Positions 1-64,000 of a stretch of DNA of 64,000 nt are shown piece by piece (positions within the stretch are counted from its first letter, which is position 1; each line of letters opens with the position of its first letter). The notes beneath the pieces are model-generated. The model did not search any database and had not been told where the DNA came from. It worked only from the letters and a program-made list of their open reading frames with translations. The stretch comes from Escherichia phage vB_EcoM-Pr103Blw. The translations under genes and the position numbers were made by a program. The DNA lies in the sequence record MW481326.1. One strand, written 5' to 3'.

Positions 1-1200
1 GCCCCCTTAACATTTTCTTAACAATTTCTTAACAAACCCTACATAGTTATGCTTGTTAGAGACTTGTTAGCCCCTTGTTAAATCTCTGTTAAGACCACGT
101 AAAAGCCTTGTAAGAGTCTTTGACATATCCTTAAAAGCCTCTGTAAAGCCCTATAAAGAGCTATCCATACAGTTGAGGGGTAAATACTAGGGAGAGCCTT
201 AAAAGAGCTTACAAGGGGCTGTATAGGGCTTTTAAGAGGTATGTTTAAGAGTTCACTAAGAAAGGAAAGGGAACGATAAGAAAAGAGATAGTGACCATGT
301 TAATAGCTTGTTAAAAAGATTAAACACTTGTTAGAAACTTGTTAATTATCTTAATAAAATAACTCTTTAAAATTAACTTGTTAGCTCTTATTAGTCATCT
401 GTTAAGACTCTGTAAAGACTATTCAGCACTTGTTAGAAAACTGTTACATCCTTGTTAGTTCTGTTAAGAGACTGTTAAGACCTTTGAAGAGTTGTTAAGA
501 GCTTGTGAGAACTGTTAAGAGATTGTTAAGGATATTTTAAAATTTTGCAAAGTACTTGTAAGGGAGTTGTTAAGGGCTACCAAGCAGATATACATCCTAA
601 TCAGATATTTTTCAGTTCCTTCAAAGACCCTAAAAAATGACTTGACAACTCTATTTTATAAAAATTTTAAAATTCTGAATAATTACCTATACAGTCTTTT
701 AAAAATACAGGCATAAACAGGCTTATAAGATACCTTGTTAGTACCGTGTTAGACCTTGTGAGATAAGGTCTGTGAAGATATTCCTGTTAAGTTTGTTAAA
801 ACAGTCTATATAGAGGCTTAGTAATACCTAGTGAACACCTATAGAGAGTCACATAGCTTACCTAATGGGTTACTGTTAAGTAACACAGATAACCTAGAGA
901 TTAAGAGGTGTATAGAGGCTTCTAAGAGCGTATAGAGAGATGGTTAAGGTGATTGTATAGGTTGTTAAGAAGGCTTGTTAGAAGAGTGTTTAGAGGGCTA
1001 TTTAGAAGGGTTATACAGAGGGCTATTAAGACCACTAGATAGTTACTAAGATACTATATAGTACTATATAACTATATAGAGAGTAAGATTAAGAAGGTTG
1101 TTAAGAAGGATAGATATTTTATTCACATATGATGGTGACCCAGAGGTTGGGACAACCGATAAAATTTTATAAAAATTAAAAAGCCCCCAATTAAGGAGGC
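1..1200. repeat. Non-coding AT-rich array of short direct repeats (TTGTTAG / TGTTAAGA-like, more than 20 copies, plus CTTAAAAGAG-like motifs)
   Basis: No ORF of 60 aa or more; visible reiteration of cttgttag, ctgttaag, ttgttaaga at irregular 8-25 nt spacing. Confidence 0.7.
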
Positions 1201-1212
1201 TCTTAAGATATT

Positions 1213-1806
1213 TTAAATCAGTGTTTCCAGAACTGTTTTTAGTGATGACTTGGTTGTCTGATAAAAATGAGTAAAGCCATTGTTGTTATCAAATACCTGC
1301 ATCATGATATCATCTCCCTTGATTGGGTACACTCGGATATCATAGTGGAAACCATTAAAGACACAAGAGCCATTACAGAATGCACTAAAGTCATCCACTG
1401 AGATATACTCTTCATGTCCTGTGATTTTTATACAGATACCTTTACTCGGTCTCTTAGGATTAATATCTTCCATCACAGACATATTCTGTCCGCCAAGAGA
1501 TACCATAGTGACCACTTTACGGTTCTTCTGTCTAAAGTACATTTTAACTTTCTGCAAAGTGTCTTCATAGAACGGATAAGACTTCTCTACAAAGATTCCT
1601 TCAAGTGGCTCTTTACCATTTTCAACTTCTCTGGTATGCCGTACTGCAAAGATAATTTGTTGGAACCAGTCAAGATTTTCTTCGGAGAGTCCTTCCCGAA
1701 TATCATTCCAGTCAAGGACTAGATAGTTACCTTCAACTTCTTTTAAGTTGTCTTCTTTCATAGCTATCACACCATTATCGTAAAACTTGGTAAGCTGGAA
1801 CTGCAA
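1213..1806 (-). CDS. hypothetical protein
   Basis: 197-aa ORF, first member of contiguous leftward gene string; no recognisable motif. Confidence 0.45.
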   Translation of the reverse strand: MQFQLTKFYDNGVIAMKEDNLKEVEGNYLVLDWNDIREGLSEENLDWFQQIIFAVRHTREVENGKEPLEGIFVEKSYPFYEDTLQKVKMYFRQKNRKVVTMVSLGGQNMSVMEDINPKRPSKGICIKITGHEEYISVDDFSAFCNGSCVFNGFHYDIRVYPIKGDDIMMQVFDNNNGFTHFYQTTKSSLKTVLETLI

Positions 1807-2239
1807 ACTTGTTGCTATTGTTCCTAATAAGGTCTTCTTCTGTTACTAAGAATGTAATCCCACATAAGTGCGTATAGTGGCTGTCATACTCGAATATTTT
1901 AAGTAAGTATTTACCATCATGATAAACAGATTCTACTACACCTTTTGCAACAATCTTTCCAGTCTTGAAGTCTTTAAGAGGGTATGTATTACCAACTTTA
2001 GGGACTGTTTTCACTTCAGGTTCTTTTAGCTTCTCACCAGCTTCTACATCACCTAGTAAGTGAGAACTCTCAAAAGCTACGTGTTTCATATAAGCTTCTG
2101 AGCATTCCCAGATAAAACAATGTACAAGAACCTTAGCAGCATGTCTTGAGCAGTTCAACTTATCACAAATTTCTGTGTACATCTCATCTTTAGTTGAGTT
2201 GTCAAGCATTGCTTTTTGAACTGTTTCTTTAATTTTCAT
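1775..2239 (-). CDS. hypothetical protein
   Basis: 154-aa ORF in same leftward string. Confidence 0.45.
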   Translation of the reverse strand: MKIKETVQKAMLDNSTKDEMYTEICDKLNCSRHAAKVLVHCFIWECSEAYMKHVAFESSHLLGDVEAGEKLKEPEVKTVPKVGNTYPLKDFKTGKIVAKGVVESVYHDGKYLLKIFEYDSHYTHLCGITFLVTEEDLIRNNSNKFAVPAYQVLR

Positions 2240-2657
2240 AAGCTCTCCGAATAACCCTATTAAGCATCTCTAAAGTCAGCTTTCCAGACTCTAAATGTGG
2301 CATAACAAGCTTTAAAGCTTTTTCAACATCATGCACAACATCTACTATACCTTCTTCATAGGCTTCTACAAGGATATCTTTTACGTTTTGTTGGTTATCT
2401 TTTTGTGGTATTGCTAGACGCATATTAAACTCATTTGCTTGAGGGTGGTCACTACCACGCCAGTAACCATCTTTGTTAAAGCTGATGTAGTCACCGTGGT
2501 AAAAGTGTACACCATTAGCTTTAAACTTCTCCAGCACAAGGCATTGAATTGGGTATTCAGTATTCCACTCCCTGACTCCTATAACCTTCACTGTTGCGAT
2601 GTACTCCTGTGTTTTTGCATCTATGATGTCAAGTTCTTGACCAGCTATGATTTGCAT
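2229..2657 (-). CDS. hypothetical protein
   Basis: 142-aa ORF, abuts neighbours. Confidence 0.45.
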   Translation of the reverse strand: MQIIAGQELDIIDAKTQEYIATVKVIGVREWNTEYPIQCLVLEKFKANGVHFYHGDYISFNKDGYWRGSDHPQANEFNMRLAIPQKDNQQNVKDILVEAYEEGIVDVVHDVEKALKLVMPHLESGKLTLEMLNRVIRRAYEN

Positions 2658-2711
2658 ATTCGCTACCTTCTAAGTTTCTACAAAGGGGCTATCAAGTAAC
2701 CCCTCAAGTTA

Positions 2712-2936
2712 CTACTCAGACTTTTCAATCTTCTTATCGGACTTCTTACTAGTCTTCTTCTCAGCTTTCTGTTCAGGCTCCTTCTCAGAAGTTGTCTTAA
2801 TAGCAATATCAAGAAGTTCTGCTAAGTCACTCTTTAGTAGTGTTACAGGCTGCTCATTGTAGAAGTTTTTGTCAAGGTAAACTTTGAACTCTTCTAAAGA
2901 AGGAAATCCAAAAATTGGTACAGGTGTTTTAATCAT
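2712..2936 (-). CDS. hypothetical protein with Lys/Glu-rich C-terminus
   Basis: 74-aa ORF; charged tail KKTSKKSDKKIEKSE. Confidence 0.35.
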   Translation of the reverse strand: MIKTPVPIFGFPSLEEFKVYLDKNFYNEQPVTLLKSDLAELLDIAIKTTSEKEPEQKAEKKTSKKSDKKIEKSE

Positions 2937-3012
2937 TACTTAGTCTCTCCATAGGCATCTTTCAAGATTGCCTTATTAATCATTTCAGCGATTGCAAAAC
3001 GAACACATACAG

Positions 3013-3546
3013 CTATAATTGTAGGTTGCATTCTTTACTTACCTCTTCAAGTTTAACCTCAGAGTCCTTAAGTCGTTTCTTATGAACTCTGAATCTCATT
3101 AGTGAGATGATGATACCAACTAAAGGGGCAGCATACAAGTACCAAACATCATATACCTTTGCAGTAATCTGTGTAATGGTCAAATCTTGAGCTATGGAAC
3201 TGATTGCTGATACTGCCAGTAATGTTGCTAAGAAAAATGCCAGTACCATTACTGTACTCAAACAACCTCTGGCATGGTGTTCATGCTTAATGCACTTATT
3301 CTTTTCGTCAACAACCCTGTTGTAGTCGTTTGTAAAGTCTCTGTAGAAAGCTTTCAAGTACTCTTGAGTGTAGCCTTCAAAGCAACCTGTACCATACCAA
3401 TAATCACCACCAAAATGTGCTATGATACCAGTATCTCCGTTTGGTTTTGTTACTCTTAGGGAGACATGATGACCAGTCTTCTGGTAATCTATCTTGTATC
3501 TTTCTTCGTAAATCATTTTCCAATCCCTCTCAATCGTTTGTTCCAC
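3013..3546 (-). CDS. putative membrane protein
   Basis: 177-aa ORF with long hydrophobic stretch (VMVLAFFLATLLAVSAISSIA ... LVGIIISL). Confidence 0.45.
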   Translation of the reverse strand: MEQTIERDWKMIYEERYKIDYQKTGHHVSLRVTKPNGDTGIIAHFGGDYWYGTGCFEGYTQEYLKAFYRDFTNDYNRVVDEKNKCIKHEHHARGCLSTVMVLAFFLATLLAVSAISSIAQDLTITQITAKVYDVWYLYAAPLVGIIISLMRFRVHKKRLKDSEVKLEEVSKECNLQL

Positions 3547-3731
3547 TCAAGGTCAACAAGTCTTTGTAGTACTTTGCCTCTAGGTGTTACACCTTTTAAA
3601 TCTGCATCGTAACAATGGTAAAAGTCACCTTCAGCGTGTTTACCATAGCATTTTCTGATATTCTGGCTTCTGCGATACTGTTCTAACAAGGACAGTTTGT
3701 AGTAATCTTCAACTGTAGTTAGTCTTTTCAT
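3513..3731 (-). CDS. hypothetical protein
   Basis: 72-aa ORF in operon context. Confidence 0.35.
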   Translation of the reverse strand: MKRLTTVEDYYKLSLLEQYRRSQNIRKCYGKHAEGDFYHCYDADLKGVTPRGKVLQRLVDLEWNKRLRGIGK

Positions 3732-3814
3732 TCTTTCACCGTAGTGTTTCTCTAGAAACTAAAAAGGGAACTACCTCTCGATAGCTCCCATCATAATCAA
3801 TATTGTATACTCGG

Positions 3815-4396
3815 TCAAGAGTATTTTTTAGGCAGTAATGCACTGCGCTTGTTGCTCTCTTCACTCAATAGTGCGATAAATTCATCACCTTTGCCTTTCC
3901 ACGGGCTAAATGTAGGGATGTGTTCTCTGATAGCCTCAATCACTGTCTTCAGTGCGTTATTCTTTAACCACCAATCAGATACTGCCGATGCTACAACATA
4001 GTAAGCACCATCATCTGTGAAGATTGGCTCAGAGATACATGGTGAAATCATGGTAGTGATGATTGAGCCATTATTCATGTAATATGTTCTTTTTTCAACC
4101 TTATCAAGAAGCTTATGAAGGTCTGCAAACAGACTCACCACCTCTTTATGGTCAATATCTTTTTCAAGATTTGCTCTATATTTCAATAGTGCAGCATCGA
4201 CCTCTTTGTCATTGAATTTGAAGTATTGAACTTCTTCATTCACACATACACTGATGTTGTTGGTGTTTATCGTCAATTTGCACAGTTTGACTGGAGAGTT
4301 AATGTTGGTCTGAAAAAGTGCTACACAGCCTTCTACATTCCCGAAATGTTTGACTAATGTAACTTCTGGTTGGATGTGCTCATGTTCTTCTGACAT
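3815..4396 (-). CDS. hypothetical protein
   Basis: 193-aa ORF. Confidence 0.45.
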   Translation of the reverse strand: MSEEHEHIQPEVTLVKHFGNVEGCVALFQTNINSPVKLCKLTINTNNISVCVNEEVQYFKFNDKEVDAALLKYRANLEKDIDHKEVVSLFADLHKLLDKVEKRTYYMNNGSIITTMISPCISEPIFTDDGAYYVVASAVSDWWLKNNALKTVIEAIREHIPTFSPWKGKGDEFIALLSEESNKRSALLPKKYS

Positions 4397-4740
4397 TATA
4401 GTTTCCTCATTAAATACTTTTTAAGTTGTGTGTTAGGTTTCTCAAAAACTTCTATAGAAGATATCTTGACAGACTCACCACGCATACCTGTATGTTTAAA
4501 TATGTAATACTCTAACATCCCTATGTACTTTGCTGGTAAGTCATGTTTGACATACACTGTTACAGAATCTTCAAATTCAACAACCTTTGTACCATCCTTG
4601 TAGTTAAACTCTCTAGGGTGGTTGTAGTTATCAATGTCATACATTAAAAAGAGTCTTTTCCGTTGCATGTCAAGCTTATTGGTTAAAGACTCTTTAATAT
4701 CTGAGAAGTTTTTGTACACTGTGACATGGAGCTTACTCAT
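4396..4740 (-). CDS. hypothetical protein
   Basis: 114-aa ORF, start overlaps upstream stop. Confidence 0.45.
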   Translation of the reverse strand: MSKLHVTVYKNFSDIKESLTNKLDMQRKRLFLMYDIDNYNHPREFNYKDGTKVVEFEDSVTVYVKHDLPAKYIGMLEYYIFKHTGMRGESVKISSIEVFEKPNTQLKKYLMRKL

Positions 4741-5026
4741 CGTTAAACTCTCTGACGAAGAAATAGTTGACTTTGTTATTACCTACCATAAGGTCAAAGC
4801 AGGTATTTTCAAAAGGCTTGTTGTAGGCATCATATGAAGTATATGTATCAGCTACTTGTTTAGTGTTGAGCTTTTTACTTGATGGATTTAAGAGGCCACC
4901 ATACAGCTTCTTGATAGCCTCTTCTACAACAGACCAGATAATTTCGTCAGTAATTTCTTCGTACAGGTCAAGTTCACGCTCTAGTGAGAAGTCACAAATA
5001 GGGAAAACAACCTGTACTTTACTCAT
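4733..5026 (-). CDS. hypothetical protein
   Basis: 97-aa ORF. Confidence 0.4.
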   Translation of the reverse strand: MSKVQVVFPICDFSLERELDLYEEITDEIIWSVVEEAIKKLYGGLLNPSSKKLNTKQVADTYTSYDAYNKPFENTCFDLMVGNNKVNYFFVREFNDE

Positions 5027-5424
5027 TAACGAATAACCTGTGAGACTTGAATTGCTTCGGTTACTGACAAGTCACCTACTTTCTCTTCTTTGATAAAGGT
5101 GAAGGTAAGTTCAACAGGTTCTTGCTTTTCTTGCTCAACTGGAATGCCATTAAGCTCATCACGGATTGATTGAGTTGTCCAGTCTTCTCCACCATCTGGA
5201 TAATGGATGGCGTAAAGAGGGAACTCCATATCATACCAGCCAAATACAGGGCAGCCATCTGCATCATCTCGCATCCTACGTAGTGTGCTACCTGAGCCTG
5301 TAAAACGAAGGCAGATATTACCATTACACTCAAAGATTACTGCATCAGCAAGACCAGCGTCTTCACGGCCATCATGCCCAAACGTGTCAACTTTTACTTG
5401 AATATCTCTAACATCTTTATTCAT
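5026..5424 (-). CDS. hypothetical protein
   Basis: 132-aa ORF. Confidence 0.45.
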   Translation of the reverse strand: MNKDVRDIQVKVDTFGHDGREDAGLADAVIFECNGNICLRFTGSGSTLRRMRDDADGCPVFGWYDMEFPLYAIHYPDGGEDWTTQSIRDELNGIPVEQEKQEPVELTFTFIKEEKVGDLSVTEAIQVSQVIR

Positions 5425-5815
5425 AAAAACCTCTCTCTGCTTGTTCGATTTTTGCTCTTAAAGTTTCGCAATACTGTAAATGGTAGTTAGCTTCTTGTTC
5501 ATGTGTTGCTAACTGCCTTTCAAGAACAGTTTTATAGTAACCTGCAAGTTGCTCTTTTGTCAATGGGTGCTCTGAAATAATATCAAGTCCACTTTCACCA
5601 AGAGGATTGAATTGTCCATGCTCATTGACATTGTAAGTCTCAAACTTGAACATACCATTGTTCACAGACTCAATAGGTGACAGTTCAACAAGCTCTACAG
5701 TAAACCGTGTATACACCTTGTCGCCTCTTGAAACTACATTGTTTCCAATGATGCGTACAAGCGAACCATTACGAGTGTATTTAAAAGTCCCAAAGTCACT
5801 AGCCCAAAGTTTCAT
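5417..5815 (-). CDS. hypothetical protein
   Basis: 132-aa ORF. Confidence 0.45.
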   Translation of the reverse strand: MKLWASDFGTFKYTRNGSLVRIIGNNVVSRGDKVYTRFTVELVELSPIESVNNGMFKFETYNVNEHGQFNPLGESGLDIISEHPLTKEQLAGYYKTVLERQLATHEQEANYHLQYCETLRAKIEQAERGFYE

Positions 5816-5829
5816 AGCTTTCTCCTTAG

Positions 5830-5856
5830 AAAATAAAAAGGCTCCCGAAGGAGCCT
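5830..5856 (-). terminator. Rho-independent terminator-like hairpin (GGCTCC-TTCG-GGAGCC then T-run on minus strand)
   Basis: Plus strand reads aaataaaaaGGCTCCcgaaGGAGCC; on minus strand the hairpin is followed by TTTTTATTTT; lies just downstream of endolysin gene. Confidence 0.55.
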
Positions 5857-5865
5857 ATGAAGATA

Positions 5866-6330
5866 TTACTTTGGGTATACACTGTCAAGGTAAATATCAG
5901 CTTCCATTCTGCGTCTGTTTTTAAGACCGTTTGAAGTGACCTTCTCACCTTTGACCGTTACCTTGTTCCACCACTGCATAGCTTCTGCACAACCTACCTT
6001 ATTACCAGCGTTGTGGCGCTTGATAAATGTAGAGTCCTGCATAGCCGTGATACCGATGTTGTATGTTTCACTAACAAGGGCATCAAACTCATTTTGAGTG
6101 GTTGGGGTTTTGATTGCTTTGTTGACTGCACTGACAAACTTTTCAACATCAGCAAGAAGATACTGTTCAGCCTGTTCCTCAGTAATCTTCATACCCATTT
6201 TGACAGGTCTTCCATCAATACGGATTGTCCCGTAACCAATTGTTGGGATTCCGGCAGAATCTTTGTAGGCTTCTAACTCAAGACCTTCAAAGAATTTAAT
6301 AGCCTCTAGACCCTTCTTTGATAGTTGCAT
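5866..6330 (-). CDS. endolysin, GH24 phage lysozyme family
   Basis: N-terminal FEGLELEAYKDSAGIPTIGYG matches the E-x8-D-x5-T catalytic pattern of T4/lambda-type lysozymes; strong RBS GGAGGTG upstream. Confidence 0.7.
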   Translation of the reverse strand: MQLSKKGLEAIKFFEGLELEAYKDSAGIPTIGYGTIRIDGRPVKMGMKITEEQAEQYLLADVEKFVSAVNKAIKTPTTQNEFDALVSETYNIGITAMQDSTFIKRHNAGNKVGCAEAMQWWNKVTVKGEKVTSNGLKNRRRMEADIYLDSVYPK

Positions 6331-7466
6331 TATTCACCTCCTACTGGATTAACGGTAACTGTTGCGGCATTAGAGGTTACTGAACCTCCTGCACCAGTAA
6401 CTACACAAGTGTATGAACCAGCATCATCTGCACTCGTTGCACTTTCTTTGGTGTAAGTTGCAGCAGTTGCACTAGGAATGTTTACGTTATCTTTCTTCCA
6501 CTGATAGCCTGTTGCACCAGTAGCTACAACACTTAGTGTCAAGGTTTCACCTTCTGTGATTTCTTGATTTGTTGGTTGCTGAGTAATAACTGGTAGTGCG
6601 TTTACTGTGATAGTTGCAGGGTTAGAAGTAACCGAACCTCCAGCACCTGTTACAACGCAAGTGTATGAGCCAGCATCTGCTGGAAGTGCACCAGATTTGC
6701 TATATGTGGCCTTTGTAGCTGAAGGGATGTCGGAACCATCTTTCTTCCATTGGTAACCAGTTGCACCTGTTGCAGTAACTGCTAAGCTGATGTTTCCACC
6801 TTCATTAACGGTCTGGTTAGAAGGTTGCTTGGTAATCACTGGTAAGGCATTCACAGTAACTGTTGCTGCATCTGATGTGACACTTGTCCCACCCTCCCCA
6901 GATACAACACAAGTATATGAACCAGCGTCAGAAGGAACCACTGACTGTTTTGTGTAAGTTGCAGAGGTAGCACTAGTGATATCTTCACCACCCTTCTTCC
7001 ACTGATACCCTGTGGCATTAACTGCAACAACACTTAAGGTAAGTGCACCACCTTCATTTACTGTTTGATTGGTTGGTTGCTGAGTGATTGATGGTGGTTT
7101 GATAGCATCCTTTAACTTAGCATTTAACATTGAGAATGGTTTAACTCTTGCCAACCATTCACAATAAACAGTATCAACGTCTTTACCATTGATAATTGCA
7201 TATTGCAAATCCATGAAGAAATCAGAAGTTCTCATTTGAGTACCGATGCTGTAAAGCAACTCATCACTAAATGGGACTTTATAGGCTGGTTTGTAGTCAA
7301 ACTCTTCAACTTCTGCAATATCAGCTTCAGGCCAATACGAACTATAAGTAAGTGGCAAAATAGCCTCTTGATATGTTCTAAAATCATATCTCTTACCAGC
7401 CTTTACATTTGCAACGAAGCCCTTTACAAACTCTTTGAAGTCTGGGTAAGTCTTTGCTTTAATCAT
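6330..7466 (-). CDS. protein with three tandem Ig-like domains and an N-terminal domain paralogous to the neighbouring ORF
   Basis: Three about 85-aa repeats each containing ATGYQWKK ... DAGSYTCVV (Ig-fold Y-x-C signature); N-terminal 130 aa shares WPE(A/E)DI, YKP, LLY, FxMDxQY, RxNAKL with ORF 7463..7834. Confidence 0.6.
   Translation of the reverse strand: MIKAKTYPDFKEFVKGFVANVKAGKRYDFRTYQEAILPLTYSSYWPEADIAEVEEFDYKPAYKVPFSDELLYSIGTQMRTSDFFMDLQYAIINGKDVDTVYCEWLARVKPFSMLNAKLKDAIKPPSITQQPTNQTVNEGGALTLSVVAVNATGYQWKKGGEDITSATSATYTKQSVVPSDAGSYTCVVSGEGGTSVTSDAATVTVNALPVITKQPSNQTVNEGGNISLAVTATGATGYQWKKDGSDIPSATKATYSKSGALPADAGSYTCVVTGAGGSVTSNPATITVNALPVITQQPTNQEITEGETLTLSVVATGATGYQWKKDNVNIPSATAATYTKESATSADDAGSYTCVVTGAGGSVTSNAATVTVNPVGGE
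6333..7079 (-). repeat. three tandem about 250-bp coding repeats (Ig-like domain units)
   Basis: Near-identical peptide blocks repeated three times in the translated ORF. Confidence 0.6.
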
Positions 7467-7834
7467 TTCTTTTTAGCCTCTAAACGTGCGTTTAATCTAA
7501 AATAGCCTTTGTGTTGTGGAGAGACATCACCAACAACAATACCTTCAACCTTATAACCTTTACCAATTACATACTGAATATCCATAAGAAATGTACCAAG
7601 ACCAACAATATGGAACATTGGATATAATAATTTCTCTGAATCTGGGAGGTTAATTTCAGGTTTGTAGGTAGGTTGTTCACTCGTGGGTGTGATGTCTTCT
7701 TCAGGCCATCTACTAAGTCTCCATGTTAAAGGGGATGAGATAACATCATTAAGATTGTATATTTCACCATTCTCCACGGAATTGATATAGGATTGTAGGA
7801 AGCAATAAAAGTCTTTTGCACTCTTAGCCTTCAT
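7463..7834 (-). CDS. hypothetical protein, paralog of N-terminal domain of the Ig-repeat protein
   Basis: 123-aa ORF sharing several conserved blocks with residues 1-130 of ORF 6330..7466. Confidence 0.5.
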   Translation of the reverse strand: MKAKSAKDFYCFLQSYINSVENGEIYNLNDVISSPLTWRLSRWPEEDITPTSEQPTYKPEINLPDSEKLLYPMFHIVGLGTFLMDIQYVIGKGYKVEGIVVGDVSPQHKGYFRLNARLEAKKK

Positions 7835-7859
7835 TAAATATCCTTATAAAATAGATAAA

Positions 7860-7873
7860 GGGGCATTAGCCCC
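7860..7873 (-). terminator. short GC hairpin (GGGGC-ATTA-GCCCC) followed by T-rich run on minus strand
   Basis: seen between ORFs 7463..7834 and 7883..8473. Confidence 0.4.
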
Positions 7874-7882
7874 TATTCTCAC

Positions 7883-8473
7883 TTAAGCTTTAGTCTTAAG
7901 TAGGTTCTTAAGCTTTTTGAGATTCATACTCTCATCAAACTTAAAACCAAATCCATTGACATAATCAATGAACTCGGATTTTTTAGTAAGTGACAGTGCA
8001 TAACTCATATCAAAATTGTTTCCAGTTTCATAATCAGGACTTGAGTTAACATCAAATGAGATTTCAGTAGGTTCTTGTTTACTGTTTCTCATATTGTCAA
8101 TTAGCAAACAAGTGTAGTTTGCCGGATAGAAGTTTGCACTACCATCAACATATGTGTACTTGTTATTGTGAATAAGATTGGAAAATACCTTCAGGAAGGT
8201 TTCAGAGTCGTGACATACAAGTTTGAACTGACTTCCTTCACCGAGAGCTACTAATGAGTATGGGCTTTCACTATCAATGTCATAGTTTGGGTTTGATGTG
8301 GTTACAGTTACACGCATCAAGTTATTAGCAATAGTCTTTTGTTTAAAAGAATTTGGAACGTAGTGAAGACCTCTATCACACTGGTTAACCAACTCTTTCA
8401 ATAGGTCATTTGAATAAGGTGAGTTGATTGATACAGAGCCATCACTATTGTAATTAAAACTTACTGTTAACAT
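7883..8473 (-). CDS. hypothetical protein
   Basis: 196-aa ORF. Confidence 0.45.
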   Translation of the reverse strand: MLTVSFNYNSDGSVSINSPYSNDLLKELVNQCDRGLHYVPNSFKQKTIANNLMRVTVTTSNPNYDIDSESPYSLVALGEGSQFKLVCHDSETFLKVFSNLIHNNKYTYVDGSANFYPANYTCLLIDNMRNSKQEPTEISFDVNSSPDYETGNNFDMSYALSLTKKSEFIDYVNGFGFKFDESMNLKKLKNLLKTKA

Positions 8474-8700
8474 TTTTCAGTTCTCCTGCGATTTATAATT
8501 TTGCTGCAATAGAGAAACGAAGTAAACTCACTGGAAGAAACCATTAAGTGTTGTTCACTAGATTGAGCCATTGCCCTGAAATACATTCCAGTCAAAGCAT
8601 CATAGTGACTATTCTTTCCAATTGAGGTTATATAGCCATGACTCTTTGCAGTTTGATATAAATCTATAATATCTGCGATTTCTAATTGGGAACTACACAT
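8467..8700 (-). CDS. hypothetical protein
   Basis: 77-aa ORF. Confidence 0.4.
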   Translation of the reverse strand: MCSSQLEIADIIDLYQTAKSHGYITSIGKNSHYDALTGMYFRAMAQSSEQHLMVSSSEFTSFLYCSKIINRRRTEKC

Positions 8701-8864
8701 AGATAATCCTCTTGTCTTCTGTAATTTTGAAAGAACAGGTACAGACCAATTTCAGAGGATGAATAGTAGATTAACTCTACCCTTTTTGATTCCTTACAGT
8801 GATTGGTATTCTTACCTTTCTTCGGTTTATTTGATTTTCTCATTAAGTCTCCTTTGTAGAACAA
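8682..8864 (-). CDS. hypothetical small basic protein (doubtful)
   Basis: 60-aa ORF at head of leftward string. Confidence 0.25.
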   Translation of the reverse strand: MFYKGDLMRKSNKPKKGKNTNHCKESKRVELIYYSSSEIGLYLFFQNYRRQEDYLCVVPN

Positions 8865-8941
8865 GGCAGACCTACAGCTTTAAGTAAGATGGTACAGTAA
8901 TCCATACAACAAGTCAAGAACTATTGCAAGTTAAAAAAGTT

Positions 8942-8965
8942 GTTGACAAAGTACTTGACAAGGTA
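8942..8965 (+). promoter_or_regulatory. conserved tandem TTGACA motif GTTGACAAAGTACTTGACAAGGTA (copy 1 of 2)
   Basis: Nearly identical 24-nt sequence recurs at 50311..50334; both sit in divergent intergenic regions. Confidence 0.5.
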
Positions 8966-9092
8966 TAGGCTTATAAATACTTAGAAGATAACTTAAAAGG
9001 TTCCTCTAAAAAGGCTATTTAAACAGATATCTTTCTGGATATCTATCTTTTATCTTAAAAGCCTTTTAAGAGGTCTTATAAGAGGCATACCA

Positions 9093-9464
9093 ATGAAAAA
9101 CAGAACAAACAAAGGCCAGTTTAAAAAAGGCCAGTCTGGAAACCCATCTGGAAGACCAAAAGGCTCTCGTAACAAAAGCTCACTTGTAAAAGCTCAACTG
9201 ACCATTGATAATTCTGCTGAGTTTGCTGCAAAGTTGTTTGAGGCGATTGTTACAAGGGACGCGGCTAAGCTTGCAGAGTTTGGGTTAAACACAGACGACG
9301 TAACCATCAAGAGCATGATTGAGGTCGGTAAAACTATCATGACCCACTCAGCAGGTGAGATGAAAGCAATTGCAGCAGACACTAAGAAGACTCCTGATAA
9401 TGGTGGTCAGTCTCAGACAGATAACAAACCAACGTTCTCTGCTGTTGCAACCCTTAAAAAATAA
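9093..9464 (+). CDS. hypothetical protein with basic N-terminus (GNPSGRPKGSRNK motif)
   Basis: 123-aa ORF immediately upstream of Ro60-like gene. Confidence 0.5.
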   Translation: MKNRTNKGQFKKGQSGNPSGRPKGSRNKSSLVKAQLTIDNSAEFAAKLFEAIVTRDAAKLAEFGLNTDDVTIKSMIEVGKTIMTHSAGEMKAIAADTKKTPDNGGQSQTDNKPTFSAVATLKK

Positions 9465-9477
9465 TTTTAAAAGATGT

Positions 9478-9511
9478 TGACAGACTCTATAAAGTTGCTC
9501 TAAAGTCTGTC
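9478..9511 (+). promoter_or_regulatory. 9-bp perfect hairpin (TGACAGACT ... AGTCTGTCA) overlapping a TTGACA hexamer
   Basis: Inverted repeat read directly; no T-run, so likely operator or RNA structure rather than terminator. Confidence 0.4.
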
Positions 9512-15162: not shown

Positions 15163-15235
15163 AGCGGTATAGCATAACTGGCAATGCAGCAGTCTCTGAA
15201 GCTGTCTTATTAAGGTTCAAATCCTTATGCCGCTG
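15163..15235 (+). tRNA. tRNA-Gln (anticodon CTG)
   Basis: D-stem GCAT/ATGC, anticodon stem GCAGT/GCTGT loop CTCTGAA, T-arm TAAGG-TTCAAAT-CCTTA, CCA encoded. Confidence 0.6.
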
Positions 15236-15269
15236 CCACTTCTAAGGATTCTTACGAGAGTCCTTAAAT

Positions 15270-15342
15270 GTGGCCTTATCATAAACGGTAATGACCCATG
15301 CTGTGAACATGGTCTATACGGGTTCAAATCCCGTAGGTCACC
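15270..15342 (+). tRNA. tRNA-His (anticodon GTG)
   Basis: anticodon stem CCATG/CATGG loop CTGTGAA, T-arm ACGGG-TTCAAAT-CCCGT, discriminator C, CCA encoded. Confidence 0.65.
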
Positions 15343-15350
15343 CCAATTTA

Positions 15351-15425
15351 TAGTCCAAGTAGCTTATATGGTTAAAGCGCGTGTCTGAAAAACATGAGAA
15401 GAGGGTTCAAATCCCACTGGACTAC
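15351..15425 (+). tRNA. tRNA-Phe (anticodon GAA)
   Basis: perfect acceptor TAGTCCA/TGGACTA, anticodon stem CGTGT/ACATG loop CTGAAAA, T-loop TTCAAAT; exact ends uncertain. Confidence 0.55.
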
Positions 15426-15443
15426 CAATTTCAAAGGTGCTTA

Positions 15444-16178
15444 ATGAAAGAGATGACAGAACAAGGTAAGGAGATTTTCAATCTCTTAAAAACTGGTAAA
15501 GGGTTTTCTAACCCCCTTATTACTGGTGCAGCAGTTCTCGGTGGAACCGTAGCTGCCTCTACATCACTTGTAAGCTCTATTAGCTCTGTATCAGACCCTA
15601 CAGTAAAGGATAAGCTTGTTGCTGCTGGACTTACAACAGTTCTGCTTAACAGCTTTACCACGAGTCTGACAAGCACTACATCAACTACCAAAACACTGAC
15701 AGATTATGGTCAAAAGTCCATTGATGAGTTCTCATCACGTATGCAGGTAGCAAAAGGTTATTCTAATGTTATGGGTGCAGCAGGTGAACAAGTTGGCTGT
15801 ACACCATTTAGTGGTATTATGGGTGTTGCTACAGAGTATGGTCAAAAAGCTATTGATACGATTAACAGTGCACTAGATAGTGTTAATGGTGTGTTAAGTG
15901 ACTTACAAGATGCTATTGACAAAGGTCTTGATACTATTTCTGATTTAGCTGAGCAAGCTGTTAGTAAGATTAATGAAGGTATTTCAAAAATTACAGCTTA
16001 TGCAGATGAAGTTGTACAGATGATTGAAGAAGAAGCTGCTCTTATTGCAGAGTACCTTAAAACGAATATCAATGGGTTCTTAGCAGGTATCTTACCAGAC
16101 TGGTTTGATGATGCTTGTAAAACTGGTGTAATTGACACTATTGCAACACCAGAAATGAAGAACGCATTACAGAAATAA
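15444..16178 (+). CDS. hypothetical Ser/Thr-rich protein
   Basis: ORF-track ORF starts inside tRNA-Phe; internal ATG at 15444 preceded by AAAGGTG chosen as start. Confidence 0.5.
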   Translation: MKEMTEQGKEIFNLLKTGKGFSNPLITGAAVLGGTVAASTSLVSSISSVSDPTVKDKLVAAGLTTVLLNSFTTSLTSTTSTTKTLTDYGQKSIDEFSSRMQVAKGYSNVMGAAGEQVGCTPFSGIMGVATEYGQKAIDTINSALDSVNGVLSDLQDAIDKGLDTISDLAEQAVSKINEGISKITAYADEVVQMIEEEAALIAEYLKTNINGFLAGILPDWFDDACKTGVIDTIATPEMKNALQK

Positions 16179-16180
16179 AT

Positions 16181-16270
16181 GGAAGATTAACCCTAAAAGG
16201 TAAGGGAGCAGTTTGCTAAACTGCCAGTAGCTGAGAAATCGGTGTACCAGTTCAAGTCTGGTATCTTCCT
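16181..16270 (+). tRNA. tRNA-Ser (anticodon GCT), long variable arm
   Basis: perfect acceptor GGAAGAT/ATCTTCC, anticodon stem GCAGT/ACTGC loop TTGCTAA, about 20-nt variable arm, T-arm ACCAG-TTCAAGT-CTGGT, CCA encoded. Confidence 0.7.
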
Positions 16271-16277
16271 CCAATTT

Positions 16278-16350
16278 GAATCCGTGACAGAAATGGCTAT
16301 GTGCCTGTCTGCAAAACAGGTTTATAAGGGTTCGAGTCCCTTCGGATTCT
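16278..16350 (+). tRNA. tRNA-Cys (anticodon GCA)
   Basis: perfect acceptor GAATCCG/CGGATTC, anticodon stem CCTGT/ACAGG loop CTGCAAA, T-arm AAGGG-TTCGAGT-CCCTT, CCA encoded. Confidence 0.7.
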
Positions 16351-16391
16351 CCAAGTTATTTTACTCTCTCTCAATTAAAATAATAATAATG

Positions 16392-16451
16392 CCCTGCTAT
16401 AAGTATTCTTCCTTTCGCTACCGAAGAGTATTTTTAGACAGGGCTTTTTTA
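16392..16451 (+). terminator. hairpin GCCCTG ... CAGGGC followed by TTTTTT, closing the tRNA array
   Basis: Stem arms and T6 run read directly downstream of last tRNA. Confidence 0.5.
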
Positions 16452-16516
16452 CAGAGTTATACTTTATAGGAAGACTTATACAGTATGTCTCTGACGTACA
16501 TTGTGGTTTCTCCTTG

Positions 16517-16540
16517 ACGGTCTCTGTGCCGTCTTTTTTA
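16517..16540 (+). terminator. Rho-independent terminator GACGG-tctctgtg-CCGTC + TTTTTT
   Basis: GC stem then T6. Confidence 0.55.
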
Positions 16541-16575
16541 AGGGGAAACATGGTTAACTATTTGGAGAAAACATA

Positions 16576-16776
16576 ATGAGCGAGACCGTTTATAAAGAAC
16601 TTTATGAAGCTAATAAAAAGCTAGAATTTATGCAGAATACTATCATGGCAATTGCAGACAGATTGTCTGTAGCAACAGGTATTGATATTAAAGAGGCATC
16701 TATGGATGCACTTCTTGATGCTGTTGATGCAAAGTTCGAAGTTAAGAAAGAAGAGACTGCTACAGACTCTGAATAA
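16576..16776 (+). CDS. hypothetical small protein
   Basis: 66-aa ORF directly upstream of terminase with RBS GGAGAAAA. Confidence 0.4.
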   Translation: MSETVYKELYEANKKLEFMQNTIMAIADRLSVATGIDIKEASMDALLDAVDAKFEVKKEETATDSE

Positions 16777-16797
16777 TTCTATTTGCGGAGGTGCTTA

Positions 16798-18399
16798 ATG
16801 GACTTAAATGCTGTTAAGCAGAAGCGAGTGGAAGATGTTAGGAAAGTCCTAGCTGGAGAGTTGGGGCTTTCTGATGAAGTAAAAGAAATTATCAAATCAT
16901 TCGGTAAAGACCCCTCTAAATTCCTTCCAACTCAAATTCTGACTTTATTAAGATACACACCAGACCAAGTTAGACTTATCTTCAAATTGATGACTGATAA
17001 GAATTATGTAGCCCCTCAGCCGGGTTCTCAAGAGGTCTTTTTAAATACTAATGCTGACTTGGTTCTCTATGGTGGTGCTGCTGGTGCTGGTAAAACTGCT
17101 GCATTGTTAATGGATTCTTTAAGGTTTATTGAAGACCCTAACTATAATGCTGTATATTTCCGTCGAAATACAACACAGCTACAAGGTGGTTTATGGCCTG
17201 CTGCAAAGAAACTATTTGGTAAGTTTGGTGGGGTTCCTCACGAGCAGAAGATGACTATCACATTCCCTTCTGGGGCAACTATCAAGTTTACTTATTTAGA
17301 ACTTGAAAAACACGCTGAAGGTCATCAGGGTATTGAATACTCAGCTATTTACTTTGACGAAGGTACACACTTCTCTGCTTCACAGATTTCATACCTACAA
17401 ACCCGTCTGCGTTCTGGTGCTGAAGGTGATTCATACATGAAGATTTCTATGAACCCAGACAGAGACCACTTTATTTACGATTGGGTAGAACCTTTCTTAG
17501 ATGAAGAAGGTTATCCAGACCCTGAAAAGTGTGGTCGTATTCGTTGGTATGTAATGAATGACGGTGTGATGGTTTCTGATTGGGAGAGAGACAAGATTCT
17601 TGAAATGTTCCCTCTTGAGATTCCTCAAACATACACCTTTATCTCGGGTACGATTGATGATAACCCAATCCTTGACTTCTTAGAGCCTAAGTACCGTGGT
17701 AAGTTGGAAAACAACACCCCTGTAAACGTTGCAAGACTTCGTTTCGGTAACTGGAAGGCTCGCGCAGAAGGTTCAAACTATTGGCAAAGACAATGGTGTG
17801 AGATTGTTGATTCACTCCCAGAAGATGTATTTGATGTTAGAGCATGGGACTTAGCAGCAACTTTACCATCTGAGATTAACCCTAATCCAGACTGGACAGC
17901 AGGTGTTAAGATGGGTAAATCTAAAAAAGACGGTTGCTATTATATCATTGATGTAGTAAGATTTAGAGATAGACCCTCTGGAGTCGAAACACAAATTAAT
18001 TTGACTGCTGAAAGTGACGGTAAGCGAACTGGTATTTTTATCCCTCAAGACCCAGGCGCTGCTGGTAAATCCTACGCAACATCCCTCATCAGGAAACTTG
18101 CCGAGAAAGGTTATCGAGCAAGAGCTAAACCAACAAATAAAGATAAAGTTACCCGCTTTGCGGGATTTTCTGCTGCTTCTGAAGCTGGACTTGTAAAAGT
18201 CTTGAGAGGTAGTTGGAACGAAGCTTATTTTCAAGAGCTTGAAGGCTTTTGTGGTGATGGCAAAACTAAAGATGACCAAGTGGATGCTACCAGCGATGCT
18301 TTCAACAGTCTTAACGAAGTTAAATTATTCAAGCCACCATCAATGGGTGCTCACACAGACTTAGTGAGAGGGAACCCATATGAGGGGCTTAGACGTTGA
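16798..18399 (+). CDS. terL: terminase large subunit
   Basis: Walker A-like VLYGGAAGAGKT near N-terminus, about 530 aa, position before portal; start moved to ATG after RBS GGAGGTG. Confidence 0.75.
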   Translation: MDLNAVKQKRVEDVRKVLAGELGLSDEVKEIIKSFGKDPSKFLPTQILTLLRYTPDQVRLIFKLMTDKNYVAPQPGSQEVFLNTNADLVLYGGAAGAGKTAALLMDSLRFIEDPNYNAVYFRRNTTQLQGGLWPAAKKLFGKFGGVPHEQKMTITFPSGATIKFTYLELEKHAEGHQGIEYSAIYFDEGTHFSASQISYLQTRLRSGAEGDSYMKISMNPDRDHFIYDWVEPFLDEEGYPDPEKCGRIRWYVMNDGVMVSDWERDKILEMFPLEIPQTYTFISGTIDDNPILDFLEPKYRGKLENNTPVNVARLRFGNWKARAEGSNYWQRQWCEIVDSLPEDVFDVRAWDLAATLPSEINPNPDWTAGVKMGKSKKDGCYYIIDVVRFRDRPSGVETQINLTAESDGKRTGIFIPQDPGAAGKSYATSLIRKLAEKGYRARAKPTNKDKVTRFAGFSAASEAGLVKVLRGSWNEAYFQELEGFCGDGKTKDDQVDATSDAFNSLNEVKLFKPPSMGAHTDLVRGNPYEGLRR

Positions 18400-18415
18400 T
18401 AGCTAGGTGAGAAGA

Positions 18416-19882
18416 ATGGCAGATATTACAGAAACACAAGAAAGCTTACCACCATTTAGAATGGGTGAAGTAGGTTCTTTGGGTCTGAAGGTTAAGAATG
18501 GAAGAATCTATGAAGAACCTCGTCAGGCACTAAGGTTCCCTGAAAGTATTAAAACTTTCCAATTAATGATGCGTGACCCTGCTGTAGCAGCATCTGTAAA
18601 TATTATTAAGATGTTTGTCAGAAAAGTCAACTGGAGATTCGTACCTCCAAAGGGAAAAGAGCAAGACCCTAAAATGCTTGAAAGAGCAGACTTCTTTAAT
18701 TCTTTAATGGATGACATGGAGCATGATTGGGCAGATTTTATTAATTCTGTAATGTCATTCTGCACTTATGGGTTCTGTGTTAACGAGAAAGTTTATAAGA
18801 AGCGTCAGGGTAAAAAAGGAAAGTACCAGTCAAAATTTGATGACGGTTTAATTGGATGGGCTAAATTACCAATCAGAAACCAATCAACACTTGATAAGTG
18901 GTATTTTGACGAAGACTTTAGAAAAGTTACTGGTGTTAGACAGAATCTGAGAAATGTTTCACATATTGCTGGAGCAATTAATCTTGGAGAAAGACCATTA
19001 ACAAGAAAACTCCCACGAGCTAAATTCATGTTGTTTAAATATGATGACGAGTATGGAAACCCAGAAGGACGTTCACCATTACTTAATGCTTATGTTCCGT
19101 GGAAGTATAAAGTCCAGATTGAAGAGTATGAAGCTGTTGGCGTTTCAAGAGACTTGGTAGGTATGCCGAAGATTGGTTTGCCACCAGATTATCTGGATGA
19201 AAATGCAGAACCTGAAAAGAAAGCTTTCGTACAATACTGCAAAACTGTTGTCAATGATATGATTGCTAATGACAGAGCAGGTTTAATCTGGCCTAGATAT
19301 ATCGACCCAGATACTAAAGAGGATATTTTTGAGTTCTCATTAGTTTCTAGACAGGGTGCTAAAGCGTATGATACAGGTTCTATTATTGACAGATATTCCA
19401 AGCAGATTATGATGGCATTTATGTCAGATGTTCTTGCTATGGGTCAGTCAAAATATGGTTCATTCTCTCTTGCAGACTCTAAGACAAGCTTACTAGCAAT
19501 GTCAGTAGATATTCTGCTGAAGCAAATTAAGAACGTAATTAACCGTGATTTAGTTGCACAGACTTATGCTCTTAATATGTGGGATGATGAAGAACATGTA
19601 CAAATCACATACGATGATATCGAAACTCCAGACCTTGAAGCAATTGGTTCTTATATTCAGAAGACTGTTGCAGTAGGTGCTTTGGAAGTTGACAAAGAGC
19701 TATCTAACAAACTTAGAGAGCATATTGGTCTTCCTCCTGCTGATGAGTCTCAGCCAGTATCTGAAAAGCTTTCTCCAAATAGCCAAAGCCGTTCAGGAGA
19801 TGGTTATAAGACCGCTGGAGAAGGTACTGCAAAGACACCTTCAGCGAAAGACCCAAGCACAGCAAATAAGGCAAATAAATAA
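18416..19882 (+). CDS. portal protein (putative)
   Basis: about 490-aa ORF immediately after terminase; GTG at 18407 in ORF track replaced by ATG at 18416 after RBS AGGTGA. Confidence 0.6.
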   Translation: MADITETQESLPPFRMGEVGSLGLKVKNGRIYEEPRQALRFPESIKTFQLMMRDPAVAASVNIIKMFVRKVNWRFVPPKGKEQDPKMLERADFFNSLMDDMEHDWADFINSVMSFCTYGFCVNEKVYKKRQGKKGKYQSKFDDGLIGWAKLPIRNQSTLDKWYFDEDFRKVTGVRQNLRNVSHIAGAINLGERPLTRKLPRAKFMLFKYDDEYGNPEGRSPLLNAYVPWKYKVQIEEYEAVGVSRDLVGMPKIGLPPDYLDENAEPEKKAFVQYCKTVVNDMIANDRAGLIWPRYIDPDTKEDIFEFSLVSRQGAKAYDTGSIIDRYSKQIMMAFMSDVLAMGQSKYGSFSLADSKTSLLAMSVDILLKQIKNVINRDLVAQTYALNMWDDEEHVQITYDDIETPDLEAIGSYIQKTVAVGALEVDKELSNKLREHIGLPPADESQPVSEKLSPNSQSRSGDGYKTAGEGTAKTPSAKDPSTANKANK

Positions 19883-20382
19883 TGGCTGAAGTTATCTCTA
19901 TTTCAAATGCTACACGAGTGCATTCGTATAGGGGTGTCCTTATCATCACTGATAAGTTATCTGTAGAGGCTGGCTCAAGGGTCAGCCTTTCAGGTTATGT
20001 TAGTGATGGTGGAGTCTCTGACGTTTTCACTATTTGCAGGTTACTTGATGCACCAATGAGTGGAAAACCGTTTATTTCAGGAAATTGTAGTGAAATTGTT
20101 AAAATTCCATTTGACAGTTCATGCCTTTTGGGTGTAAAGTTATATAACTGCGAGAATAAACGTGTCAATGTTAATAGCATTGAAGCCGCTTTCATTACCC
20201 TCGATACTGCATTTCAATCCCCAATGACAGTTAACAAAGAAACAAACAGACTTGAATACATTTTTTCACAAAATGATTACAAAGTACTTGTCAAAGGTAA
20301 AGTATATGATATGATTGTAAATGTGGTAGATGAATCTGGTAACCATTCAACAGTCCTTAAACAAAAAGTAAGGTTTAATTAA
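19882..20382 (+). CDS. hypothetical head-module protein
   Basis: 166-aa ORF, start overlaps portal stop. Confidence 0.45.
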   Translation: MAEVISISNATRVHSYRGVLIITDKLSVEAGSRVSLSGYVSDGGVSDVFTICRLLDAPMSGKPFISGNCSEIVKIPFDSSCLLGVKLYNCENKRVNVNSIEAAFITLDTAFQSPMTVNKETNRLEYIFSQNDYKVLVKGKVYDMIVNVVDESGNHSTVLKQKVRFN

Positions 20383-20714
20383 TGGGAACATTAACTATTG
20401 ATGGTAAGAATAAAATCCTCGCCACGCTAACCCCAACGACTATTATTTTACACAATGTAGACCCAACGGCAGACCCTACAGCAAATAAGGTTACTCAGCC
20501 AGTGGCTATTTATTTTTCTGAACCGGATAATGGCTTAATTGCCTCAGAAGACACAGTTAACATTACTGTCCCAGCTTCTGCAACGGTCTCACACTATAGC
20601 TTGTGGGATGCTAACGATAAATGCGTGGCAACTGGTGCTCTTAGCAAACCTCAATTCTTTGCTGAAGAAGGTATCTATGTTATCTCTTCAGTCTCTGTAG
20701 ATTTAAACAAATAG
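20382..20714 (+). CDS. hypothetical head-module protein
   Basis: 110-aa ORF. Confidence 0.45.
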   Translation: MGTLTIDGKNKILATLTPTTIILHNVDPTADPTANKVTQPVAIYFSEPDNGLIASEDTVNITVPASATVSHYSLWDANDKCVATGALSKPQFFAEEGIYVISSVSVDLNK

Positions 20715-20725
20715 GGTGAGTAAAA

Positions 20726-22072
20726 ATGAGTTCGAATATCTTCAGACTTGCTGATAGATTATTCAACCAACCTTTACTAGCCACTGAATCATTAGCTCAC
20801 TCAGCAGCAACTTATGTGAATAACAGATTACTGGGTGATGTCCAAGCAGCAGTAAACTTTGATAAACCCAAAGGTGAAGCAAGAAGTCTTTTAAAAGTAA
20901 AAGATGACATTGCTATTATCCCTATTATGGGTGGTTTAACTCATCGTATGACATTCATTGATGCAATGTGTACAGGTGGTCTAAGCTCTTATGAAGGTTT
21001 ACGTAGAGGCTTTGACGAAGCTTTAGCAGATGAGTCAATCAAGACTATTGTTCTGCATATTGATTCTGGTGGCGGTGAAGCTTCAGGTTGCTTTGAATTA
21101 GCACGTCACATCATGGCTTCAAGAGGCCAAAAGAAAATTATTGCTTATGTAGATGAGTTCGCTTGTTCCGCTGCATACGCTCTTGCATCTTCTGCTGAAG
21201 AAATTATTGCATCACCAGATGCAGATGTTGGTTCTATTGGTGTAATCATGGTTCATCAGGAATTAACTAAGGCATTTGAAAAGAATGGCGTAACAATTAA
21301 CGTCATCAAAGCTGGTGAGTTTAAAGGTATGGGTTCACCATTCCAAGCACTTTCAGAAGAAAGCAAAGAAAGACTTCAAAAGAGAATTAATGATACCTAC
21401 GCAACCTTTACAGGTTTTGTAGCTGAATCACGTAATCTCTCTGAAGAAGCTGTAAAGAATACTGAGGCGAATGTTTATTCTGCTCAGGAAGCTCTTGAAC
21501 TTGGTTTAATTAACTCAATCATGTCTCAAGATGATTTCTTAAATTACTTACAAGGTTCTGAAGAGGCTCCTGTAAGTTTAAACGTTAACAATTCAGGTGA
21601 AGAAATGACTGAACAAGAAAAGCAAGAACTAGAGGCTTTGCGTCTTCAGGTTGCTCAAATGAAAGCCAAAGAACAGGAAGCTGCTTTGTCAGATTTGACT
21701 AATAAGATTTCTGCTTCTGCTGAAGCTTTTGGATTTGATGCAAAAGAAGCTGCAACGACTATTTTAGGTGCTGGTCTTGATAACCCTCTGAGTGTTCTGT
21801 TTATGAATGCTATGGAAGGTGCTAACCAGAAACTTAATGAAACTATCGCGTCCCATGCTTCTGCAATGGAAGAAAAAGAATCAGAAATTACCAAGCTGAA
21901 AGAAACTGCTGGTGCTGTTCTTGAACATTCTAATGCTATGGAAGAAATGGGTAATAACGGTGAAGCTGATTTGGTTGAAGAAGAAAAAGAACCAGCTAAG
22001 AATGCTTCCGAAGACACCGCTGAACAACGCAAACTGGCTCTCCAGAATGCTCTAAAATCTCTTATCAAATAA
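20726..22072 (+). CDS. prohead protease (S49/ClpP-like) fused to acidic coiled-coil scaffold-like C-terminus
   Basis: N-terminal half resembles SppA/ClpP-fold peptidases (IMGGLTH, GGGEASG, FACSAAYALA); C-terminal about 150 aa Glu/Ala/Lys-rich helical. Confidence 0.55.
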   Translation: MSSNIFRLADRLFNQPLLATESLAHSAATYVNNRLLGDVQAAVNFDKPKGEARSLLKVKDDIAIIPIMGGLTHRMTFIDAMCTGGLSSYEGLRRGFDEALADESIKTIVLHIDSGGGEASGCFELARHIMASRGQKKIIAYVDEFACSAAYALASSAEEIIASPDADVGSIGVIMVHQELTKAFEKNGVTINVIKAGEFKGMGSPFQALSEESKERLQKRINDTYATFTGFVAESRNLSEEAVKNTEANVYSAQEALELGLINSIMSQDDFLNYLQGSEEAPVSLNVNNSGEEMTEQEKQELEALRLQVAQMKAKEQEAALSDLTNKISASAEAFGFDAKEAATTILGAGLDNPLSVLFMNAMEGANQKLNETIASHASAMEEKESEITKLKETAGAVLEHSNAMEEMGNNGEADLVEEEKEPAKNASEDTAEQRKLALQNALKSLIK

Positions 22073-22083
22073 GGAACACAACA

Positions 22084-22461
22084 ATGGCATATCAAGGTTT
22101 TACTAAGTTAGGTAACAGAGAACCTCTGAATGATATCATTCTTTGGGAACAGATTACCCCAACAGGCCACTCTCGTAAAGAGTACACCCCACAGGCATCT
22201 ACAGAATATCGTGTAGGTGAAGTTCTGAAAGCAGACGGTACTAAAGTTGCAGCAGGGGAAGAAGCTCAGGCTGATTCTGTATGTATCGTTAACTTTTATG
22301 CAGACCTGCAACTGTCTTACCACGGTCAGTTGAAAGTTGTTGGTATTTACCGTGACGCAGAACTGAAAGACATGCTTACTCTTGAATCAAGCGTTAATGC
22401 TGATGAAGTCAAGAAAGCTCTGGCTGCTAAAGGTATTGATTTCGTACCAACTGGCCTGTAA
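22084..22461 (+). CDS. hypothetical head protein (possible decoration protein)
   Basis: 125-aa ORF between protease and capsid genes. Confidence 0.4.
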   Translation: MAYQGFTKLGNREPLNDIILWEQITPTGHSRKEYTPQASTEYRVGEVLKADGTKVAAGEEAQADSVCIVNFYADLQLSYHGQLKVVGIYRDAELKDMLTLESSVNADEVKKALAAKGIDFVPTGL

Positions 22462-22494
22462 TAACAATAATAAGACATTCTGGAGAATTTTACA

Positions 22495-23601
22495 ATGTTG
22501 ACTAATTCTGAAAAAAGCAGATTTTTCCTTGCTGACCTGACTGGTGAAGTACAGTCTATCCCAAATACTTATGGGTATATTTCCAACTTAGGTCTGTTCC
22601 GTTCAGCACCAATCACCCAAACTACTTTCCTTATGGACTTGACTGATTGGGATGTTAGCTTGCTTGATGCGGTAGACCGTGATAGCCGTAAAGCAGAGAC
22701 TAGCGCACCTGAGCGTGTTCGTCAAATCAGCTTCCCAATGATGTACTTCAAAGAAGTTGAAAGTATTACTCCTGACGAGATTCAGGGTGTACGTCAGCCA
22801 GGCACTGCAAACGAACTGACTACTGAAGCTGTAGTACGTGCTAAGAAGCTGATGAAGATTCGTACCAAGTTCGATATTACTCGTGAGTTCCTGTTCATGC
22901 AAGCTCTGAAGGGTAAAGTTGTTGATGCTCGTGGTACTCTGTACGCTGACCTGTACAAGCAGTTCGACGTTGAGAAGAAGACTATTTACTTTGACCTTGA
23001 CAACCCTAATGCTGACATCGACGCTTCTATTGAAGAACTGCGTATGCACATGGAAGACGAAGCTAAGACTGGCACTGTAATCAACGGTGAAGAAATTCAC
23101 GTAGTTGTTGACCGTGTTTTCTTCAGCAAACTGACTAAGCATCCTAAGATTCGTGATGCTTATCTTGCACAGCAGACTCCACTGGCTTGGCAGCAGATTA
23201 CTGGTTCTCTGAGAACTGGTGGTACTGATGGCGTTCAGGCTCATATGAACACTTTCTACTACGGTGGTGTTAAGTTTGTCCAGTACAACGGTAAGTTCAA
23301 AGACAAGCGTGGTAAGGTCCACACTCTGGTGAGCATTGACAGTGTAGCAGATACTGTTGGTGTTGGTCACGCCTTCCCTAACGTATCTATGTTGGGTGAA
23401 GCTAACAACATCTTCGAAGTTGCATATGGTCCATGTCCTAAGATGGGTTATGCAAATACACTTGGTCAGGAACTGTACGTATTCGAATACGAAAAAGACC
23501 GTGATGAAGGTATTGACTTTGAAGCTCACTCTTACATGCTGCCATACTGTACTCGTCCTCAGTTGCTGGTAGATGTTCGCGCTGATGCTAAAAGCGACTA
23601 A
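22495..23601 (+). CDS. major capsid protein (putative)
   Basis: 368-aa ORF after protease/scaffold gene; Thr/Val/Gly-rich codon usage typical of highly expressed genes; position-based. Confidence 0.55.
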   Translation: MLTNSEKSRFFLADLTGEVQSIPNTYGYISNLGLFRSAPITQTTFLMDLTDWDVSLLDAVDRDSRKAETSAPERVRQISFPMMYFKEVESITPDEIQGVRQPGTANELTTEAVVRAKKLMKIRTKFDITREFLFMQALKGKVVDARGTLYADLYKQFDVEKKTIYFDLDNPNADIDASIEELRMHMEDEAKTGTVINGEEIHVVVDRVFFSKLTKHPKIRDAYLAQQTPLAWQQITGSLRTGGTDGVQAHMNTFYYGGVKFVQYNGKFKDKRGKVHTLVSIDSVADTVGVGHAFPNVSMLGEANNIFEVAYGPCPKMGYANTLGQELYVFEYEKDRDEGIDFEAHSYMLPYCTRPQLLVDVRADAKSD

Positions 23602-23622
23602 TATTCTTAAGGAGGGTTATTA

Positions 23623-24072
23623 ATGTGTTATACAGGCGACCCAGCCAATAACCCTCTTGATAGAGTAAGAATCCTCTGCACAGACACCAATAACGATGAA
23701 ATTCTTATTGAACAGTCTGTGCTAGAGTGGTTCTATCAAGAATCTGGAAAGGATGAAAAGAAAGCAGCCATCAAAGCTCTTAAATATTTACTCTTTCAAG
23801 TAGCCAAGATGGGAGATGAGAAGGTTGGTGGTGTTTATTTACGTAACTCTTCCAGATTCAAATCTCTGAAAGCTGTTTACGATGACCTTGTTAAAAGCTC
23901 TGTTTCAGGACTACCATATGCAGGTGGCATTAATCAGTGTGATATTGACATGCGTCGTCAGAATCCTTGCTCTGTCAAGAAATACACAGAATATGGTGAT
24001 GCTGCCAGATACGAAGGCAGAGATTACTGCAACCGTGTAAATGGCGTATTTATTATCGAGCGAGATGAATAA
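23623..24072 (+). CDS. head-tail connector/completion protein (putative)
   Basis: 149-aa ORF, position. Confidence 0.4.
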   Translation: MCYTGDPANNPLDRVRILCTDTNNDEILIEQSVLEWFYQESGKDEKKAAIKALKYLLFQVAKMGDEKVGGVYLRNSSRFKSLKAVYDDLVKSSVSGLPYAGGINQCDIDMRRQNPCSVKKYTEYGDAARYEGRDYCNRVNGVFIIERDE

Positions 24073-24554
24073 TGGTTAAAAGGGTTATTCACCCCGCTAG
24101 AGCTAAATTAGTCGGGGCTATGAAGAACTTGCAAACGGCTAATGCTCAAGTTGGGTATTTTCAAGAACAAGGTCAACATAGCTCTGGTTTTTCTTATCCT
24201 GCTTTAATGTATTTACAAGAAGTTATTGGGGTTCCTTCAGCTTCTGGTAAAGTATATCGTAGGTTGTTTGAAATCACTATGATGCTAAACAAACAGACCT
24301 TGTTAGAGCAGACTAAGAAGAATCTATATAAGCAACTTAGTAGTCTTAACGTAGACCCTTCAAATACCTTAGAAGCATTTGCAAAGAATGCTCAAAAGGC
24401 AATTAAAAGGGGTTTTGGTAATTCTGCTATCCTCCCTCCTAACGCACCTTCCACAGTCAAGAAAAAAGGCTTTAACGCACCTCTTGTTGAGACAGGTGAC
24501 TTAAGGGATAACCTTGCTTATAAAATTTCTACTAAGAAGGGTATTAAGAAATGA
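24072..24554 (+). CDS. head-tail joining protein (putative)
   Basis: 160-aa ORF, ATGA-type overlap. Confidence 0.4.
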   Translation: MVKRVIHPARAKLVGAMKNLQTANAQVGYFQEQGQHSSGFSYPALMYLQEVIGVPSASGKVYRRLFEITMMLNKQTLLEQTKKNLYKQLSSLNVDPSNTLEAFAKNAQKAIKRGFGNSAILPPNAPSTVKKKGFNAPLVETGDLRDNLAYKISTKKGIKK

Positions 24555-24952
24555 GACTCTTAAACAGACACAGCTTTGTAGTAAAGCGTAAAGTCTCTGA
24601 AGACGGTTATTACAATGATGATGGTGATTGGGTAGCTTCACAAGATATTGTAGAGGTTAACTGCAAAGGCAATATCCAGCCATATATCAAAGGTTCTGTA
24701 AAGAACGGTACACAGATTGCTTTACCGGAAGGTATCAGACTTACCGATACAAGAATCCTGTATACCACATATAAGCTTAGAACTTCAGATGATGTAGAGT
24801 GGAATGAGTCTGATATTGTTATGATTGATGGTCATGAGTATGAAGTATTTATGACTATGGATTGGTCACAACAATTAGCCCATACATCCCATTATGAATA
24901 TATCATTATTAGAAGGGATAAAATGAATGCAGTTAGAAACAGCAGAACTTGA
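24551..24952 (+). CDS. hypothetical structural protein
   Basis: 133-aa ORF. Confidence 0.4.
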   Translation: MRLLNRHSFVVKRKVSEDGYYNDDGDWVASQDIVEVNCKGNIQPYIKGSVKNGTQIALPEGIRLTDTRILYTTYKLRTSDDVEWNESDIVMIDGHEYEVFMTMDWSQQLAHTSHYEYIIIRRDKMNAVRNSRT

Positions 24953-25526
24953 AAAAGGTCTAGTTAGAACCTTAGTGGATGTTATTGGTCACAGACTAGC
25001 TCGTGATAAAAATAATAGACCAAACGTAATTAGAGCTTACCCTTCTGATAACTCAAATGACAAAGGTTTAAAACCTGACCAGCCATTTATCACCGTATAT
25101 TGTCAAGATGCTGCAACACCTTATGGTTGGGTTCTTGATAAGTTTGTTGAGGATGATGTAGTTTGCTACAGAATTGCTTTTCAGATTCCTGTACTAATTA
25201 CGGTGAATGGTAAAGGTGCTCACAGCATCATGCTTGAGCTTAAACAACGATTAGAGATGAGTTCAGTCAGAGATTTAATTCTTGAAGAGACAGGAGCTAC
25301 AGTTCTAGACACTGGAGCTATTCCAAATGACTACACTTATCTTAATACAGATTTCGAAAATTCTGCACCTCTTGTTGTAACTCTTGTAAAAAATTCGGTC
25401 CTGAAAGATGAACGTGGAAGTATTATCGAACGTGTTATTGTGGATGGTGAATTAGTTTACGAAGAAGGACAAGAGCCACCAGAATATACTATCCATCTAG
25501 ATGTAGACTCCAAAGGGGTAAAATAA
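24927..25526 (+). CDS. hypothetical structural protein
   Basis: 199-aa ORF. Confidence 0.4.
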   Translation: MQLETAELEKGLVRTLVDVIGHRLARDKNNRPNVIRAYPSDNSNDKGLKPDQPFITVYCQDAATPYGWVLDKFVEDDVVCYRIAFQIPVLITVNGKGAHSIMLELKQRLEMSSVRDLILEETGATVLDTGAIPNDYTYLNTDFENSAPLVVTLVKNSVLKDERGSIIERVIVDGELVYEEGQEPPEYTIHLDVDSKGVK

Positions 25527-26879
25527 ATGTGGAATCCAATTGTTAATGTAGATATTACATTGAACACCGCAGGAACTACAAGAGAAGGTTTTGGGCTGCC
25601 ACTATTTTTAGCTTCAACAGATAATTTTGAAGAAAGAGTGCGTGGTTACACTTCCTTAACTGAAGTTGCTGAAGATTTCGATGAGAACTCTGCTGCATAT
25701 AAAGCTGCTAAACAACTTTGGAGTCAGACTCCTAAAGTAACTCAGCTTTATATTGGTAGACGTGCTATGCAGTATACTGTATCAATTCCTGATGAAGTTT
25801 CTGAAAGCACAGATTATTCTCTAACTGTAGCTGTTAGTGGTGGAGTTTCTCAGCCATTCCAGTACACTGCACAGTCAGAAGATACTGCTGAGAAAGTACT
25901 ACAGCAGTTTAAAACACAGATTGAAGCAGAGCCTTCTGTTAAAGACCTTGTTACAGTTAATGTAACTGGTTCTGGCGGTTCAGCAACAATGGTAATTACC
26001 AAAGCTGGTGATAATGACTTCGTGAAGGTGACTTCTACAGCACAAACAGTATCAATTGCAAGTACTACTGCTGACACAGCATCGACTGCTCTGGCAGCTA
26101 TTGAAGCTTATTCAACTGACTGGTATTTCATTGCAGCAGAAGACAGAACTCAACAGTTTGTCTTAGCAATGGCTTCTGAGATTCAAGCTCGCAAGAAGAT
26201 TTTCTTTACAGCTAACTCCGATGTAACAGCCCTACAAGGTACAGAATTAGCTAGTGCAAATGATGTTCCAGCACAACTTGCTAAGAATAAGTACACTCGT
26301 ACAGTTTGCTTGTGGCATCACACAGCAGCAGAAGATTATCCAGAAATGGCATACATTGCTTATGGTGCTCCTTATGATGCAGGTTCAATTGCTTGGGGTA
26401 ACGCACAGTTAACTGGTGTAGCTGCTTCTCTACAGCCATCTAACCAGAGACCTCTGACAAGTATTCAGAAGTCAGCTTTAGATGCACGTCACTGTAACTT
26501 TATTGACCTTGATGGTGGTGTTCCAGTGGTTCGTAGAGGGATTACTTCTGGTGGGGAATGGATTGATATCATCCGTGGTGTTGACTGGTTAGAATCAGAC
26601 CTGAAAACTTCTCTGAGAGACTTGCTAATTAATCAGAAGGGTGGTAAGATTACTTATGATGATACTGGTATTACCCGTATTCGTCAAGTCATTGAAACCT
26701 CTCTGCAAAGAGCAGTCAACAGAAACTTCCTGTCATCTTACACAGTTAATGTTCCTAAAGCCTCTCAAGTTGCTTTGGCAGACAAGAAAGCTCGTATCCT
26801 GAAAGATGTTACCTTCGCAGGTATCTTAGCAGGGGCTATCTTGGATGTTGACTTGAAAGGTACAGTGGCTTACGAATAA
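25527..26879 (+). CDS. tail sheath protein (putative)
   Basis: 450-aa ORF immediately before a about 150-aa tube-sized ORF and upstream of tape measure; by position and size only. Confidence 0.45.
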   Translation: MWNPIVNVDITLNTAGTTREGFGLPLFLASTDNFEERVRGYTSLTEVAEDFDENSAAYKAAKQLWSQTPKVTQLYIGRRAMQYTVSIPDEVSESTDYSLTVAVSGGVSQPFQYTAQSEDTAEKVLQQFKTQIEAEPSVKDLVTVNVTGSGGSATMVITKAGDNDFVKVTSTAQTVSIASTTADTASTALAAIEAYSTDWYFIAAEDRTQQFVLAMASEIQARKKIFFTANSDVTALQGTELASANDVPAQLAKNKYTRTVCLWHHTAAEDYPEMAYIAYGAPYDAGSIAWGNAQLTGVAASLQPSNQRPLTSIQKSALDARHCNFIDLDGGVPVVRRGITSGGEWIDIIRGVDWLESDLKTSLRDLLINQKGGKITYDDTGITRIRQVIETSLQRAVNRNFLSSYTVNVPKASQVALADKKARILKDVTFAGILAGAILDVDLKGTVAYE

Positions 26880-26894
26880 TAGAGGTAAATTGGA

Positions 26895-27341
26895 ATGGCT
26901 ATGTATCAGCAATATTCCCCTAAAGACGTTGTGTGTAGCTGGAATGGTATTGCCATTGAAGGCTTTGCCCCAGACTCATTCTTACGTCTACAGAGAACAT
27001 CACCACTTGTAACACCAGTTGTAGGTGCAGGTGGTCAAGTTGCTCTGACAAGAAATGCAGACAAGACAGGTACTATTGAGATTGAGCTAATGCAGACTTC
27101 TCTCTCTAACCAGATGCTTTCTGCAATTCAAGCTAAACAAGACAATATGGAACTTGAAGAAGATATCTCTTCTAACTTCGTAATCTACGACCCATCAGGC
27201 TCTGTTCTGGCAACTGGTATTAATGCTTGGTTGCAGGAATTACCACAGATTGAACTTGGTCGTGACCAGAACTCTAAGACTTGGATTTTTGGTTGTGAGA
27301 AGCTAGACTACACTTCTACAATTCCAGCGTCAAGTGTTTAA
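26895..27341 (+). CDS. tail tube protein (putative)
   Basis: 148-aa ORF after sheath candidate, followed by strong terminator. Confidence 0.4.
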   Translation: MAMYQQYSPKDVVCSWNGIAIEGFAPDSFLRLQRTSPLVTPVVGAGGQVALTRNADKTGTIEIELMQTSLSNQMLSAIQAKQDNMELEEDISSNFVIYDPSGSVLATGINAWLQELPQIELGRDQNSKTWIFGCEKLDYTSTIPASSV

Positions 27342-27353
27342 TAAATCCTATAA

Positions 27354-27386
27354 GGGGGAGACTTTAAAAGGTCTTCCCCTTTTTTG
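27354..27386 (+). terminator. Rho-independent terminator (9-bp stem GGGGGAGAC/GTCTTCCCC + TTTTTTG)
   Basis: Stem with one G-U, 8-nt loop, T6 tract. Confidence 0.65.
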
Positions 27387-27413
27387 TTTCTTTTAAAGTA
27401 TTAAGGAATCACA

Positions 27414-27812
27414 ATGAAAACAGAATTTAGAGTAATTAATGGTAAGAAAGTAAATATCGTTCTGCTTGGGGCAAGAGATGGTATTAAGATGTCTATGAAG
27501 TTGGGTAAAATTGTTGTTCCAACTTTTGCACAGATGCTGTCAAGTCTGACTGATAAAGATAAGAAAGAAGCTCCAATGGTTCCATTTAAAGAACTTGTTG
27601 AAGCTTGTTTTGACAGAATTGAAGAAATTAACCTTGAAGAAATGGCTACCTTACTATTTCAAGGGGCAACTGTTGATGACTTCCCACTAAATATTGATAC
27701 CTATTTCCAAGCAAACTACGGTGAATTTATTGACTACTTAGCATTTGCGCTGGAGGCAAACTTCGGAAGTTTTTTCGAAGCAAGCATTTTCAAAAGCCTA
27801 ACTTCTCAGTAA
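27414..27812 (+). CDS. tail assembly chaperone (putative)
   Basis: 132-aa acidic ORF immediately upstream of tape measure gene. Confidence 0.4.
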   Translation: MKTEFRVINGKKVNIVLLGARDGIKMSMKLGKIVVPTFAQMLSSLTDKDKKEAPMVPFKELVEACFDRIEEINLEEMATLLFQGATVDDFPLNIDTYFQANYGEFIDYLAFALEANFGSFFEASIFKSLTSQ

Positions 27813-27814
27813 AC

Positions 27815-28053
27815 ATGGGTAACACTCTACAGACACCACTAACTGATGCTGCTGTAGAGGCAACCTATGAAGAAGCAGACGAGATGAAATTTGTGCTTGC
27901 TATTTATGGTATGGAAGGGTGTAAAGAAACACTTGACCAACTCTTTGCTATGACATTCTCTGATTTATTATCATTGAGACAATTTCTTGAGATTCAGAGG
28001 TCGTATAAAGAGGAAATTGCTTACAACGAACTTAGAAGAGCAGGAAAAATGTA

Positions 28054-28054
<1 letters not shown>
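27815..28054 (+). CDS. hypothetical protein (second chaperone-position ORF)
   Basis: 79-aa ORF, ATGA overlap with tape measure start. Confidence 0.35.
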
Positions 28055-33438
<5,384 letters not shown>

Positions 33439-33439
<1 letters not shown>

Positions 33440-34908
33440 TGGCAGGATTAACTACAACAGGATTACAAACTCTAAGATATCAGGAAATTTTTGATAATAT
33501 CAAATCAAGACTTCTTAGAGATATTTCACCAAACCTTGACGTTTCTGAAGATAGCCAATTAGGTCTCTTCCTAGCTTCAATTGCAAGGTCTTTAGCAGAT
33601 ACACATGAGATTCTATCAGAAATCTATGACGGCGGGACAATTGACAAGGCTGAAGGATTTAACCTTGATGATATTACAGCTTTGAATGCTGTATACAGAT
33701 ATGTTGCTCAGGCAACAAGAGGTCAAGTTGAGTTTACTGGAACTACTGGTGCTACCATTCCTTCAACAACAAGATTAAGAAGTACTGCCGGAAACATCTT
33801 TTATCCAGTTAATAACATTACCCTTACTCCATCATATTGTGTTGAAGCTACACTTGAAGTTAACTCTTTACGAACTGATGCAGATTATGTTATTATTATT
33901 GATAACGTCATTTTCTCATATAAACCAACCTCATTAGACACAATCACTACGCTGCTAACAAAATTAGCAGAAGCTATTAATGGTGGTATTGTAGCAAAAG
34001 CAGAAGTCATTAATGATGGAGCCGCATTAAGAGTCTATAAAGACGAAGGTGATATCATTGCAAGAACAAACCCTATGGTTGTCACTGCAACAACGTTTCT
34101 GACCTTTACAAAGATTACAACTATTTCAGATGTAGTAGCTGAAGAGGTTGGTGCTACCCCTGCTTTGGCTGGTACGCTTATTGAGATTGAGACAACTGTT
34201 GATGGTCTTGACAGTATTTATAACAGGTATGACTTAACAACTGGTAGAAACGAAGAAACTGACACAGAACTTAGACAGAGATATTTAGAATCCTTAGCAG
34301 TTACTGGTGTAGGGACTTTGGATGCAATTGTGGCTGCTGTTAAAAGAGTTCAAGGGGTCTCAGATGCTTCAGGTGTTGAAAATGATACTGAAGAGACGAA
34401 CTCAGAAGGTCTTCCACCAAAATCTTTTAAGATTGTCGTAGTTGGTGGTCAAAACGATAATGTTGCTCAAGCAATCTGGGATACAAAACCTGCTGGTATT
34501 AGGGCTTATGGCTCGATTTTTGGCACAGCCTATGATTTAGGTGGTTTAGCACATAATATTTATTTTAGCAGACCAACACCAAAATACGCATTTGTTAAGG
34601 TGTCTTACTCATTATATGACGAAGAAAGTTTGACAATCCCTGAAGAAGATATCAGAGATAGTATTGTGCAAGGTATTAACGCCTACGGAAGAACTCTTAA
34701 GGTTGGTAATGATGTTATCCCTAACAGAATTTATGGGTACATCTATGACGTAATCAAAGGTATTGAGATTAATGAGGTGAAAGTAGCATTATCAAACAGC
34801 CAATCAGTTCCACCTAGTGACGGACAATATACTACAGCAAGAATTACTGTTGACGGTGACCAATATACTGTTTGGGAAAGTAGCCAGTATACCATCACTA
34901 AGGAGTAA
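33439..34908 (+). CDS. baseplate protein (gpJ-like, putative)
   Basis: 489-aa ORF, position. Confidence 0.4.
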
Positions 34909-34910
34909 TA

Positions 34911-35765
34911 ATGTTTGAAAAGATTGATAGTGTTTACTATAAAACACTTGATGAAAGGACTGTAACACAGTTTAAAGATAAATTTATCTATACAAGTATC
35001 TTGAAAGCAATCACTGATGAATTACAAACTCTAGAGGATGTTTGCTGGCAGATGCACACAGAGAGAAATATCAGGACGTCAGTAGGCCAACAACTTGATA
35101 ACATTGGCTCACTGATTAAAGTTCCTAGACCTTTAGGTGCAGATGATGAAACATATAGGGCTATGCTTTATATCCAAATCTTCCTAAGACGCTCTGACAC
35201 CACCCCAACATTCTTGCAAAAAGCAATTATGACGCTATATGGTGCAACTTTCTCTCAGATTTTTGAGCATATTACTCCTAAGACTGGTGGTATCGTTATC
35301 CGTATCAACACTAGAAAAAGCGTTCTAGATGCTGCATATACATTGTCAAAGATTTCTGCAACAACTACTGGCTCCGCTGTCATCTTAAGAGATGTTACTT
35401 TAAATGGAACTGCTTGGACTCCTGTAGAGGTTGCTGATTCATCACTTGCTATTGTTGATGATAAAGAGAACTGGTTTGTAACTGATGCTAACAGAGGTCT
35501 TGTCACAAATAACACTGGCGGCTCTCTGGAGTCCAACTTAGTAGGTAGTCTTGCAGATGCTGGTGTTATTGATGGTTACTTTAAGGTTGACAGAACAGCA
35601 AACCCACAGAGCGATGATTATATGACTGTAGATAGGTCTAATAATAGTGGCTATTTCATTGCTGGTAAAGAAGCTATTGCAGGTGGTGCATATGGAATCA
35701 TGGCTGAGGTTGCACAAATTGTCAAAGGCAGAAAAGATAAATCACAACAAGAAGGAAATTCTTAA
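34911..35765 (+). CDS. baseplate/tail-fiber-associated protein (putative)
   Basis: 284-aa ORF. Confidence 0.4.
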
Positions 35766-36067
35766 TGGCAGTTCTAAATTGGTCTACAAACGAAGTAGAT
35801 ACTGATGGTAATCAGTTAAAAGTTTTACCACCACCGGAAGTTCAAGAGACAGGTCTTTTAAAGGGTGAGCCTATGGGTAGACAGTGGTTCAACTATATTA
35901 TCAACTACCTGCTGAATAAAGTAAATGGCACTGTTGGTGAAGTTCGTTCATATGCAACTGAGCAACCAGATTTAGTGGCTAATGGCTGGAATCTCATTAA
36001 GTCTGAGACAGGGACTGCATCAACAAGTACAAGAAACCTTTACACATATGAATACGTAGGAGCTTAA
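35765..36067 (+). CDS. hypothetical tail protein
   Basis: 100-aa ORF. Confidence 0.4.
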
Positions 36068-36069
36068 TA

Positions 36070-37245
36070 ATGGCAGTAGGTGAAATTCAAATTAGTGCCT
36101 TGCCACAAGCGGCCTTACCAGTTGATTTGAGTGATATCTTCCACCTTAAGCAAGGTGTTGAGGATAAAAGATGTACGCTTGAGCAGTTGTTAGCACCTCA
36201 CGCATCTTTGAGGAATAACCCTCATGGTGTAACTAAATCACAAGTAGGTCTTGATAATGTTATTAACTCTCTTCAATTAGTTGCAGCTAATAACTTGTCA
36301 GATATTGTAAGTGTTGCTGAGGCAAGAGCAAATCTACAAATTATGTCGTCAGAGGAAGTGAATAACTTAATTCAGCAACATATTGACGACAAAAGTAACC
36401 CACACAATACAACGAAAGCGCAGGTCGGTTTAAGTAATGTTCAGAACTGGACAACATCTAATCTGTACAATGAAGATGCTGATAAGTATGCTACCGCGAG
36501 AGCAGTGAATAATTTATACAAAGCTATCCAAGCATCATATCCAGTAGGGACTATTCATCTATCTGTTAACTCTGCTAACCCATCCACTTACTTGCTTTGT
36601 GGAGGTACTTGGGAGTTAGTTTCCAAAGGTAGAGCACTAGTTGGTTATGATACAGATTCTAGACCTGTTGGTTCAATGTTTGGTTCTCAGACTGTAGCAT
36701 TAACAAATAATAATTTACCAGCGCATACTCACTCTATCTATCTAACAGGTGGTGGTCATACACACTCTGCAAGCGTATCTATCTCTAGCTTTGATTATGG
36801 TTCAAAAAGTACATCGACTTTTGATTATGGTACGAAGACAACTAACAGTGCTGGTGCTCACACGCACACGTTTAGTGGCACAACAAGCAATGCTGGTAAC
36901 CACAACCATAGAGTACCTATGAGGGGTAATGATAGAGGTGGTACAAATGCTATTACTGCATCTGCTGATGCTGGTGTTGGTAATGCTATGTATACTGATT
37001 TAGCTGGTGCTCACACCCATAGCTTCTCAGGCACAACTGCATCATCTGGTGCTCATAGTCATACTGTTGCAATTGGTGCTCATAGTCACACTGTTAATAT
37101 TGGTTCACACAGTCATACAGGTACTGTTACTGTTTCTAGCTCCGAGCATACACACTCAGGAACATCTGGTTCTGTTGGTGGTGGTCAAGCTTTCAGTATT
37201 GAGCAACCATCTTTTGTAGTATATGTGTGGCAGAGAACAGTTTAA
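36070..37245 (+). CDS. tail fiber protein with His-rich C-terminal repeats
   Basis: C-terminus has reiterated HTHS / AHTHTFSGTTS / GAHSHTV blocks, resembling metal-binding HxH tips of T-even fibers. Confidence 0.6.
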   Translation: MAVGEIQISALPQAALPVDLSDIFHLKQGVEDKRCTLEQLLAPHASLRNNPHGVTKSQVGLDNVINSLQLVAANNLSDIVSVAEARANLQIMSSEEVNNLIQQHIDDKSNPHNTTKAQVGLSNVQNWTTSNLYNEDADKYATARAVNNLYKAIQASYPVGTIHLSVNSANPSTYLLCGGTWELVSKGRALVGYDTDSRPVGSMFGSQTVALTNNNLPAHTHSIYLTGGGHTHSASVSISSFDYGSKSTSTFDYGTKTTNSAGAHTHTFSGTTSNAGNHNHRVPMRGNDRGGTNAITASADAGVGNAMYTDLAGAHTHSFSGTTASSGAHSHTVAIGAHSHTVNIGSHSHTGTVTVSSSEHTHSGTSGSVGGGQAFSIEQPSFVVYVWQRTV

Positions 37246-37255
37246 TTTCTTTACA

Positions 37256-37275
37256 GGGGCTTTATAGCCCCTTTT
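37256..37275 (+). terminator. Rho-independent terminator GGGGC-tttata-GCCCC + TTTT
   Basis: GC stem plus T-run between the two fiber genes. Confidence 0.5.
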
Positions 37276-37291
37276 AAGAGGAAAATTCATA

Positions 37292-39664
37292 ATGGCAGAT
37301 TACAAATTGAGTCAATTAAACTCAATCGACACAATTCGTTCAGAAGACCTATTGCACATCAGAGTTAAGAAAAGACCTGAAATGTTGGGTGACGAAGACC
37401 GTAGAATGACCTATCAAGACTTCTTAGCTTCCTTCAAACTAGAAAGGTTTGTTCAGATTGCTGGTAGCACTATGACGGGTGATTTAGGTATTGTCAAGTT
37501 ACTTTACGGTGGCAAGGCTGTATTTGACCCTACAGGCTCTTCTGAGATTACTATTGGGGATATTTTAAAGACTTTTAAAATTAACTCAAATGGTCTTAAA
37601 CTCACTATTGCAGATGCTTCAAGGTCAGCAACTGTTTATCATACTTTGAATAAACCAAGCCCTAATGAACTTGGTATGAGAACTAATGAAGAGAATGATG
37701 CGAGATATGCAAGACTTGCTGTCACAAACACATTCTCTGGAACTCAGAACATTCAAGGTGATGCTAACTTACTTCGCCTTAGAAACCAAAATGCAAACAA
37801 TGCACAATACATTGAAGGTGTAAACCTAGATGGTTCAGCTAGATGGTGGGTTGGTATTGGTAGTAATGGTTCTGATGAAGTGAAGCTGTATAATAACAAA
37901 TATAATTCAGCCTTGACTGTTGCAAGCAATATCTCTGTTAATAAATCTTTAGCAATCACTGGTCAAGTTCAACCTTCAGATTTCTCTAACTTAGATGCTA
38001 GATACTTCACTCAGACAGTTGCTAATCAGAGATTTGCACAGTTAGCTGCTAATAACAATTTTACTGGAACAAACACATTCAGCAGAAACCTCACCATCAT
38101 CAGTGATAGTGCTGCTTTAAGGTTGAAAAATGCAACAGCTAGCTCACTATTCATTCAGGGTGTTGACTCTCAGAACACTAACAGGTGGTATGTAGGGAAC
38201 GGGGATAACACAGCCTCTGTGCTGTTACACAACTATGTACACGGTTCAAATATTAGGCTTGATAATGGCTATATCTCAGTCAACCAGAACTTCAGAATCA
38301 CTGGTCAAGTTCAACCTTCAGATTGGGCTAACATTGACTCTAGATATATTCCGGCAGCAACATTAAGTACTATTGCAAGAACTAATGCACAAAACACTTT
38401 TAACGGTGTACAGAAAGTTGTTACGGATAATGAAGCTCTAATTTTGAAAAACTCTACTCAGAACAGACCATTGTATATCCGTGGTGTGGACACTGCTAAT
38501 GTGTCAAGGTGGTGGGTAGGTGTTGGTGGGGCAGATACTAATGATGTTACCCTAAATAACAGTTTTTCTGGCACTCAGTTAGTTTTAGGTAACTCATCTG
38601 CAAGCATCAATAAGACACTATCTCTGACTGGACAGATTCAACCTTCAGATTTCTCTAACTTAGATGCCAGATATTATACGCAATCTGTCGCAAACTCTAG
38701 GTACATGCTTGCTGTATCTACTGGTTCTGGTACAGAGGTTGGTGATGGAGATGGTATTGCTTGGAATGCTAGAACTGGTTTGTATAATGTTACAGGGAAA
38801 ACTGGCGGTTCAACACAACTGGTTTATCAGATGTTTATCGGTGGTGGTTCAACACCAACTGCACAGTTGAAGTTTAGCTACGGGAATGGTGGTATTTTGT
38901 ACAGGACAGCACGAGATGGGTATGGTTTTGAGAAGGCATGGGCTAAAATCTATACAGACCAAGATAAACCAACCCCTTCAGATATTGGTGCATACACTAA
39001 AGCAGAAACTGACCAGAGAATCGCAGAAGCAATTAGTGACTCTACAGACCTGAATAAAATCTATCCAGTAGGTATTGTGACGTGGTTTAACAGTAATGTC
39101 AACCCCAACACAGCACTTCCTGGGTTAACTTGGACGTACCTGAACAATGGTGTTGGTAGAACTATTAGAATTGCAGCAGCAAACGGTTCAGATGTTGCTA
39201 CAACTGGTGGTTCAGACTCTGTAACGTTATCTGTTGGTAACTTACCTTCACATACACACAGCTTCTCTGCTACCACTTCATCATTTGATTATGGTACTAA
39301 GACTTCTAGCACAACTGGTAACCATAACCACAACAGAGGTACTATGGAGATTACTGGTACAGTGGGTTACTTTAGAAGTGACTCTAGCAGCTTCTACACA
39401 GCAAGTGGTGCATTCACACTTGGTAGCTCAACTGCTTCTAAAGGCTTCACTGGTTCTAACTTTACTTATGGTATCCCTGCTAACTTTAATGCGTCAAGAA
39501 CTTGGTCTGGCGTTACTAACACAACTGGTAACCATAACCATACTGTAGGTATTGGTGCTCACAACCACACAGTTAGCGGTAACACAGGTGGTACTGGTTC
39601 TGGTTCAGCATTTAGTGTTACTAACCAGTTCTATAAGTTAATGGCTTGGGTAAGAACTGCTTAA
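37292..39664 (+). CDS. long tail fiber protein with three internal tandem repeats and His-rich C-terminal tip
   Basis: 790 aa; about 110-aa unit containing ITGQVQPSDFSNLDARY repeated three times; C-terminal GNHNHTVGIGAHNHTVSG. Confidence 0.65.
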   Translation: MADYKLSQLNSIDTIRSEDLLHIRVKKRPEMLGDEDRRMTYQDFLASFKLERFVQIAGSTMTGDLGIVKLLYGGKAVFDPTGSSEITIGDILKTFKINSNGLKLTIADASRSATVYHTLNKPSPNELGMRTNEENDARYARLAVTNTFSGTQNIQGDANLLRLRNQNANNAQYIEGVNLDGSARWWVGIGSNGSDEVKLYNNKYNSALTVASNISVNKSLAITGQVQPSDFSNLDARYFTQTVANQRFAQLAANNNFTGTNTFSRNLTIISDSAALRLKNATASSLFIQGVDSQNTNRWYVGNGDNTASVLLHNYVHGSNIRLDNGYISVNQNFRITGQVQPSDWANIDSRYIPAATLSTIARTNAQNTFNGVQKVVTDNEALILKNSTQNRPLYIRGVDTANVSRWWVGVGGADTNDVTLNNSFSGTQLVLGNSSASINKTLSLTGQIQPSDFSNLDARYYTQSVANSRYMLAVSTGSGTEVGDGDGIAWNARTGLYNVTGKTGGSTQLVYQMFIGGGSTPTAQLKFSYGNGGILYRTARDGYGFEKAWAKIYTDQDKPTPSDIGAYTKAETDQRIAEAISDSTDLNKIYPVGIVTWFNSNVNPNTALPGLTWTYLNNGVGRTIRIAAANGSDVATTGGSDSVTLSVGNLPSHTHSFSATTSSFDYGTKTSSTTGNHNHNRGTMEITGTVGYFRSDSSSFYTASGAFTLGSSTASKGFTGSNFTYGIPANFNASRTWSGVTNTTGNHNHTVGIGAHNHTVSGNTGGTGSGSAFSVTNQFYKLMAWVRTA
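37740..38735 (+). repeat. three tandem about 330-bp coding repeats within tail fiber gene
   Basis: Repeated peptide blocks (LxLKN ... RWWVG ... TGQVQPSD(F/W)(S/A)N(L/I)D(A/S)RY). Confidence 0.6.
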
Positions 39665-39743
39665 TCCCTTGTTGACTGATTGTTAAGATGGTGTTAATAT
39701 TCTTTATGGGTATTCTCACCATCTTGGCTGATGAGGTGATTAA

Positions 39744-39941
39744 ATGCCTACAATCCTAGCAATTCTTCTAAAAAATCTAGGTAGCTTCTTCTGGAAACTC
39801 ATTTTATCCCTTCTAAGTGAATACATGATTGAGAAAGTGTTCTTTAAGCTTGCAAGATATCTTGCGAGTAAGACAGACACACCTATTGATGATGAGTTCG
39901 TAGATAACTTAGAAAAAGCTTTTAAGGGGGAGAATAAATGA
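39744..39941 (+). CDS. small hydrophobic protein (holin-like candidate)
   Basis: 65-aa ORF with hydrophobic N-terminus ILAILLKNLGSFFWKLILSLL. Confidence 0.35.
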   Translation: MPTILAILLKNLGSFFWKLILSLLSEYMIEKVFFKLARYLASKTDTPIDDEFVDNLEKAFKGENK

Positions 39942-40309
39942 AGTGGCTAGAGGATGCTTTTAAAAATAATATTGGTGCAATTGTAGTTGGTATTTTTAGT
40001 GTTATTGGGATGTATACCACGATGCAAGTTTCAAGTGGTAAGCAAGAAGTGTCTGTCACAACGAAGTTACAGCAGCTAGATAATTATTCCAAAAGTAACT
40101 ATTCAGCTATTCGTGATTTACAGTCTGACATGAGACTTATTCAGTTAGGGATGGAGAATCAGAAAGTTCAGTTAGAGAATGTTAAGGGTGAGAATGCAAA
40201 ACTTACCAAAACTCTTGATAAGTTCTCTGACAGTGTAAATAATCTGGCTCAATCAGTATCAGCCCTCCAAGCTATTACTGAGAAGAACACAAAAAGTACT
40301 GAAAAATAA
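39938..40309 (+). CDS. membrane-anchored coiled-coil protein (i-spanin-like or assembly factor)
   Basis: 123-aa ORF: N-terminal TM segment IGAIVVGIFSVIGMYTTM then helical region. Confidence 0.4.
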   Translation: MKWLEDAFKNNIGAIVVGIFSVIGMYTTMQVSSGKQEVSVTTKLQQLDNYSKSNYSAIRDLQSDMRLIQLGMENQKVQLENVKGENAKLTKTLDKFSDSVNNLAQSVSALQAITEKNTKSTEK

Positions 40310-40315
40310 AGTTTA

Positions 40316-40343
40316 AGGCTCCCGTAAAAAGGAGCCTTTTTTG
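40316..40343. terminator. bidirectional Rho-independent terminator AGGCTCC-cgtaaaaa-GGAGCCT + TTTTTT between convergent gene blocks
   Basis: 7-bp GC-rich stem with T/A tracts on both sides; structural block ends 40309, thyA ends 40347. Confidence 0.7.
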
Positions 40344-40346
40344 TTT

Positions 40347-41246
40347 CTACTTACCTACTGACAAAGGTGCTTCAATCTTTCCTGCATGTTGGTAGTTGTA
40401 AATGCCACCAATAAAATCACTTGCAGTAAGGTGTTTTAGGTCACTTAGTGTGCTAAGTGGCACACCAATCTCAAAAGTAGGTGCATGGAAATCTTCATTG
40501 TTCATCAGTTCATAAACCTGCTTCATATGGTTCTGATAAATCTGGGTATCCCCAAAGACACCTATCAAGTACCGTGGAGTGTATCCAGTCATCTTGCAAA
40601 GAACTTCTAAGATGAAGCCATAAGACGCAATGTTAAATGGAAGCCCTAAAAAGGTGTCTACAGAACGTTGATACCATTGCAAGTCAACTTCACCTTCGTT
40701 AGTGATATAAATCTGAAACAGAACATGACAAGGTGCTAAAGCCATTGAGTTTGCTGCGATATCTGCTGCATTCCAAGCATTAACAAGCATGTATCGGTCT
40801 GTGATATCACCCTTCATCTTCGTTACTAAGGTCTCTAGCTGGTCTACAACACAACCGTTATGACCTTCAAAGTTTCTCCACTGAACTCCATAGATTCTCC
40901 CACCTGCATCCTCTAACCAATCTTGTTCAGAAGAATAATTAGAGCTTAACCAACGTTTAAAATCATCTGACCAGATAGTCCAGCGTTCTCCGTCATTTTC
41001 ATCCCAAGTACGGTAACGAAGTTCACCCAGCTTATTCTCACCATTCAGGAACCATAAAGCCTCCCCAATAACTTGCCGTGTAAACACCTGTTTAGATGTT
41101 AAGAGCGGGAAACCAGTTCGCATATCAAAACGAAACTGAGGTGGAGCAAATGCAGAGATAACATCTCCAGTTCGTGTAGTACGCAGTTCACCAACGGATA
41201 AAACATGGTTCAGGATATTTTTGTAACTCAAATCAGCTTGTGACAT
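40347..41246 (-). CDS. thyA: thymidylate synthase (ThyA family)
   Basis: Active-site motif LAPCHVLFQ (P-C-H) and IYGVQWR block; 299 aa. Confidence 0.75.
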   Translation of the reverse strand: MSQADLSYKNILNHVLSVGELRTTRTGDVISAFAPPQFRFDMRTGFPLLTSKQVFTRQVIGEALWFLNGENKLGELRYRTWDENDGERWTIWSDDFKRWLSSNYSSEQDWLEDAGGRIYGVQWRNFEGHNGCVVDQLETLVTKMKGDITDRYMLVNAWNAADIAANSMALAPCHVLFQIYITNEGEVDLQWYQRSVDTFLGLPFNIASYGFILEVLCKMTGYTPRYLIGVFGDTQIYQNHMKQVYELMNNEDFHAPTFEIGVPLSTLSDLKHLTASDFIGGIYNYQHAGKIEAPLSVGK

Positions 41247-41247
41247 A

Positions 41248-41793
41248 TTAAAAGTGTCCTTTTACTTGTGGAACATAAATTTCAAAGGTTGCTTTACCGT
41301 CTTCTGAAAGTCTTGACTGAACCTTTGCAAATACACGGTTATCATACAGCTTATCGAAGAAGTTTTCAAAAGGTAAATGTACAGTGGCCTCTTCAGTCAC
41401 TTTATGGAAGACTGTGTGGAACACTACATCAGCATACGGTAAAGCACTGACAAGAATACCTGCACCACCAATTACAAAGACATCTTCATCAATAGAGCTG
41501 TCAAGATACTTCAAAAATGCTCCAAAGGATTCTTTACTGGCCTTAGCATACATTACATCATCTTTGTCAAAATCTATACCTAAATATGGTACAGAATTTG
41601 TTAAGATAAGGTTTTCACGGTCAGGTAAAGGCTTACTACCCAGAGTCTTAAAAGTCTCATTACCCATTACCACTAAGTTGTTTTTAGTGAGTCTCTTAAA
41701 TTCTTGCATGTCCTGTTTATGTCTAGGCCACGGCATACCAGTCGGTGTACCAAATTCACCATTTTCGCCACTTGCAAAGATTAGTTTAATCAT
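41248..41793 (-). CDS. dihydrofolate reductase
   Basis: N-terminal MIKLIFASGENGEFGTPTGMPW resembles DHFR (I-x-A-x-x-x-x-G ... PW) and VMGNETF; adjacent to thyA. Confidence 0.65.
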   Translation of the reverse strand: MIKLIFASGENGEFGTPTGMPWPRHKQDMQEFKRLTKNNLVVMGNETFKTLGSKPLPDRENLILTNSVPYLGIDFDKDDVMYAKASKESFGAFLKYLDSSIDEDVFVIGGAGILVSALPYADVVFHTVFHKVTEEATVHLPFENFFDKLYDNRVFAKVQSRLSEDGKATFEIYVPQVKGHF

Positions 41794-42050
41794 TTTGTAA
41801 ATCCTTTCTTAATGAACCAGTTAATAACATTCTTCACAGCTTTATTGCTGTGATAGATTAAGTGTGGTGTAGGTTGGTATGAACCATAGGCCCAGAATGA
41901 TAGATGCTCACCACAACAAACACATGTCGTACTCTCTTCAGCTATATGACCATTAACAATCACATGAACTTCACCTTGCAAGTCTGTACATCCACAATGT
42001 GGGCATCGGATAGGGGTTCCATCAGACTCATAGCAGTGTTCAATTTTCAT
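41790..42050 (-). CDS. zinc-ribbon protein
   Basis: 86-aa ORF with CPHCGC ... CVCCGEH cysteine pairs. Confidence 0.45.
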   Translation of the reverse strand: MKIEHCYESDGTPIRCPHCGCTDLQGEVHVIVNGHIAEESTTCVCCGEHLSFWAYGSYQPTPHLIYHSNKAVKNVINWFIKKGFTK

Positions 42051-42572
42051 TTATTTAACCTCAAAAACTGGTTCAAGAACCAATATAAAATCTACACAGT
42101 CATCTTCTTCATCCAGAATACCATCAAAGTTCTTAGGAACGAAGTCGAAGAGGCTCATAGAGTAGCGGTCAGAAGTAATCCTGATAGTTCCTCCGATATT
42201 CTCTACAGTTAATATTGTACGGCTTTCTGTTACCTCACTAAGAAGATTACTTACAAAGTCATCTAAGAAGTGCTTCATCAGTGACTTGAAACCTTTAGGA
42301 TAATCTGTACCAGAGTATGTTTCAATCTGAGGTACAAGCTTAACATTTATACTAGTCTTTGTTAAGAACGTGCTAGAGAACATACTATCAGGTAACTTAC
42401 AAACAATCTTTCCAGTGCCTTCATGCTCAATCTCAACAAAACCAGCTTCGTCGCCACATGTAACTATTTTAAAAGATGCTTCATTCTCATACTGTGAAGC
42501 CATAAACTTTTTAAGCATCTCTTTAAGGAAATCTGCATGAGCATCTTGTAAGTAGATATCAATCATAATCAA
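42051..42572 (-). CDS. hypothetical protein
   Basis: 173-aa ORF. Confidence 0.45.
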   Translation of the reverse strand: MIMIDIYLQDAHADFLKEMLKKFMASQYENEASFKIVTCGDEAGFVEIEHEGTGKIVCKLPDSMFSSTFLTKTSINVKLVPQIETYSGTDYPKGFKSLMKHFLDDFVSNLLSEVTESRTILTVENIGGTIRITSDRYSMSLFDFVPKNFDGILDEEDDCVDFILVLEPVFEVK

Positions 42573-42579
42573 TCACCTA

Positions 42580-42939
42580 TTATGGGAACAAGCACTTAAT
42601 GTCATCGTTTTTAAAAACGAAACTTGTGTAGTTGTGACCTTCAACATCCAGCCAAACAGCCTGAACATCTACACCATCAAGGTTGTGGTAAAGTTCTTTG
42701 ATGAAGTGGTCTTTCACAATCTGGCTGCTAGTTGTTTCCAGCTTAATATTTGAGATTGCTGAACCTACAGCCATATAACCCATGACACGTTTCTTCTCAG
42801 TATGCTTAATCTTACCATCTTTGTAAGCCATAATGAGATTGGAAAGAATTTTTACACCGTAGTACTTTTCAAGGTGAGTAGGTGCACCATAAAAGCCTAA
42901 TGCGAAGTTTTCAAAGTGGATAATGTTTTCACGTTTCAT
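42580..42939 (-). CDS. hypothetical protein
   Basis: 119-aa ORF. Confidence 0.45.
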   Translation of the reverse strand: MKRENIIHFENFALGFYGAPTHLEKYYGVKILSNLIMAYKDGKIKHTEKKRVMGYMAVGSAISNIKLETTSSQIVKDHFIKELYHNLDGVDVQAVWLDVEGHNYTSFVFKNDDIKCLFP

Positions 42940-42940
42940 A

Positions 42941-43270
42941 TTAATCTGCCAACCTTAAATTGAAATTAACACCAAATTTTTCACACACTTCCAACATATA
43001 CTCAAGAGAGACATTCCCAGTGAGGTGGATTATGTTGGATACACGAGCTTGAGAGATACCACAAATTTTAGCGACTTGCTCTTGAGAAAGACCTCTGGAT
43101 TTAATCTCTCTCTTAAAACGATGTGCAACGAAGTCTCTCATTTCGTCTACATCCATTGGACAAATATAACTCTCCATTTCAGCCTCTCTATCAGCCTCCC
43201 AATCATCTTGTGGAGCATAAGGGTCAAAAACCTCATTCATCTTTCTTCTTCCGTTTACGTGAAGTATCAA
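42941..43270 (-). CDS. XRE-family helix-turn-helix DNA-binding protein
   Basis: GLSQEQVAKICGISQARVSNI matches Cro/C1-type HTH pattern. Confidence 0.55.
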   Translation of the reverse strand: MILHVNGRRKMNEVFDPYAPQDDWEADREAEMESYICPMDVDEMRDFVAHRFKREIKSRGLSQEQVAKICGISQARVSNIIHLTGNVSLEYMLEVCEKFGVNFNLRLAD

Positions 43271-43445
43271 TTAATGAGTCTATGTTTGTAGCTCTGACCT
43301 TTTCACGTTCATCATTAAGATAATCATCAAGAGCCTTTTCAATCTGTGAATCATCTTGACAGATGACTGTAAAGACTGTAAAGCCGTCTGTATCGTCAAT
43401 TATCTTACCATAACCGCTTCTGGGATGTAACTTTTTAAGAGCCAT
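43233..43445 (-). CDS. hypothetical small protein
   Basis: 70-aa ORF overlapping downstream gene start. Confidence 0.3.
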   Translation of the reverse strand: MALKKLHPRSGYGKIIDDTDGFTVFTVICQDDSQIEKALDDYLNDEREKVRATNIDSLIDTSRKRKKKDE

Positions 43446-43446
43446 A

Positions 43447-43830
43447 TTAAATACCTGTGCAGCTTCTGTTTTCTAAGAAATACTCAACACCATACATAGC
43501 TTTTTGCATCAAATCTTCTTTAAACTGAATACGATGGTTAATCATGGCCTGTACATCAATATCATCATGGTGTTTCTCTTTAATGTTTGCAGATTGCAGG
43601 AAATACTCTGCAAGGACACGATACTGATAGTCAGTTACCTTATCAGTCATCTCTGTCAAAGATTCTTCAGAGATTGGTTTAAGTAGTTCACCATTAGCTA
43701 GAGCAACACCTTTAACAATCTGGCAAGTGTCTTCTGGAACACCTGATAAGTCCACATTGGGAAGTTCTGTTGCATTGACTGGTAAATTTATTGCCATAAC
43801 CATTGCAGCAGCTAATAAAATCTTTTTCAT
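43447..43830 (-). CDS. secreted/periplasmic protein with Sec signal peptide
   Basis: N-terminus MKKILLAAAMVMAINLPVNA-TE: basic n-region, hydrophobic core, AxA-like cleavage site. Confidence 0.5.
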   Translation of the reverse strand: MKKILLAAAMVMAINLPVNATELPNVDLSGVPEDTCQIVKGVALANGELLKPISEESLTEMTDKVTDYQYRVLAEYFLQSANIKEKHHDDIDVQAMINHRIQFKEDLMQKAMYGVEYFLENRSCTGI

Positions 43831-44262
43831 AATGACCTCAAAGTTATATTAAATTTTGTATTACATTGAGTATAAAAATAAGCTATAACACCTAACTTGT
43901 CAACAGATTTTATAGCTTATTTGGCAGATTTTTTTATAAGGCTACTGCCATCCTTCCATACCAGACTACACCATGCAAGACCAGACTTCACATCACCTTA
44001 CTGTGCAATATATTACTTAAAAACCCTCTTAGAAGACTCTTAAGTGATGCTGGTGAGTATACGTTGGCTTATGCTGCTCAGTATACTCACCAAATTTTCT
44101 ATGTCAACAACTTTATATAAAAGTCCTGATAACTATATGTGTTACAAAACAGAAGATTGTGAACAAGACACCCATTGCAAAGGATGTGTTCAAAAGTTTA
44201 CTTGCTATGTAAGACAACACAAAGACAACTAATGCAAACAGAATGATTGTGCTTAACATAGT

Positions 44263-45366
44263 TTACTCATAATCCCTAATAACTAGCCCAACAGGAAACT
44301 GTAAAGAACCCTTACGAGTCATCTTCTGGAACTGAACCGTTAAAGGTTTCCCGATAAACTCTTCAGGATGCTCAGCAAGATACTGTTTCTTCTCATGAGT
44401 AGTCTTCCATGAGACATCTACAAAGACGTTAGGAAGAGTCTCTACAACGAACTTACCGTGACCACGTTTATCAGTCTTGACACCAGTCACTTTAAACTCT
44501 TCAGTGTGCATCTTCTTGTGCTTAATCAAGAAGTATGAACGGTGACAACACTCATAGAAAGATTCTTCAGAGATTGAACGGTACATTGCACCTTCAAACT
44601 GAGCTTCAACCCACTTATCATGGGCTTCATCAAACTCTTCCCAAGAATTTACACGACGAGACTTAACAGGAACAACTTTACAGCCGTCTCTGAAGTCATT
44701 CAATGGTGAAGTCTCAATAATATCTCTACGCTCAGGCCACGTCTTAGTACTGTCACAGATATCATACCAGTAAAACTTGAGTAGATGTCGGTCAGGATTG
44801 TCTTCATTTTTAATCATGGAGACAATATCTTCTAAGTCCAACCCATGAGCATAGATTTCACCATCAAATTCATCAACATCTTTATGGAGCCTCAACATTG
44901 CCATAATGTCAGGTATTAGCTCAGTAGGAATTTTATAAATAGTGTTCTCACGAGAATATGCTGTAAATACACTACCAATACTTAAGTGTCTTGAAATTCT
45001 ACAACGTACACCATCCAGTTTCGGTTGAGCATCAGCAGGGAACTTCAGATACTTTGCATGACTAACCTTTGCAGCATCATGAGCAAGCTGTACACCTACC
45101 TTCTCAGTATTCTGTGCAGACTCTTTTGTGTAAGCATAACCTTTGCGGTCTACTTGTTTCTTGTACTTAGCAGAAACTTCAAAGAGAGCTTGCTGTTCAG
45201 CGTTACGCTCATTCTTTTTACCAATGTTTTTAGGTTCTGCTGTATACTCTTCAAACATCATCTTGCCATTTTCTTTACCGTAGGTTGTAATAACTTTGTC
45301 ACCTACAGCAACGCATGACCAGACGTTAAAAGAGCCGTCTTTATTTTGTTTGTACAGTATTGTCAT
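44263..45366 (-). CDS. ATP-dependent DNA ligase
   Basis: Motif I KLDGVR (KxDG) at about residue 115; 367 aa. Confidence 0.7.
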   Translation of the reverse strand: MTILYKQNKDGSFNVWSCVAVGDKVITTYGKENGKMMFEEYTAEPKNIGKKNERNAEQQALFEVSAKYKKQVDRKGYAYTKESAQNTEKVGVQLAHDAAKVSHAKYLKFPADAQPKLDGVRCRISRHLSIGSVFTAYSRENTIYKIPTELIPDIMAMLRLHKDVDEFDGEIYAHGLDLEDIVSMIKNEDNPDRHLLKFYWYDICDSTKTWPERRDIIETSPLNDFRDGCKVVPVKSRRVNSWEEFDEAHDKWVEAQFEGAMYRSISEESFYECCHRSYFLIKHKKMHTEEFKVTGVKTDKRGHGKFVVETLPNVFVDVSWKTTHEKKQYLAEHPEEFIGKPLTVQFQKMTRKGSLQFPVGLVIRDYE

Positions 45367-45934
45367 TTAACTCACCTTGAAGCGTATGCTTCCTTACAGG
45401 AATGATAATGCCAGTCTCTGAAAGTGCCTCTCCATATGGTTCGAAGCACTGTTCAGGTAAATTGATAATACCTCTCCCATAGAGGTCTATGAAGTCACCA
45501 TCTTTTGTTTTGTAAGCAATCTTACCTCTAATGCCAAGTTTATACAACTTTAAAGAGCCATCACAATATTTTACACAATCTCTAAACTGCACTTTAAAAG
45601 CATATTTAGAAAACCTTTCATACAAGTCGCTTAAAAGTGCTCCAATGTTATCAAATTGTGGTGTGCATAGATTCTCGCAAATATTCTCAAACTCTTCATA
45701 GAAGTCTTCATAATTTAATGGCGTAGCATTTGTCTCATACCAAAACTGAAGTATAGCTCTCTTTTTGGGTGCTTTGTCTGAATAATCAGCCTTCTTTATT
45801 TTATACCAAGACCTACGAAGACTATAATCATTAAGTCTTAAGTGTATGCACCTTAAGTTATGTTCAAATTCTTTATGGTTAAAGTGTTTAGTGTATATCA
45901 TAATCAGGCCTCTGAGTGATACCAAGTATTGCAA
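45341..45934 (-). CDS. hypothetical protein
   Basis: 197-aa ORF. Confidence 0.45.
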   Translation of the reverse strand: MQYLVSLRGLIMIYTKHFNHKEFEHNLRCIHLRLNDYSLRRSWYKIKKADYSDKAPKKRAILQFWYETNATPLNYEDFYEEFENICENLCTPQFDNIGALLSDLYERFSKYAFKVQFRDCVKYCDGSLKLYKLGIRGKIAYKTKDGDFIDLYGRGIINLPEQCFEPYGEALSETGIIIPVRKHTLQGELNDNTVQTK

Positions 45935-46095
45935 GCATTACATGCGTAAAGCTCTAAGTCATTTTTATCTGGTTTATGAAAACAGTTTGCTCCGCAGTGG
46001 CAACGAAATGGTTTTCCACCAACTGTCAGGATGAAGGATTGAACCTTTCCATCAGGAGTTCGTACAGCATTTTTATGCTTATCTTCTTTACTCAT
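45904..46095 (-). CDS. small zinc-finger protein
   Basis: 63-aa ORF with CHCGANC ... CNACNTWYH. Confidence 0.4.
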   Translation of the reverse strand: MSKEDKHKNAVRTPDGKVQSFILTVGGKPFRCHCGANCFHKPDKNDLELYACNACNTWYHSEA

Positions 46096-46251
46096 TTGTG
46101 CTCTTACCTTTGTCAGATTTCATATAGGACATGTTACTATTCCTTTTAATAAAATGTACAACGCATTTTGGTGTATCTTTTGCATCTTTGATGTGCAACC
46201 TTTCGAAGCTGTGTACTGTGAAGATTGCATCTGTCATTGTTTGCTTAGTTT

Positions 46252-46458
46252 TCATTTTCTCTTACCACCAATCTCTACGTCAATAACTTGAACATCACCA
46301 GCAACATCAAACTTATGAATGATGCTTTCCACAGTGTAAGTCCAACCCTCGATGCGAACCAACTCACCTTCTCGTGGGACGATTGGATTACGTTGAGCTA
46401 CGGTTGTAGTGGAGTGAACAACATCATAACAATAGATGTAGTTTACTAAGACTTCCAT
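46252..46458 (-). CDS. hypothetical protein (start trimmed to internal ATG)
   Basis: ORF-track ORF 46252..46557 overlaps lipoprotein gene by about 90 nt; internal ATG at 46458 has RBS GAGGT 7 nt upstream and removes overlap. Confidence 0.35.
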   Translation of the reverse strand: MEVLVNYIYCYDVVHSTTTVAQRNPIVPREGELVRIEGWTYTVESIIHKFDVAGDVQVIDVEIGGKRK

Positions 46459-46468
46459 CGTGAAAACC

Positions 46469-46726
46469 TCACTCAATAACCGTAGTATGTGATTGACCAT
46501 TTTTGCCATAGCTATAAGATGTTGTTGTTTGAGAGTTTGGGCATCTGACAACAACAATATCTCTGCTTATAGCATCACCATTGAGTTTGTAGATTTTGCA
46601 GTCTTGCATCTCTGGAGGAAGGCTGTAAGAAGCATCTTTGTTTTCATAAGATGGGTTGCAGCCAGCCAGAAAAATTACTCCAAGTGCAACCATTGCTTTC
46701 ACACAACTCTTAACCTTATTGTTCAC
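46469..46726 (-). CDS. putative lipoprotein
   Basis: Signal peptide ending in lipobox-like LAGC (MNNKVKSCVKAMVALGVIFLAGC). Confidence 0.45.
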   Translation of the reverse strand: MNNKVKSCVKAMVALGVIFLAGCNPSYENKDASYSLPPEMQDCKIYKLNGDAISRDIVVVRCPNSQTTTSYSYGKNGQSHTTVIE

Positions 46727-46858
46727 GATAGTCTACCTCTCTGTATGTTTTTAAATAGTGAGTGATGAGTTCTGGTAATTCACTACGTTTAACGTTTGAA
46801 CGAAGAAGTGTCCAGTCAAAACCTTTACCAACCCTTCCCCAGAGACTGTACATTTTCT

Positions 46859-47077
46859 TCATAGCAACTCCAGAATATCAATACGTTCACCTTTGAGTAC
46901 TCCAGTACGGTCTTTTGCAATCTTACCGTCAACGATAAGGATGTGTGTAGACCTTAAAGCGTCGTTGTTAAAGGTTTTTACGAACTTGCTAGGCATGACT
47001 ACAATGGACATCTCCTGAATTAACTCTGGAGTATAGCAGTTATCATGAAGTTGCTGAATAACGTCTGCAAGTGTCAT
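46859..47077 (-). CDS. hypothetical protein, tandem paralog A
   Basis: Shares MTL(A/S) ... GKIAKD(R/K)TG(V/Y)LKGER(I/V)DI(L/E)(E/N)LL with ORF 47279..47488; ATG at 47077 with RBS GGAGA preferred over TTG at 47092. Confidence 0.45.
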   Translation of the reverse strand: MTLADVIQQLHDNCYTPELIQEMSIVVMPSKFVKTFNNDALRSTHILIVDGKIAKDRTGVLKGERIDILELL

Positions 47078-47102
47078 TTTTGATGTCTCCAATATTCAAT
47101 AT

Positions 47103-47282
47103 CTACAAGTTCTTGTGCAATACTTTTAAGGTTACTTTAAGGAAAACTTTCTCACCACCAGACAGGGAAGTGTTATCAACGAGTCTATTCATTCTCTCAA
47201 ACAACTTCTGCTTACGGTTCTTGATAGTTTCCTTTGAAGCACCTTTCATCATTGCTGCATGGGTTCTTCCACGGTGGCTCAT
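47103..47282 (-). CDS. small basic protein (59 aa, below ORF-track cutoff) between the two paralogs
   Basis: ATG overlaps stop of upstream gene (ATGA); read by manual reverse translation; peptide MSHRGRTHAAMMKGASKETIKNRKQKLFERMNRL... Confidence 0.3.
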   Translation of the reverse strand: MSHRGRTHAAMMKGASKETIKNRKQKLFERMNRLVDNTSLSGGEKVFLKVTLKVLHKNL

Positions 47283-47488
47283 AGCAAATTCTCGATGTCT
47301 ACACGCTCACCTTTCAAGTATCCTGTCTTATCTTTTGCGATTTTCCCTCCAGCAATAAAGATATCTACTGTACGCAGAACTTCAGGGTTTACTCTATAAC
47401 CACTGCAAATAACAATAAGCATGTCTTCAATCTCTTTTTGAGAATAACCTGCACATTGCAACTGAACTTCAATCTCTGAAAGCGTCAT
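47279..47488 (-). CDS. hypothetical protein, tandem paralog B
   Basis: 69-aa ORF paralogous to 46859..47077. Confidence 0.5.
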   Translation of the reverse strand: MTLSEIEVQLQCAGYSQKEIEDMLIVICSGYRVNPEVLRTVDIFIAGGKIAKDKTGYLKGERVDIENLL

Positions 47489-47549
47489 ATGACCTCCTAT
47501 ACAAGATACAGTATAAGGTACTCTTCCGTGAGCACCTTGTCAATACTAA

Positions 47550-50279
47550 TTAGTGAACCTCAAGCCAGCTTTTACCAACCTTACCAGTACCTGTAACAAG
47601 TGTTTCTTTCTTAAGACCTAAGTTTTTAGAAGCTTGTCCATAATACCAGTCAGTAACTGCTTTCACTTCTGCCGTCATACTTTCTGGACATTCCCAACTT
47701 GTTTCATCGTGATATGCGCAGAGCAAACGAGCACCAATAGCTGGTTGACGACCATTCAACTTCATCAAACCTTCGTCAATCATACGACGACAAGCAAGGT
47801 TGATTGCCTCATTTTGAATCTGAGCCTCTGAACCCATCAAAAGGTAGTTCAACAGTTTGTGTGGAGATTTACACCACAACCAAGCTCCAGCAACCTTTAC
47901 GAAGCCCCCTTTAGAGATTGCAGCGGTCTTACCAAACACCTCTTCAAGTGCCTTCTTAGTTGCTTTGTAGTCAGCTTCCAAGTTATCTAATAGTTTCTTA
48001 ATCTTTGGTAAACGCACAAAGTAAGTCTGTTTAGTTAATGCACCTTCCTGAGTAGTGGCTGCCTTAATAGTTTTAGCAAACTTTTCATCACCTGCACCGA
48101 ACAGTAGTGCATAGATACCATTCTTAGCTTTCTTACGACCTTTGCTAATCTCATGAAGAAGATTCTCATCCTGAGTAGCTCGACAATTCAAGATATCCTG
48201 CTCATCATTCAAGCTAAAGTAAATACTGTTCAGTGTATGTGCATCAGTCCCTGAATAAACAACGTACAGGTCATTCTCAGGGTCATAACGTAGGTACTTA
48301 TCAATCTCTGGGTTGAGGTACTCATCAAAGTGTTTGCAGTAATAGCGTCCATCTTCTTGACGAATAAACTCAATCTCTTCTTTACCTTGCGTCACCGCTT
48401 TGGTGAAGTCTTTGTCACCCATAAAGTTGCAAAGAAGAACTAGCTGGGCTGAGTTCATGTCTACAGAGACAACGTTAGTACCTTCTTCACAAATCCACAC
48501 TGCCCTCATTGGTTCACCATAGACAGCAGCACCAGACGGTACGTTTACAATACCATACTGTGTCATACGTCCAGTTGAAGTACCAAATACCATTGCACCA
48601 GCACTAAGGCGACCATCTGGACGAATCTGGTTTAGCCAACCTTTCTCATCATCCTTTGAGTTCTCAATAGTTCTGCGTCTGTGCATCAAAGTATAGTACT
48701 TAGCAATCTTCTGTCCAAGCTCACCTTCAATCGTATCATAAGATGATTCCGTAAGTTTTGGTGAAGTACGGATTAAGCAAGGTTCAAGCAAATCTGTGTA
48801 CTTCTTCACAGACCAGTTATGTTCAATGTACTGGACACCTTCATGTTCGACATAACTCAAACCACACCGTTCAACCATCTCCTGCCACTTAGGATGTTTT
48901 GTAATCATCTTTTTGTTGTCTTTGAAACGACAAACTTTGACAGGGCGACCATCTGAGTCTTTCTTGTAGTTCCAGTCATCTGGAATCCAACCAACTGATT
49001 TCAAGTAGTCTTTAACAACTGCTACCTGAGTCATACGAGAAACTTCAAACTCAATTGGTGTATATGGTGCATCAATCAATCCTGTGTAGCGACTTGACTC
49101 CAGTTCAAAGTGGTTAACAACATGGCTGTTATAGTACTTCACAGTCTTAACTGTCTTCACTGGCTTCCAGTCTTTGCATTTCTTACCAATCTTTGCATTC
49201 AACTCGTTGCAAATTGCACGAGCATCCTTCATTGCTACAAAACCTTCCTTGTACTCTTCACCAGTTACAGAGTTGGTTGGTGTATAGCAATTTCTCTTTT
49301 CAATGTTAAAAATCTTTGTAGTTGGCTTACCAAATGGTTTGATTTCGTATGTCTGCATCTCACCGTTACGTACCTGCTGACGGTACTTCGTCTTAGGGTA
49401 CTTGGTAATTCTCTTCAGTCCATCTGCATGACCGAATGCTTCCACATACTCATTCCAAGCTTTTGCAAACTCTTCTCCAGTAACTTTACCTTTAGTTTTA
49501 ATAGTTGGAGGAAGATGTGGTTCAACTTCTGAAGCAAGCTCATTAGTCAACTTGTCAAGTTCCTTTACATGGAACTCCATAAGCTCTTTATCAGCCTTCC
49601 AACCATTAATAGCCTGTTGACTCATCCAGAAAGATGTTTCTTTAGCTCGCATGTAGGTTTCATAGGTGTCTATGCCACACTTCTTTAGCTTCAGGTATTC
49701 ATTATCCAGTGCACGTTTAGTTTTGGCGTTAATACGGATATCTTCTACAACACGAGTGAAGATTTCTGCATTCCACACACCCCAATGTTCAATCTCTGGT
49801 TTACGTACACCAACACGAGCACCCCATGCTGCCAAACCATGAGCACCTTTATAGCCTTTTGGAGTTGGTCTATCCATCCACTGAACACGAGATTGGATAA
49901 GAGAATCCTGAAAGAAATTACTCCACGGCTTACACTTTGGATTATCAAAGTTCCATAAATCAGGTGCAATGTGATTGAAAACCCACCAGTCATATCCAAG
50001 ACCGTTATGGATGCAAAGCCGTTTTGCCTTTAACGCAAACTCAATACCTTCACGTAAGCCACCCTTAATGTACTTGGTATACTTGTGACCGAGGATAGGC
50101 TCATCTGTAAAGACCCATACAGGTGGCTCTTCATCGTCAGATTTATAGTCTGCGAAAGCCATTACGTGCACTTTAGTGAACTCAAGGAGTAAACCATCAG
50201 TTTCTGTATCACCAACTAAATGTAAGTTTTTAAAATCTACGTTTTCCATTTTTACTCCCTCTAAAATCATTAACCTCAT
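47550..50279 (-). CDS. DNA polymerase, family A (PolI-like) with 3'-5' exonuclease domain
   Basis: 909 aa; N-terminal Exo I-like DTETDG; size and organisation as in T5/T7-type polymerases. Confidence 0.7.
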   Translation of the reverse strand: MRLMILEGVKMENVDFKNLHLVGDTETDGLLLEFTKVHVMAFADYKSDDEEPPVWVFTDEPILGHKYTKYIKGGLREGIEFALKAKRLCIHNGLGYDWWVFNHIAPDLWNFDNPKCKPWSNFFQDSLIQSRVQWMDRPTPKGYKGAHGLAAWGARVGVRKPEIEHWGVWNAEIFTRVVEDIRINAKTKRALDNEYLKLKKCGIDTYETYMRAKETSFWMSQQAINGWKADKELMEFHVKELDKLTNELASEVEPHLPPTIKTKGKVTGEEFAKAWNEYVEAFGHADGLKRITKYPKTKYRQQVRNGEMQTYEIKPFGKPTTKIFNIEKRNCYTPTNSVTGEEYKEGFVAMKDARAICNELNAKIGKKCKDWKPVKTVKTVKYYNSHVVNHFELESSRYTGLIDAPYTPIEFEVSRMTQVAVVKDYLKSVGWIPDDWNYKKDSDGRPVKVCRFKDNKKMITKHPKWQEMVERCGLSYVEHEGVQYIEHNWSVKKYTDLLEPCLIRTSPKLTESSYDTIEGELGQKIAKYYTLMHRRRTIENSKDDEKGWLNQIRPDGRLSAGAMVFGTSTGRMTQYGIVNVPSGAAVYGEPMRAVWICEEGTNVVSVDMNSAQLVLLCNFMGDKDFTKAVTQGKEEIEFIRQEDGRYYCKHFDEYLNPEIDKYLRYDPENDLYVVYSGTDAHTLNSIYFSLNDEQDILNCRATQDENLLHEISKGRKKAKNGIYALLFGAGDEKFAKTIKAATTQEGALTKQTYFVRLPKIKKLLDNLEADYKATKKALEEVFGKTAAISKGGFVKVAGAWLWCKSPHKLLNYLLMGSEAQIQNEAINLACRRMIDEGLMKLNGRQPAIGARLLCAYHDETSWECPESMTAEVKAVTDWYYGQASKNLGLKKETLVTGTGKVGKSWLEVH

Positions 50280-50310
50280 ACATTACTGCAAAAAATTATA
50301 AAAAGCAAGT

Positions 50311-50334
50311 TGACAATGTACTTGACAAGGTGTT
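50311..50334 (+). promoter_or_regulatory. conserved tandem TTGACA motif GTTGACAATGTACTTGACAAGGTG (copy 2 of 2)
   Basis: 23/24 identical to 8942..8965; lies in divergent region between polymerase block and rightward replication block. Confidence 0.5.
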
Positions 50335-50506
50335 AATCTTTGCGAAGTGGGTTTTTACTTAAAAGGTTACTTAACAGTTTAACTATACAGATACTTTAAA
50401 ACTCTTAAAAGATTATTTAATAGCTTTTAAAAAGCTTTAAAGTATAACGTATAGAATACGTTAAGATAAAAGATTAAAACTTAATAGTTACTTAAAAGAG
50501 GCTTAC

Positions 50507-50929
50507 ATGCAGAAAATGTTTGTTCACCCAGACATAGCTGACTTTGTTAGAGCTTTGCAGAAGTTGGAAGAACTTGACATTGCTGCTCAACGGGAATATG
50601 CTCACCATCACAGGAGAATGGTTGATATACAACATGAAATAGAGTTGTCTGAAAACTATGAAGATGACTTAAAATGCTCTGTATTTGAGCATATGAAAGA
50701 TGTTGCTACAGCGAGACGTAAAGCTAAAGACACAGTTGCTTTACTAGATTCTCTTAAAAAGAGGTTGCAAAGTGGTACAGACCTGTGTAATCTAGCGTCA
50801 CTGATTAATGATGTTGAAACTTCTTGGGATAGACATTACTATCCACGTTCTGAAAAGACACTTGACTTTTCTTCATCCGAAAACTTAAAATGTTCTAGAA
50901 AGAAACTTAACCAACTGAGAGAGAAATAA
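50507..50929 (+). CDS. hypothetical protein
   Basis: 140-aa ORF, first gene of rightward block. Confidence 0.45.
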   Translation: MQKMFVHPDIADFVRALQKLEELDIAAQREYAHHHRRMVDIQHEIELSENYEDDLKCSVFEHMKDVATARRKAKDTVALLDSLKKRLQSGTDLCNLASLINDVETSWDRHYYPRSEKTLDFSSSENLKCSRKKLNQLREK

Positions 50930-50930
50930 T

Positions 50931-51743
50931 ATGAATACTACTGTAGACCAGATGCTTGAAGAAAAAGGTATTGACGAAGCTTTCTTAATCAATGCCGTAG
51001 AAAGCATGGCTATGATTCTTCGTGGAAACAACTACACAGAACAGTTTATGCCTGCAAGCTATAACCTGCCTAAAGACAAGTCTGATAACGGTGCTTTTGC
51101 AGAACAGGTTAATATGATGCTGTGTGACAAAACACTTGCTTTAGCATCTATTGTTGTAGGTGTTGATGCTCTTGCAGAGTTCATTTTTTATGAGATGCAG
51201 AAAAATGACTATATTGCCATGACCTCTGAAGAAAAAGACTCGCTATTGCTCTTAGATAATAATGAGCTAGTTGACCTGTTAATTTCGTCAACGAGTGCTG
51301 TTATGGCTGCTCTTGAGAAGCGCATGGAAGAGAAGCTGTCACGATATGAAAAACTTGATTGGGGTGTAGAAGAGTTAAACCCACGAATCAAAGAGATTAT
51401 CCAGCAAACTAAAGATTCTTTAGAAGAAGCTGTGAAAGATGATTCTGTAGCTGATGTAGAACCACTACAGGTGAAGGTTGCTCTGATGATTCCAGCTATT
51501 TCTACAATGATGAATATCGTTGCACTAATCCAACTTTCTCAGATGTTGGGAGTAACCATTGAGTTCGTTGAGGAAATGACTGGCGGTGTGAGTATGCAAG
51601 CAATCAATGATGTTTTGGTAAGCATCGGTGCTTCAATCATTGAAGAGAAGCTTCGCATTAACTTCGGTGATGATTTTGTTAAGCAAATCTCAGCTATGGC
51701 TGAAAAAGAACACTCACAGATTAATACTAACCAACTGCACTGA
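50931..51743 (+). CDS. hypothetical protein
   Basis: 270-aa acidic ORF. Confidence 0.45.
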   Translation: MNTTVDQMLEEKGIDEAFLINAVESMAMILRGNNYTEQFMPASYNLPKDKSDNGAFAEQVNMMLCDKTLALASIVVGVDALAEFIFYEMQKNDYIAMTSEEKDSLLLLDNNELVDLLISSTSAVMAALEKRMEEKLSRYEKLDWGVEELNPRIKEIIQQTKDSLEEAVKDDSVADVEPLQVKVALMIPAISTMMNIVALIQLSQMLGVTIEFVEEMTGGVSMQAINDVLVSIGASIIEEKLRINFGDDFVKQISAMAEKEHSQINTNQLH

Positions 51744-51804
51744 GTTTTTATAAATCTTACAAGCCTCCTTAGTTGGGGGCTTTTTAGTAATTAATGGAGA
51801 TAAA

Positions 51805-52548
51805 ATGAGTAATATTATCGCATTTACTGGAAAGGCACGTTCTGGAAAAGACACCTCATGTTCTATTGTGAAGAACATCTTAGAGGATGAGTATGGCTAC
51901 AATGTTGCTGTAATGGCCTTTGCAGACAACCTTAAACTATCTGCATCAAAGATATTTGACTTGACTTGGAATGACCTGTACGGTGAAACTAAAGAGACTC
52001 CACAGGTTTTTGACTTATCATATCCTGAACTGATGTTTAAAGTTACGGAAGCTATGGAGTTCACCTTCAGAGATGAACGTTACCATATGGACTTCAAGCT
52101 TATGTCAGAGTTAACCGGACGATTAATCATGGAGCTTAAGAAGGTTGCTAAACCGACTCTATTGACACGTCTGGGGTTTAGCAAAAAGTATAAATTCTCA
52201 TCAAGACAAATTCAACAGATTTGGGGTACTGAAGTTGTCCGTAAGGTAATGGGCGACAAGTTCTGGTCTAAAGACCTTGAAAAAAGAATGGTTAGATTCC
52301 ATGAAATGTGCTCACTTAGAAATCAATATGGTTTTGTCTTAATCAGTGATTTAAGATTTGACTCTGAAGCTGAATGGCTGAGTAGATTTGCACACCAAAC
52401 TATTGAAGTAAAAAGAGACAATGTGGACAAAGTTTCATCACATGTTTCAGAAAATGGGATTTCTACAAAATATGAGCGTGACATTATTCATAATAATGGT
52501 ACTCTTGCAGACCTTGAGAACAAGCTAAGAGCCATCATTAAAGTTTAA
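51805..52548 (+). CDS. deoxynucleoside monophosphate kinase (T4 gp1-like)
   Basis: N-terminal P-loop IAFTGKARSGKDT matches T4 dNMP kinase start (LSGVKRSGKDT). Confidence 0.6.
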   Translation: MSNIIAFTGKARSGKDTSCSIVKNILEDEYGYNVAVMAFADNLKLSASKIFDLTWNDLYGETKETPQVFDLSYPELMFKVTEAMEFTFRDERYHMDFKLMSELTGRLIMELKKVAKPTLLTRLGFSKKYKFSSRQIQQIWGTEVVRKVMGDKFWSKDLEKRMVRFHEMCSLRNQYGFVLISDLRFDSEAEWLSRFAHQTIEVKRDNVDKVSSHVSENGISTKYERDIIHNNGTLADLENKLRAIIKV

Positions 52549-52556
52549 AAGAGAGA

Positions 52557-52757
52557 ATGAAGATGAGAGTAAAAGACAATTTTAAAGTTATTGACCACCG
52601 TTTAGTGGAACTCTCATCTCTTTCCAATGAGGTAATGATTGAACGTCTTAAGAGAGTTGAATCACGAAGGAAAGAGATTGCAGATGAAATTCATGAACTG
52701 GACAAGATTGAAAATGGATTGAAGGCAGAACTACAACGAAGAGGTGCTAATGTCTAA
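52557..52757 (+). CDS. hypothetical coiled-coil protein
   Basis: 66-aa ORF. Confidence 0.35.
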   Translation: MKMRVKDNFKVIDHRLVELSSLSNEVMIERLKRVESRRKEIADEIHELDKIENGLKAELQRRGANV

Positions 52758-54735
52758 AGGTCGTAAATTGAAAGAGGCTGGTCAGTTTATTGGTCATTGT
52801 GCATGTCCACGTTGTGGTTCATCAGATGCTGGTTCAATCTATCATCATGACGATGATTCTTATTCAATGACTTGCTTTAGTTGTAACAAAGGTTTCCCAG
52901 AGTGGGATTTTGATAAAGGACAAATCGTGAGCACTTATTCTACTGGTTCAGACAATAAAAACCGTACTTTCCGTGGAATGGATTTAGACGATGTGAAAGA
53001 AAACCTTGAAGCAATGGACTTAAAGGATAGGAAGATTCCTGCAAAAGTCCTTGAACGCTTAGGTATCAAGGTTGACATTGACAGTGATGGTGAAATTGAT
53101 GCGCACTTCTATCCAACTTACAAACGTAATGAAGATGGTAAGCTAGAACATGTTGGTTACCGTGTTCGTCACCGTTACCCAGAAGACCATCCAAAAGAGC
53201 ACCTACGTGGTAAGCTAAAAGACTTTTCTGGTGGTGTTGGAGACATTAAAGGTGAACTGGCAATGTTCGGTTCATGGATTGCTCCAGAAGGTGGTAACCG
53301 TCTATTCATCTGGGAAGGTGAGATGGAATGTGCGACAGCAATCTATATGACCTCTCTTGCGATTAAAGACAAGTCTCGTCGTAAGAATTACTGTCATGTA
53401 TCTGTTCCGTCAGGTGCAAACATCAAGTCTATCAAAGATAACTATCAGTACATCACATCATTTGATGAGATTTACTTGTGCTTTGATAATGATGAAGCAG
53501 GTGCTAAAGCTACCAAAGAGGCTGCTGGTATCTTACCTATTGAGAAGGTTCGTTTATTCCAGTATCCAGAAGGTGTAAAAGACCTTAATGAATGGTGGAC
53601 AAAGTTCTATAAAGAAAAAGACACAGTTCTTGAAGGGTTTAAGCAGCGTATCTACAACGCACCTCGTTATTGCCCTGCTGGTATCAAGAACTTTGCAGAT
53701 GGTTTTGAGGCAATGAAGAATCGTGGTCAGATTCCTTTGATTCCTTTCCCAGAATCTTTCGGGGATTTGAACAGACTAACTTACGGTGGTTATGGTTTAG
53801 GAGAGATTACAACTCTGGCAGCACCATCTTCAGTAGGTAAATCAGCTTACACTCGTGAGATGATTTATTCAGCTTGGAAGGAAACCGATTACAATATTGG
53901 TGTAATTCCGGTAGAAGATACCTATGAAGAGTTGATGGAGATGCTCTGTGCAATTCACCTGAGCAAACAGATTTCTGAGATTCCTTATGACGAACGTGAT
54001 TGGGATGAATTAAAGGAAGCACACGCAGAACTATCTAAAGGTCGTCGTATCCACATCGTAGACCATCAAGGGGCGATTGACCAAGACAACCTGCTGGAAT
54101 TTGTTGACTATCTTGTTAACAGTTTAGACTGTAAGATTATTATTCTTGACCCTATTACGTTGGCTCTGTCACGTTCAGATACGGATGAAGAGGAAGTTTT
54201 GTCTGAGCTATTGCGTCGTTGCAAACGCTACCAGTATGCACAGGTTAACGTCTGTCACGTTCGTAAGAGTGCAGGTGGTCAGAAAGCTAACTCTGAAGGT
54301 GGAGATATCTCTGAAGAGGATATTAAGGGTTCTGGTGCGTATTTCCAGATTTCCATGAACAACATTCTGTTAATGCGTAACAAGGTTGACCCAGACCCTG
54401 TTAAGAAAAACTTGACAAAAATCAAGTTAACTAAGTGTCGTCGTCATGGTAAGTCAACAGGTATTGCTGGTCATACTTGGTACAATCCAGACACAGGACG
54501 TCTTATCAAAGCTTCTGGGTGTGGTGTTGACATTGATGGCGCAGCAGAAAATATTCGACAACAGTTTGGCATTGGTGAAGCTGAAGACCATTATGATGAC
54601 TCTTTACCTCATTATGAGGATGAAGTGTTTGACCGTGAGACTGGTGAAGTCTATACTGAAGAACAGCGTCAAAGCTCAACGATTCCACCTGTATTAAGTG
54701 AGGATGCAGATGACTGCCCGTTCGAAACTGAGTGA
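52744..54735 (+). CDS. bifunctional DNA primase/helicase (T7 gp4-like)
   Basis: N-terminal zinc ribbon (CPRCGSSDAG ... CFSCN), central primase-like region, C-terminal DnaB-type Walker A (APSSVGKSA). Confidence 0.65.
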   Translation: MLMSKGRKLKEAGQFIGHCACPRCGSSDAGSIYHHDDDSYSMTCFSCNKGFPEWDFDKGQIVSTYSTGSDNKNRTFRGMDLDDVKENLEAMDLKDRKIPAKVLERLGIKVDIDSDGEIDAHFYPTYKRNEDGKLEHVGYRVRHRYPEDHPKEHLRGKLKDFSGGVGDIKGELAMFGSWIAPEGGNRLFIWEGEMECATAIYMTSLAIKDKSRRKNYCHVSVPSGANIKSIKDNYQYITSFDEIYLCFDNDEAGAKATKEAAGILPIEKVRLFQYPEGVKDLNEWWTKFYKEKDTVLEGFKQRIYNAPRYCPAGIKNFADGFEAMKNRGQIPLIPFPESFGDLNRLTYGGYGLGEITTLAAPSSVGKSAYTREMIYSAWKETDYNIGVIPVEDTYEELMEMLCAIHLSKQISEIPYDERDWDELKEAHAELSKGRRIHIVDHQGAIDQDNLLEFVDYLVNSLDCKIIILDPITLALSRSDTDEEEVLSELLRRCKRYQYAQVNVCHVRKSAGGQKANSEGGDISEEDIKGSGAYFQISMNNILLMRNKVDPDPVKKNLTKIKLTKCRRHGKSTGIAGHTWYNPDTGRLIKASGCGVDIDGAAENIRQQFGIGEAEDHYDDSLPHYEDEVFDRETGEVYTEEQRQSSTIPPVLSEDADDCPFETE

Positions 54736-54991
54736 TAGTTACAAAAGAGAGGGGTTCATACCCTTCTTTGAAGAAAAAAGTTTAAATAAATTTCAGGAAG
54801 AGTGTTTGACAAAGGTTGATAGGTTCTATAGAATGCTCCTCATGAAATGCAATGGGGAAGTTGATATAAAAGAAGATTTCTACCAAAGCACGATTACAGT
54901 CATCATTACACTGCCTCAGCATAATATTAGTTGGCTGTTTATCATTAAAGAAAATGTGTTTGAATATCAAGTATATCGGAGAATATCATGA
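54698..54991 (+). CDS. hypothetical protein
   Basis: 97-aa ORF overlapping helicase 3' end. Confidence 0.3.
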   Translation: MRMQMTARSKLSDSYKREGFIPFFEEKSLNKFQEECLTKVDRFYRMLLMKCNGEVDIKEDFYQSTITVIITLPQHNISWLFIIKENVFEYQVYRRIS

Positions 54992-55137
54992 AACACTCTA
55001 AAGCATTTGAAAAAGTTTTTGGGGATTCCTTAAAAGCCACTGCTGGTAAACCAGCAAAATACTATGAAGAGAAGCGTGTAAGAACTGGAAAAACTGCACG
55101 TAAAGCAGCTTCTAAAGATAAGCACAACTTCCAGTAA
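54988..55137 (+). CDS. small basic protein (49 aa, below ORF-track cutoff)
   Basis: ATG at 54988 preceded by GGAGAATATC; peptide MKHSKAFEKVFGDSLKATAGKPAKYYEEKRVRTGKTARKAASKDKHNFQ. Confidence 0.3.
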   Translation: MKHSKAFEKVFGDSLKATAGKPAKYYEEKRVRTGKTARKAASKDKHNFQ

Positions 55138-55209
55138 TTAATGTTTGACAATAGAGTATCAACAAATTAGAATTGGTACTTTTCATAAATTGAGATAGAG
55201 GTTTAAATA

Positions 55210-56067
55210 ATGTCTAAAGTTGTTAAAATGAAAGCTCCGGTAGAGAAGTACAATGGTACTGAACGTCAAACTCTGCGTTACCTTCTGAAAGATGTTTGGT
55301 TTTATTACCTGAACACTTCACCACGTCCGGGAAAAGGCAAATCCATTGATAAGAAATTCCCAGGCAAAGACTGTAACTACAGTGTTTCAATTCTGGCAGA
55401 AGATGGTAACAAACTGTTTAAAGAGTTTACTAAGTCTAAGAAAAACCCAGAAGGTTGGGATAAAGTTACTACTGAAGCAGTTGATGCAGATGACTTCGAA
55501 GAGAAGTTTGGTTGCAAACCACCATTTGAAGCAGACACTTACTACATCTTGAAAGTAAGTCGTGCAGCAGCTTATAAAGATGGTGCTGTGTGGACAGCTA
55601 AACAGTCATTCCCTGTAATGCTGATTGAAGAAGTAAATGGTAAGCGTGTAGCTGTTAAACAGCCGATGAAGAAAATCAAAGCTCAAGCATCTGACAAACA
55701 TGAAGATGACAAGAACTATGATGTAATTCATCCAGATATTGCAGTCGGTAATGGTTCTTTTGGTAGTGTGATTCTTTCTACTCACTTCTACACTTTTGAG
55801 AACAATGTCCTGACAAAACCTATTCAGGAACAGTTTATCATTGACACCCTTGTACCCTACACTGGTGGTAACGGTGCTAACGGTGAACCTGAACTGGATG
55901 AAGACGAACTGGCTATGCTTGGTCTTGATGGTGTTGAAGACAACGGTGAAATCACTGAAGAAGACGCAAAAGACCACAAGCCTTCTAATGATTCTGATGA
56001 TGGTGACGATGAAGACTTGCCAGACCCAGATGACGAAGAAGATGAAGACTTCGATACAGAAGACTAA
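55210..56067 (+). CDS. single-stranded DNA-binding protein-like with acidic C-terminal tail
   Basis: 285-aa ORF ending in DDGDDEDLPDPDDEEDEDFDTED, as in T7 gp2.5/T4 gp32-type SSBs; placed among replication genes. Confidence 0.45.
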   Translation: MSKVVKMKAPVEKYNGTERQTLRYLLKDVWFYYLNTSPRPGKGKSIDKKFPGKDCNYSVSILAEDGNKLFKEFTKSKKNPEGWDKVTTEAVDADDFEEKFGCKPPFEADTYYILKVSRAAAYKDGAVWTAKQSFPVMLIEEVNGKRVAVKQPMKKIKAQASDKHEDDKNYDVIHPDIAVGNGSFGSVILSTHFYTFENNVLTKPIQEQFIIDTLVPYTGGNGANGEPELDEDELAMLGLDGVEDNGEITEEDAKDHKPSNDSDDGDDEDLPDPDDEEDEDFDTED

Positions 56068-56129
56068 TCTTTAAAAGTTACTTTAAAGCCCTGTACTTAG
56101 TATGGGGCTTTTTCATATGGAGAGTCACA

Positions 56130-57170
56130 ATGGAGAAGTACACGCTAACAAAACTTCCCGATTCAGTTACACATGTCTTTATTGACTCTGACAGTATTGC
56201 CTATAAAGGTGCTTGTGTAGTTGAGAAAGCAAAATATAAGTATGTCAATAAACTAACAGCAGAAGAATCTGAACCATTTGATAATGCAAAAGATGCGGCA
56301 AGATGGTTAGCAGACCAGAGAATCCTTGTGGAAGAACTTGGCCTGACATTTGATGAAGATGAATGGGAAAGACAGACTTGGAAAGAAGCTAAGAGTGAAA
56401 AAGAAGCTATCATGGCTACTCAGCAGGTTCTTCAGGAATGGCTTAAGGTTGTTGGTAAAGAGAGAACTTGGGTAGGTTACTTAACAGAGAAGGGTGTACA
56501 TAAACATAAAGACATTAAAGGTCTTGAGCACCAATATCAAGGTAACCGTAAAGAGGCTGTCACACCAACACACTTGGTTGCTTGTCGTGAATATCTTCTG
56601 TCAAGACCAGAGTTTAAACTCTTAAAGGGTGGCTTCGAAGCCGATTCCATCGTAATTGCTAAAGCTGAAAAGATGGGTAAGAAGGCTGCTCTTATGAGTA
56701 TTGACAAAGACCTTCGACAAGCTGAAGGTACTTATTGTATTGATATGACTTATGAAAAGTCACCACTAATTTTTATTGCTGACAATAATGTTGGTGATAT
56801 CTGGGATTGTCCTATCAAATCAAAACCAAAAGCTGCAAAAACAGTTGGTGTAGGTTTTAAATTTTTGTGTTATCAGGCTGTTGCTGGAGATAATGCAGAC
56901 AACTACTTCGGCCTTAAAGGTGCTGGAAAAGTAGCTGTGATGAATGCTTTAGATGGTAAAGAGACTTATAAAGAGTGCCTTGACGCTATCTATGAACTCT
57001 ATGCTAAAAAAGAGTCTTACACCTATGTGTCATGGGATGGACAGACTGTTACCAAAACACCATTAGAGTTAATGGAACAACATTTCTGGATAGCATATCA
57101 AGAGAGAAATCCAAAAGATAATTTCTCTTTTAAGAAATATAATTGGGAGCCGTGTATGAATGAAGATTAA
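56130..57170 (+). CDS. 5'-3' exonuclease / flap endonuclease-like (putative)
   Basis: N-terminal VFIDSDSIAYKGA resembles FEN/5'-nuclease motif; weak. Confidence 0.35.
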   Translation: MEKYTLTKLPDSVTHVFIDSDSIAYKGACVVEKAKYKYVNKLTAEESEPFDNAKDAARWLADQRILVEELGLTFDEDEWERQTWKEAKSEKEAIMATQQVLQEWLKVVGKERTWVGYLTEKGVHKHKDIKGLEHQYQGNRKEAVTPTHLVACREYLLSRPEFKLLKGGFEADSIVIAKAEKMGKKAALMSIDKDLRQAEGTYCIDMTYEKSPLIFIADNNVGDIWDCPIKSKPKAAKTVGVGFKFLCYQAVAGDNADNYFGLKGAGKVAVMNALDGKETYKECLDAIYELYAKKESYTYVSWDGQTVTKTPLELMEQHFWIAYQERNPKDNFSFKKYNWEPCMNED

Positions 57171-57657
57171 AGGATTTGGCAATTGTCCTACCTATGGTCA
57201 TTGGGTATCTTTATGTGGGGAAGTTGACCCCACTAAACATTTTGGTTTTGTCTATTTAGTATACTGTAAGAAAACCGGACAATATTATATCGGAAAGAAA
57301 CAGCTTAATAGTGTGACCAAAAGAAAAGTTGCTGGCAAGACTCGGAAGAAGGTAGTCACTAAGGAAAGTGATTGGATGACTTATGAGACTTCCTCTGAGT
57401 ATATTAAAAAGGATATTGAGAGCTTTGGAAAAGAATTTTTTGACTTTTACATTATTCAAACCTACTACACAAAAGGTGGTCTAGTTTATGGTGAAGCAAA
57501 CCTTCAACATAAATTCGATGTAATGACAAAAAGGATTGACTCTAAGCTCAGACTCTTCTACAATGCCAATATTGCAGCAATTAAGTTTATTACTAAAGAA
57601 ACTTATGAAGATGCTGAAAAAAGAATCCATAAGGTAATGAAAGCAAATTGTGCTTGA
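57160..57657 (+). CDS. GIY-YIG nuclease-domain protein
   Basis: GFVYLVYCKKTGQYYIGKK contains the spaced (G)VY ... YIG signature. Confidence 0.5.
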   Translation: MKIKGFGNCPTYGHWVSLCGEVDPTKHFGFVYLVYCKKTGQYYIGKKQLNSVTKRKVAGKTRKKVVTKESDWMTYETSSEYIKKDIESFGKEFFDFYIIQTYYTKGGLVYGEANLQHKFDVMTKRIDSKLRLFYNANIAAIKFITKETYEDAEKRIHKVMKANCA

Positions 57658-57663
57658 TAACTA

Positions 57664-57927
57664 TTGAGAGAGAATAAAATGTTTAACAAAAGTAAAGCTG
57701 TGAGTCATGTAGCAAAAGTTGACAGCAAGATTGAAGAACTTGAGCGCATTCTTGCAAATGCCAGAGAGTCAATAATTAAAGAGGTTGAAGCTGTTGAATC
57801 TCAAATGCAGCACCTAATGCTTAAACGTCAAGAGCTACGTGAGCATCTGGAATATATTGAAACACGAGAGCTAAAGGTTAACAGATATTTTAAGGAGTCC
57901 AAATGTTTAACTCAAGAGAATCAGTAA
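57664..57927 (+). CDS. hypothetical coiled-coil protein
   Basis: 87-aa ORF. Confidence 0.4.
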   Translation: MRENKMFNKSKAVSHVAKVDSKIEELERILANARESIIKEVEAVESQMQHLMLKRQELREHLEYIETRELKVNRYFKESKCLTQENQ

Positions 57928-58658
57928 AAAACTGGAATCTTCGTTGTGGAAAAACTCAAAAGCAACCTTACAGTGATGAGTATTGGGAATCTTTGAAATC
58001 TCAATCTCTATGTATGCTTGAAGAAGCAAAAGAGCTTGTAAAAGCAATTGAAGAGAAAGACCCCATTGAGACACTTGATGCTCAGGCAGATTTGCAATAT
58101 GTTCTTGACGGTTTGATTTATCTGTCACAACATGACCATAATGGTGCTATGGAAGCTGTTTGCCATAATAATGACCTGAAGTACACAGATGACTATGAAG
58201 AAGCTTTGAAACGTCTTGCAGATATTGAGAAGCGTACTGGTCAAGAATGTATCATCAGAATGTCAGTAGTTGATGGTAAAGAGTGGTATGCAATTGTTCG
58301 TGCAGCAGATGGGAAGATTATGAAGCAGTCTAATCTCCCTAAAGTGCAGCTTGGTGAATACATTGTAGAACTTGAAAGCCAAGAACTTTTTGTGGTAGTA
58401 TCTGAGACATGCGTTATCTGCAAAGGTATTGTAGGTAGCTTAAAGGATTTGGGTGTAGATGGTTTTGTAGAAGTTAATCCAATTACCTCTAAAGCAGATA
58501 AAGATTTCTGTAAAGAGAATGGACTATGGATTGCAGATATTGTCTACTATGATGGTGAGGAGTTCCATGTAACCTCATACCCGAAACTGAATTATGATGC
58601 TAATAACCTGAAGTGCTGGTTAAAAGGGGTTGGTTATAATGGATTCACAGAACATTAA
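57903..58658 (+). CDS. hypothetical protein (possible MazG-like N-terminal helical domain)
   Basis: 251-aa ORF; N-terminal EEAKELVKAIEE ... DLQYVLDGLIYL weakly reminiscent of all-alpha NTP pyrophosphohydrolases. Confidence 0.35.
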   Translation: MFNSRESVKNWNLRCGKTQKQPYSDEYWESLKSQSLCMLEEAKELVKAIEEKDPIETLDAQADLQYVLDGLIYLSQHDHNGAMEAVCHNNDLKYTDDYEEALKRLADIEKRTGQECIIRMSVVDGKEWYAIVRAADGKIMKQSNLPKVQLGEYIVELESQELFVVVSETCVICKGIVGSLKDLGVDGFVEVNPITSKADKDFCKENGLWIADIVYYDGEEFHVTSYPKLNYDANNLKCWLKGVGYNGFTEH

Positions 58659-58962
58659 TAAAGAAGGTGTGGCTCAGAAGAGCCACTTCTCAAACTACAA
58701 TATCTCTATGACGGTGTTTATGAATGACCCGTTACTTGAGAAGTATGGTGAGACTCCAGATACACTTCTGGATAATGAACAAGTTTTAAAAGCAGTTCTG
58801 TACAAATACGGGATTGATATTGAGAAAGAGTATTCTTTTGAAATCTGTCAACACAGGAATACTTTTGGTAAAGTTGTAATGGCTCCACTCTTCATGGGTG
58901 TAGAAAGAACTGACTATGGTTGGCTATATCTAAAAAGAAACTTGGAGAAATACCGTGTCTAA
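58630..58962 (+). CDS. hypothetical protein
   Basis: 110-aa ORF. Confidence 0.4.
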   Translation: MVIMDSQNINKEGVAQKSHFSNYNISMTVFMNDPLLEKYGETPDTLLDNEQVLKAVLYKYGIDIEKEYSFEICQHRNTFGKVVMAPLFMGVERTDYGWLYLKRNLEKYRV

Positions 58963-59287
58963 AGCAAAAAAGTTATCTTATGATGACATTATCTCAGGTG
59001 CTAAATTAGGTGTTGATAGTATCGGACAAGATGTTAAGCACGGAGACACAGTTATGTACTGTGACGACCGAAGAGGCAGAAGTGCAATCTTGTTTGGAAG
59101 AGTTGTTTGCAAGATGCGAGGTAATTACGTTGTTGAAGACATGAATGTGGATGTCACAAAACAGCTTGAAATAATTATGAATAGTAATATATCATGGTTC
59201 GTCAATTGTATGCACACTTCGTCAGTCACAAAGGTAAGTGATAAGTTTTACGATATGTGGCAGAATGAGCAAATTTTCAAGATTTAA
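58955..59287 (+). CDS. hypothetical protein
   Basis: 110-aa ORF. Confidence 0.4.
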   Translation: MSKAKKLSYDDIISGAKLGVDSIGQDVKHGDTVMYCDDRRGRSAILFGRVVCKMRGNYVVEDMNVDVTKQLEIIMNSNISWFVNCMHTSSVTKVSDKFYDMWQNEQIFKI

Positions 59288-59292
59288 ACTAG

Positions 59293-59312
59293 GGAGCCTC
59301 TTCGGAGGCTCT
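59293..59312 (+). promoter_or_regulatory. GC hairpin with UUCG tetraloop (GGAGCCTC-TTCG-GAGGCTC) upstream of nrdA
   Basis: Perfect stem; weak T-run, so attenuator or processing site rather than strong terminator. Confidence 0.45.
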
Positions 59313-59333
59313 TCTCATCTGTAGGATTCAAAA

Positions 59334-61568
59334 ATGATTAAGACAATTAAAAAATCAAACGGTACAGTAGTAAGCTTTGACCCAGAAAGACTGAATAAGT
59401 GGGCATCATGGGCAGATAAGCGTGGAATTATCTGGTCAGAAGTCACTATGGAAGCTATGAAGCGTGTCTATGAAGGTTGCACTACAAAAGAGATGCACCA
59501 AGCTATGATTGATGTTTGTGTTGATAAACAAACTCAAGAGTACTCAGACATGGCTGGACGGCTACTTCTGGGTATTATCTACAAAGAAGCCTTTGGAGGC
59601 TTTACTAAGGTTCCTACGCTGGTTACCTTCGTTAAAAATATGGAGAGAGCAGGGCTTTGGGAGAAGATGGACTATTCTCAGGAAGAGCTTGAATATCTGC
59701 AAGGGTACATTGTGCACTCAAAAGATATCTCTTACGGTTATGCAGTCCTGAAACAGTTCAGAGACAAGTATGGTATCCGTGATATTAAAACGGGAAGACT
59801 TTTTGAGTCACCACAATTTATGTTTATGGGTATGGCTATGAAAGCCTTCGAGAAGCAACCAAAGCACCGCAGACTGCAAGATGTGATTAAGCTGTACACT
59901 TACCTGTCTGACCTGAAGATTAATGCTCCTACGCCTTATCTGAATGGTTTACGTGCTACTAAGTCAGGTTATGCGTCATGCTGTTTGATTAAGGCAAATG
60001 ATACTGCTGAGTCACTTGGTATTGCTGCAAAGGTTGCTTATGATATGACTACGAAGCAAGCTGGTATTGGTATGCTGATGGAGACTCGCACTATTGGTGA
60101 TGGTATCCGTCAAAATACTATTGAGCACATGGGTAAACTGCCTTATTACAAGCTTGTACGTTCATCTGTAGAGGCAAATAAACAGAAGAGTCGTGGTGGT
60201 TCAGCTAACAACTTCTACACCGCTCTAGACCCGCAGATTGAAGATTTACTACGTTTGAAGCACCCTACAACGGTTCCTTCTAAACGTATTAATGAGATGG
60301 ACTACTCATTTGGTACAAATGATTATTTCTGGCAGTGTGTTCAATATGATACAGATTGGTTGCTATTCTCTTACAAGGATGCGCCAAAACTTTATGATAT
60401 GTTCTACACCGCATCTGCTGATGAGTTCGCTATGGCAGTTGGTCACGCAGTACACTCTGGTGTTAAGCACAGACGAGTAAAGGCTCGTGAAATTGCTAAA
60501 CTGTTTATCCAGCAGCGTTACGCAACAGGTCGTGTGTATCCATTCTTCACAAATAATGCAAATACACATACACCATTTAAAGAACCTTTGAAGATGTCAA
60601 ATCTTTGTATGGAAATTGTGTTGCCAGTGTACGGCTTTGAGAAAGAGACAGACCTTTACAGAGACGATGCTGTGAAGGAGGATGGTGAGGTAGCTCTTTG
60701 CTTCCTAGCTAGTTTGGTTGCAGGGAGAATTTCAGAAGATGAATACGCTGACGTTGCTTATTATGCTCTTGCAATGGTTGACTCCGTTATTGACCTTATG
60801 GATTATCCGTATCCGTCGATGCGTAACCATGTTCAGAAGCGTCGTTCTGTTGGGATTGGCCTTACAAATGTGGCTCATTACCTTGCGAAGAACTACGTGA
60901 ACTACTCTTCAAGGGCTGGTAAGACAAAGCTTCACGAACTTGCAGAGATGCACTCTTACTATCTGCATGAAGCTTCTCTAAGACTTGCTAAAGAGCGTGG
61001 TGTACCTGAATACATGAAGTTCACTAAGTACCCTGAAGGATGGGTTCCTCCGAAGACAGCTAACAAGAAGATTGATGAGAAGCATGATGCAAAACTAAGA
61101 TATGATTGGGATGACTTAGCACAACGTATCAAAGAAAATGGTGGCATCCGAAACTCTGTACTTGAGGCTTATATGCCTAATGAGAGTTCTTCACTGGCAA
61201 CTAATACGACAAATGGCTTGTACCCAATTCGTGACTTTATTTTAACTAAAAAGTCTGCAACTGGTAACGTACTGTTTATTGTTCCAGATTATGAAGAGTT
61301 GAAGTATGTCTATGAAATTGCTTGGGATATTGACACCTTTGACCTGATTGATTGTTATGCAATTGTCCAAAAGTTCACTGGTCAAGCTATCTCTTCAGAT
61401 TTCTATGTTGACTACGCAAAAGCTAAGAAGGTATCATTGGCTCAAGCTTTGAAGTATATGATTTATGCCAACTCGGTAGGTATGAAAACCATGTACTACC
61501 TTAACAGTCGCATCGGTGTAGGTAAGTCTGCACTGCAAGATGCTTATTGCGAGGGCTGTGGTGTTTAG
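59334..61568 (+). CDS. nrdA: ribonucleotide reductase class Ia large subunit
   Basis: 744 aa; N-terminal ATP-cone-like (IKKSNGTVVSFDPERLNKW); followed by nrdB candidate. Confidence 0.7.
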   Translation: MIKTIKKSNGTVVSFDPERLNKWASWADKRGIIWSEVTMEAMKRVYEGCTTKEMHQAMIDVCVDKQTQEYSDMAGRLLLGIIYKEAFGGFTKVPTLVTFVKNMERAGLWEKMDYSQEELEYLQGYIVHSKDISYGYAVLKQFRDKYGIRDIKTGRLFESPQFMFMGMAMKAFEKQPKHRRLQDVIKLYTYLSDLKINAPTPYLNGLRATKSGYASCCLIKANDTAESLGIAAKVAYDMTTKQAGIGMLMETRTIGDGIRQNTIEHMGKLPYYKLVRSSVEANKQKSRGGSANNFYTALDPQIEDLLRLKHPTTVPSKRINEMDYSFGTNDYFWQCVQYDTDWLLFSYKDAPKLYDMFYTASADEFAMAVGHAVHSGVKHRRVKAREIAKLFIQQRYATGRVYPFFTNNANTHTPFKEPLKMSNLCMEIVLPVYGFEKETDLYRDDAVKEDGEVALCFLASLVAGRISEDEYADVAYYALAMVDSVIDLMDYPYPSMRNHVQKRRSVGIGLTNVAHYLAKNYVNYSSRAGKTKLHELAEMHSYYLHEASLRLAKERGVPEYMKFTKYPEGWVPPKTANKKIDEKHDAKLRYDWDDLAQRIKENGGIRNSVLEAYMPNESSSLATNTTNGLYPIRDFILTKKSATGNVLFIVPDYEELKYVYEIAWDIDTFDLIDCYAIVQKFTGQAISSDFYVDYAKAKKVSLAQALKYMIYANSVGMKTMYYLNSRIGVGKSALQDAYCEGCGV

Positions 61569-61623
61569 TTTTAATAACTATGAGGGTCGTAAAAGACCCT
61601 CTAAAAATAACTTTGGAGAAACT

Positions 61624-61881
61624 ATGAAAGATTTGATAGCAAACCATGAATGGCCTATATACTTGCTCCACAAACCTCGAAAAACGCTGTACTATGTGAG
61701 TAGCACAGACATGATGATAAAACAAAATGATGACTCATGGGTCGATGGCGTCTCTTACATCTCTACAGCAGATGGTAAAATCTATGCAAGACCTTATGAC
61801 ATGTTTAATAAAGAAAATTGGGAAGTTTTAGGCAGAAAACAAGCCTTAGAGATGATAAAGAAAGGAGAAATCACATTATGA
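61624..61881 (+). CDS. hypothetical protein between nrdA and nrdB
   Basis: Start trimmed to ATG at 61624 after hairpin GAGGGTC-gtaaaa-GACCCTC and RBS GGAGAAACT. Confidence 0.4.
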   Translation: MKDLIANHEWPIYLLHKPRKTLYYVSSTDMMIKQNDDSWVDGVSYISTADGKIYARPYDMFNKENWEVLGRKQALEMIKKGEITL

Positions 61882-62951
61882 TTAACCAACACCCAATCTT
61901 TTTAGGTGGTGAGAGAAAGACATTTGACTCACTTAACAAGCACTACCCAAAAATCTTTGAGCTATATAAACAACAAAAAGCGCAAGACTGGTCAGAAGAT
62001 GAGTTCCCTTTTGAACAATCACGTCTTGATTTTGAGAGTGTGCCAGCATCAATGTCAGGTGTAATGCTTGAGATTCTTAAGTGGCAGTGGGAAGCAGATA
62101 CCCAAGTTGCTAAGAGTTTAGCGTTTGCTTTTGCACCATTCATCTCTGATGACATTTATGCAACTGCAATTATGAAGCAGTCTGAGATTGAAAACTTACA
62201 TGCTCTGACTTACTCAGAGATTGTAAGGCAATGTATTAAAAACCCTGAAACAATCTTAGATGAGATTAACCAGAACATTGCTGTACAAGACCGATTAAAA
62301 ACTGTGAACCGTGTTCTTGAAGAATTGCTGGGTGAAGGTATAAACTATCGACTGAGTTATGTCCGTGACTCACTTCTGGACAAAGACCCTTTACACTTTC
62401 ATAAAGTGATTCTGAAAGGTCTATTTGCAGTGACTGCACTGGAAGGTATATCTTTTATGGCATCCTTTGCATGTACTTTTGCACTTGATGCTCAAGATAA
62501 ATTTCAGGGTATTGCTCAAGCTGTCCAGAAAATTATGCTTGATGAAATCCTTCACACTAAAATTGATATTGAAGTTTTAAAAGAAACTTTAAGAGATGAT
62601 GAGTGGCAAAAAGCTTTCCAACAAATTCTTCCAGAGATTAAAGTAATCTTAGATGAAGTAGTTGAAAGTGAAGAAAAATGGTCGTATTATATCTTCTCCG
62701 AAGGACGTGCTGTAGTTGGTTTAAATACAAAGCTTCTTCATGAGTGGGTTTACTATAATGCTGCCCCACTGTATGATATGTTTGGCATTCCCAGAGATTT
62801 TGTAGCTCCTAAAGAACCACCTTTGAAGTATATGATTAAGAAGATGGAAATTGATAAAGAGCAGAATGCTAATCAGGAGCAACAGAACGGTGCGTATTTA
62901 TTGAATACTGTTGTAGATGATTTGAATAGTGGATTTTTAGAGGTTCCTTAA
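61878..62951 (+). CDS. nrdB: ribonucleotide reductase class Ia small subunit
   Basis: about 357 aa helical ORF after nrdA; start set to ATG at 61878 with RBS AAAGGAGA; call rests on position and size. Confidence 0.6.
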   Translation: MINQHPIFLGGERKTFDSLNKHYPKIFELYKQQKAQDWSEDEFPFEQSRLDFESVPASMSGVMLEILKWQWEADTQVAKSLAFAFAPFISDDIYATAIMKQSEIENLHALTYSEIVRQCIKNPETILDEINQNIAVQDRLKTVNRVLEELLGEGINYRLSYVRDSLLDKDPLHFHKVILKGLFAVTALEGISFMASFACTFALDAQDKFQGIAQAVQKIMLDEILHTKIDIEVLKETLRDDEWQKAFQQILPEIKVILDEVVESEEKWSYYIFSEGRAVVGLNTKLLHEWVYYNAAPLYDMFGIPRDFVAPKEPPLKYMIKKMEIDKEQNANQEQQNGAYLLNTVVDDLNSGFLEVP

Positions 62952-63193
62952 TGACTTATGTAATTTACTCCAAAACTGGATGCCCTCAGTGTGAGACTGC
63001 AAAGAATTTTGCGAAAGCTCGTGGTATTGACCATGTTGTGAGAATGTTAGGGCAGGATTATGAACTGTCAGACCTGATGGATATTGCACAGATGCCAGTT
63101 CGTCAGATGCCATTCATCATGAAAACTGACGGTCAAAACTTAAAACCTGTTGGAACGCTACAGAATTTTATGGCAGAGGTGAATAATGCTTAA
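62951..63193 (+). CDS. glutaredoxin-like redoxin (NrdH/Grx-type)
   Basis: 80 aa with CPQC redox motif near N-terminus, directly after nrdB. Confidence 0.6.
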   Translation: MTYVIYSKTGCPQCETAKNFAKARGIDHVVRMLGQDYELSDLMDIAQMPVRQMPFIMKTDGQNLKPVGTLQNFMAEVNNA

Positions 63194-63392
63194 ACGCCTT
63201 TTGGAAGGTTTGGTTGTTGATGCACCAGCCATTGTGATTGGTATGCTTGTTGTTAACCTATTTACTGATTTTGAACAAGGTTCATTGTTTGGAGCCATGC
63301 TATTATGGGTTATCTTTGAAATATTAGAGATACAGCTAGGCATCACTGAAAAACTAAGAAAACTCGTTTCAAAGTTTTCTAAAAAGATTTAA
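63186..63392 (+). CDS. small membrane protein
   Basis: 68-aa ORF with two hydrophobic segments. Confidence 0.35.
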   Translation: MLKRLLEGLVVDAPAIVIGMLVVNLFTDFEQGSLFGAMLLWVIFEILEIQLGITEKLRKLVSKFSKKI

Positions 63393-63399
63393 AATGAAA

Positions 63400-63421
63400 G
63401 GGTCTCTTCGGAGACCTTTTT
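63400..63421 (+). terminator. Rho-independent terminator GGTCTC-TTCG-GAGACC + TTTTT
   Basis: UUCG tetraloop hairpin plus T5. Confidence 0.65.
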
Positions 63422-63440
63422 AGCATGTAAAGGGGCAATA

Positions 63441-64000
63441 ATGAACAAAGTACAGATTATTAAAAAGAATGGCTCACTTGAAGAACCGGATATCAAAAAA
63501 GTTTTAGCAGCAGTAACTAAGTCAGCTAACAGGGTTGGGTATAAAGAACTCCCACCAGATGTTACCCAAGCTCTTGAGTCAGCATTTATGAGGCTTCTGG
63601 TGAAGTCCACTAAGCAGAATAATTTGCTCATCTCGGTAAATGACATTCACAGTATTGTTGAGGGTGCTTTGGCAGAAGTCAATCACGAGATTTACGAGTC
63701 TTACTCAACATATAGAAATTACCGTAAAGAGGTTGCTCAAAATTGGGATGAGCTTTACCAAAAGACTAGAGACACACTCTTCTTAGGTGACCGTGAAAAT
63801 GCCAACTTTGACAGCAGTTTAATTTCTACAAAAGGTTCAATTATTCGTGGTTATCTGACTAAAGAAATCTTTAAACAATACCATTTAACACCAGAGGAAC
63901 TCGAAGCCATTGAAAAAGGGTTTATCTACATCCATGACTTAAGAGACCTAATCTTTGGTGGTATTAACTGTTGCCTGTTTGACATTGGTAAAGTACTGAA
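63441..64000 (+). CDS. nrdD: anaerobic ribonucleoside-triphosphate reductase (class III), N-terminal part; truncated by window end
   Basis: ATG at 63441 after RBS AAAGGGG; N-terminal ATP-cone-like VQIIKKNGSLEEPDIKKV and GFIYIHDLRD block; ORF open to window end. Confidence 0.5.
   Translation, partial: MNKVQIIKKNGSLEEPDIKKVLAAVTKSANRVGYKELPPDVTQALESAFMRLLVKSTKQNNLLISVNDIHSIVEGALAEVNHEIYESYSTYRNYRKEVAQNWDELYQKTRDTLFLGDRENANFDSSLISTKGSIIRGYLTKEIFKQYHLTPEELEAIEKGFIYIHDLRDLIFGGINCCLFDIGKVL

Follow-up and report, generated by a model that had tools for sequence, protein, structure and literature searches.

A phased TGTTA repeat field at the terminus of a Felix O1-type phage genome

Genomic setting and layout of the repeat field

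The window, by which we mean the whole 64-kb stretch of phage Pr103Blw DNA that was analysed, opens with a gene-free field of short repeats. A BLAST search with positions 1–1250 against 50,697 phage records returned 290 matches, 237 of them with at least 80% query coverage; nearly all were Felix O1-like myophages (identity up to 92.8%), and the Ounavirinae genera Felixounavirus, Mooglevirus, Suspvirus and Kolesnikvirus were represented among them. Judged from its sequence, the window is part of a linear Felix O1-type (Felixounavirus) genome, and in addition to the usual set of structural genes it carries a large terminase of the T4 type and 26 tRNA genes. The counterpart of the field in Felix O1 lies at 12771–13965, within a gap of ~1.6 kb that has no annotated gene and is flanked by ORF23 (plus strand) and ORF24 (minus strand), the two gene blocks converging on the gap.

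The initial annotation had described the first 1.2 kb as non-coding, and this was borne out. The only open reading frames there are of 31–49 aa, and they were rejected as genes because they are not conserved, being intact in just 1–10 of 25 relatives. Nor does the field appear to be a structured non-coding RNA, either by Rfam match or as a promoter-to-terminator unit: an Rfam scan of 1–1400 gave a single sub-threshold Phe_leader match, over the terminator, and a sigma-70 promoter scan of the field gave 8 sites against 6.1 in shuffled sequences, which is not above chance. A TTGACA at 641 was dismissed as a promoter, having no usable −10 element.

The intrinsic terminator closes the minus-strand gene block and shields the repeat field from transcription, and relatives have a matching terminator across the junction, downstream of the final plus-strand gene. 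In the replicating concatemer, 1–1212 is the right-hand three quarters of a ~1.6-kb gene-free, terminator-bracketed junction. The first gene adjoining the field, whose stop codon is at 1213, lies outside the element and sets its limit. The features are as follows.

1–581, no strand: left copy of the direct terminal repeat (DTR), as assigned below, from base 1, the genome's physical left end (GCCCCCTTAACA...), to ...TGTTAAGGGCTACC at 581
7–35, minus strand: three reversed units (CTTAACA; TAACA at 8, 19 and 30), 11 bp apart
52–95, plus strand: four forward units (TGTTA at 54, 65, 76 and 87), exactly 11 bp apart
96–297, plus strand: degenerate units (CTTGTAAG, CTTAAAAG, CTGTAAAG, CTATAAAG, CTTACAAG, CTTTTAAG...) in the middle of the DTR
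298–405, plus strand: forward units at 298, 309, 329, 340, 379 and 400
429–573, plus strand: densest array, with TGTTA at 431, 442, 453, 462, 473, 493, 513, 524 and 568
574–594, no strand: context of the right DTR boundary, GGGCTACC followed by AAGCAGATATACA, with the cut between 581 and 582
582–733, no strand: unique AT-rich spacer without TGTTA units (24% GC at 601–700; conservation 0.85–0.94)
734–1110, plus strand: left-end unique repeat field, with TGTTA at 736, 747, 785, 794, 874, 963, 976 and 1099
1179–1204, minus strand: intrinsic terminator
1213–1806, minus strand: first gene adjoining the repeat field (197 aa, phrog_4330, unknown function)

The reversed block begins 7 nt inside the left end and, with the forward units at 52–95, forms an inverted arrangement (<<< >>>>); the block occurs at this position in all Ounavirinae relatives, its copy number varying by 11- or 22-bp indels. 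The degenerate units of 96–297 are less conserved (0.79–0.90), and the units of 298–405 lie in the most AT-rich part of the DTR (21% GC at 301–400). Spacings in the densest array are 11, 11, 9, 11, 20, 20, 11 and 44 bp, and its last unit stops 9 nt short of the right boundary. Beyond that boundary, 582–1212 is a non-coding spacer adjoining the DTR, with the terminator at its end; its AT-rich part holds CAGATAT twice, at 585–591 and 602–608.

A second motif, TATAGAG, is interleaved with the TGTTA units of 734–1110 (at 809, 840, 911, 931 and 1075), where a tandem ACTATATAG also occurs three times at 1051–1083. In relatives, CTCTATA is found four times in inverted orientation 224–318 bp before the left cut, and TATAGAG four or five times 227–450 bp after the right cut (Felix O1 coordinates), so that TATAGAG/CTCTATA frames the DTR in inverted symmetry. 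Of these two 7-mers, just 1 + 3 copies are found in the other 62.8 kb of the window. TGTTA itself is rare on the right-unique side, where other motifs (CTCTATA, AAAGTTAC) are reiterated instead.

The genome end and its direct terminal repeat

The position of the left end emerges from the deposited records of relatives. MH571750, PP886228, PP892526, PP952733, OR498728, OR863361 and MN994503 open at the base homologous to window base 1, and on the opposite strand this base is the last one of MN994498 and PP461118; at least eight independent GenBank records start or end there. MH571750 (Ro111lw) begins at exactly window base 1 (GCCCCCTTAACATTTTC), and its first 613 bp and last 613 bp are 100% identical. 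PP886228 (D4) has its first 581 bp repeated exactly at its other end, and the boundaries of this repeat are those seen in Ro111lw. In both D4 and Ro111lw the repeat ends in ...GTTAAGGGCTACC and is followed by AAGCAGATATACA, and the window has the same sequence, with its boundary at 581/582. Only one DTR copy is seen in the window because the window covers 64 kb of a genome of ~88 kb, the second copy lying beyond it.

DTRs are already known for Felixounavirus genomes. A 613-bp DTR was derived for Ro111lw with PhageTerm (PMC6454146), and one of 581 bp for Pr103Blw, with 26 tRNAs as in the window, by the same program (PMC8303462); PhageTerm termini have also been reported for Philippine coliphages, and short DTRs have been suggested on this basis for Erwinia Felix O1-like phages. 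Inferred repeat lengths among relatives range from 567 to 658 bp. From the shared record starts and the exact 581- and 613-bp duplications, we infer that the region is almost certainly a terminal repeat (1–581) plus a unique non-coding spacer (582–1212). Among the possibilities raised in the initial annotation was a terminal-repeat boundary region, to be checked by comparison with the genome termini of related phages. That comparison supports it, since the record ends and duplications of relatives coincide with window base 1, the left genome end, and with 581/582, the right boundary of the DTR.

The sequences at the two cuts are conserved. The left boundary context, AAAGTTACGTAAA(T/A)(G/A)CTA followed across the cut by GCCCCCTTAACA, is kept in Felixounavirus, Mooglevirus and Suspvirus, and conserved sequences stand just outside the repeat on both sides, AAAGTTACGTAAATGCTA up to the left cut and AAGCAGATATACA from the right cut onwards. 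At either end the closest unit faces the boundary, as TGTTAAGGGGGC read on the bottom strand on the left and as TGTTAAGGGCTACC on the right, and each boundary falls 7–9 nt past the TGTTA unit directed at it. A hairpin across the left cut, seen in Felix O1, was dropped from consideration as it is not conserved in D4.

In the literature searched, no description of the internal motif architecture of the DTR was found, and the direct repeats listed in the Felix O1 genome paper, of 24 bp or more, all lie outside this region. The TGTTA architecture thus appears to be undescribed so far. What is unusual about this DTR is its strict phasing, its orientation switch, the presence of a second motif on its flanks and the similarity to ArcA sites discussed below.

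Felix O1-type phages are used in Salmonella typing, biocontrol and therapy cocktails, and hundreds of their genomes have been deposited with arbitrary starts. The exact ends (...GCTA before GCCCCCTTAACA on the left, GGGCTACC before AAGCAGATATACA on the right) allow genomes to be oriented correctly and chimeric records to be detected, and they offer guidance for engineering, in which inserts must keep the junction intact.

Enrichment, phasing and conservation of the TGTTA units

TGTTA occurs 27 times in the forward and 4 times in the reverse orientation in 1–1200, against a mean of 2.7 and a maximum of 9 in dinucleotide-preserving shuffles (n = 500) and a maximum of 6 in any other 1.2-kb stretch of the window. 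For the extended form YTGTTAR, 24 forward copies compare with a shuffle mean of 1.0 (maximum 4) and with at most 3 per 1.2-kb stretch elsewhere. Outside 1–1212, 600-bp windows hold at most 5 TGTTA (median 1) and none is TGTTA-rich; in both this genome and an Erwinia phage genome, the TGTTA-dense 600-bp windows are confined to the termini. The initial annotation, which had placed more than 20 short direct repeats in the first 1.2 kb and had named a match to shuffled background as the outcome that would speak against them, is therefore upheld. A loose 'CTnnnAAG' model of the unit was discarded as too permissive, with 478 matches across the window.

The units share the extended consensus c-Y-TGTTA-R-r-a: the base preceding TGTTA is T or C in 25 of the 27 forward units, and R-R-A follows downstream. 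The spacing analysis that had been proposed revealed phased sites. Ten intervals between neighbouring forward sites are exactly 11 bp and four are 20–21 bp, whereas over all pairs the distances cluster at 11, 20–22 (nine of them), 31–33, 40–44, 51–53 and 60–63 bp. This pile-up corresponds to a period near 10.3 bp, which places the sites on one face of the helix. The term iteron field, used for this region initially, is thus a fair description of units that are phased, oriented and conserved.

Two further motif claims stood in part. A CTTAAAAGAG-like motif is indeed present, but it is the weaker of the two motifs, its 4 copies (0.5 expected) equalling the shuffle maximum of 4. The motifs near 9060, 11825, 12745 and 15245, listed as related, exist as sequence but are not TGTTA units; they form a separate class of CTTWWAAG-type triplets, located in tRNA spacers and a divergent promoter region and partly overlapping AAGAGG ribosome-binding sites.

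The architecture extends well beyond this genome. The pattern GGCYACYAAGYAGATATACA was found in 31 Ounavirinae contigs of IMG/VR, Erwinia phages included, and a strand-aware TGTTA map of 38 junctions revealed one conserved layout, read here from left to right.

Directly inside the left end, reversed: 2–5 TAACA units
After the reversed block, forward: 3–5 units
A gap of ~200 bp: degenerate units
Up to 9 nt before the right boundary, forward: about 12–15 units
A spacer of ~150 bp: AT-rich and TGTTA-free
Beyond the spacer, forward: further units

In an alignment of 25 non-redundant relatives, the TGTTA cores in the DTR are 97.7% conserved versus 85.2% for other DTR positions, and a random-placement test over the whole field gave p ~0.0008. 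The units in the left-unique part (582–1212; alignment 582–1130) are no better conserved than their surroundings, at 0.84 versus 0.86. Indels of at least 4 bp are nearly all of 10–12 or 19–24 bp, and they therefore represent the gain or loss of whole units.

Although the sequence around it diverges, the same TGTTA motif is present in phages infecting E. coli, Salmonella, Citrobacter and Erwinia. A divergent case is the Erwinia phage vEam_W_25 (Kolesnikvirus), for which overall identity over the region is only about 50% and BLAST aligns 473–594 alone. It carries the same TGTTAAGA units and the reversed-then-forward switch, with spacings of 11, 11, 9, 20, 20, 20, 11 and 22 bp compared with 11, 11, 9, 11, 20, 20 and 11 bp in the window, and its homologous right boundary reads GGCCAC followed by TAAGTAGATATACA. 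Its deposited sequence, record PP079183, finishes with AGATCGGAA, a remnant of an Illumina adapter, straight after the homologous GGCCAC, as expected of a true molecular end. TATAGAG/CTCTATA is absent from the Erwinia phage, and YTTCTAA occurs 11 times in its place.

Candidate roles of the repeat field

We consider that the units are probably, at roughly 0.5–0.55, phased sites for protein binding whose role is to organise the concatemer junction so that its ends can be cut and the DNA packaged. A field that is gene-free, insulated by terminators and centred on the DTR, and in which phased, conserved units abut the cuts, fits a cis-acting assembly platform. From the end identity, motif enrichment, phasing, orientation pattern and cross-genus conservation, all of which are shown, we infer protein binding to the units and a packaging role. 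The ~30 helically phased, oriented TGTTA units would be putative binding sites that seed the assembly of a large nucleoprotein complex along one face of the helix. Such a complex would mark the junction and position the terminase cuts at the two repeat boundaries, the conserved sequence outside each boundary belonging to its own cut, and the DTR would then be duplicated during packaging in a T7-like manner. Against a platform, ~30 sites over 1.2 kb are far more than a terminase ring would need, the units of 582–1212 show no conservation beyond that of their surroundings, and the tandem 11-bp units and 11-bp indels could partly stem from replication slippage. The TGTTA architecture provides a concrete, mutable cis element with which to address how DTR phages, T7 among them, recognise and duplicate their ends.

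Junctions of T7 and T3 are reportedly flanked by short-repeat arrays, SRL and SRR, a description said to go back to Dunn and Studier in 1983. The T7 sequence, which we checked, has at least 16 copies of CCTAAAG, spread over the 160-bp terminal repeat and both of its flanks. As in T7/T3, a short DTR on a linear genome here coincides with an oriented short motif reiterated in a gene-free region, and in both cases the presumed role is concatemer processing and packaging. Reiteration likewise occurs within and on both sides of the DTR, with TGTTA inside it and in the left spacer and other motifs on the right-unique side. There are also clear differences from T7. First, the motif is TGTTA rather than CCTAAAG, the repeat is ~4 times longer and the 11-bp phasing is stricter. 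Second, the orientation flips at the left end, and TATAGAG/CTCTATA stands in inverted symmetry around the repeat. Third, T7 end processing depends on the phage RNA polymerase, whereas the present phage, a myovirus, has a TerL of the T4 type and lacks a phage RNA polymerase. The TGTTA field is therefore an analogue and not a homologue of the T7 junction repeats. In a T7 PhageMaP study, most individual insertions in the end regions were tolerated, so such repeats may be redundant or dispensable.

Terminase sites built from repeated elements are familiar from the lambda cosB R sites plus IHF, the P1 pac hexamers and SPP1 pacL/pacR, and in lambda a host architectural factor assists. These sites resemble the present field in having short repeated binding elements by the cut site, where bending and phasing matter. 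However, they comprise 3–7 elements in 100–200 bp and serve cos or headful packaging, whereas this phage has far more units, spread over more than 1 kb, and terminal repeats that are reported to be fixed. T5 similarly has a gene-free, repeat-rich kilobase at the inner edge of its DTR, the region annotated as the 'injection stop signal' (9140–10149 in NC_005859); unlike the present field, its repeats are of the TGTGCAAATCCGAC type, and its DTR is 10 kb long and contains genes.

The protein that would bind the units is probably phage-encoded, because these phages routinely grow aerobically, when host ArcA is mostly inactive. No small terminase subunit is annotated, and neither a phage RNA polymerase nor a gp18-like small subunit was found among the phage genes; TerL is of the T4-like Terminase_6N/6C type. 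An acidic 66-aa ORF lies upstream of TerL, and its position is kept in an Erwinia phage (E = 0.11). As a small terminase it is no more than a candidate: searches of Pfam, NCBIfam and PDB gave no match, and its sole match was to a PHROG whose function is not known. The initial annotation had also suggested a cluster of regulator binding sites, with an XRE-like protein encoded at 42941–43270 as the partner. Such sites are plausible in form, and the protein is a genuine HTH_3 protein, but it is a poor candidate for the binder because the Erwinia Kolesnikvirus phages keep TGTTA arrays without a detectable homologue of it.

A host protein was considered as well. The units may be putative sites for phosphorylated ArcA (ArcA-P), recruited or soaked up by the phage ends, although we think this rather unlikely. 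ArcA-P could serve in an architectural capacity, like IHF at lambda cos, as a redox sensor, or as a decoy whose capture derepresses host respiration genes, and such a part can be compatible with a packaging role. The redox-sensor idea draws on the phage carrying both aerobic and anaerobic ribonucleotide reductases, and relatives encode both NrdAB and NrdDG.

The resemblance to ArcA operators is in the core, the direct orientation and the spacing. ArcA-P sites consist of 10-bp direct repeats, centred on TGTTA as their most conserved core, with an 11-bp centre-to-centre distance; they contain 2–5 repeats, spaced by 11 or 22 bp, and binding to the extra repeat is lost when the spacing is 12 bp (PMC4173790, PMC3798270). 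Like the phage field, the E. coli operators are multi-repeat sites, and they are bound cooperatively (Park et al. 2013, PMC3798270; Park and Kiley 2014, PMC4173790). The invariant TGTTA cores of the field, mostly 11 bp apart with others at 20–22 bp, follow the same grammar, and the motif stays unchanged across phages of four enterobacterial genera despite divergent surroundings. Profile and phmmer searches, with approximate queries, of ORFs from all six frames of the window and of one complete relative detected no phage ArcA-, OmpR- or PhoB-like protein, which also favours a host binder. In a Salmonella transposon screen, loss of arcB, himA or himD led to Felix O1 resistance.

Several observations, however, weigh against ArcA. 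The flanks depart from the consensus ATGTTAAAAA, with a pyrimidine before TGTTA in 25/27 units where ArcA has A, and RRA rather than AAAA downstream. The chromosomal sites, with their 2–5 repeats, overlap sigma-70 promoters, whereas the phage field has ~30 units and promoter-like sites only at chance level. Moreover, arcA itself is absent from the list of Felix O1 resistance genes, and the arcB effect was attributed to RpoS in that screen. The T5-like phage Aji_GE has the same arcB phenotype, yet the T5 terminal repeat has no TGTTA array; T5, taken up for this shared phenotype as a possible second TGTTA-array phage, was rejected because its repeat shows no TGTTA enrichment. These phages also grow well under aerobic conditions, when ArcA-P is low. 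Finally, a single 5-mer could by coincidence match one of the ~200 known host regulators, and unrelated AT-rich viral contigs also carry 11-bp TGTTA arrays: an IMG/VR scan for four TGTTA at 11-bp spacing gave more than 120 matches, mostly simple tandem repeats in such contigs, and the few non-tandem arrays had uninformative neighbouring genes.

In a stronger form of the ArcA proposal, which we consider quite unlikely, the phage ends would be filled with ~30 ArcA-P elements on which ArcA-P polymerises, making the termini a cis-encoded transcription-factor sponge. About 23 of the ~30 units lie in the DTR, which is present twice per genome. If this were true, ArcA-P on the termini could couple end processing or replication to the host redox state, and hundreds of replicating genomes could titrate ArcA-P and derepress respiratory metabolism. 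A functional ArcA match would tie phage DNA processing to gut oxygen sensing by the host, which would be new.

It is also improbable that the field is or contains a replication origin, the first possibility raised initially, in which phased iterons bind an initiator and open an adjacent AT-rich segment. The direct repeats do flank AT-rich troughs (21% GC at 301–400, 24% at 601–700) in a non-coding, transcriptionally insulated region of conserved architecture, and no origin is described for Felix O1-type phages in the literature searched. Phased direct repeats that bind many copies of a small protein are typical of iteron origins and of R1 parC, where ten 11-bp repeats are bound by ParR. In contrast to those systems, there is no partner gene adjacent to the field, an initiator-like gene included, and the repeats sit at the genome terminus of a lytic phage. 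The units are of 11 bp rather than the usual 17–22 bp of iterons, matches to the DnaA box are no more frequent than chance predicts (1 in the field; 9 across the window, with 10.9 expected), the field has no IHF consensus, and the GC skew of the window simply tracks gene orientation. The motif blocks, moreover, follow the two repeat boundaries and not one AT-rich core.

Repeats without a sequence-specific reader, that is, slippage-made low-complexity DNA tolerated at a gene-free end and perhaps aiding only recombination or annealing between genome ends, are very improbable: although the indels are gains or losses of units, the T7 end regions tolerate most insertions and the units of 582–1212 are no better conserved than their spacers, pure slippage debris is made unlikely by DTR cores much better conserved than the spacers and by a motif, orientation switch and spacing grammar that persist across genera otherwise ~50% identical here, and the spacers differ between units, unlike recent slippage products.

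Elements around the cuts and repeat length

The putative determinant of left-end cleavage is a candidate element of the sequence AAAGTTACGTAAA, which includes the palindrome TTACGTAA and ends 6 nt before the left cut. It lies beyond the window, ahead of base 1 in the concatemer, and is highly conserved in Felix O1 and at least 20 relatives. A second oriented motif, TATAGAG / CTCTATA, is located on both sides of the terminal repeat in Felixouna-, Moogle- and Suspvirus, whereas the Erwinia phages lack it. The remaining 62.8 kb of the window hold just 1 + 3 copies of these TATAGAG/CTCTATA 7-mers.

Elements flanking the terminal repeat
Felix O1 locus L001, 5950-6002: AAAGTTACGTAAA, two copies 21 bp apart
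Window 805-1090, + strand: TATAGAG, five forward copies beyond the right cut
Relatives, e.g., L001 ~5685-5790: CTCTATA, four copies ahead of the left cut, at a distance similar to that of TATAGAG from the right cut

When window 1-1212 is compared with its relatives, nearly all indels of at least 4 bp measure 10-12 or 19-24 bp. The terminal-repeat length inferred among relatives ranges from 567 to 658 bp, and these differences result from the gain and loss of units.

The Erwinia phage right end

In the Erwinia phage record PP079183.1, the terminal AGATCGGAA (84650-84658, at the end of locus L008) directly abuts the homologous right repeat boundary. This AGATCGGAA is an Illumina adapter remnant, i.e., a minor contamination of the deposited genome, which happens to mark a true DNA end. 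The right-end spacer carries a genus-specific array of 11 YTTCTAA copies, mainly in pairs 10-12 bp apart (locus L160 33787-34069, i.e., PP079183.1 83787-84069). The Erwinia terminal repeat proper keeps the subfamily-wide TGTTA units.

Similar arrays in other records

An unrelated viral contig, IMGVR_UViG_3300012667_000971 (L111), carries at ~5590-5720 three CTAACA units and, after them, roughly eight units of the CTGTTAG type, two of which are degenerate, with a spacing of mostly 11 bp. Its reversed-then-forward grammar is the same as that of the Felix O1-type terminal repeat; the adjoining genes (DUF932, GP88) are uninformative. The 147-kb record deposited under the name Staphylococcus phage SA1 (GU169904.1) contains a 92%-identical Felix O1-type terminal repeat at 135884-136478 (BLAST match H50), and this record is probably chimeric or contaminated.

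Other features of the window

CTTWWAAG-type near-palindromic units occur in triplets, about 12 bp apart. The triplets are located where the minus-strand and plus-strand gene blocks diverge, in the promoter region separating them, and also in the spacers between tRNA genes. Some overlap AAGAGG ribosome-binding sites, and the triplets may be phage-regulator sites or promoter elements.

Window 8970-9082, 11827-11857, 12747-12777 and ~15245-15280: CTTWWAAG-type triplets
Window 16576-16776, + strand: 66-aa acidic ORF directly upstream of the large terminase

This ORF has a counterpart at the same place in Erwinia phages (E = 0.11 by tblastn) and falls in phrog_4397, a PHROG of unknown function, with no matches in Pfam or PDB; it could encode a packaging accessory protein.

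The phage family has genes for an aerobic ribonucleotide reductase, NrdAB, as well as for an anaerobic one, NrdDG (window ~60000-64000; phage D4 locus L155, 10533-18043), and is thus equipped for both oxygen regimes, a pairing relevant to the proposal that the TGTTA units are sites for phosphorylated ArcA, the host oxygen-response regulator.

Follow-up and report, generated by a model that had tools for sequence, protein, structure and literature searches.

A free-standing paralog of the capsid-binding domain beside the Hex-Dec-type decoration gene of a Felixounavirus-like phage

Introduction

Hex-Dec of phage Bas63 and gp20 of phage Sf14 have been modelled on the capsid in two cryo-EM structures, in which the monomers plug the centres of only the 60 pentamer-adjacent hexamers of a T=9 capsid and display Ig domains (PMC12609058, PMC11821841). 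Both studies report no density at the three-fold hexamers. The Sf14 authors attribute this vacancy to the shifted positions of residue D221 of the major capsid protein (MCP), which no longer fit gp20 residues R79 and R107, the two arginines that form salt bridges with D221 (PMC11821841). Virion mass spectrometry (MS) detected both Sf14 gp20 (PMC11821841) and Gp36 of phage Felix O1 (PMC3185647). More than 10 kb separates the Bas63 gene from the structural module, and the number of Ig domains varies within the genus (PMC12609058).

T4 Hoc resembles these proteins in being a hexamer-centre monomer that extends a string of Ig-like domains off the head, is non-essential and has a proposed role as an adhesin or in aggregation. 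The capsid-binding domain of Hoc is smaller, lies at the C-terminus and, in the judgement of the Bas63 authors, has a distinct topology (PMC12609058), whereas that of the protein described below is N-terminal. The window analysed here, 64,000 nucleotides from Escherichia phage vB_EcoM-Pr103Blw (MW481326.1), is a Felixounavirus-like myophage genome that carries a gene of this kind and, immediately upstream, a second gene for its N-terminal domain alone. We are highly confident that the first encodes the orthologue of Bas63 Hex-Dec, Sf14 gp20 and Felix O1 Gp36, and that the second arose by an old tandem duplication of the capsid-binding domain alone and encodes a functional but dispensable accessory.

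Table 1. Features of the cassette and of the predicted docking partner
Feature	Position	Strand	Evidence
Terminator-like hairpin and T run, just past the endolysin stop	5839..5856	(-)	
Endolysin, T4-lysozyme type	5866..6330	(-)	Pfam Phage_lysozyme E 1e-40; PHROG 7
Hex-Dec/gp20-type protein, 378 aa (predicted capsid hexamer-centre decoration protein)	6330..7466	(-)	phmmer against PDB; PHROG 3995 E 5e-207
Ig-like unit 3, aa 292-375, orthologue of Bas63 Ig4 (89% identity)	6342..6593	(-)	Pfam; AF2
Ig-like unit 2, aa 208-291, orthologue of Bas63 Ig2 (88% identity)	6594..6845	(-)	Pfam; AF2
Ig-like unit 1, aa 124-207, orthologue of Bas63 Ig1 (93% identity)	6846..7097	(-)	Pfam Ig_3/I-set; AF2
Capsid-binding domain (CapBD), aa 1-122, with anchoring arginines R79 and R107	7101..7466	(-)	1:1 alignment with modelled 9ncf_S and 9c2d_S
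Gene junction, paralog/Hex-Dec	7463..7480	(-)	Sequence
Free-standing CapBD paralog, 123 aa	7463..7834	(-)	PHROG 4463 (unknown function)
GC-rich hairpin AGGGGC-TAAT-GCCCCT, then T-rich tract, directly upstream of the paralog	7859..7874	(-)	
Major capsid protein (MCP), predicted docking partner	22495..23601	(+)	phmmer 9ncf_A E 3e-248

The Ig-repeat protein and its relatives

When the Ig-repeat protein was searched against the PDB with phmmer, it matched Bas63 Hex-Dec (9ncf_S, E 3e-257) and Sf14 gp20 (9c2d_S, E 4e-170), with the alignments starting at residue 1. An initial annotation, made from the sequence, had described an N-terminal domain of about 130 aa followed by three tandem Ig-like units; this architecture stands, with the size of the N-terminal domain (the capsid-binding domain, CapBD) corrected to ~122 aa. 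Pfam recovered three stretches each of Ig_3 (E 3e-32), Ig_2 and I-set across residues 124-375, and AlphaFold2 (AF2) modelled the same region as three beta-sandwich units with pLDDT of at least 95, so that on structure prediction the repeats come out Ig-like. The CapBD is poorly modelled in the AF2 prediction of the full protein (pLDDT 36-70). The units are 67-69% identical to one another in protein and 60-68% in DNA, with a longest exact DNA match of at most 14 nt, and DNA-level detection found no tandem repeats among them because their codon usage has drifted apart.

The N-terminal domain is 93-96% (Felixounavirus) or ~85% (Mooglevirus) identical to the corresponding domains of Bas63 Hex-Dec (9ncf chain S) and Sf14 gp20 (9c2d chain S). 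The three proteins share the anchoring arginines R79 (QMR79T) and R107 (LAR107VK), which are invariant across homologues, the MCP partner D221, the I-set-type Ig repeats, and a locus that adjoins the endolysin gene outside the structural module. The MCP encoded in the window has 4 differences in 368 aa from that of Bas63 (9ncf_A; ~99% identity) and keeps the motif KIRD221AYL. The protein differs from Bas63 Hex-Dec in Ig count only, as its three units correspond to Ig1, Ig2 and Ig4 of the four in Bas63 and Ig3 has no counterpart. A comparison of copy number among relatives, which the initial annotation had proposed, gave from 1 to 4 units.

By homology to the solved virions, every one of the 60 pentamer-adjacent hexamers of a T=9 head would have the CapBD of a single monomer docked at its centre, where R79 and R107 would anchor the protein to MCP D221 and the three flexible Ig-like domains would project outward. 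Binding at the hexamer centres of the present capsid is a prediction from the Bas63 and Sf14 orthologues, in which it has been shown. For the Ig domains we infer a probable role in Hoc-like adhesion or in sensing aggregation. Matches to PHROG “Hoc-like” families are confined to residues 121-372, that is, to the Ig part, and the protein does not have a Hoc-type C-terminal capsid-binding domain. The match to T5 pb10 (PDB 5lxk_A, E 1.5e-11; 8zvi_a) is similarly restricted to residues 299-375 of the Ig part, and phmmer against the PDB detected no similarity between the CapBD and the N-terminal capsid-binding domain of the pb10 type.

A profile search of 1.84 billion representatives returned only 13 clusters, of which those examined were Ounavirinae-like loci, and it yielded no distant homologue of known function. 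Kolesnikvirus phiEa104 gp038 and the metagenomic proteins P0101-P0105 share the CapBD family and the locus order of upstream ORF, CapBD protein and lysozyme. The display module has been swapped among these relatives, being a Big_2-type Ig in P0101, P0102 and P0104, one I-set-like Ig in P0103 and a Lys-rich tail only in P0105. The Ig-less P0105 (153 aa) is the only CapBD gene product at its locus, from which it follows that a CapBD can stand alone. No free-standing paralog was seen at the Kolesnikvirus and metagenomic CapBD loci examined. In a neighbor-joining (NJ) tree, the order of the duplication and the Kolesnikvirus split has 24% support.

Organization of the cassette

The genes for the paralog, Hex-Dec and endolysin form a three-gene cassette bracketed by two terminator-like hairpins, and the hairpin upstream of the paralog is also kept in Felix O1, mio and L022. 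A 196-aa ORF, the paralog, Hex-Dec and endolysin follow one another in this order in Felixounavirus, Mooglevirus, Suspvirus and a divergent metagenomic lineage. As had been noted from the sequence, the Ig gene is adjacent to the endolysin gene (the Hex-Dec stop and the endolysin ORF overlap by 1 nt) and is far from the structural module: the terminase-to-tail-fibre genes occupy 16783-39664 on the (+) strand, past a cluster of 26 tRNA genes, with the terminase gene ~9.3 kb and the MCP gene ~15 kb away from the Ig gene. The paradox which the initial annotation saw in virion-type Ig domains encoded away from the structural genes dissolves, since the orthologues decorate virions by both cryo-EM and virion MS. 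Its placement of the locus in an “early-type” block is unsupported, because the Ig gene is translationally linked to the gene for endolysin, a late function, within the hairpin-bracketed cassette. The three genes probably constitute a small late cassette outside the structural module.

At the upstream junction, a GAGG (7477-7480) lies 10 nt ahead of the Hex-Dec ATG (7464-7466), which overlaps the TGA stop of the paralog (7463-7465), a layout in which translation of the paralog would come immediately before that of Hex-Dec. The sequence TTAGAGG and the stop/start overlap are kept in all relatives, even where the paralog has decayed. A scan for sigma-70-like promoters stayed at background (21 found vs 19.6 expected). 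The motif TATTTTATAAGGA upstream of the paralog was considered as a shared late promoter and set aside as uninformative, with 8 matches vs 3.8 expected and none upstream of structural genes. A literature search for temporal transcriptome data on Felix O1-like phages gave nothing relevant.

The free-standing paralog

Over its entire length, the product of the adjacent ORF can be aligned with residues 2-119 of the Ig protein at 34% identity (BLASTP E 2e-15; phmmer 2e-10), and PHROG cross-hits between the two proteins are reciprocal. An AF2 model of the paralog (pLDDT 74, pTM 0.74) was compared with the PDB by Foldseek and matched only 9ncf_S and 9c2d_S (E ~3e-5, TM 0.64-0.67, 118-119 columns), while a fold search of BFVD gave no matches outside its own family. 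The proposal that this ORF is a paralog of the N-terminal domain alone is thereby upheld in both alignment and fold. The protein stops at the CapBD boundary, lacks Ig-like display domains and has no Pfam match. For the capsid-binding domain of Hoc, no free-standing paralog is known to us.

The paralog has neither of the anchoring arginines, with an invariant glycine (G78) in place of R79 and Q (or H) at position 106 in place of R107. The most conserved stretch is the counterpart of CapBD residues 69-95, which includes the R79 site, and conservation extends over the whole domain, not merely the 3' end of the gene. Equivalents in other phages are Felix O1 ORF37, Bas63 bas63_0125 and SUSP1 agp126, and the Sf14 orthologue occupies 10503-10868 of NC_042075. 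The ORF is intact in ~232 of 252 related genome records, spanning three genera, and also in a lineage only 47% identical; the other ~20 records are without it. Its omega is ~0.11-0.14 vs 0.04 for the CapBD, over dS of up to 1.3, and these values exclude neutral decay for the majority of lineages. Identity to the divergent lineage is 47% for the paralog vs 59% for the CapBD. Decay has occurred in one clade, as phages mio and L022 have lost the start codon and ~220 bp of the gene.

The paralog scored “Not Fit” in the SUSP1 CRISPRi-ART knock-down screen. The endolysin did so too, and the screen therefore has false negatives. Felix O1 ORF37 is missing from the stringent virion MS list for that phage (PMC3185647), and the paralog is missing from Table 1 of the Sf14 study (PMC11821841) and is not listed in the text of the Sf14 supplements; the wV8 paper is uninformative on the virion proteome. 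The word “paralog” occurs in neither structural paper (PMC12609058, PMC11821841), though the Bas63 and Sf14 genomes both carry the gene.

Possible roles of the paralog

Our best guess is that the paralog is a capsid-hexamer-binding accessory that acts transiently or sub-stoichiometrically. We tentatively favor, at rather less than even confidence, a protein whose specificity has altered but which still recognizes the centres of capsid hexamers. It would either be a bare cap over the 20 three-fold hexamers or occupy hexamers transiently or in competition while the head is assembled, in which case it would not be retained in quantity in mature virions. That the paralog is specialized for a quasi-equivalent site or state other than that of Hex-Dec, namely the 20 three-fold hexamers or the unexpanded procapsid, strikes us as unlikely. 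If the two paralogs did divide the hexamers between them, one bare and one with Ig fibres, gene duplication would be a means of discriminating quasi-equivalent capsomers and of setting the density of Ig fibres on the head.

The absence of the paralog from virion data sets and its tight translational coupling upstream of Hex-Dec are also what would be expected of a non-virion assembly factor or competitor, sitting transiently on procapsid hexamer centres or binding Hex-Dec or free MCP, which would time or limit the loading of Hex-Dec and be released before or at maturation. Weak, reversible binding would fit a protein that has kept the fold but lost the strong anchors, and selection on the paralog is purifying yet more relaxed than on the CapBD. 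However, CapBD proteins are assembled in Kolesnikvirus and in other relatives that have no paralog of this kind, and phage mio, which is without it, keeps an intact Hex-Dec gene. We give this explanation about one part in four of our confidence, possible but on the improbable side.

The pattern of occupancy raises a second explanation, in which the paralog is a head-decoration protein of mature virions that caps the 20 three-fold hexamers closed to Hex-Dec and has so far been missed. The hexamers left empty by Hex-Dec are exactly the three-fold ones, the residues that the shifted D221 positions there no longer fit (R79 and R107) are the two changed in the paralog, and the paralog is co-translated with Hex-Dec. 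Icosahedral averaging would smear a monomer on the three-fold axis to one-third occupancy, and 20 copies of a 14-kDa protein per virion could escape gel-based MS. Against it, neither paper found density on the other hexamers (PMC12609058, PMC11821841), the Felix O1 virion MS list is without the paralog (PMC3185647), and the protein is dispensable both in nature and in the CRISPRi-ART screen, which together make a stable virion component doubtful.

The loss of the anchoring residues, the faster evolution of the paralog than the CapBD (seen in the identities to the divergent lineage and in an omega ~3x higher) and the “Not Fit” score in SUSP1 would be accommodated by a non-capsid function, for example a host-directed or regulatory one, or by a slowly decaying duplicate kept mainly for the Hex-Dec ribosome-binding site in its 3' end; the clade that lost the paralog still keeps a 3' remnant with GAGG. 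The omega and dS values, the ORF kept intact across ~232 records and the 47%-identical lineage, and conservation that goes beyond the 3' end to the entire domain argue otherwise, and we give this explanation a low probability. A protein with two CapBDs would result if programmed -1 frameshifting at GCT-AAA-AAG, just ahead of the overlap, fused the paralog to Hex-Dec. Such a fusion was suggested by the -1 frame of the Felixounavirus Hex-Dec ATG and the AAAAAG run 4 nt before the stop, but is rejected as extremely improbable because these features are confined to Felixounavirus (Mooglevirus is without the run and the Suspvirus Hex-Dec is in the +1 frame) and the solved chains begin at Hex-Dec residue 1.

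Significance

The Ig-repeat gene is an ordinary one, because the head-decoration protein it encodes, Hex-Dec of the Felix O1-like phages, is already solved; as a further orthologue of a structurally characterized protein, it adds little new. The “tail protein” annotation (PHROG 3995, RefSeq), which is widespread, is wrong for the Hex-Dec family. The paralog is a conserved, selected and co-translated copy of exactly the capsid-docking module, yet the known anchors are missing from it and it has not turned up in virions. Hexamer binding by the paralog would account for the restriction of Hex-Dec to 60 of the 80 hexamers, and phage display on therapeutic phages of the Felix O1 type would gain a capsid-docking tag of minimal size (14 kDa). 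Should the paralog not bind hexamers, it would exemplify the recruitment of a structural domain to a different function.

The capsid decoration protein

A PDB sequence search with the Ig-repeat protein (Hex-Dec) returned two chains aligned from residue 1: 9ncf_S (E 3e-257), the Bas63 'Immunoglobulin-like domain protein', and 9c2d_S (E 4e-170), the Sf14 'tail protein'. The three tandem Ig-like units proposed in the initial annotation were recovered both by Pfam, whose Ig_3 (E 3e-32), Ig_2 and I-set models each match three times within residues 124-375, and by the structure prediction suggested there, AlphaFold2 giving three beta-sandwiches with pLDDT 95 or more.

Cryo-EM studies of the orthologues Hex-Dec (Bas63) and gp20 (Sf14) show a monomer bound at the hexamer centre of pentamer-adjacent hexamers only, hence one per asymmetric unit and 60 per T=9 head, with no density on the 20 three-fold-axis hexamers of either phage (PMC12609058; PMC11821841). 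The capsid-binding domain (CapBD) comprises the N-terminal 118-122 residues and folds into two pseudo-symmetric lobes, the flexible Ig domains could not be resolved in the maps, and a Hoc-like function was proposed; the gene lies >10 kb outside the structural module and its Ig domain number varies within the genus (PMC12609058; PMC11821841). Earlier publications therefore cover the Ig-repeat protein as well as its unusual place on the map and the variation in its repeat number. In Sf14, R79 and R107 of the gp20 domain anchor it to capsid-protein residue D221 (PMC11821841). All three residues are found in the window phage, whose major capsid protein (MCP) differs from that of Bas63 at 4 of 368 positions. 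Given the orthology to solved structures, CapBD would plug the hexamer centre via salt bridges from R79 and R107 to D221, with the Ig fibre pointing outward from the head; an adhesin or aggregation role has been proposed in print. The Felix O1 orthologue, ORF36, which neighbours lysin ORF35, was detected in the virion proteome in 2010 as Gp36 and named a tail protein (PMC3185647). The 'tail protein' label of this family in PHROGs and RefSeq is therefore a legacy mis-annotation.

Comparison of Ig-unit copy number across 31 related loci plus the window, as the initial annotation had advised, revealed a range of 1 to 4: one unit in 5 loci, two in 14, three in 10 (window included) and four in 3. 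Across all counted loci the first units are orthologous to one another, as are the last units, and the window's three correspond to Bas63 Ig1, Ig2 and Ig4. One-unit forms resemble Ig1/Ig4 hybrids, which indicates, from sequence comparison, that internal units are gained and lost in register. Such changes among close relatives occur despite the lack of long shared DNA repeats in the window, where the units are pairwise 67-69% identical in protein and 60-68% in DNA. Tandem Repeats Finder detected no repeat across them because of this low DNA identity and the absence of any exact match longer than 14 nt.

Gene order and neighbours

Features of the window (Escherichia phage vB_EcoM-Pr103Blw, MW481326.1)
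Feature	Coordinates	Strand	Remarks
132-aa ORF	5026-5424	-	PHROG 4348
Hairpin and T-run	5839-5856		One flank of paralog/Hex-Dec/endolysin trio
Endolysin			Next gene downstream of Hex-Dec; Pfam Phage_lysozyme, E 1e-40
Hex-Dec, 378 aa	6330-7466	-	ORF; Ig-repeat protein
Ig units	6342-7097	-	Three
CapBD paralog, 123 aa	7463-7834	-	ORF
GC-rich hairpin	7859-7874		Other flank of trio
196-aa ORF	7883-8473	-	PHROG 4034
DUF5681 protein	9093-9464	+
DUF2828/DUF7788 'RNA-binding protein'	9546-10961	+	Ro/TROVE-like, vWA
tRNA gene cluster	11128-16353	+	26 genes
Terminase, portal, protease, MCP, sheath, tape-measure and tail-fibre genes	16783-39664	+
308-aa ORF	22603-23529	-	Antisense inside MCP gene

Nucleotide matches to region 5800-8500 came from 248 phage records (~80-89% identity), almost all Felixounavirus and relatives, from Escherichia, Salmonella, Shigella and Citrobacter hosts. 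The endolysin gene does adjoin the Ig gene, its start overlapping the Hex-Dec stop by one base. The paralog stop and the Hex-Dec start are interlocked as ATGA, and GAGG stands 10 nt before this ATG. Decoration proteins and endolysins are late functions, from which we infer that the three genes are late; a search for transcript data yielded nothing, and the 'early-type' block to which they had been assigned found no support.

The 196-aa ORF has no Pfam match; its counterparts (183-205 aa) lie directly upstream of the CapBD gene(s) in every Ounavirinae-like lineage examined, distant metagenomic ones included, one distant copy having a 'faint' Phage_Inh_N match and the SUSP1 orthologue scoring 'Not Fit' by CRISPRi-ART. 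The tRNA block, with 26 genes versus the 22 reported for Felix O1, stands between the leftward block carrying Hex-Dec and paralog and the terminase-to-tail-fibre module. Directly upstream of it, the DUF5681 and DUF2828/DUF7788 genes adjoin; the SUSP1 orthologue of the former, agp130, scored 'Fit' (2.43, p 0.008), and the gene is therefore important. Orthologues of the 132-aa ORF in BPS17W1 and mio are labelled 'D-alanyl-D-alanine carboxypeptidase' in RefSeq, probably an over-annotation; the ORF has no Pfam match and its PHROG no function label. The 308-aa ORF is almost certainly spurious.

A free-standing paralog of the capsid-binding domain

The paralogy noted initially holds, and no discussion of it was found in the searchable literature. 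The paralog aligns end to end with Hex-Dec residues 2-119 (34% identity, E 2e-15), and their PHROG profiles match reciprocally. Its AF2 model (pLDDT 74, pTM 0.74) found only two PDB chains, both CapBD (TM 0.64-0.67), and only Ounavirinae proteins in BFVD. The best-conserved stretch is the counterpart of CapBD residues 69-95; within it an invariant glycine replaces R79, and Q or H replaces R107.

By tblastn, ~232 of 252 family-carrying records, spanning Felixounavirus, Mooglevirus and Suspvirus, have both paralog and CapBD, and ~20 have CapBD alone. Phage mio and one related locus (L022) retain a remnant that has lost its start codon and ~220 bp but keeps the 3' end, including the GAGG/ATGA junction. 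In a divergent 87-kb metagenomic phage the gene order is a 195-aa ORF, a 122-aa paralog (just 47% identical), a 298-aa Hex-Dec and lysozyme. In Kolesnikvirus (phiEa104) and in more distant relatives the locus holds one CapBD gene, either joined to a Big_2-type Ig domain or carrying a lysine-rich tail alone (metagenomic P0105, 153 aa); no free-standing copy was found in those examined. The family forms only 13 clusters among 1.84 billion representative proteins. Paralogs (64%) and Felix-type CapBDs (100%) each group in a neighbour-joining tree, which does not resolve the timing of duplication relative to Kolesnikvirus. A Felix O1-like paralog and Hex-Dec region (89% protein identity) also occurs in the 147-kb 'Staphylococcus phage SA1' (GU169904.1, H53), which suggests that this assembly is chimeric or contaminated.

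Nei-Gojobori estimates of omega for the paralog are 0.11 in comparisons within Felixounavirus and 0.14 in those between genera, versus 0.04 for CapBD (Ig1, 0.10-0.13; endolysin, 0.05-0.09); the paralog is therefore under selection, with weaker constraint than its parent domain. In SUSP1, agp126 (paralog) and agp125 (Hex-Dec) each scored 'Not Fit' (PMC11879866, supplementary file 16). The endolysin orthologue (NC_028808 79585-80049; L042, the same SUSP1 locus, 3086-3550) also scored 'Not Fit' (0.82, p 0.14; PMC11879866), either a false negative or redundant lysis capacity, so such negatives carry little weight. Taken with its natural loss in one clade, the SUSP1 score of the paralog shows that phages can do without it in the laboratory, as they can without decoration proteins such as Hoc.

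Possible roles of the paralog

Our best guess is that the paralog may still recognise capsid hexamer centres with changed specificity: the whole domain and central helix region are kept, it is co-translated with Hex-Dec, and a distant relative's only CapBD copy is Ig-less. The absence of both anchoring residues speaks against this, as do all the virion data available. Stringent virion mass spectrometry of Felix O1 did not identify ORF37, the paralog (PMC3185647); the word 'paralog' is absent from the main text of both cryo-EM papers (PMC12609058; PMC11821841), and the Bas63 and Sf14 genomes both encode the gene. With such binding, the paralog would either cap the three-fold hexamers without any Ig display or occupy hexamers transiently, or in competition, while heads assemble. 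The second option, an assembly factor or competitor that is not a virion component, is a tentative suggestion. Somewhat more doubtful is the cap, which would sit on mature virions, and an unrelated or fading function is held as unlikely as the cap. Frameshift fusion of the paralog with Hex-Dec was rejected.

The window contributes one further three-Ig orthologue. Hundreds of public genomes carry the paralog, BLAST finds it readily, and it has no phenotype to date; it is less a surprise than a modest loose end that can be tested.

What the first reader, a model, noticed from the sequence alone, without database searches (positions are those of the whole stretch)
8942..8965. 24-nt tandem TTGACA motif shared by two divergent intergenic regions
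GTTGACAAAGTACTTGACAAGGTA here and GTTGACAATGTACTTGACAAGGTG at 50311-50334 are almost identical, and each lies where leftward and rightward gene blocks diverge. The double -35-like hexamer with conserved spacing suggests a shared promoter/operator recognised by the same factor.
Basis: seen in the sequence. Interest (0 to 1): 0.45.

Follow-up and report, generated by a model that had tools for sequence, protein, structure and literature searches.

The report
Twin promoters with a doubled -35 box
The 24-base motif is the core of two sister host-type promoters of a Felix O1-like phage, already annotated as promoters in public records; the only unexplained part is a second, strictly conserved TTGACA box inside each.

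Summary
GTTGACAAAGTACTTGACAAGGTA is at 8942-8965. Its near-twin (22/24 identical) is at 50309-50332, two bases left of the reported position. No such pair is expected by chance. The window is a Felix O1-like myovirus, and each copy sits in one of its two divergent control regions, pointing rightward.

Each copy is the -35 hexamer plus upstream spacer of a sigma70-type promoter: A-tract, TTGACA, a 17/18-bp spacer, then a -10 whose T1, A2 and T6 are conserved across genera (TAGGCT 8966-8971; TGT-TAATCT 50331-50339). Whichard 2010 predicted the first, with a non-conserved -10. GenBank KR014248 annotates both.

What is new concerns the second TTGACA:
- It lies in the spacer and has no -10 partner.
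- It is invariant in every lineage retrieved, while the bases around it drift.
- Homologous promoters of Erwinia and Pectobacterium relatives lack it.
- A third promoter outside the window carries it at a 13-bp offset.

Its role is inferred only. My leading idea is a second sigma region 4 site, re-met after about 12 nt of RNA. The main rival is an operator for a phage regulator. No 5'-end data exist. Interest is low to moderate.

The parts
8942..8965 (+). Motif copy 1 (GTTGACAAAGTACTTGACAAGGTA): the -35 hexamer and most of the spacer of promoter P41
8933..8938 (+). A-tract just upstream of the -35, resembling a proximal UP-element subsite
   Evidence: An A-run is kept in all lineages. The UP-element consensus is quoted from memory.
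8943..8948 (+). hex1, TTGACA: the productive -35 of P41
   Evidence: Invariant in 27/27 loci retrieved through an unrelated leader pattern. 17 bp upstream of a conserved TAnnnT.
8955..8960 (+). hex2, second TTGACA, inside the spacer (about -24 to -19)
   Evidence: Invariant while 9 of 11 neighbouring filler columns vary (Fisher p=7e-5). No TAnnnT lies 16-18 nt downstream in any lineage (read from the alignment).
8966..8971 (+). -10 hexamer of P41, TAGGCT (3/6 match to consensus)
   Evidence: Across genera it reads TAGGCT, TAGCCT, TAAGTT or TAGTGT. Positions 1, 2 and 6 are invariant and 3-5 vary.
8977..9092 (+). Predicted leader of ORF41 (start inferred near 8977-8979). 72% A+T over 8972-9095, nearly invariant across genera, carries CTTAAAAG-type words.
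   Evidence: the start site is inferred, not mapped
50309..50332 (+). Motif copy 2 (GTTGACAATGTACTTGACAAGGTG): the -35 hexamer and spacer of promoter P97
50300..50304 (+). A-tract upstream of the -35. AAAAAGCAAG is invariant in all lineages.
50310..50315 (+). hex1, TTGACA: the productive -35 of P97
   Evidence: KR014248 annotates a promoter equivalent to 50310-50339.
50322..50327 (+). hex2, second TTGACA, in the spacer
   Evidence: Invariant in 23/23 IMG/VR loci and in two Suspvirus records, while 6 of 12 filler columns vary.
50331..50339 (+). Extended -10 of P97: TGT + TAATCT, 18-bp spacer from hex1
   Evidence: TAATCT or TAGTCT preceded by TGT or TGG in all lineages.
50346..50506 (+). Predicted leader of ORF97 (start inferred near 50345-50347). 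76% A+T over 50340-50509, with seven CTNNANAG words on the sense strand.
8889..8917 (-). Candidate leftward promoter of the ORF40/39 block: TTGACT-N17-TACCAT
   Evidence: The sequence is identical in Moogle. Pectobacterium phage Wc4-1 has TTGACA-N17-TACCAT at the equivalent place.
50280..50308 (-). Candidate leftward promoter of the DNA polymerase block: TTGCTT-N17-TAATGT. Its -35 lies back to back with hex1, 1 bp apart.
   Evidence: Read. TTGCTT is invariant. The -10 reads TAATGT, TAGGGT or TAAGGT (T1, A2, T6 kept).

Best explanation
The motif is the -35 hexamer plus upstream spacer of two sister sigma70-type promoters of a Felix O1-like phage. P41 starts the ORF41, tRNA and virion-gene unit. 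P97 starts the primase-helicase, exonuclease and ribonucleotide reductase unit. Host RNA polymerase most likely binds the A-tract and the first TTGACA through sigma70 region 4. It then opens a weak -10 (TAGGCT or TGT-TAATCT) 17-18 bp downstream and starts about 7 nt later into a long, A+T-rich, highly conserved leader. The second TTGACA cannot act as a -35, because no -10 follows it at a workable distance. It is nevertheless under selection. My best guess is that it is a second sigma region 4 site. It lies 12-13 bp downstream of the real -35, so sigma4 would meet it again once the polymerase has made about 12-13 nt of RNA, before the RNA displaces sigma4. That would hold or pause the early complex and open a window for regulation or factor loading. 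Status of each step: sequence anatomy and conservation are shown. Promoter activity and the start site are inferred. The role of the second hexamer is inferred by analogy only. I put the promoter part at about 0.8 and the sigma4 re-capture idea at about 0.3.
For: The window is a Felixounavirus. The perfect tandem TTGACA pair occurs only at the two divergent regions in the window, Felix O1 and Moogle, and always faces the rightward unit. I retrieved relatives through leader patterns that do not include the motif. Both hexamers were invariant in 27/27 site-1 and 23/23 site-2 loci, spanning Felixounavirus, Mooglevirus, Suspvirus and two unclassified lineages. Variable columns: hexamers 0/12 at each site; filler 9/11 at site 1 and 6/12 at site 2 (Fisher p=7e-5 and 0.014). 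The -10 keeps T1, A2 and T6 while its inner bases vary. The A-tracts are conserved. Independent in-silico annotations agree: P41 in Whichard 2010 (PMC3185647), and both promoters in GenBank KR014248. RT-PCR in that paper puts ORFs 41, 42, 96, 97, 98, 99 and 101 in one temporal class, and ORF96 is already transcribed at 5 min. The intergenic regions are at least 99% identical in 168/252 and 182/274 matching phage records, whereas most 4-kb stretches around them are 90-95% identical. For the second hexamer: only the exact TTGACA is common to the three promoters that carry it, including the one upstream of Felix O1 ORF22 at a 13-bp offset. That sequence is the known specificity of sigma70 region 4. 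There are two precedents. A -35-like element makes sigma region 4 induce a pause at +14/+15 at phage 82 PR' (PMC3326312). Sigma region 4 also relocates to a second -35-like site in the lambda Q loading complex (bioRxiv 10.1101/2022.03.25.485794).
Against: No 5'-end mapping exists for any Felix O1-like phage in the searched literature, so promoter activity itself is unproven. Both -10 hexamers match the consensus at only 3 of 6 positions, and the consensus scanner did not list either promoter. The second hexamer's position shifts by one base relative to the -35 (12 or 13 bp) and to the -10 (gaps of 4, 5 or 6 bp), which is loose for a precise RNA polymerase contact. No -10-like pause element lies 12 bp downstream of the -10 at site 2 (AGTGGG). 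No Q-type antiterminator is named in the RefSeq annotation of Felix O1. Erwinia and Pectobacterium relatives run homologous promoters without the second hexamer, so it is not essential for promoter function.
Confidence: 0.55

Rival explanations
1. The two TTGACA repeats form an operator for a phage-encoded regulator. The protein sits on the -35 and spacer and switches both rightward promoters, and the ORF22 promoter, off or on together. The candidate is the XRE-type helix-turn-helix protein ORF85 (42941-43270, minus strand), made from the leftward early unit.
For: The second hexamer is selected yet has no -10 partner. It appears at three promoters of one clade. ORF85 has an HTH_3 domain (E=6e-10) and a sub-threshold Sigma70_r4 match of 21.8 bits against a cut-off of 24.1. 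Its homologues occur in 258 Escherichia, Salmonella, Shigella and Citrobacter phage records but in no Erwinia or Pectobacterium relative. That is the same distribution as the second hexamer.
Against: The co-distribution amounts to one evolutionary event, and many other genes would share it. The nearest solved relatives of ORF85 are HipB, HigA and C-protein type regulators. From general knowledge, these bind inverted repeats as dimers. The motif is a direct repeat, and its only dyad (AAGTACTT) is not conserved outside Felixounavirus. Apart from TTGACA itself, no base is shared among the three sites.
Confidence: 0.2
2. These are two overlapping tandem promoters. Each TTGACA is a -35 with its own -10, giving two starts 12 nt apart.
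For: There are two perfect -35 hexamers. The KR014248 annotator paired a TTGACA with TATAAA at the equivalent of 8972-8977.
Against: At 16-18 bp after the second hexamer the sequences are ATACTT, TACTTA or ACTTAG (site 1), AACACT, ACACTT or CACTTA (Moogle) and GAAGTG, AAGTGG or AGTGGG (site 2). None fits TAnnnT (read). TATAAA lies 11 bp from the second hexamer and 23 bp from the first, and it is not conserved (AATAAA in other genera).
Confidence: 0.07
3. It is a binding site for a host response regulator that reads direct repeats. Read on the minus strand the motif is TTGTCAA-N5-TTGTCAA, which resembles a Pho box (CTGTCAT-N4-CTGTCAT) serving the leftward genes.
For: The TGTCA core is repeated directly. 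At site 2 of Felixounavirus a perfect minus-strand TATAAT lies 10 bp beyond the proximal repeat, as in pho promoters (the Pho-box layout is quoted from memory).
Against: The period is 12-13 bp, not 11. That TATAAT is replaced by TGAAGA in Moogle and by a different sequence in contig 3300045988_001525. The motif's distance to the candidate leftward promoters differs between the two sites, while its position relative to the rightward -10 is constant.
Confidence: 0.03
4. The promoter and its A+T-rich leader with periodic words form a replication origin primed by transcription, as in T4 oriF/oriG or the T7 primary origin. The doubled -35 ensures strong polymerase loading.
For: Both sites sit where gene orientation and GC skew switch. 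The leaders are 72-76% A+T and packed with 8-nt words, some 11-14 nt apart. The same word family forms dense arrays, often at an 11-nt period, in an unannotated 1.2-kb region. The intergenic DNA is more conserved than the genes around it.
Against: GC skew here simply follows gene orientation. No origin has been mapped. The comparison with T4 and T7 origins is from memory. Nothing about the second TTGACA is explained by this idea.
Confidence: 0.08
5. The similarity is only a leftover of a recent duplication or gene conversion between the two regions. The second hexamer has no function.
For: Within Felixounavirus the two copies differ at only 2 of 24 positions. Promoter-containing repeats are duplicated elsewhere in Felix O1 (39-bp and 57-bp repeats).
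Against: In Mooglevirus and Suspvirus the filler bases have diverged between sites and genera, yet both hexamers are untouched. Variants at filler position 10 combine freely between the two sites in 20 genomes, so there is no ongoing homogenisation.
Confidence: 0.05

Closest known systems
Felix O1 promoter P41 (Whichard et al. 2010, PMC3185647) and the promoter features of GenBank KR014248 (phage AYO145A)
   Same: Same loci. P41 was given as TTGACA(N15)TATAGG at Felix O1 21515-21541, which starts at the window's first hexamer. KR014248 annotates the equivalents of 8943-8977 and 50310-50339 as sigma70-like promoters.
   Different: Whichard's -10 (TATAGG at N15) exists only in Felix O1 and this window. 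Most genomes read TGTAGG there. The -10 conserved across genera is TAGGCT at N17. That paper states that no other homologous sequence was found in the 40-41 or 96-97 regions, so the twin at gene 97 was missed. The KR014248 feature at site 1 spans 35 nt, which does not fit its own N15-18 rule. None of these sources notes the doubled hexamer or its conservation.
Strong sigma70 early promoters of virulent coliphages (T4 early, T5, T7 A1-A3), recalled from memory
   Same: Consensus or near-consensus -35, an A-rich tract upstream, use of unmodified host polymerase, and position at the head of early units.
   Different: As far as I recall, those promoters have good -10 hexamers and no second -35 hexamer in the spacer. 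Here the -10 is weak (3/6) and a second perfect TTGACA is fixed in the spacer.
Lambdoid late promoters PR' with a second -35-like element (lambda and phage 82)
   Same: A phage promoter heading a long unit that contains terminators and carrying an extra -35-like sequence read by sigma70 region 4 after initiation. There is a pause at +14/+15 at 82 PR', and sigma region 4 is repositioned in the lambda Q loading complex.
   Different: No Q-family protein is annotated. No conserved -10-like pause element was found in the first transcribed bases. I could not check the position of the extra element in lambda or phage 82 against this motif, because the primary paper is not held. This is an analogy, not membership.
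Pho box and lambda CII sites (direct repeats overlapping a -35 region)
   Same: Short direct repeats in the -35 region of a promoter, read by a protein that works with RNA polymerase.
   Different: The periods are 11 bp (Pho box) and 10 bp (CII, TTGC-N6-TTGC), against 12-13 bp here. The repeat sequences and orientation differ. In those cases the repeats replace or flank a poor -35, whereas here the first repeat is a perfect -35.

Membership tests
sigma70-dependent -35/-10 promoter | -35 hexamer close to TTGACA | tested here: met
   Perfect TTGACA at 8943-8948 and 50310-50315, invariant in all retrieved relatives.
sigma70-dependent -35/-10 promoter | -10 hexamer with T1, A2 and T6, 17 +/- 1 bp downstream of the -35 | tested here: met
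   TAGGCT at N17 and TGT-TAATCT at N18. T1, A2 and T6 are invariant across genera while the inner bases vary. The match to TATAAT is only 3/6, which is why the consensus scanner missed both.
sigma70-dependent -35/-10 promoter | Located upstream of, and oriented toward, a transcription unit | tested here: met
   Motif end to start codon is 127 nt (ORF41, 9093) and 174 nt (ORF97, 50507). Both sit at the head of long same-strand gene blocks.
sigma70-dependent -35/-10 promoter | A mapped transcription start and dependence on sigma70 holoenzyme | not testable with these tools
   No 5'-end data found for Felix O1-like phages. Only RT-PCR timing is available.
Tandem overlapping promoters (two -35/-10 pairs) | A TAnnnT hexamer 16-18 bp downstream of the second -35 | tested here: not met
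   No such hexamer at either site in any lineage (read from the alignments).
Pho box (PhoB site) | Two 7-bp CTGTCAT repeats at an 11-bp period, about 10 bp upstream of a -10 | tested here: not met
   The period is 12 bp (13 at the ORF22 promoter). The minus-strand TATAAT 10 bp away at site 2 is not conserved in Moogle or contig 3300045988_001525. The Pho-box definition is quoted from memory.
Lambdoid Q-loading late promoter | Q-family antiterminator gene plus a -10-like sigma-dependent pause element in the first transcribed bases | tested here: inconclusive
   No Q-named protein in the Felix O1 RefSeq annotation, but I made no profile search for PF03589, PF06530 or PF06323. The sequence 12 bp downstream of the -10 is TACTTA at site 1 and AGTGGG at site 2, so there is no shared -10-like element.
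Operator of an XRE/C-protein type dimeric repressor | Conserved inverted repeat (dyad) overlapping the promoter | tested here: not met
   The only dyad, AAGTACTT at 8949-8956, is lost in Moogle (TTCCTC), Suspvirus (AATGAC) and the other lineages.

The most novel reading that the evidence does not exclude
The second TTGACA is a deliberately placed second docking site for sigma70 region 4, 12-13 bp downstream of the real -35. It tethers or pauses the polymerase at about +12/+13. The purpose would be to let a still unidentified phage factor load onto the polymerase, or block it, and so control read-through of the terminator-rich tRNA, virion-gene and replication units. This would be a Q-like loading strategy in a virulent myovirus with no recognisable Q protein. 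It would also offer an entry point to the unsolved question of how Felix O1-type phages time their transcription.
Probability: 0.12. Interest if true: 0.65.

Novelty: new variant of a known kind. Interest (0 to 1): 0.3.

Why it matters
Felix O1-like phages are widely used for Salmonella typing and biocontrol. Their genome paper states that it is not known how their transcription is timed or how it passes the many terminators. This analysis does four things. It places the two main rightward promoters on conserved -10 elements. It shows they are paralogues, with a third member upstream of ORF22. It isolates one small feature under clear selection, the second TTGACA. It names cheap experiments that would show whether that feature is a regulatory switch. 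If the second box proves inert, the finding is simply two ordinary, already annotated promoters.

Tried and rejected
1. Site-to-site covariation. Felix O1 has GCAC and the window GTAC at both sites, which looked like concerted change. Across 20 genomes with both sites the variants combine freely, so I rejected it.
2. The T4 late-promoter word TATAAATA at 8972-8979. Other genera read AATAAAAC there.
3. A Pho-box-like layout on the minus strand, including the TATAAT at site 2 (plus-strand ATTATA, 50296-50301). The period is wrong and the TATAAT is not conserved.
4. Lambda CII-type TTGC-N6-TTGC repeats, and the sigma32, sigmaE and sigma54 consensus sequences, checked by eye from memory. None fits, and the bases that would matter vary.
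5. Resemblance of ACTCTTAAAAG (50401-50411) to the boxA of lambda nutL, recalled from memory. The CTC part varies among genomes, so I dropped it.
6. A conserved RNA structure in the site-2 leader. RNAalifold gave -15.65 kcal/mol over 173 columns, a covariation term of 0.12, and long-range pairs between repeated words. This is weak.
7. Rfam at gathering thresholds found only tRNAs.
9. The minus-strand reading TTGTCA-N18-TGcAATAGT at site 1 has no counterpart at site 2, so it does not explain the shared motif.
10. The primary paper on the -35-like pause at phage 82 PR' (PMC3058920) is not held. The offset in that system could not be compared.

Full report
**Observation.** GTTGACAAAGTACTTGACAAGGTA is at 8942-8965. 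GTTGACAATGTACTTGACAAGGTG is at 50309-50332, two bases left of the reported 50311-50334. A degenerate search allowing 3 mismatches finds only these two copies, and none in 100 dinucleotide-preserving shuffles. A perfect TTGACA-N6-TTGACA pair occurs nowhere else in the window on either strand.

**Context.** The window is a Felix O1-like myovirus of the genus Felixounavirus. Four-kb stretches around both sites match about 250 such phages at 90-97% identity.
- Copy 1 lies between Felix O1 genes 40 and 41. To its left runs a leftward block that includes the endolysin. To its right run ORF41 (DUF5681), ORF42, 26 tRNA genes and the virion genes.
- Copy 2 lies between gene 96 (DNA polymerase, leftward; true start most likely 50249, as in Moogle) and gene 97. 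Gene 97 heads the rightward kinase, primase-helicase, exonuclease and ribonucleotide reductase genes.
- Both copies face the rightward unit.

**Anatomy.** Each copy starts with a perfect -35 hexamer preceded by an A-tract (8933-8938; 50300-50304).
- At site 1, TAGGCT (8966-8971) lies seventeen bases after the first hexamer.
- At site 2, TAATCT (50334-50339) lies eighteen bases after it, preceded by TGT.
- The second TTGACA (8955-8960; 50322-50327) therefore lies inside the spacer, at roughly -24 to -19.
- The sequences 16-18 bases after the second hexamer never fit TAnnnT. They are ATACTT, TACTTA or ACTTAG at site 1 and GAAGTG, AAGTGG or AGTGGG at site 2.
- The consensus scanner did not report either promoter, because both -10 hexamers match TATAAT at only three positions.

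**Comparative test.** I retrieved relatives from IMG/VR through leader sequences that do not include the motif, so the sample is unbiased with respect to it. This gave 28 site-1 loci and 23 site-2 loci. I added Felix O1, Moogle and two Suspvirus records. The lineages are Felixounavirus, Mooglevirus, Suspvirus and two unclassified contigs.
- Both hexamers are TTGACA in every complete sequence.
- The six bases between them drift. At site 1 they read AAGTAC, AAGGAC, AAGCAC, AATGAC, TTCCTC, AGCCTC or AGGGGA. At site 2 they read ATGTAC, ATGCAC, ATGCGC, ATACAC, AATCAC, AATAAC or ATTCAC.
- Variable columns at site 1: 0 of 12 in the hexamers against 9 of 11 in the filler (Fisher p=7e-5). At site 2: 0 of 12 against 6 of 12 (p=0.014).
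- The -10 reads TAGGCT, TAGCCT, TAAGTT or TAGTGT at site 1 and TAATCT or TAGTCT at site 2. T1, A2 and T6 are fixed and the inner bases are free, which is the signature expected of a working sigma70 -10.
The general feature is two hexamers at a fixed offset.

**Earlier annotations.**
- Whichard et al. 2010 listed P41 as TTGACA(N15)TATAGG at Felix O1 21515-21541, which begins at the window's first hexamer. They wrote that no other homologous sequence was found in the 40-41 or 96-97 regions. Their -10 exists only in Felix O1 and this window. Most genomes read TGTAGG there.
- GenBank KR014248 (phage AYO145A) annotates a promoter equivalent to 8943-8977, a span that does not fit its own N15-18 rule. 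It also annotates one equivalent to 50310-50339, which is exactly my assignment for site 2.
- So both promoters are already in public records as in-silico calls. I found no text on the doubled hexamer or on the relationship of the two promoters.
- RT-PCR in the 2010 paper puts ORFs 41, 42, 96, 97, 98, 99 and 101 in one class with a maximum at 25 min, with ORF96 already transcribed at 5 min. No 5'-end data were found.

**Distribution of the second hexamer.**
- A third promoter of the same build lies outside the window, upstream of Felix O1 ORF22: aaaaaagtgTTGACAataccccTTGACAttggTAACTT. Moogle has the same with TAGATT as its -10. Its hexamer offset is 13 bp, and its leader again begins with CTAAAAGG and CTTAAAAG words.
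- More distant members of the subfamily have homologous promoters with one hexamer only. Erwinia phage phiEa104 has TTGACA-N18-TACATT at the polymerase region. At the ORF41 region it has a probable TTTACA-N17-TACACT.
- Pectobacterium phages have TTGACA-N17-TAGGCT (Arno162) and TTGACA-N18-TACCCT (Wc4-1).
- The second hexamer is therefore a derived feature of the clade infecting Escherichia, Salmonella, Shigella and Citrobacter. It is not needed for promoter function as such.

**What the second hexamer might do.** This part is inference.
- The only thing common to its three occurrences is the exact word TTGACA, which is the known specificity of sigma70 region 4.
- It lies 12-13 bp downstream of the real -35. 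A polymerase that has moved 12-13 bp with sigma still attached would therefore place region 4 on it.
- Published work on lambdoid late promoters gives two precedents. A -35-like element makes region 4 induce a pause at +14/+15 at phage 82 PR', possible only while the RNA is shorter than about 15 nt (PMC3326312). In the lambda Q loading complex, region 4 moves to a second -35-like site (bioRxiv 10.1101/2022.03.25.485794).
- I therefore favour a region 4 re-capture site that holds the early complex, at about 0.3.
- Three things count against it. No Q-type protein is annotated. No shared -10-like pause element follows. The position floats by one base.

**Main rival: an operator for a phage regulator.**
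- ORF85 (42941-43270, minus strand) is an XRE-type helix-turn-helix protein (HTH_3, E=6e-10).
- Its homologues occur in 258 records of the same clade and in no Erwinia or Pectobacterium relative.
- This is a single co-distribution. Its solved relatives are regulators that, from general knowledge, bind inverted repeats as dimers. The motif has no conserved dyad.

**Other ideas I consider weaker.** These are two overlapping promoters (no second -10), a host Pho-box-type site (wrong period; its apparent -10 is not conserved), a transcription-primed origin (untested), and a functionless duplication remnant (contradicted by hexamer invariance amid filler divergence and by free recombination of variants).

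**Surroundings.**
- The 236-nt and 261-nt intergenic regions are at least 99% identical in 168 of 252 and 182 of 274 matching records. Most 4-kb stretches around them are 90-95% identical.
- Downstream of the predicted starts the leaders are almost invariant even between genera. They are 72-76% A+T.
- The leaders are rich in words of the form CTNNANAG, such as CTTAAAAG, CTTAACAG and CTTTAAAG. Counts on both strands are 4 and 9, against about 0.2 expected from shuffles.
- A consensus RNA fold of the site-2 leader is weak, and Rfam finds only tRNAs.
- Candidate leftward promoters are TTGACT-N17-TACCAT (8917 to 8889) and TTGCTT-N17-TAATGT (50308 to 50280). The latter lies back to back with the first hexamer.

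**Verdict.**
- The interpretation as a shared promoter is right in the ordinary sense of host sigma70, and it was largely anticipated by existing annotation.
- The operator idea is untested.
- The one new point is the strictly conserved, clade-specific second TTGACA in the spacer of two (three genome-wide) paralogous promoters, whose role is unknown.
- Interest is low to moderate.

Noticed in passing
window 1-1212: A 1.2-kb stretch with no ORF of 50 aa or more, equivalent to the unannotated Felix O1 gap between ORF23 and ORF24. It is packed with 8-nt words such as CTTGTTAG and CTGTTAAG (reverse complements CTAACAAG and CTTAACAG), often at an 11-nt period (52-107, 298-360, 387-540). There are 37 CTNNANAG words on both strands against 2.4 expected from shuffles. 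It looks iteron-like and could be an origin or a protein-binding array.
   Followed up: partly
window 8977-9092 and 50346-50506: The predicted leaders carry the same word family. At site 1: CTTAAAAG at 8992 and 9054, and at 9070 on the minus strand. At site 2: CTTAAAAG at 50358, 50404 and 50491, CTTAACAG at 50370, CTTTAAAG at 50435. CTTAAAAG occurs 22 times in the window against about 4 expected by my composition estimate. Leaders of Erwinia and Pectobacterium relatives are also full of AACAG words. The function is unknown.
   Followed up: partly
window 8860-9095 and 50250-50510: Both divergent intergenic regions are more conserved than the 4-kb stretches around them. They are at least 99% identical in most of about 250 related phages, whereas most of those 4-kb stretches are 90-95% identical.
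   Followed up: partly
window 42941-43270 (-): ORF85 is an XRE-type helix-turn-helix regulator (HTH_3, E=6e-10) with a sub-threshold Sigma70_r4 match. Homologues occur only in the Escherichia, Salmonella, Shigella and Citrobacter members of the subfamily, which is the same range as the second TTGACA.
   Followed up: partly
window 50444-50464: A hairpin or palindrome, TAACGTAT-aga-ATACGTTA, in the site-2 leader. It keeps its symmetry through paired changes in Moogle (TATGTAT-aac-ATACATA) and Suspvirus (TACGTAT-aga-ATACGTA). The global consensus fold did not select it.
   Followed up: partly
window 10972-11008: A terminator-like hairpin, AAAGGGTATTGACAATGTGTTTAATACCCTTT, contains the -35 TTGACA of the next promoter (TTGACA-N17-TAATAT) just before the tRNA cluster. 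Felix O1 lists it as the bidirectional terminator t42/t43.
   Followed up: no
window 9546-10961 and 11128-16353: ORF42 has DUF2828 and DUF7788 domains and is named 'RNA-binding protein' in RefSeq. It sits directly upstream of a cluster of 26 tRNA genes.
   Followed up: no
window 47505-47543 (-): Just downstream of the DNA polymerase gene lies another promoter-like site, TTGACAAGGTG...TACCTT (N17). It shares the 11-mer TTGACAAGGTG with the second half of the motif, and its spacer is an imperfect inverted repeat (AAGGTGCTC / GAGTACCTT).
   Followed up: no
L004 (Felix O1) 11255-11300; Moogle record about 78040-78078 (minus strand): A third promoter with a doubled TTGACA, at a 13-bp offset, lies upstream of ORF22 outside the window. 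Its leader starts GGGGGTTTATCTAAAAGGG, like the site-2 leader GTGGGTTTTTACTTAAAAGG.
   Followed up: partly

Follow-up and report, generated by a model that had tools for sequence, protein, structure and literature searches.

The locus comprises two consecutive plus-strand genes in the window, a 64-kb stretch of phage DNA, for which an initial annotation had proposed two tail fibre proteins. This is borne out by ORFs located exactly at 36070–37245 and 37292–39664 and by their matches to phrog families, Pfam domains, and the fibres of phage Bas63 (Table 1): ORF1 is the orthologue of bas63_0026 (gp26; 75% identity over 391 aa) and ORF2 that of bas63_0027 (gp27; 62% identity over the full length of 790 aa). 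The name short fibre for ORF1 denotes relative length only and implies no homology to T4 gp12, a fibre type that was rejected because a PDB search with ORF1 at E values up to 1 returned gp37 and gp10 chains only.

Table 1 Features of the fibre locus, with nucleotide positions in the window and amino acid positions in the respective ORF
Feature	Position	Strand	Evidence and characteristics
100-aa protein directly 5' of the fibres	35765..36067	+	phrog_4141, E = 1.5e-60; size and position as bas63_0025
ORF1, short tail fibre, 391 aa	36070..37245	+	phrog_2097 tail fibre, E = 1e-138; PDB 2XGF, E = 8e-27
ORF1 aa 1-140, baseplate-binding N-terminus and helical shaft	36070..36489	+	
ORF1 aa 141-215, collar domain (T4 gp10 C-terminal / gp37 collar fold)	36490..36714	+	Pfam PF21939 Gp10_C, E = 3.6e-18
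ORF1 aa 216-280, ascending needle strand	36715..36909	+	HxH at aa 219, 230, 264, 278
ORF1 aa 281-314, hypervariable head domain	36910..37011	+	34 aa; length and position as T4 gp37 head
ORF1 aa 315-391, descending needle strand and conserved C-terminus returning to collar	37012..37245	+	HxH at aa 315, 329, 338, 347, 360
ORF2, long tail fibre, 790 aa	37292..39664	+	phrog_4277 tail fibre, 1395 bits over full length
ORF2 aa 1-129, conserved baseplate/platform-binding N-terminus and first shaft domain	37292..37678	+	at least 90% identity in 119/119 relatives
ORF2 aa 130-238, repeat R1, 109 aa	37679..38005	+	repeat-built HMM and Pfam PF20744
ORF2 aa 239-352, repeat R2, 114 aa	38006..38347	+	PF20744; T7 gp17 pyramid domain aa 369-442, E = 1e-6
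ORF2 aa 353-461, repeat R3, 109 aa	38348..38674	+	PF20744, best stretch aa 381-474
ORF2 aa 462-585, distal shaft domain	38675..39046	+	Pfam PF12604 gp37_C, E = 1.3e-19; ends in conserved linker KPTPSDIGAYTKAETDQ
ORF2 aa 586-650, collar domain	39047..39241	+	at least 90% identity in 119/119 relatives; weak PF21939 match
ORF2 aa 651-680, short ascending needle strand, left head-cassette boundary	39242..39331	+	HxH at aa 654, 678; SSFDYGTK motif
ORF2 aa 681-745, enlarged head domain	39332..39526	+	70 aa HxH-to-HxH
ORF2 aa 746-790, descending needle strand and conserved C-terminus, right head-cassette boundary	39527..39664	+	HxH at aa 748, 757
Terminator-like hairpin, readable on both strands	40315..40338	.	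end of fibre-containing plus-strand block, meeting minus-strand td

Judged by megablast and gene order, the source is a Felix O1-like myophage of the genus Felixounavirus. The fibre region matched 242 Felixounavirus-type records with identities of up to 95%, and the succession of two wedge genes, a 100-aa platform gene, short fibre, long fibre, and two small ORFs, with td and frd on the opposite strand, is common to Bas63, Felix O1, E9, and others. The corresponding ORF sizes of 489 aa (wedge 2), 284 aa (wedge 1; ~285 expected), 100, 391, and 790 aa match bas63_0023 to bas63_0027. By analogy of size and position, the 100-aa product is identified as the counterpart of Bas63 gp25, the T4 gp9-like long-fibre platform, which docks the long fibre onto the baseplate wedge (PMC12609058). 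The hairpin at the other end of the block lies between the plus-strand ORF 39938–40309 and a minus-strand ORF at 40347–41246. A separate gp38 adhesin of the T2/T6/S16 type was also considered and rejected, as the two small ORFs (39744–39941 and 39938–40309) had no adhesin matches, and their DNA is 89–99% identical among phages with different tips; the fibre carries a head of its own, as in T4, with no gp38-like adhesin gene co-varying downstream. T4 gp37 depends on the chaperones gp38 and gp57A (PMC3157838), and within the window, which covers 64 kb of a genome of ~87 kb, no fibre chaperone of either type was recognised in the two downstream ORFs and ten small ORFs of the structural module.

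The N-terminal part of ORF1 carries the motif NPHxxTKxQVGLxNVxN twice (aa 49–66 and 109–126, read from the sequence), is helical at aa 66–106 in the AF2 model, and shares 60–100% identity with 48 homologues from the genus (at least 80% in 42). Its collar can be aligned with the corresponding portion of 2XGF and with T4 gp10 (2FKK) and is modeled with a pLDDT of 85–92. Along the ascending strand, which contains a duplicated (S/T)FDYG(S/T)K motif, the histidines are kept in 45–55 of 56 homologues. The chain then enters the presumed receptor-contacting turn, the head, where 45 of the 48 genus homologues have only 0–29% identity to the present phage, with flanks mostly at 50–89%, and where DNA identity to Felix O1 drops to 50%. 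On the descending side H347 and H349 are invariant, the peptide AHTHSF occurs at aa 314 and GAHSHTV at aa 327 and 336, and a 27-nt tandem DNA repeat (37036–37115) encodes the GAHSHTVxI nonapeptides.

ORF2 was said to hold three tandem repeats of about 110 aa, and repeats of 109, 114, and 109 aa were indeed recovered between its N-terminus and tip, with Pfam PF20744 (gp37_trimer) matching ORF2 three times (E = 2.4e-85, 281 bits against a cutoff of 21.7). The repeats are mutually 40–43% identical as protein and ~55% identical as DNA; the linker TGQVQPSDFSNLDARY stands at aa 223 and recurs in variant form at aa 337 and 446. In Foldseek comparisons R2 matched 4A0U (rmsd 2.3 Å over 65 columns), and the three-repeat array aligned to the T4 gp34 shaft (5NXH, E = 7e-4). 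The distal shaft domain is homologous at aa 478–580 to tail fibre S of Mu (8JU3 aa 329–429, E = 1.3e-22; Foldseek, 4e-6), and in long-fibre variants of 846–850 aa it is replaced by a longer, unrelated domain. The collar of ORF2 is 31% identical to the collar and needle of ORF1 (E = 1e-15). Its head at aa 681–745, the presumed receptor-binding cassette, spans 70 aa from HxH to HxH, compared with 34–48 aa in six-HxH tip types, and aa 746–790 are at least 80% identical in all relatives.

Reiterated HxH blocks had been described at the ends of both fibres, and all of the quoted peptides are present, including GNHNHTVGIGAHNHTV at ORF2 aa 746, within which HxH 748 and 757 are found. ORF1 has nine HxH motifs, into which all 18 histidines of its C-terminal half are paired, and ORF2 has four; the numbers expected by chance are 1.4 and 0.17, and the observed counts were reached in none of 20,000 composition-preserving shuffles. 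The proposed likeness to the metal-coordinating tips of T-even fibres can be stated more strongly, as homology to 2XGF, the receptor-binding tip of T4 gp37, in which Fe2+ is the metal in octahedral six-histidine sites. In phmmer searches ORF1 aa 145–362 aligned to chain positions 17–227 of this structure (E = 8.2e-27), and an ORF2 profile matched it over aa 655–770 (E = 2.7e-10). All seven iron-site HxH motifs of T4 gp37 align with motifs of ORF1 (230, 264, and 278 with sites 1–3; 315, 329, 338, and 347 with sites 4–7), and in ORF2 HxH 654 and 678 align with sites 1 and 2, and 748 and 757 with sites 5 and 6, the head lying between them. The tips of ORF1 and ORF2 are paralogous to each other, and the relation of their HxH blocks to the metal-coordinating needle of the T4 gp37 tip is one of homology, beyond similarity; metal binding by the HxH motifs and the trimeric state are inferred. 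The AF2 monomer model of ORF1 has a mean pLDDT of 68.8 (below 50 in the head), and its low-confidence tip contains long strands at aa 222–238 and 349–365, symmetric about the head; a fold search with this model gave no significant match and did not return 2XGF. For ORF2 the mean pLDDT was 46.6 and that of the tip 24–41. The tip fold has been seen by cryo-EM in the Bas63 orthologues (PMC12609058).

When the domains of ORF2 were compared with those of 119 relatives, R1 and R2 showed a bimodal distribution of identity, either 50–59% or at least 80%, and 26 of 32 combinations of same and other alleles were seen. Among 122 long fibres 16 repeat types occur in 30 arrangements, and the sequence type of R3 occupies position R3 in 78 relatives and position R1 in Bas63. 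Scanned in 30-nt windows, DNA identity of at least 93% gives way to 33–56% inside the cassettes and is restored in the linkers, with sharp breakpoints around R1. At the left boundary of the ORF2 head DNA identity collapses just 5' of the HxH-678 codons, and megablast matches to Salmonella phages stop at query positions 3242–3250 (39311–39319), while at the right boundary identity is back from the VGIGAHxHTV codons onward. These alignments indicate that each repeat is swapped as a sequence cassette between conserved linkers, so that sequence type varies and count stays constant, and that the tip heads are likewise swapped as cassettes bounded by conserved HxH-containing motifs. The comparative evidence, though modest, favors cassette exchange over gradual drift as the source of shaft variability.

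The ORF2 head is 98–100% identical to those of the E. coli phages H12 (98%) and E9 (100%) and 12–20% identical to those of Salmonella phages; the values are 73% for JN01 and 12–20% for Felix O1, fBSPA4, and VpaE1. As both tips are 99% identical to the tips of E9, which was isolated on O157:H7, the host is probably an O157-like E. coli. The hypervariable heads are the most likely readers of host specificity; the link between head type and host is drawn from a small number of isolation hosts. For Felix O1-type phages the receptor is defined only loosely, as LPS, and the Salmonella phage fBSPA4 has most of the same fibre except the head, which suggests that other determinants may contribute. Of the earlier proposal that tip sequence and repeat number determine host range and act as recombination hotspots, the part on the tip is supported in that the tip behaves as an exchangeable cassette tracking host genus, with a causal role in host range presumed; the part on repeat number is not supported, three repeats being present in all 121 relatives checked.

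Taken as a whole, it is highly probable that the locus encodes paired homotrimeric fibres with T4 gp37-type tips, a repeat-built shaft, and recombining head and shaft cassettes. The two products, one short and one long, would both attach to the baseplate. In each tip a collar would lead into a needle whose chain extends outward, makes a small head, and runs back; every HxH, supplied by all three chains, would build one octahedral metal site of six histidines, the sites together riveting the needle. The needle would be long in the short fibre, with up to nine metal sites, and short in the long fibre, with four metal sites and an enlarged head. Beta-rich domains in a row would make up the long-fibre shaft: three are clear repeats (PF20744; T7 gp17 pyramid-like and T4 gp34-like), a Mu fibre S-like domain comes next, and invariant helix-turn linkers such as TGQVQPSDFSNLDARY lie between them. 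Homologous recombination inside conserved linkers and HxH motifs would exchange heads and individual shaft domains between phages, giving combinatorial mosaics; the residues that touch the receptor are placed in the heads by inference.

It is possible, albeit considerably less probable, that the heads are not the sole determinant, and that the variable domains of the shaft (R1, R2, R3, and the PF12604 domain) also bind surface glycans at the fibre's flank or are targets of a host defence, which would explain the many divergent and freely reassorting shaft alleles. Variation in the shaft cassettes is as discontinuous as in the head, both in the identities and allele combinations of R1 and R2 and in the 30 arrangements of repeat types, the PF12604 domain is replaced altogether in the 846–850-aa variants, and the authors of the Bas63 study raised the same two possibilities without testing them (PMC12609058). 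On the other hand, the homologous domains in T4, T7, and Mu are structural elements of shafts, and the variation could be neutral hitch-hiking with recombination. A tentative and slightly more doubtful extension is that the shaft, instead of being a passive spacer, would constitute a combinatorial cassette array of fixed length, with three slots plus one, whose ~110-aa domains are under diversifying selection through contact with host surface glycans or sensing by a host defence and whose invariant linkers serve as trimer registers and recombination sites; in that case the fibre as a whole, and not the metal-riveted tip alone, would encode host range or escape from defences.

That the HxH blocks are kept mainly as DNA recombination linkers or generic beta-strand repeats, with no metal bound, is improbable. 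The cassette boundaries do coincide with HxH-containing motifs, and exchanges in T-even phages within or near conserved adhesin motifs (Tetart 1996, 1998, as cited in PMC3157838) count, to that extent, for such a role. However, the histidines are invariant across 37 long-fibre homologues and occur in 45–56 of 56 short-fibre homologues down to 34% overall identity, being lost or deleted only pairwise, and they stay invariant or nearly so while their neighbours vary. They also survive synonymous changes, as the codons CAT and CAC differ between phages, which argues for selection on the amino acid, and they correspond one-to-one to iron sites defined by crystallography. The metal and linker roles are, moreover, not mutually exclusive.

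Even less credence can be given to repeat-number variation that alters fibre length and drives host range, with the array as a hotspot of expansion and contraction. Distant homologues of ~40–46% identity, both metagenomic, do differ in number (P0242 with 901 aa and four repeats, P0241 with 1015 aa and five), and exact DNA matches of 29–31 nt exist between the R1/R2 and R1/R3 junctions. Nevertheless, exactly three repeats are found in all 120 of the closest homologue clusters and in Bas63, the genus is reported to show no variation in their number (PMC12609058), the repeats are only ~55% identical as DNA, and TRF detected no DNA-level array with a period of ~330 nt. A repeat-number hotspot within the genus is largely refuted. 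The reading of ORF1 as a gp10-like structural protein of the baseplate rather than a receptor-binding fibre hardly merits belief, for although Gp10_C is its sole Pfam match above threshold and T4 gp10 is among its PDB matches, the gp10 match is limited to the collar (aa 143–240), the best PDB match is the gp37 tip (aa 145–362), the head is hypervariable as expected of a receptor-binding part, and the orthologue in Bas63 is a 430-Å fibre by cryo-EM (PMC12609058).

Felix O1-type phages are used in Salmonella typing and are in development as biocontrol and therapeutic agents against Salmonella and E. coli. For host-range engineering it is useful to know the exact limits of the exchangeable receptor-binding cassettes, which are marked here by HxH and SSFDYGTK motifs on either side of the heads and by TGQVQPSD...RY linkers flanking the shaft domains. 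The fibre architecture itself is already published for close relatives by cryo-EM in 2025 (PMC12609058, PMC11821841), and as it is known from Bas63 and Sf14, the present phage adds one more combination of alleles.

The fibres of Bas63 (JohannRWettstein; gp26 and gp27) and of Shigella phage Sf14 have the same architecture as ORF1 and ORF2, namely a baseplate-binding N-terminus, a shaft of repeated beta-domains with helix-turn linkers, and a T4 gp37-like HxH tip (PMC12609058, PMC11821841). The short fibre has nine HxH motifs here and seven in Bas63, which is without those at aa 264 and 278, whereas the long fibre has four here, with the 70-aa head span, and six in Bas63. The needle of ORF1 is also ~49% identical to lambda Stf-type side fibres. 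Mu S and lambda Stf use a separate downstream chaperone gene of the Tfa/U type, whereas none was recognised here; the authors of the Sf14 study likewise report no such chaperone in the Sf14 genome (PMC11821841). Compared with the tip of T4 gp37, collar and needle are homologous, the seven iron-site motifs have their equivalents in ORF1, and the head measures 34 aa in both, but two HxH motifs of ORF1 (aa 219 and 360), adjoining the collar, are additional to those of T4, and ORF2 is without equivalents of sites 3, 4, and 7. In T4 this tip ends a four-protein fibre of roughly 1,400 Å (PMC3157838), whereas here gp37-type tips cap single-protein fibres. Finally, the ~110-aa repeats of ORF2 match the pyramid domain of T7 gp17 (4A0T/4A0U, aa 369–442, E about 1e-6), which is present in one copy directly before the tip domain in T7 and in three tandem, exchangeable copies in the middle of the shaft here.

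The window is a portion of a Felixounavirus genome, since the region matched 242 phage records in a megablast search, nearly all of them Escherichia, Salmonella, and Shigella phages of the Felix O1-like type, and since its gene order is shared with Felix O1, E9, H12, JN01, fBSPA4, VpaE1, and Bas63. The top matches were 92–95% identical, and none covered the whole query in one piece. Both tail fiber genes were recovered exactly where the initial annotation had placed them, with every peptide quoted there and all three repeats present. ORF1 (short fiber) is preceded by baseplate genes, whose products are 489 aa (Baseplate_J), 284 aa (baseplate protein), and 100 aa long. ORF2 (long fiber) is followed by two small ORFs and a hairpin, beyond which the opposite strand encodes thymidylate synthase and dihydrofolate reductase. 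Overlapping ORFs in other frames (e.g., the two listed in the table) were taken as frame artefacts of repetitive His/Thr/Gly coding sequence.

Coordinates of the fiber genes and other features in the window (nt)
Feature	Position	Strand	Details
tRNA cluster	11128–16353	+	26 genes, including two tRNA-Met and tRNA-His(gtg)
Baseplate wedge genes	33770–34070; 34970–35720		
ORF1	36070–37245	+	391 aa
18-aa motif of ORF1, first copy	36214–36267		NNPHGVTKSQVGLDNVIN; aa 49–66
18-aa motif of ORF1, second copy	36394–36447		SNPHNTTKAQVGLSNVQN; aa 109–126
Other-frame ORFs	37007–37219; 39234–39548		
27-nt tandem repeat	37036–37115		2.1–2.6 copies, 80–83% matches
ORF2	37292–39664	+	790 aa
First small ORF	39744–39941		65 aa
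Second small ORF	39938–40309		123 aa
Terminator-like hairpin	40315–40338		readable on both strands
Patches of lower DNA identity	41270–41420; 41870–42020		74–81% vs. some relatives; surroundings 90–97%

Elsewhere in the window, the tRNA cluster agrees with the big tRNA arrays for which Felix O1-like phages are known. The two baseplate wedge genes are 92–100% identical to those of E9, fBSPA4, JN01, and H12 and 64–81% to those of Felix O1 and VpaE1, the genes adjoining them being more uniform. The wedge may co-vary with the fiber attachment parts. The patches of lower identity lie in the frd gene and in a region of small minus-strand ORFs, and represent further small mosaic patches.

The likeness of the His-rich fiber ends to T-even tips, also proposed in the initial annotation, was borne out: the T4 gp37 tip (PDB entry 2XGF) aligned to ORF1 aa 145–362 (E = 8e−27) and was matched by a profile of ORF2 homologues (E = 2.7e−10). 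HxH motifs occur nine times in ORF1 (aa 219, 230, 264, 278, 315, 329, 338, 347, and 360) and four times in ORF2 (aa 654, 678, 748, and 757), compared with means of 1.4 and 0.17 after composition-preserving shuffling, which reached the observed counts in 0 of 20,000 trials. Seven of the ORF1 motifs coincide with 7/7 motifs of 2XGF, and the head between the outgoing and returning runs of the needle has the same length (34 aa) as in T4 gp37; the two extra motifs (aa 219 and 360) adjoin the collar, which resembles the C-terminal domain of T4 gp10 (PF21939, E = 3.6e−18). A gp12-like short fiber and a gp10-like baseplate protein were both rejected as identities of ORF1 on a PDB sequence search. In the profile alignment the four ORF2 motifs fall on T4 sites 1, 2, 5, and 6, which indicates that this tip would have a shortened needle with a larger head. 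The tips of ORF1 and ORF2 are paralogous to each other (31% identity, E = 1e−15).

All eight ORF2 tip histidines are invariant among 37 homologues, with a variable head between them, and those of ORF1, in a set of 56 homologues whose identity goes as low as 34%, are kept in 45–56 and lost only in pairs. As the His codons also differ synonymously between phages, this supports a function of the tip histidines that would act at the protein level. Along the T4 gp37 needle, iron ions are coordinated by the HxH motifs, according to the summary of Bartual et al. 2010 in PMC12609058, and we infer metal binding by both tips. Among relatives, short fibers carry 6–11 HxH motifs (mode 9) and long fibers 4 or 6. 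The 27-nt repeat codes for GAHSHTVxI nonapeptides of the short-fiber needle and offers a plausible substrate for gaining or losing individual HxH units; besides a trivial 12-nt one, it was the only DNA-level tandem array detected with TRF. The 18-aa motif found twice in ORF1 is probably a generic helix-turn fiber motif, its second copy (about aa 101–131) being the segment matched by many unrelated tail-protein PHROGs.

Monomer AlphaFold2 models were of little use for the tips. For ORF1 (56-sequence alignment) the collar alone was confident and the tip poor, and Foldseek gave no PDB match at E ≤ 0.001 with this monomer of a presumed intertwined trimer; for ORF2, pLDDT was 24–41 in the tip and 70–85 in the repeat cores. 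Such an outcome is expected where a tip that would be an intertwined trimer is modelled as a monomer, and no weight was therefore given to the ORF1 model against a gp37 fold. The useful matches of the ORF2 model were restricted to the repeat cores and the Mu-like domain, and included T7 gp17 (rmsd 2.3 Å, 65 columns), the T4 gp34 shaft, and the Mu fiber.

The shaft of ORF2 contains three tandem repeats, R1–R3 (aa 130–238, 239–352, and 353–461), which are mutually 40–43% identical in protein and about 55% in DNA, match PF20744 three times (E = 2.4e−85), and also match the T7 gp17 pyramid domain (aa 369–442) at the sequence level. They are followed by a domain (aa 478–580, PF12604) homologous to Mu fiber protein S (E = 1.3e−22). 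Long-fiber variants of 846–850 aa (e.g., P0014 and the phage E9 locus L001, 4069–6618), which make up about a third of the relatives listed, have a longer domain not recognized by Pfam in place of this one of about 100 aa, with unchanged flanking linkers.

Repeat number had been suggested as a likely host-range determinant and recombination hotspot, which is wrong within the genus: exactly three repeats were present in 120/120 nearest homologue clusters and in Bas63, with no polymorphism found in this set. Copy number does range from 1 to 5 in the wider family, as seen when 1.84 billion representative proteins were searched with a profile. Two distant metagenomic long-fiber homologues (about 40–46% identity) have four (P0242, 901 aa) and five (P0241, 1015 aa) PF20744 repeats; both share the C-terminus of the long fibers analyzed here, and P0241 the N-terminus too, P0242 lacking about 30 N-terminal residues. 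A search for close relatives of the two among sequenced phages found none, the best matches being Felixounaviruses at only 49% and 44% identity.

What varies is the content of the modules, and ORF2 is a mosaic. In comparisons with 119 relatives, identity to the window was at least 90% for the N-terminus and the collar and at least 80% for the descending needle strand, bimodal for R1 and R2 (50–59% or at least 80%), and multimodal for R3, the head, and the PF12604 domain. Clustering of the repeats gave 16 types in 30 arrangements, with 2 types seen at two different positions. DNA identity in 30-nt windows falls from at least 93% to 33–56% within a cassette and returns to 93–100% in the linkers. 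The head cassette is delimited by SSFDYGTK and HxH-678 on the left and by VGIGAHxHTV on the right. This pattern is in line with T-even adhesin genes, which are known to undergo recombination at conserved motifs, as Tetart 1996 and 1998 are cited in PMC3157838. The PF12604 domain is nearest to Salmonella phage versions (75–81%), and the short-fiber tip is 99% identical to that of E9, isolated on O157:H7. The view of the tip as a specificity element open to exchange was upheld; the ORF2 head is 98–100% identical to E. coli phages E9 and H12 vs. 12–20% to Felix O1, fBSPA4, and VpaE1. In some Felixounavirus long-fiber tips with six HxH motifs (P0031, AYO145A, and VpaE1), tip aa 46–100, comprising the head and the descending needle approach, share about 64% identity with their T4 gp37 counterpart, which points to tip cassettes being exchanged between the Ounavirinae and T-even phages.

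A scan for a fiber chaperone or adhesin gene, which covered the two ORFs downstream of ORF2 and ten small ones in the structural module, recognized only the tape-measure chaperone. Both downstream ORFs, each in a PHROG of unknown function, have hydrophobic N-termini; the second, with a coiled-coil tail, is labelled “holin” in JN01. A tip-specific chaperone or adhesin role is unlikely for them, as their DNA is 89–99% identical between phages differing in fiber tips.

The Sf14 genome is described without Mu-type chaperone genes and with two single-protein fibers, the longer having a T4 gp37-like distal tip (PMC11821841). In the cryo-EM structure of Bas63 (PMC12609058), the short (gp26, 430 Å) and long (gp27, 630 Å) fibers both show a collar, needle, and head of the T4 gp37 type that contain HxH motifs, and the long one has five beta-helix repeat domains with helix-turn motifs between them; genus-wide, repeat number is constant, and the tips and repeat domains 2–5 vary (PMC12609058). 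Since gp26 is 75% identical to ORF1 and gp27 62% to ORF2, fiber features of this kind are already known, and our finding reads a previously known architecture correctly. The sole, modest addition made here is evidence that shaft-domain variability arises from cassette exchange at conserved linkers, which leaves room for a functional role of the shaft domains and counts against the “tolerated drift” offered as its explanation for Bas63.

Follow-up and report, generated by a model that had tools for sequence, protein, structure and literature searches.

Enzymes resembling the protein studied here include homing endonucleases. I-TevI is encoded by an intron, and target binding by this enzyme requires a linker, a zinc finger and an HTH tail. 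Like I-TevI, the Seg free-standing homing endonucleases of phage T4 carry tails with NUMOD3, NUMOD1 or HTH elements. According to the homing cycle described by Goddard and Burt, the gene of a homing endonuclease, once fixed, is expected to decay unless it gains a function for its host. GIY-YIG nucleases can also be structure-specific, as is Slx1. In phage T7, where endonuclease I (gp3) works with the exonuclease gp6, the genes of these two proteins are not adjacent. A precedent for the domestication of such nucleases by a phage is Odn of ICP1 (PMC8263062).

Here, we analysed a gene with a GIY-YIG domain in the Felixounavirus genome of Escherichia phage vB_EcoM-Pr103Blw (MW481326.1). The window, i.e. 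the whole stretch of DNA that was analysed, is 64 kb long. The features of the locus are the following:

52744-54735: T7-gp4-like primase-helicase (phmmer E=7e-43 to T7 gp4)
55145-55173, plus strand: sigma-70-like promoter, best match TTGACA-17-TAGAAT, 5' of a 285-aa gene; a consensus match only
56130-57170, plus strand: T7-gp6-like, FEN-type 5'-3' exonuclease of 346 aa (phrog_107 E=3e-63; weak Pfam 5_3_exonuc matches; phmmer to T7 gp6 E=2.8e-4)
57146-57149, plus strand: GGAG, a likely candidate ribosome-binding site for the GIY-YIG gene
57150-57160: junction, empty in the window; 12 of 28 relatives have here an insertion of about 490 bp coding for a 171-aa free-standing homing endonuclease (HNH_3+AP2)
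57160-57170, plus strand: 11 nt shared by the start of the GIY-YIG gene and the end of the exonuclease reading frame, as read in the sequence
57160-57657, plus strand: GIY-YIG coding sequence, stop codon included; SegE-type stand-alone nuclease of 165 aa, 19.2 kDa, pI 9.5

The reading frame runs from an ATG at 57160 to a TGA at 57655-57657, exactly where a previous sequence-only reading of this DNA had placed a gene for a 165-aa protein. That reading had also put it among replication genes, and rightly so: its neighbours are the genes of the primase-helicase, the exonuclease, a MazG-like protein and NrdA. The 11-nt overlap and the GGAG suggest that the exonuclease and the GIY-YIG protein may be co-transcribed and translationally coupled. 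The promoter scan found at their junction no stronger promoter-like site than the match at 55145-55173, which is the probable start of a transcription unit covering both genes.

The GIY-YIG signature noticed from the letters is real. It consists of GFVY and YYIG separated by 10 aa (residues 29-45), with 11 positions from Y32 to Y43 (codons 57253-57255 and 57286-57288), and its strands span residues 29-36 and 41-48 in the AF2 model. The domain search proposed at the time finds Pfam PF19835 (SegE_GIY-YIG) at residues 21-138, with 96.1 bits for a cut-off of 25 (E=2.3e-27; positions 10-123 of the 123 of the model), and PHROG 447 matches residues 8-153 (E=5e-48). PF19835 is the sole Pfam match in the protein at E<=1, NCBIfam gives no match and a PDB sequence search with the protein returned only noise. 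The common GenBank/RefSeq label 'NAD synthetase' is wrong, as there is no NAD synthase or PP-loop ATPase domain. Both the motif and the match to the family HMM occur a single time in the six frames of the window and of the complete genome of phage Bas63. The elements of the protein are given below with the positions of their codons:

57160-57240, plus strand: N-terminal extension, residues 1-27, with short beta-strands (AF2 model) and a conserved G-H14-W15 motif
57244-57300, plus strand: GIY-YIG hairpin, G29-F30-V31-Y32...Y43-I44-G45-K46-K47, where G29, Y32, Y43, G45 and K47 are invariant
57301-57372, plus strand: Lys/Arg-rich beta-hairpin insert, residues 48-71, QLNSVTKRKVAGKTRKKVVTKESD, with model strands at 50-56 and 63-69
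57373-57396, plus strand: W72-x-x-Y75-x-x-S78-S79 motif, where W72, Y75 and S78 are invariant; corresponds to Y-x-G-S of T4 Seg proteins and aligns to Y30-L-G-S33 of T4 SegE
57493-57495, plus strand: codon of the invariant E112, putative metal-binding catalytic Glu in model helix 105-118
57562-57564, plus strand: codon of the invariant N135 (F-Y-N), the conserved GIY-YIG Asn, equivalent to N90 of I-TevI and aligned with 'NYYN' of T4 SegE
57607-57648, plus strand: C-terminal amphipathic helix, residues 150-163 (AF2 model), the sole element past the nuclease domain, standing in place of the NUMOD/HTH tail of long relatives

The protein has all ten residues that are invariant in the family, as scored over 150-160 members (G29, Y32, Y43, G45, K47, W72, Y75, S78, E112 and N135). 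Of 160 family domains, 96% have the W15 of the N-terminal extension and 81% have its H14. The hairpin insert is family-wide, with a median length of 24 aa and a median net charge of +7, and is probably a built-in DNA-binding arm. E112 precedes N135, which is the order expected for GIY-YIG nucleases, and this order of motifs makes E112 the putative equivalent of E75 of I-TevI. An equivalent of the active-site Arg of I-TevI (R27) could not be located in the protein, and no Arg is invariant in the family alignment. The basic hairpin, with R62 and K64, lies where the helix of R27 would be, and the invariant K47 is a candidate replacement for the canonical Arg. A fold unrelated to GIY-YIG would have counted against the sequence-only reading. 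The AlphaFold model (pLDDT 94.6) has the alpha/beta GIY-YIG fold, and its best structural match is the catalytic domain of I-TevI. Hence, the protein is predicted to be a catalytically intact GIY-YIG nuclease of the SegE subfamily that consists of the catalytic domain only.

The family, with about 2,265 representatives, comprises short and long forms. The family domain covers approximately residues 8-150 and is followed in our protein by some 15 residues (one helix). Among 162 relatives, 63 have fewer than 10 residues after the domain and 73 have at most 30, whereas about half have tails of more than 60 residues, mostly 80-160. NUMOD3, NUMOD1 or HTH matches were found in all six long forms that were scanned, and the long forms have the classic homing architecture of Seg and I-TevI enzymes. 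Short members are also found in T4-like cyanophages, where no exonuclease lies next to them. The protein had been described as too short for a DNA-binding domain, and it indeed ends in a single helix, with no NUMOD, HTH or zinc finger tail. The suggestion that it might be a minimal homing or repair nuclease holds in part: it is a minimal GIY-YIG nuclease lacking the homing DNA-binding module, in a family whose long members are of the homing type, but current homing does not fit the fixed locus and the low dN/dS described next.

The GIY-YIG gene lies right after the exonuclease gene in 28 of 28 loci. These were retrieved through the flanking exonuclease, and none was an empty site. Searches with the gene gave 296 records by blastn and 296 by tblastn (at least 60% identity), and tblastn with the exonuclease gave 303; wherever both searches list a name group (nine in all), the record counts of the two are identical. 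Four other Ounavirinae-type phages have the gene at the same place, namely Erwinia phage Coenus (63% identity), Yersinia phage P778, Pectobacterium phage Wc4 and a metagenomic genome (L037), and in all four the two genes overlap by about 8 nt or abut directly. The orthologue in Bas63 is bas63_0057, and those of SUSP1 and SUSP2 are 87% identical to the window protein. In EC6 the gene is split into two reading frames, which may be a sequencing error, as this is a single old record. Protein length is conserved across the subfamily. Relative to the window copy, 27 loci gave dN/dS values of 0.00-0.07 and the disrupted copy of EC6 gave 0.12, for dS ranging from 0.1 to more than 2; in four further pairs dS was saturated and gave no estimate. 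The same level is found for the exonuclease, the 285-aa protein and NrdA, whereas the adjacent 82-aa gene retains only 40-47% amino-acid identity in these comparisons. The GIY-YIG gene is under purifying selection as strong as that on the neighbouring replication genes. Its composition gives no sign of foreign origin, since GC3 (0.31, for 0.29-0.39 in the neighbours) and codon usage are neighbour-like. The gene thus belongs to the core of the Felix-O1-like phages (Ounavirinae), where it is fixed and inherited vertically.

Could this still be a mobile gene? A free-standing homing endonuclease that is still active would, in spite of its short length, cleave a target site wherever a genome has no copy of the gene, and would spread by gene conversion. 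The membership in the SegE family, the homing architecture of the long relatives and the label 'GIY-YIG homing endonuclease' in several GenBank records favour this view, as does the locus itself, which is a demonstrated hotspot of homing-endonuclease insertion. Yet the element that varies there is a different gene: in the 12 of 28 relatives with an insertion, the gene between the exonuclease and the GIY-YIG gene codes for the HNH-AP2 endonuclease, an architecture inferred from annotated relatives (Pfam on the paralogous bas63_0046 and the GenBank labels 'HNH endonuclease' and 'AP2 domain protein'). The raised dS in the flanks follows the HNH insertion and not the GIY-YIG gene. The presence/absence comparison proposed by the sequence-only reading as a homing signature reveals no sporadic distribution, with all 28 sites occupied and gene and flank records matching by name group. 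A universal gene at an identical position with no insertion-site variation beside it would have spoken against homing in that reading; the gene is indeed at the same place throughout, and the adjacent variation does exist, but belongs to the HNH-AP2 gene. The lack of a DNA-binding tail, the native composition and purifying selection up to saturated dS across genera, which is unexpected for a selfish element at fixation, also argue against homing. We thus regard an active homing endonuclease as very improbable. A decaying, functionless remnant of a mobile element, as had also been suggested, might be read in the missing tail, present in about half of the family, and in the split EC6 copy. But dN/dS of 0.00-0.12 up to saturation of dS, the ten intact invariant residues, the conserved length and the confident structure prediction leave practically no room for it, and EC6 is one record. 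Fixed position, matching counts, synteny, selection and invariant residues thus support neither of these two views.

The association with the exonuclease extends beyond these phages. The two genes are neighbours in every Ounavirinae-type locus and in three lineages besides. In marine podovirus-like contigs, the exonuclease is upstream by 78-132 bp in most cases and by 757 bp in one (GIY protein 51% identical to that of the window). It is upstream by about 404-420 bp in contig L040 and by 229 bp in L090, and in the CRP-7 group it is part of the same replication module, ~4.2 kb from the GIY gene. The order exonuclease then GIY-YIG gene thus recurs in distantly related phage lineages. The GIY proteins of the window and of one marine contig (L043) are 53% identical, whereas the primase-helicase and the exonuclease are only 29% and 24% identical. 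Such higher conservation than the neighbours at deep divergence could be counted in favour of homing; it could also mean that the GIY gene was transferred horizontally at a later time instead of being co-inherited. Among the best 150 representatives, none is long enough to be a fusion of the two proteins.

Taken jointly, we are highly confident that the gene codes for an intact, catalytic-domain-only SegE nuclease with two family additions, and that it is a fixed core gene under purifying selection, always directly downstream of the exonuclease gene and in most cases overlapping it, in an order that recurs. The best overall explanation of these results, to which we give slightly less than an even chance, is a domesticated endonuclease acting as the partner of the exonuclease on replication and recombination intermediates. 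The protein would be a relative of Seg-type homing endonucleases that lost mobility; alternatively, it might resemble an ancestral housekeeping nuclease, the DNA-binding tails having been added later in the homing forms. As a domesticated endonuclease, it would bind DNA at low sequence specificity through the basic hairpin and, with a metal ion on E112 and N135, cleave either a single strand or branched DNA. In concert with the exonuclease translated alongside it, it would make or clear nicks, flaps and branches, which the exonuclease would then resect, allowing concatemers to be replicated, recombined and packaged. Its functional place would be that of endonuclease I (gp3) beside gp6 in T7. 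We propose a gp3-like role because homologues of gp4 and gp6 are present and no gp3 homologue is detectable, a search with T7 gp3 being negative (E=0.49) for both the window and the complete genome of Bas63. In the PHROG-based RefSeq annotation of phage JH2 no resolvase is named, and the one 'endonuclease VII' listed there is probably a homing endonuclease, inserted in the DNA polymerase gene, which it interrupts. We hold this specific role to be somewhat less likely than not: it is suggested by gene order, co-expression and the missing gp3 homologue, and a missing resolvase among many hypothetical proteins is weak evidence. Adjacency to the exonuclease could also reflect, with no functional coupling, an inherited module structure or an old insertion hotspot of homing endonucleases, because an HNH endonuclease uses the same junction today. 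The short members of T4-like cyanophages, which have no adjacent exonuclease, likewise count against the proposed partnership, as does the identity contrast with contig L043 if it reflects horizontal transfer. More speculatively, and with doubts that it will hold as a whole, the two genes might form a conserved nuclease cassette of T7-like replication modules, in the myoviruses of the Ounavirinae and in several marine podovirus-like lineages, in which a homing-type domain was domesticated as a gp3 analogue processing branches and nicks; or the reverse, this housekeeping nuclease being the older stock and the Seg-type homing endonucleases its descendants that gained NUMOD/HTH tails.

Other functions are conceivable for a domesticated nuclease. 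As a promiscuous endonuclease comparable to T4 EndoII (DenA) or to T7 gp3 with gp6, it might nick host DNA, from which the exonuclease would yield nucleotides for the salvage enzymes (dNMP kinase, MazG, ribonucleotide reductases, thymidylate synthase). However, to our knowledge these phages have no DNA modification by which their DNA could be distinguished from that of the host. The protein is no member of the EndoII family, as DenA matches the generic PF01541, not PF19835, and matches the family HMM only weakly. Bas63 is reported to be sensitive to several restriction-modification systems (PMC8594841). Furthermore, Keen et al. 2017 (PMC5241400) showed that SUSP1 and SUSP2, in contrast to T4, leave plasmid DNA intact and release it in transformable form; both phages carry the orthologue. 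This evidence is indirect and concerns plasmid DNA in infections by those two phages; bulk degradation of host DNA is disfavoured and we hold it to be unlikely. A nuclease for counter-defence or competitor exclusion, which would destroy an immune nucleic acid of the host, for instance the msDNA of a retron, or attack the DNA of satellites and rival phages in a co-infection, in the way that Odn acts against PLE, seems to us similarly improbable. Counter-defence genes are usually variable accessory genes, but this one is universal and embedded in a replication operon, and PADLOC gave no match. Domesticated phage nucleases of the same superfamily provide a precedent (PMC8263062), and a PhageMaP preprint gives the Bas63 'GIY-YIG' gp77 an activity against retron Ec67 (PMC11482910), when the sole GIY-YIG signature detectable in Bas63 is that of bas63_0057. 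Yet the numbers of the preprint otherwise follow locus tags (glutaredoxin 65, Ig-like 124), which makes gp77 bas63_0077, an HNH-like protein with no similarity to that of the window. We thus rejected gp77 as the orthologue of this gene. Even less probable is a repair nuclease that would make a 3' incision like the N-terminal part of UvrC, or process nicks, on damaged phage DNA. It would have neither a UvrA/UvrB-like partner nor a damage-recognition domain, its similarity to UvrC is lower than to I-TevI, and the family, found almost only in phages, is intermixed with homing forms.

These results correct a misannotation, since hundreds of phage records call this protein "NAD synthetase" or "homing endonuclease". 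Literature searches on PF19835, on Felix O1 with 'NAD synthetase' and on Ounavirinae core genes returned nothing on this gene. Our results also show that a homing-type nuclease domain can be a stable core gene of therapeutically important phages (Felix O1, Bas63 and the SUSP "superspreader" phages). The statement that superspreader phages encode no hydrolytic endonuclease needs qualifying, as a predicted intact GIY-YIG nuclease is carried. If the partnership with the exonuclease is true, the missing branch-processing enzyme of these phages would be identified. This would also be a clean case of the domestication of a homing endonuclease, or of the origin of such endonucleases.

How does this protein compare with known systems? 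The likeness to T7 gp3 and gp6 concerns function alone: an endonuclease and an exonuclease of the gp6 type would work as a pair within a T7-like replication module. In fold and sequence, gp3 is unrelated to our protein. Odn of ICP1 keeps its DNA-binding domain and targets a satellite (PMC8263062), Slx1 has a zinc-finger domain and needs Slx4, and neither is a close relative. T4 endonuclease II (DenA, PDB 2WSH), a tetramer, is likewise a short phage nuclease of the GIY-YIG type that stands alone. It has additional segments at the N terminus and in the middle, and its gene lies near those of nucleotide metabolism. The catalytic domain of I-TevI (PDB 1LN0) is only 15% identical to the window protein. 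The Seg enzymes are of the same subfamily, PF19835 scoring 96 bits with the window protein and 36.5 bits with T4 SegE, and both proteins have the GIY...YIGK hairpin, the Y-x-x-S motif, the catalytic Glu and the Asn of YYN. Yet T4 SegE begins at the GIY motif, and both SegE and SegD are devoid of the N-terminal G-H-W extension and, as an alignment gap, of the 24-aa basic hairpin, which are both present in our protein. In contrast to the Seg enzymes, it has no C-terminal DNA-binding domain, and it occupies a single locus fixed in a whole phage subfamily where they are sporadic.

The stretch comes from the genome of a myovirus of the Felix-O1 type (genus Felixounavirus, subfamily Ounavirinae); between bases 55000 and 60000 it shares 96-98% identity with many phages of E. 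coli, Salmonella and Shigella. The sequence-only reading had pointed to a short ORF with a GIY-YIG signature among replication genes, and both parts of this description held. The flanks comprise a T7-gp4-like primase-helicase, a 285-aa protein, a gp6/FEN-like 5'-3' exonuclease, an 82-aa protein, a MazG-like pyrophosphatase and NrdA. The features at issue in the window are:

55210-56067, plus strand, 285-aa protein whose C-terminal tail is strongly acidic (…DDEEDEDFDTED); PHROG 3877, unknown function
56130-57170, plus strand, exonuclease, its stop overlapping the start of the next ORF by 11 nt
57160-57657, plus strand, GIY-YIG ORF of 165 codons, ATG start with GGAG ahead of it

The domain search proposed earlier was run against Pfam and assigned residues 21-138 to PF19835 (SegE_GIY-YIG; 96 bits, E=2.3e-27), with no other match at E<=1. 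PHROG 447 covers the protein end to end (E=5e-48). When all six frames were searched with the family HMM and for the GIY...YIG motif, the only match was this ORF in the window and, in the complete genome of the related phage Bas63, its 99% identical orthologue bas63_0057. The canonical active-site Arg of GIY-YIG nucleases was looked for in the window protein and not located. These matches place the product, uncharacterised and stand-alone, in a known nuclease family, PF19835 of the GIY-YIG superfamily.

GenBank already lists identical proteins and names them inconsistently. Many GenBank/RefSeq records call the gene 'NAD synthetase', a label carried by PHROG 447 and apparently spread through it; others use 'GIY-YIG homing endonuclease', 'HNH homing endonuclease', 'baseplate hub assembly protein' or 'hypothetical protein'. 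We reject the NAD synthetase identity, as an NAD-synthase domain was undetectable in the window protein. Some host names are also odd. The gene in GU169904.1 (Staphylococcus phage SA1) is 98% identical in amino acids to the Felixounavirus sequence, the exonuclease gene has 87-95% nucleotide identity in SA1 and MG065668.1 (Campylobacter phage A126), and a 93-aa fragment attributed to Methanobrevibacter gottschalkii (P0007) has 93% protein identity. These near-identical sequences, filed under unrelated hosts, probably reflect mislabelling, contamination or chimeric assembly.

The gene had been suspected of being a homing nuclease or the remnant of a mobile element, and presence/absence at this site had been proposed as the homing signature. 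We made this comparison with the flanking exonuclease, not the GIY-YIG gene itself, as the key. All 28 IMG/VR loci retrieved carry the gene directly downstream of the exonuclease, and none is empty. In the phage database it occurs in 296 records (by blastn, and again by tblastn at >=60% identity) and the exonuclease in 303 (tblastn); the two counts agree in every one of the nine name groups that both searches printed (Escherichia 119, Salmonella 80, Erwinia 29, Shigella 23, Felixounavirus 14, Citrobacter 11, Enterobacteria 9, Phage 3, Hafnia 3). The remaining exonuclease records include Pectobacterium phages; Wc4, the one checked, has the gene. The same order, overlapping or abutting, recurs in Erwinia phage Coenus, Yersinia phage P778 and one metagenomic relative. 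Compared pairwise with the copy in the window, 27 loci give a dN/dS of 0.00-0.07 and the broken copy of Escherichia phage EC6 gives 0.12 (dS 0.1 to >2; four further pairs were not estimable, dS being saturated); the exonuclease, the 285-aa protein and NrdA give the same values. The protein remains 87-88% identical in the Moogle/SUSP clade, where the adjoining 82-aa gene is down to 40-47%. Composition and codon usage are native. A selfish element, once fixed, is expected to decay. This gene has not, and both an active homing endonuclease and a remnant are thus poorly supported. We are highly confident that it is an intact, fixed and selected SegE-type nuclease gene. Only one disrupted copy was seen, in EC6 (L029, about 7500-7990), where two ORFs, of 87 and 91 aa in BFVD, take the place of one, either through a sequencing frameshift or as a rare pseudogene.

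Insertion-site variation does exist here, but it belongs to another gene. A gene for a 171-aa free-standing HNH-AP2 homing endonuclease lies exactly between the exonuclease and GIY-YIG genes in 12 of the 28 relatives:

L008 7001-7516, HNH-AP2 gene in an example locus; also in 11 other related loci
window about 57150-57160, the matching empty site

The inserted gene supplies new final codons to the exonuclease ORF, and its own stop overlaps the ATG of the GIY-YIG gene. At most loci bearing it, dS is elevated for the exonuclease gene (up to 0.67-0.84) and often also for the GIY-YIG gene (0.39-0.59), compared with about 0.1-0.25 for more distant genes, a pattern that looks like co-conversion tracts.

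The tie to the exonuclease is the strongest contextual signal for function. The two genes overlap or abut throughout Ounavirinae-type loci. In marine podovirus-like contigs of about 40 kb, with a GIY protein that shares 51% identity with that of the window, the exonuclease lies upstream by 78-132 bp in most and 757 bp in one; the distance is about 404-420 bp in locus L040 and 229 bp in L090. In the roseophage CRP-7 group both lie in one replication module, 4.2 kb apart, and cyanomyovirus family members show no such link. Alternatively, the adjacency may be left over from an old hotspot of homing-endonuclease insertion, as an HNH endonuclease occupies the same junction today. Between the window (52744-61568) and the TARA marine contig L043, the GIY-YIG proteins are 53% identical, against 29% for primase-helicases, 24% for exonucleases and 22% for ribonucleotide reductases, compatible with the nuclease being under extreme constraint or with its later horizontal transfer into the same position.

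Tentatively, at somewhat less than an even chance, we propose a domesticated endonuclease that is translated together with the exonuclease and would nick or debranch replication and recombination intermediates. This draws on the T7-like replication module (gp4 match E=7e-43, gp6 match E=3e-4), on a T7 endonuclease I (gp3) homologue being undetectable in the window and the whole Bas63 genome, and on the PHROG-based annotation of phage JH2, which names no resolvase. JH2 has a DNA polymerase gene interrupted by a gene annotated 'endonuclease VII' (L036 35586-39087), probably an intron- or intein-type HNH homing endonuclease and not a resolvase; Bas63 too has homing endonucleases adjoining its polymerase gene and within nrdD. 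The 285-aa protein may be a T7-gp2.5-like SSB: in L043 its slot, between primase-helicase and exonuclease, holds an Enc34-type ssDNA-binding protein. It had no Pfam match, and phmmer with T7 gp2.5 did not match it.

Other roles must be weighed. The PhageMaP preprint, reporting that Bas63 'gp77, GIY-YIG' counters retron Ec67 (PMC11482910), suggests counter-defence, and the sole GIY-YIG signature in Bas63 is indeed the window gene's orthologue. Yet by locus tag gp77 is bas63_0077, HNH-like and unrelated to the window protein:

L002 1948-2463, outside the window, bas63_0077, motif GHHKPV...GGEHH, weak PHROG HNH match

A GIY-YIG signature is absent from its protein, and the preprint's description conflicts with this sequence. 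Bulk degradation of host DNA, as by T4 EndoII or T7 gp3 and gp6, would be consistent with the nucleotide-salvage neighbourhood. We disfavour it because the 'superspreader' phages SUSP1 and SUSP2, unlike T4, leave the plasmids they release intact (PMC5241400), and because DenA belongs to a different Pfam family. Keen et al. 2017 reported no homologue of known hydrolytic endonucleases in these phages (PMC5241400); both, which are Ounavirinae phages, do carry the intact GIY-YIG gene, 87% identical to the window's:

KT454805.2 (phiSUSP1) 41644-42115, orthologue
L013/L014 (SUSP loci) about 7031-7519, orthologues

A UvrC-like repair role is possible, but gene context lends it no support.

Family-wide, identity to the window protein is 30-45% for most members. 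About 45% are short like it and about 48% have a C-terminal tail longer than 60 residues (mostly 80-160); each of the six long forms that were scanned matched NUMOD3, NUMOD1 or HTH, the classic homing-endonuclease architecture. In a neighbour-joining tree long and short forms intermix, the window's clade lying within a run of 17 short leaves. What is new, modestly, is the gene's fixed-core status, its recurrent exonuclease pairing and a corrected annotation. A free-standing homing endonuclease is marked by a DNA-binding tail, by sporadic occurrence, and by selection that is relaxed or a composition that is foreign; this gene shows none of these. Nor is its product of the T4 EndoII (DenA) family. 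The logic proposed for it and its exonuclease is that of the T7 gp3-gp6 pair.
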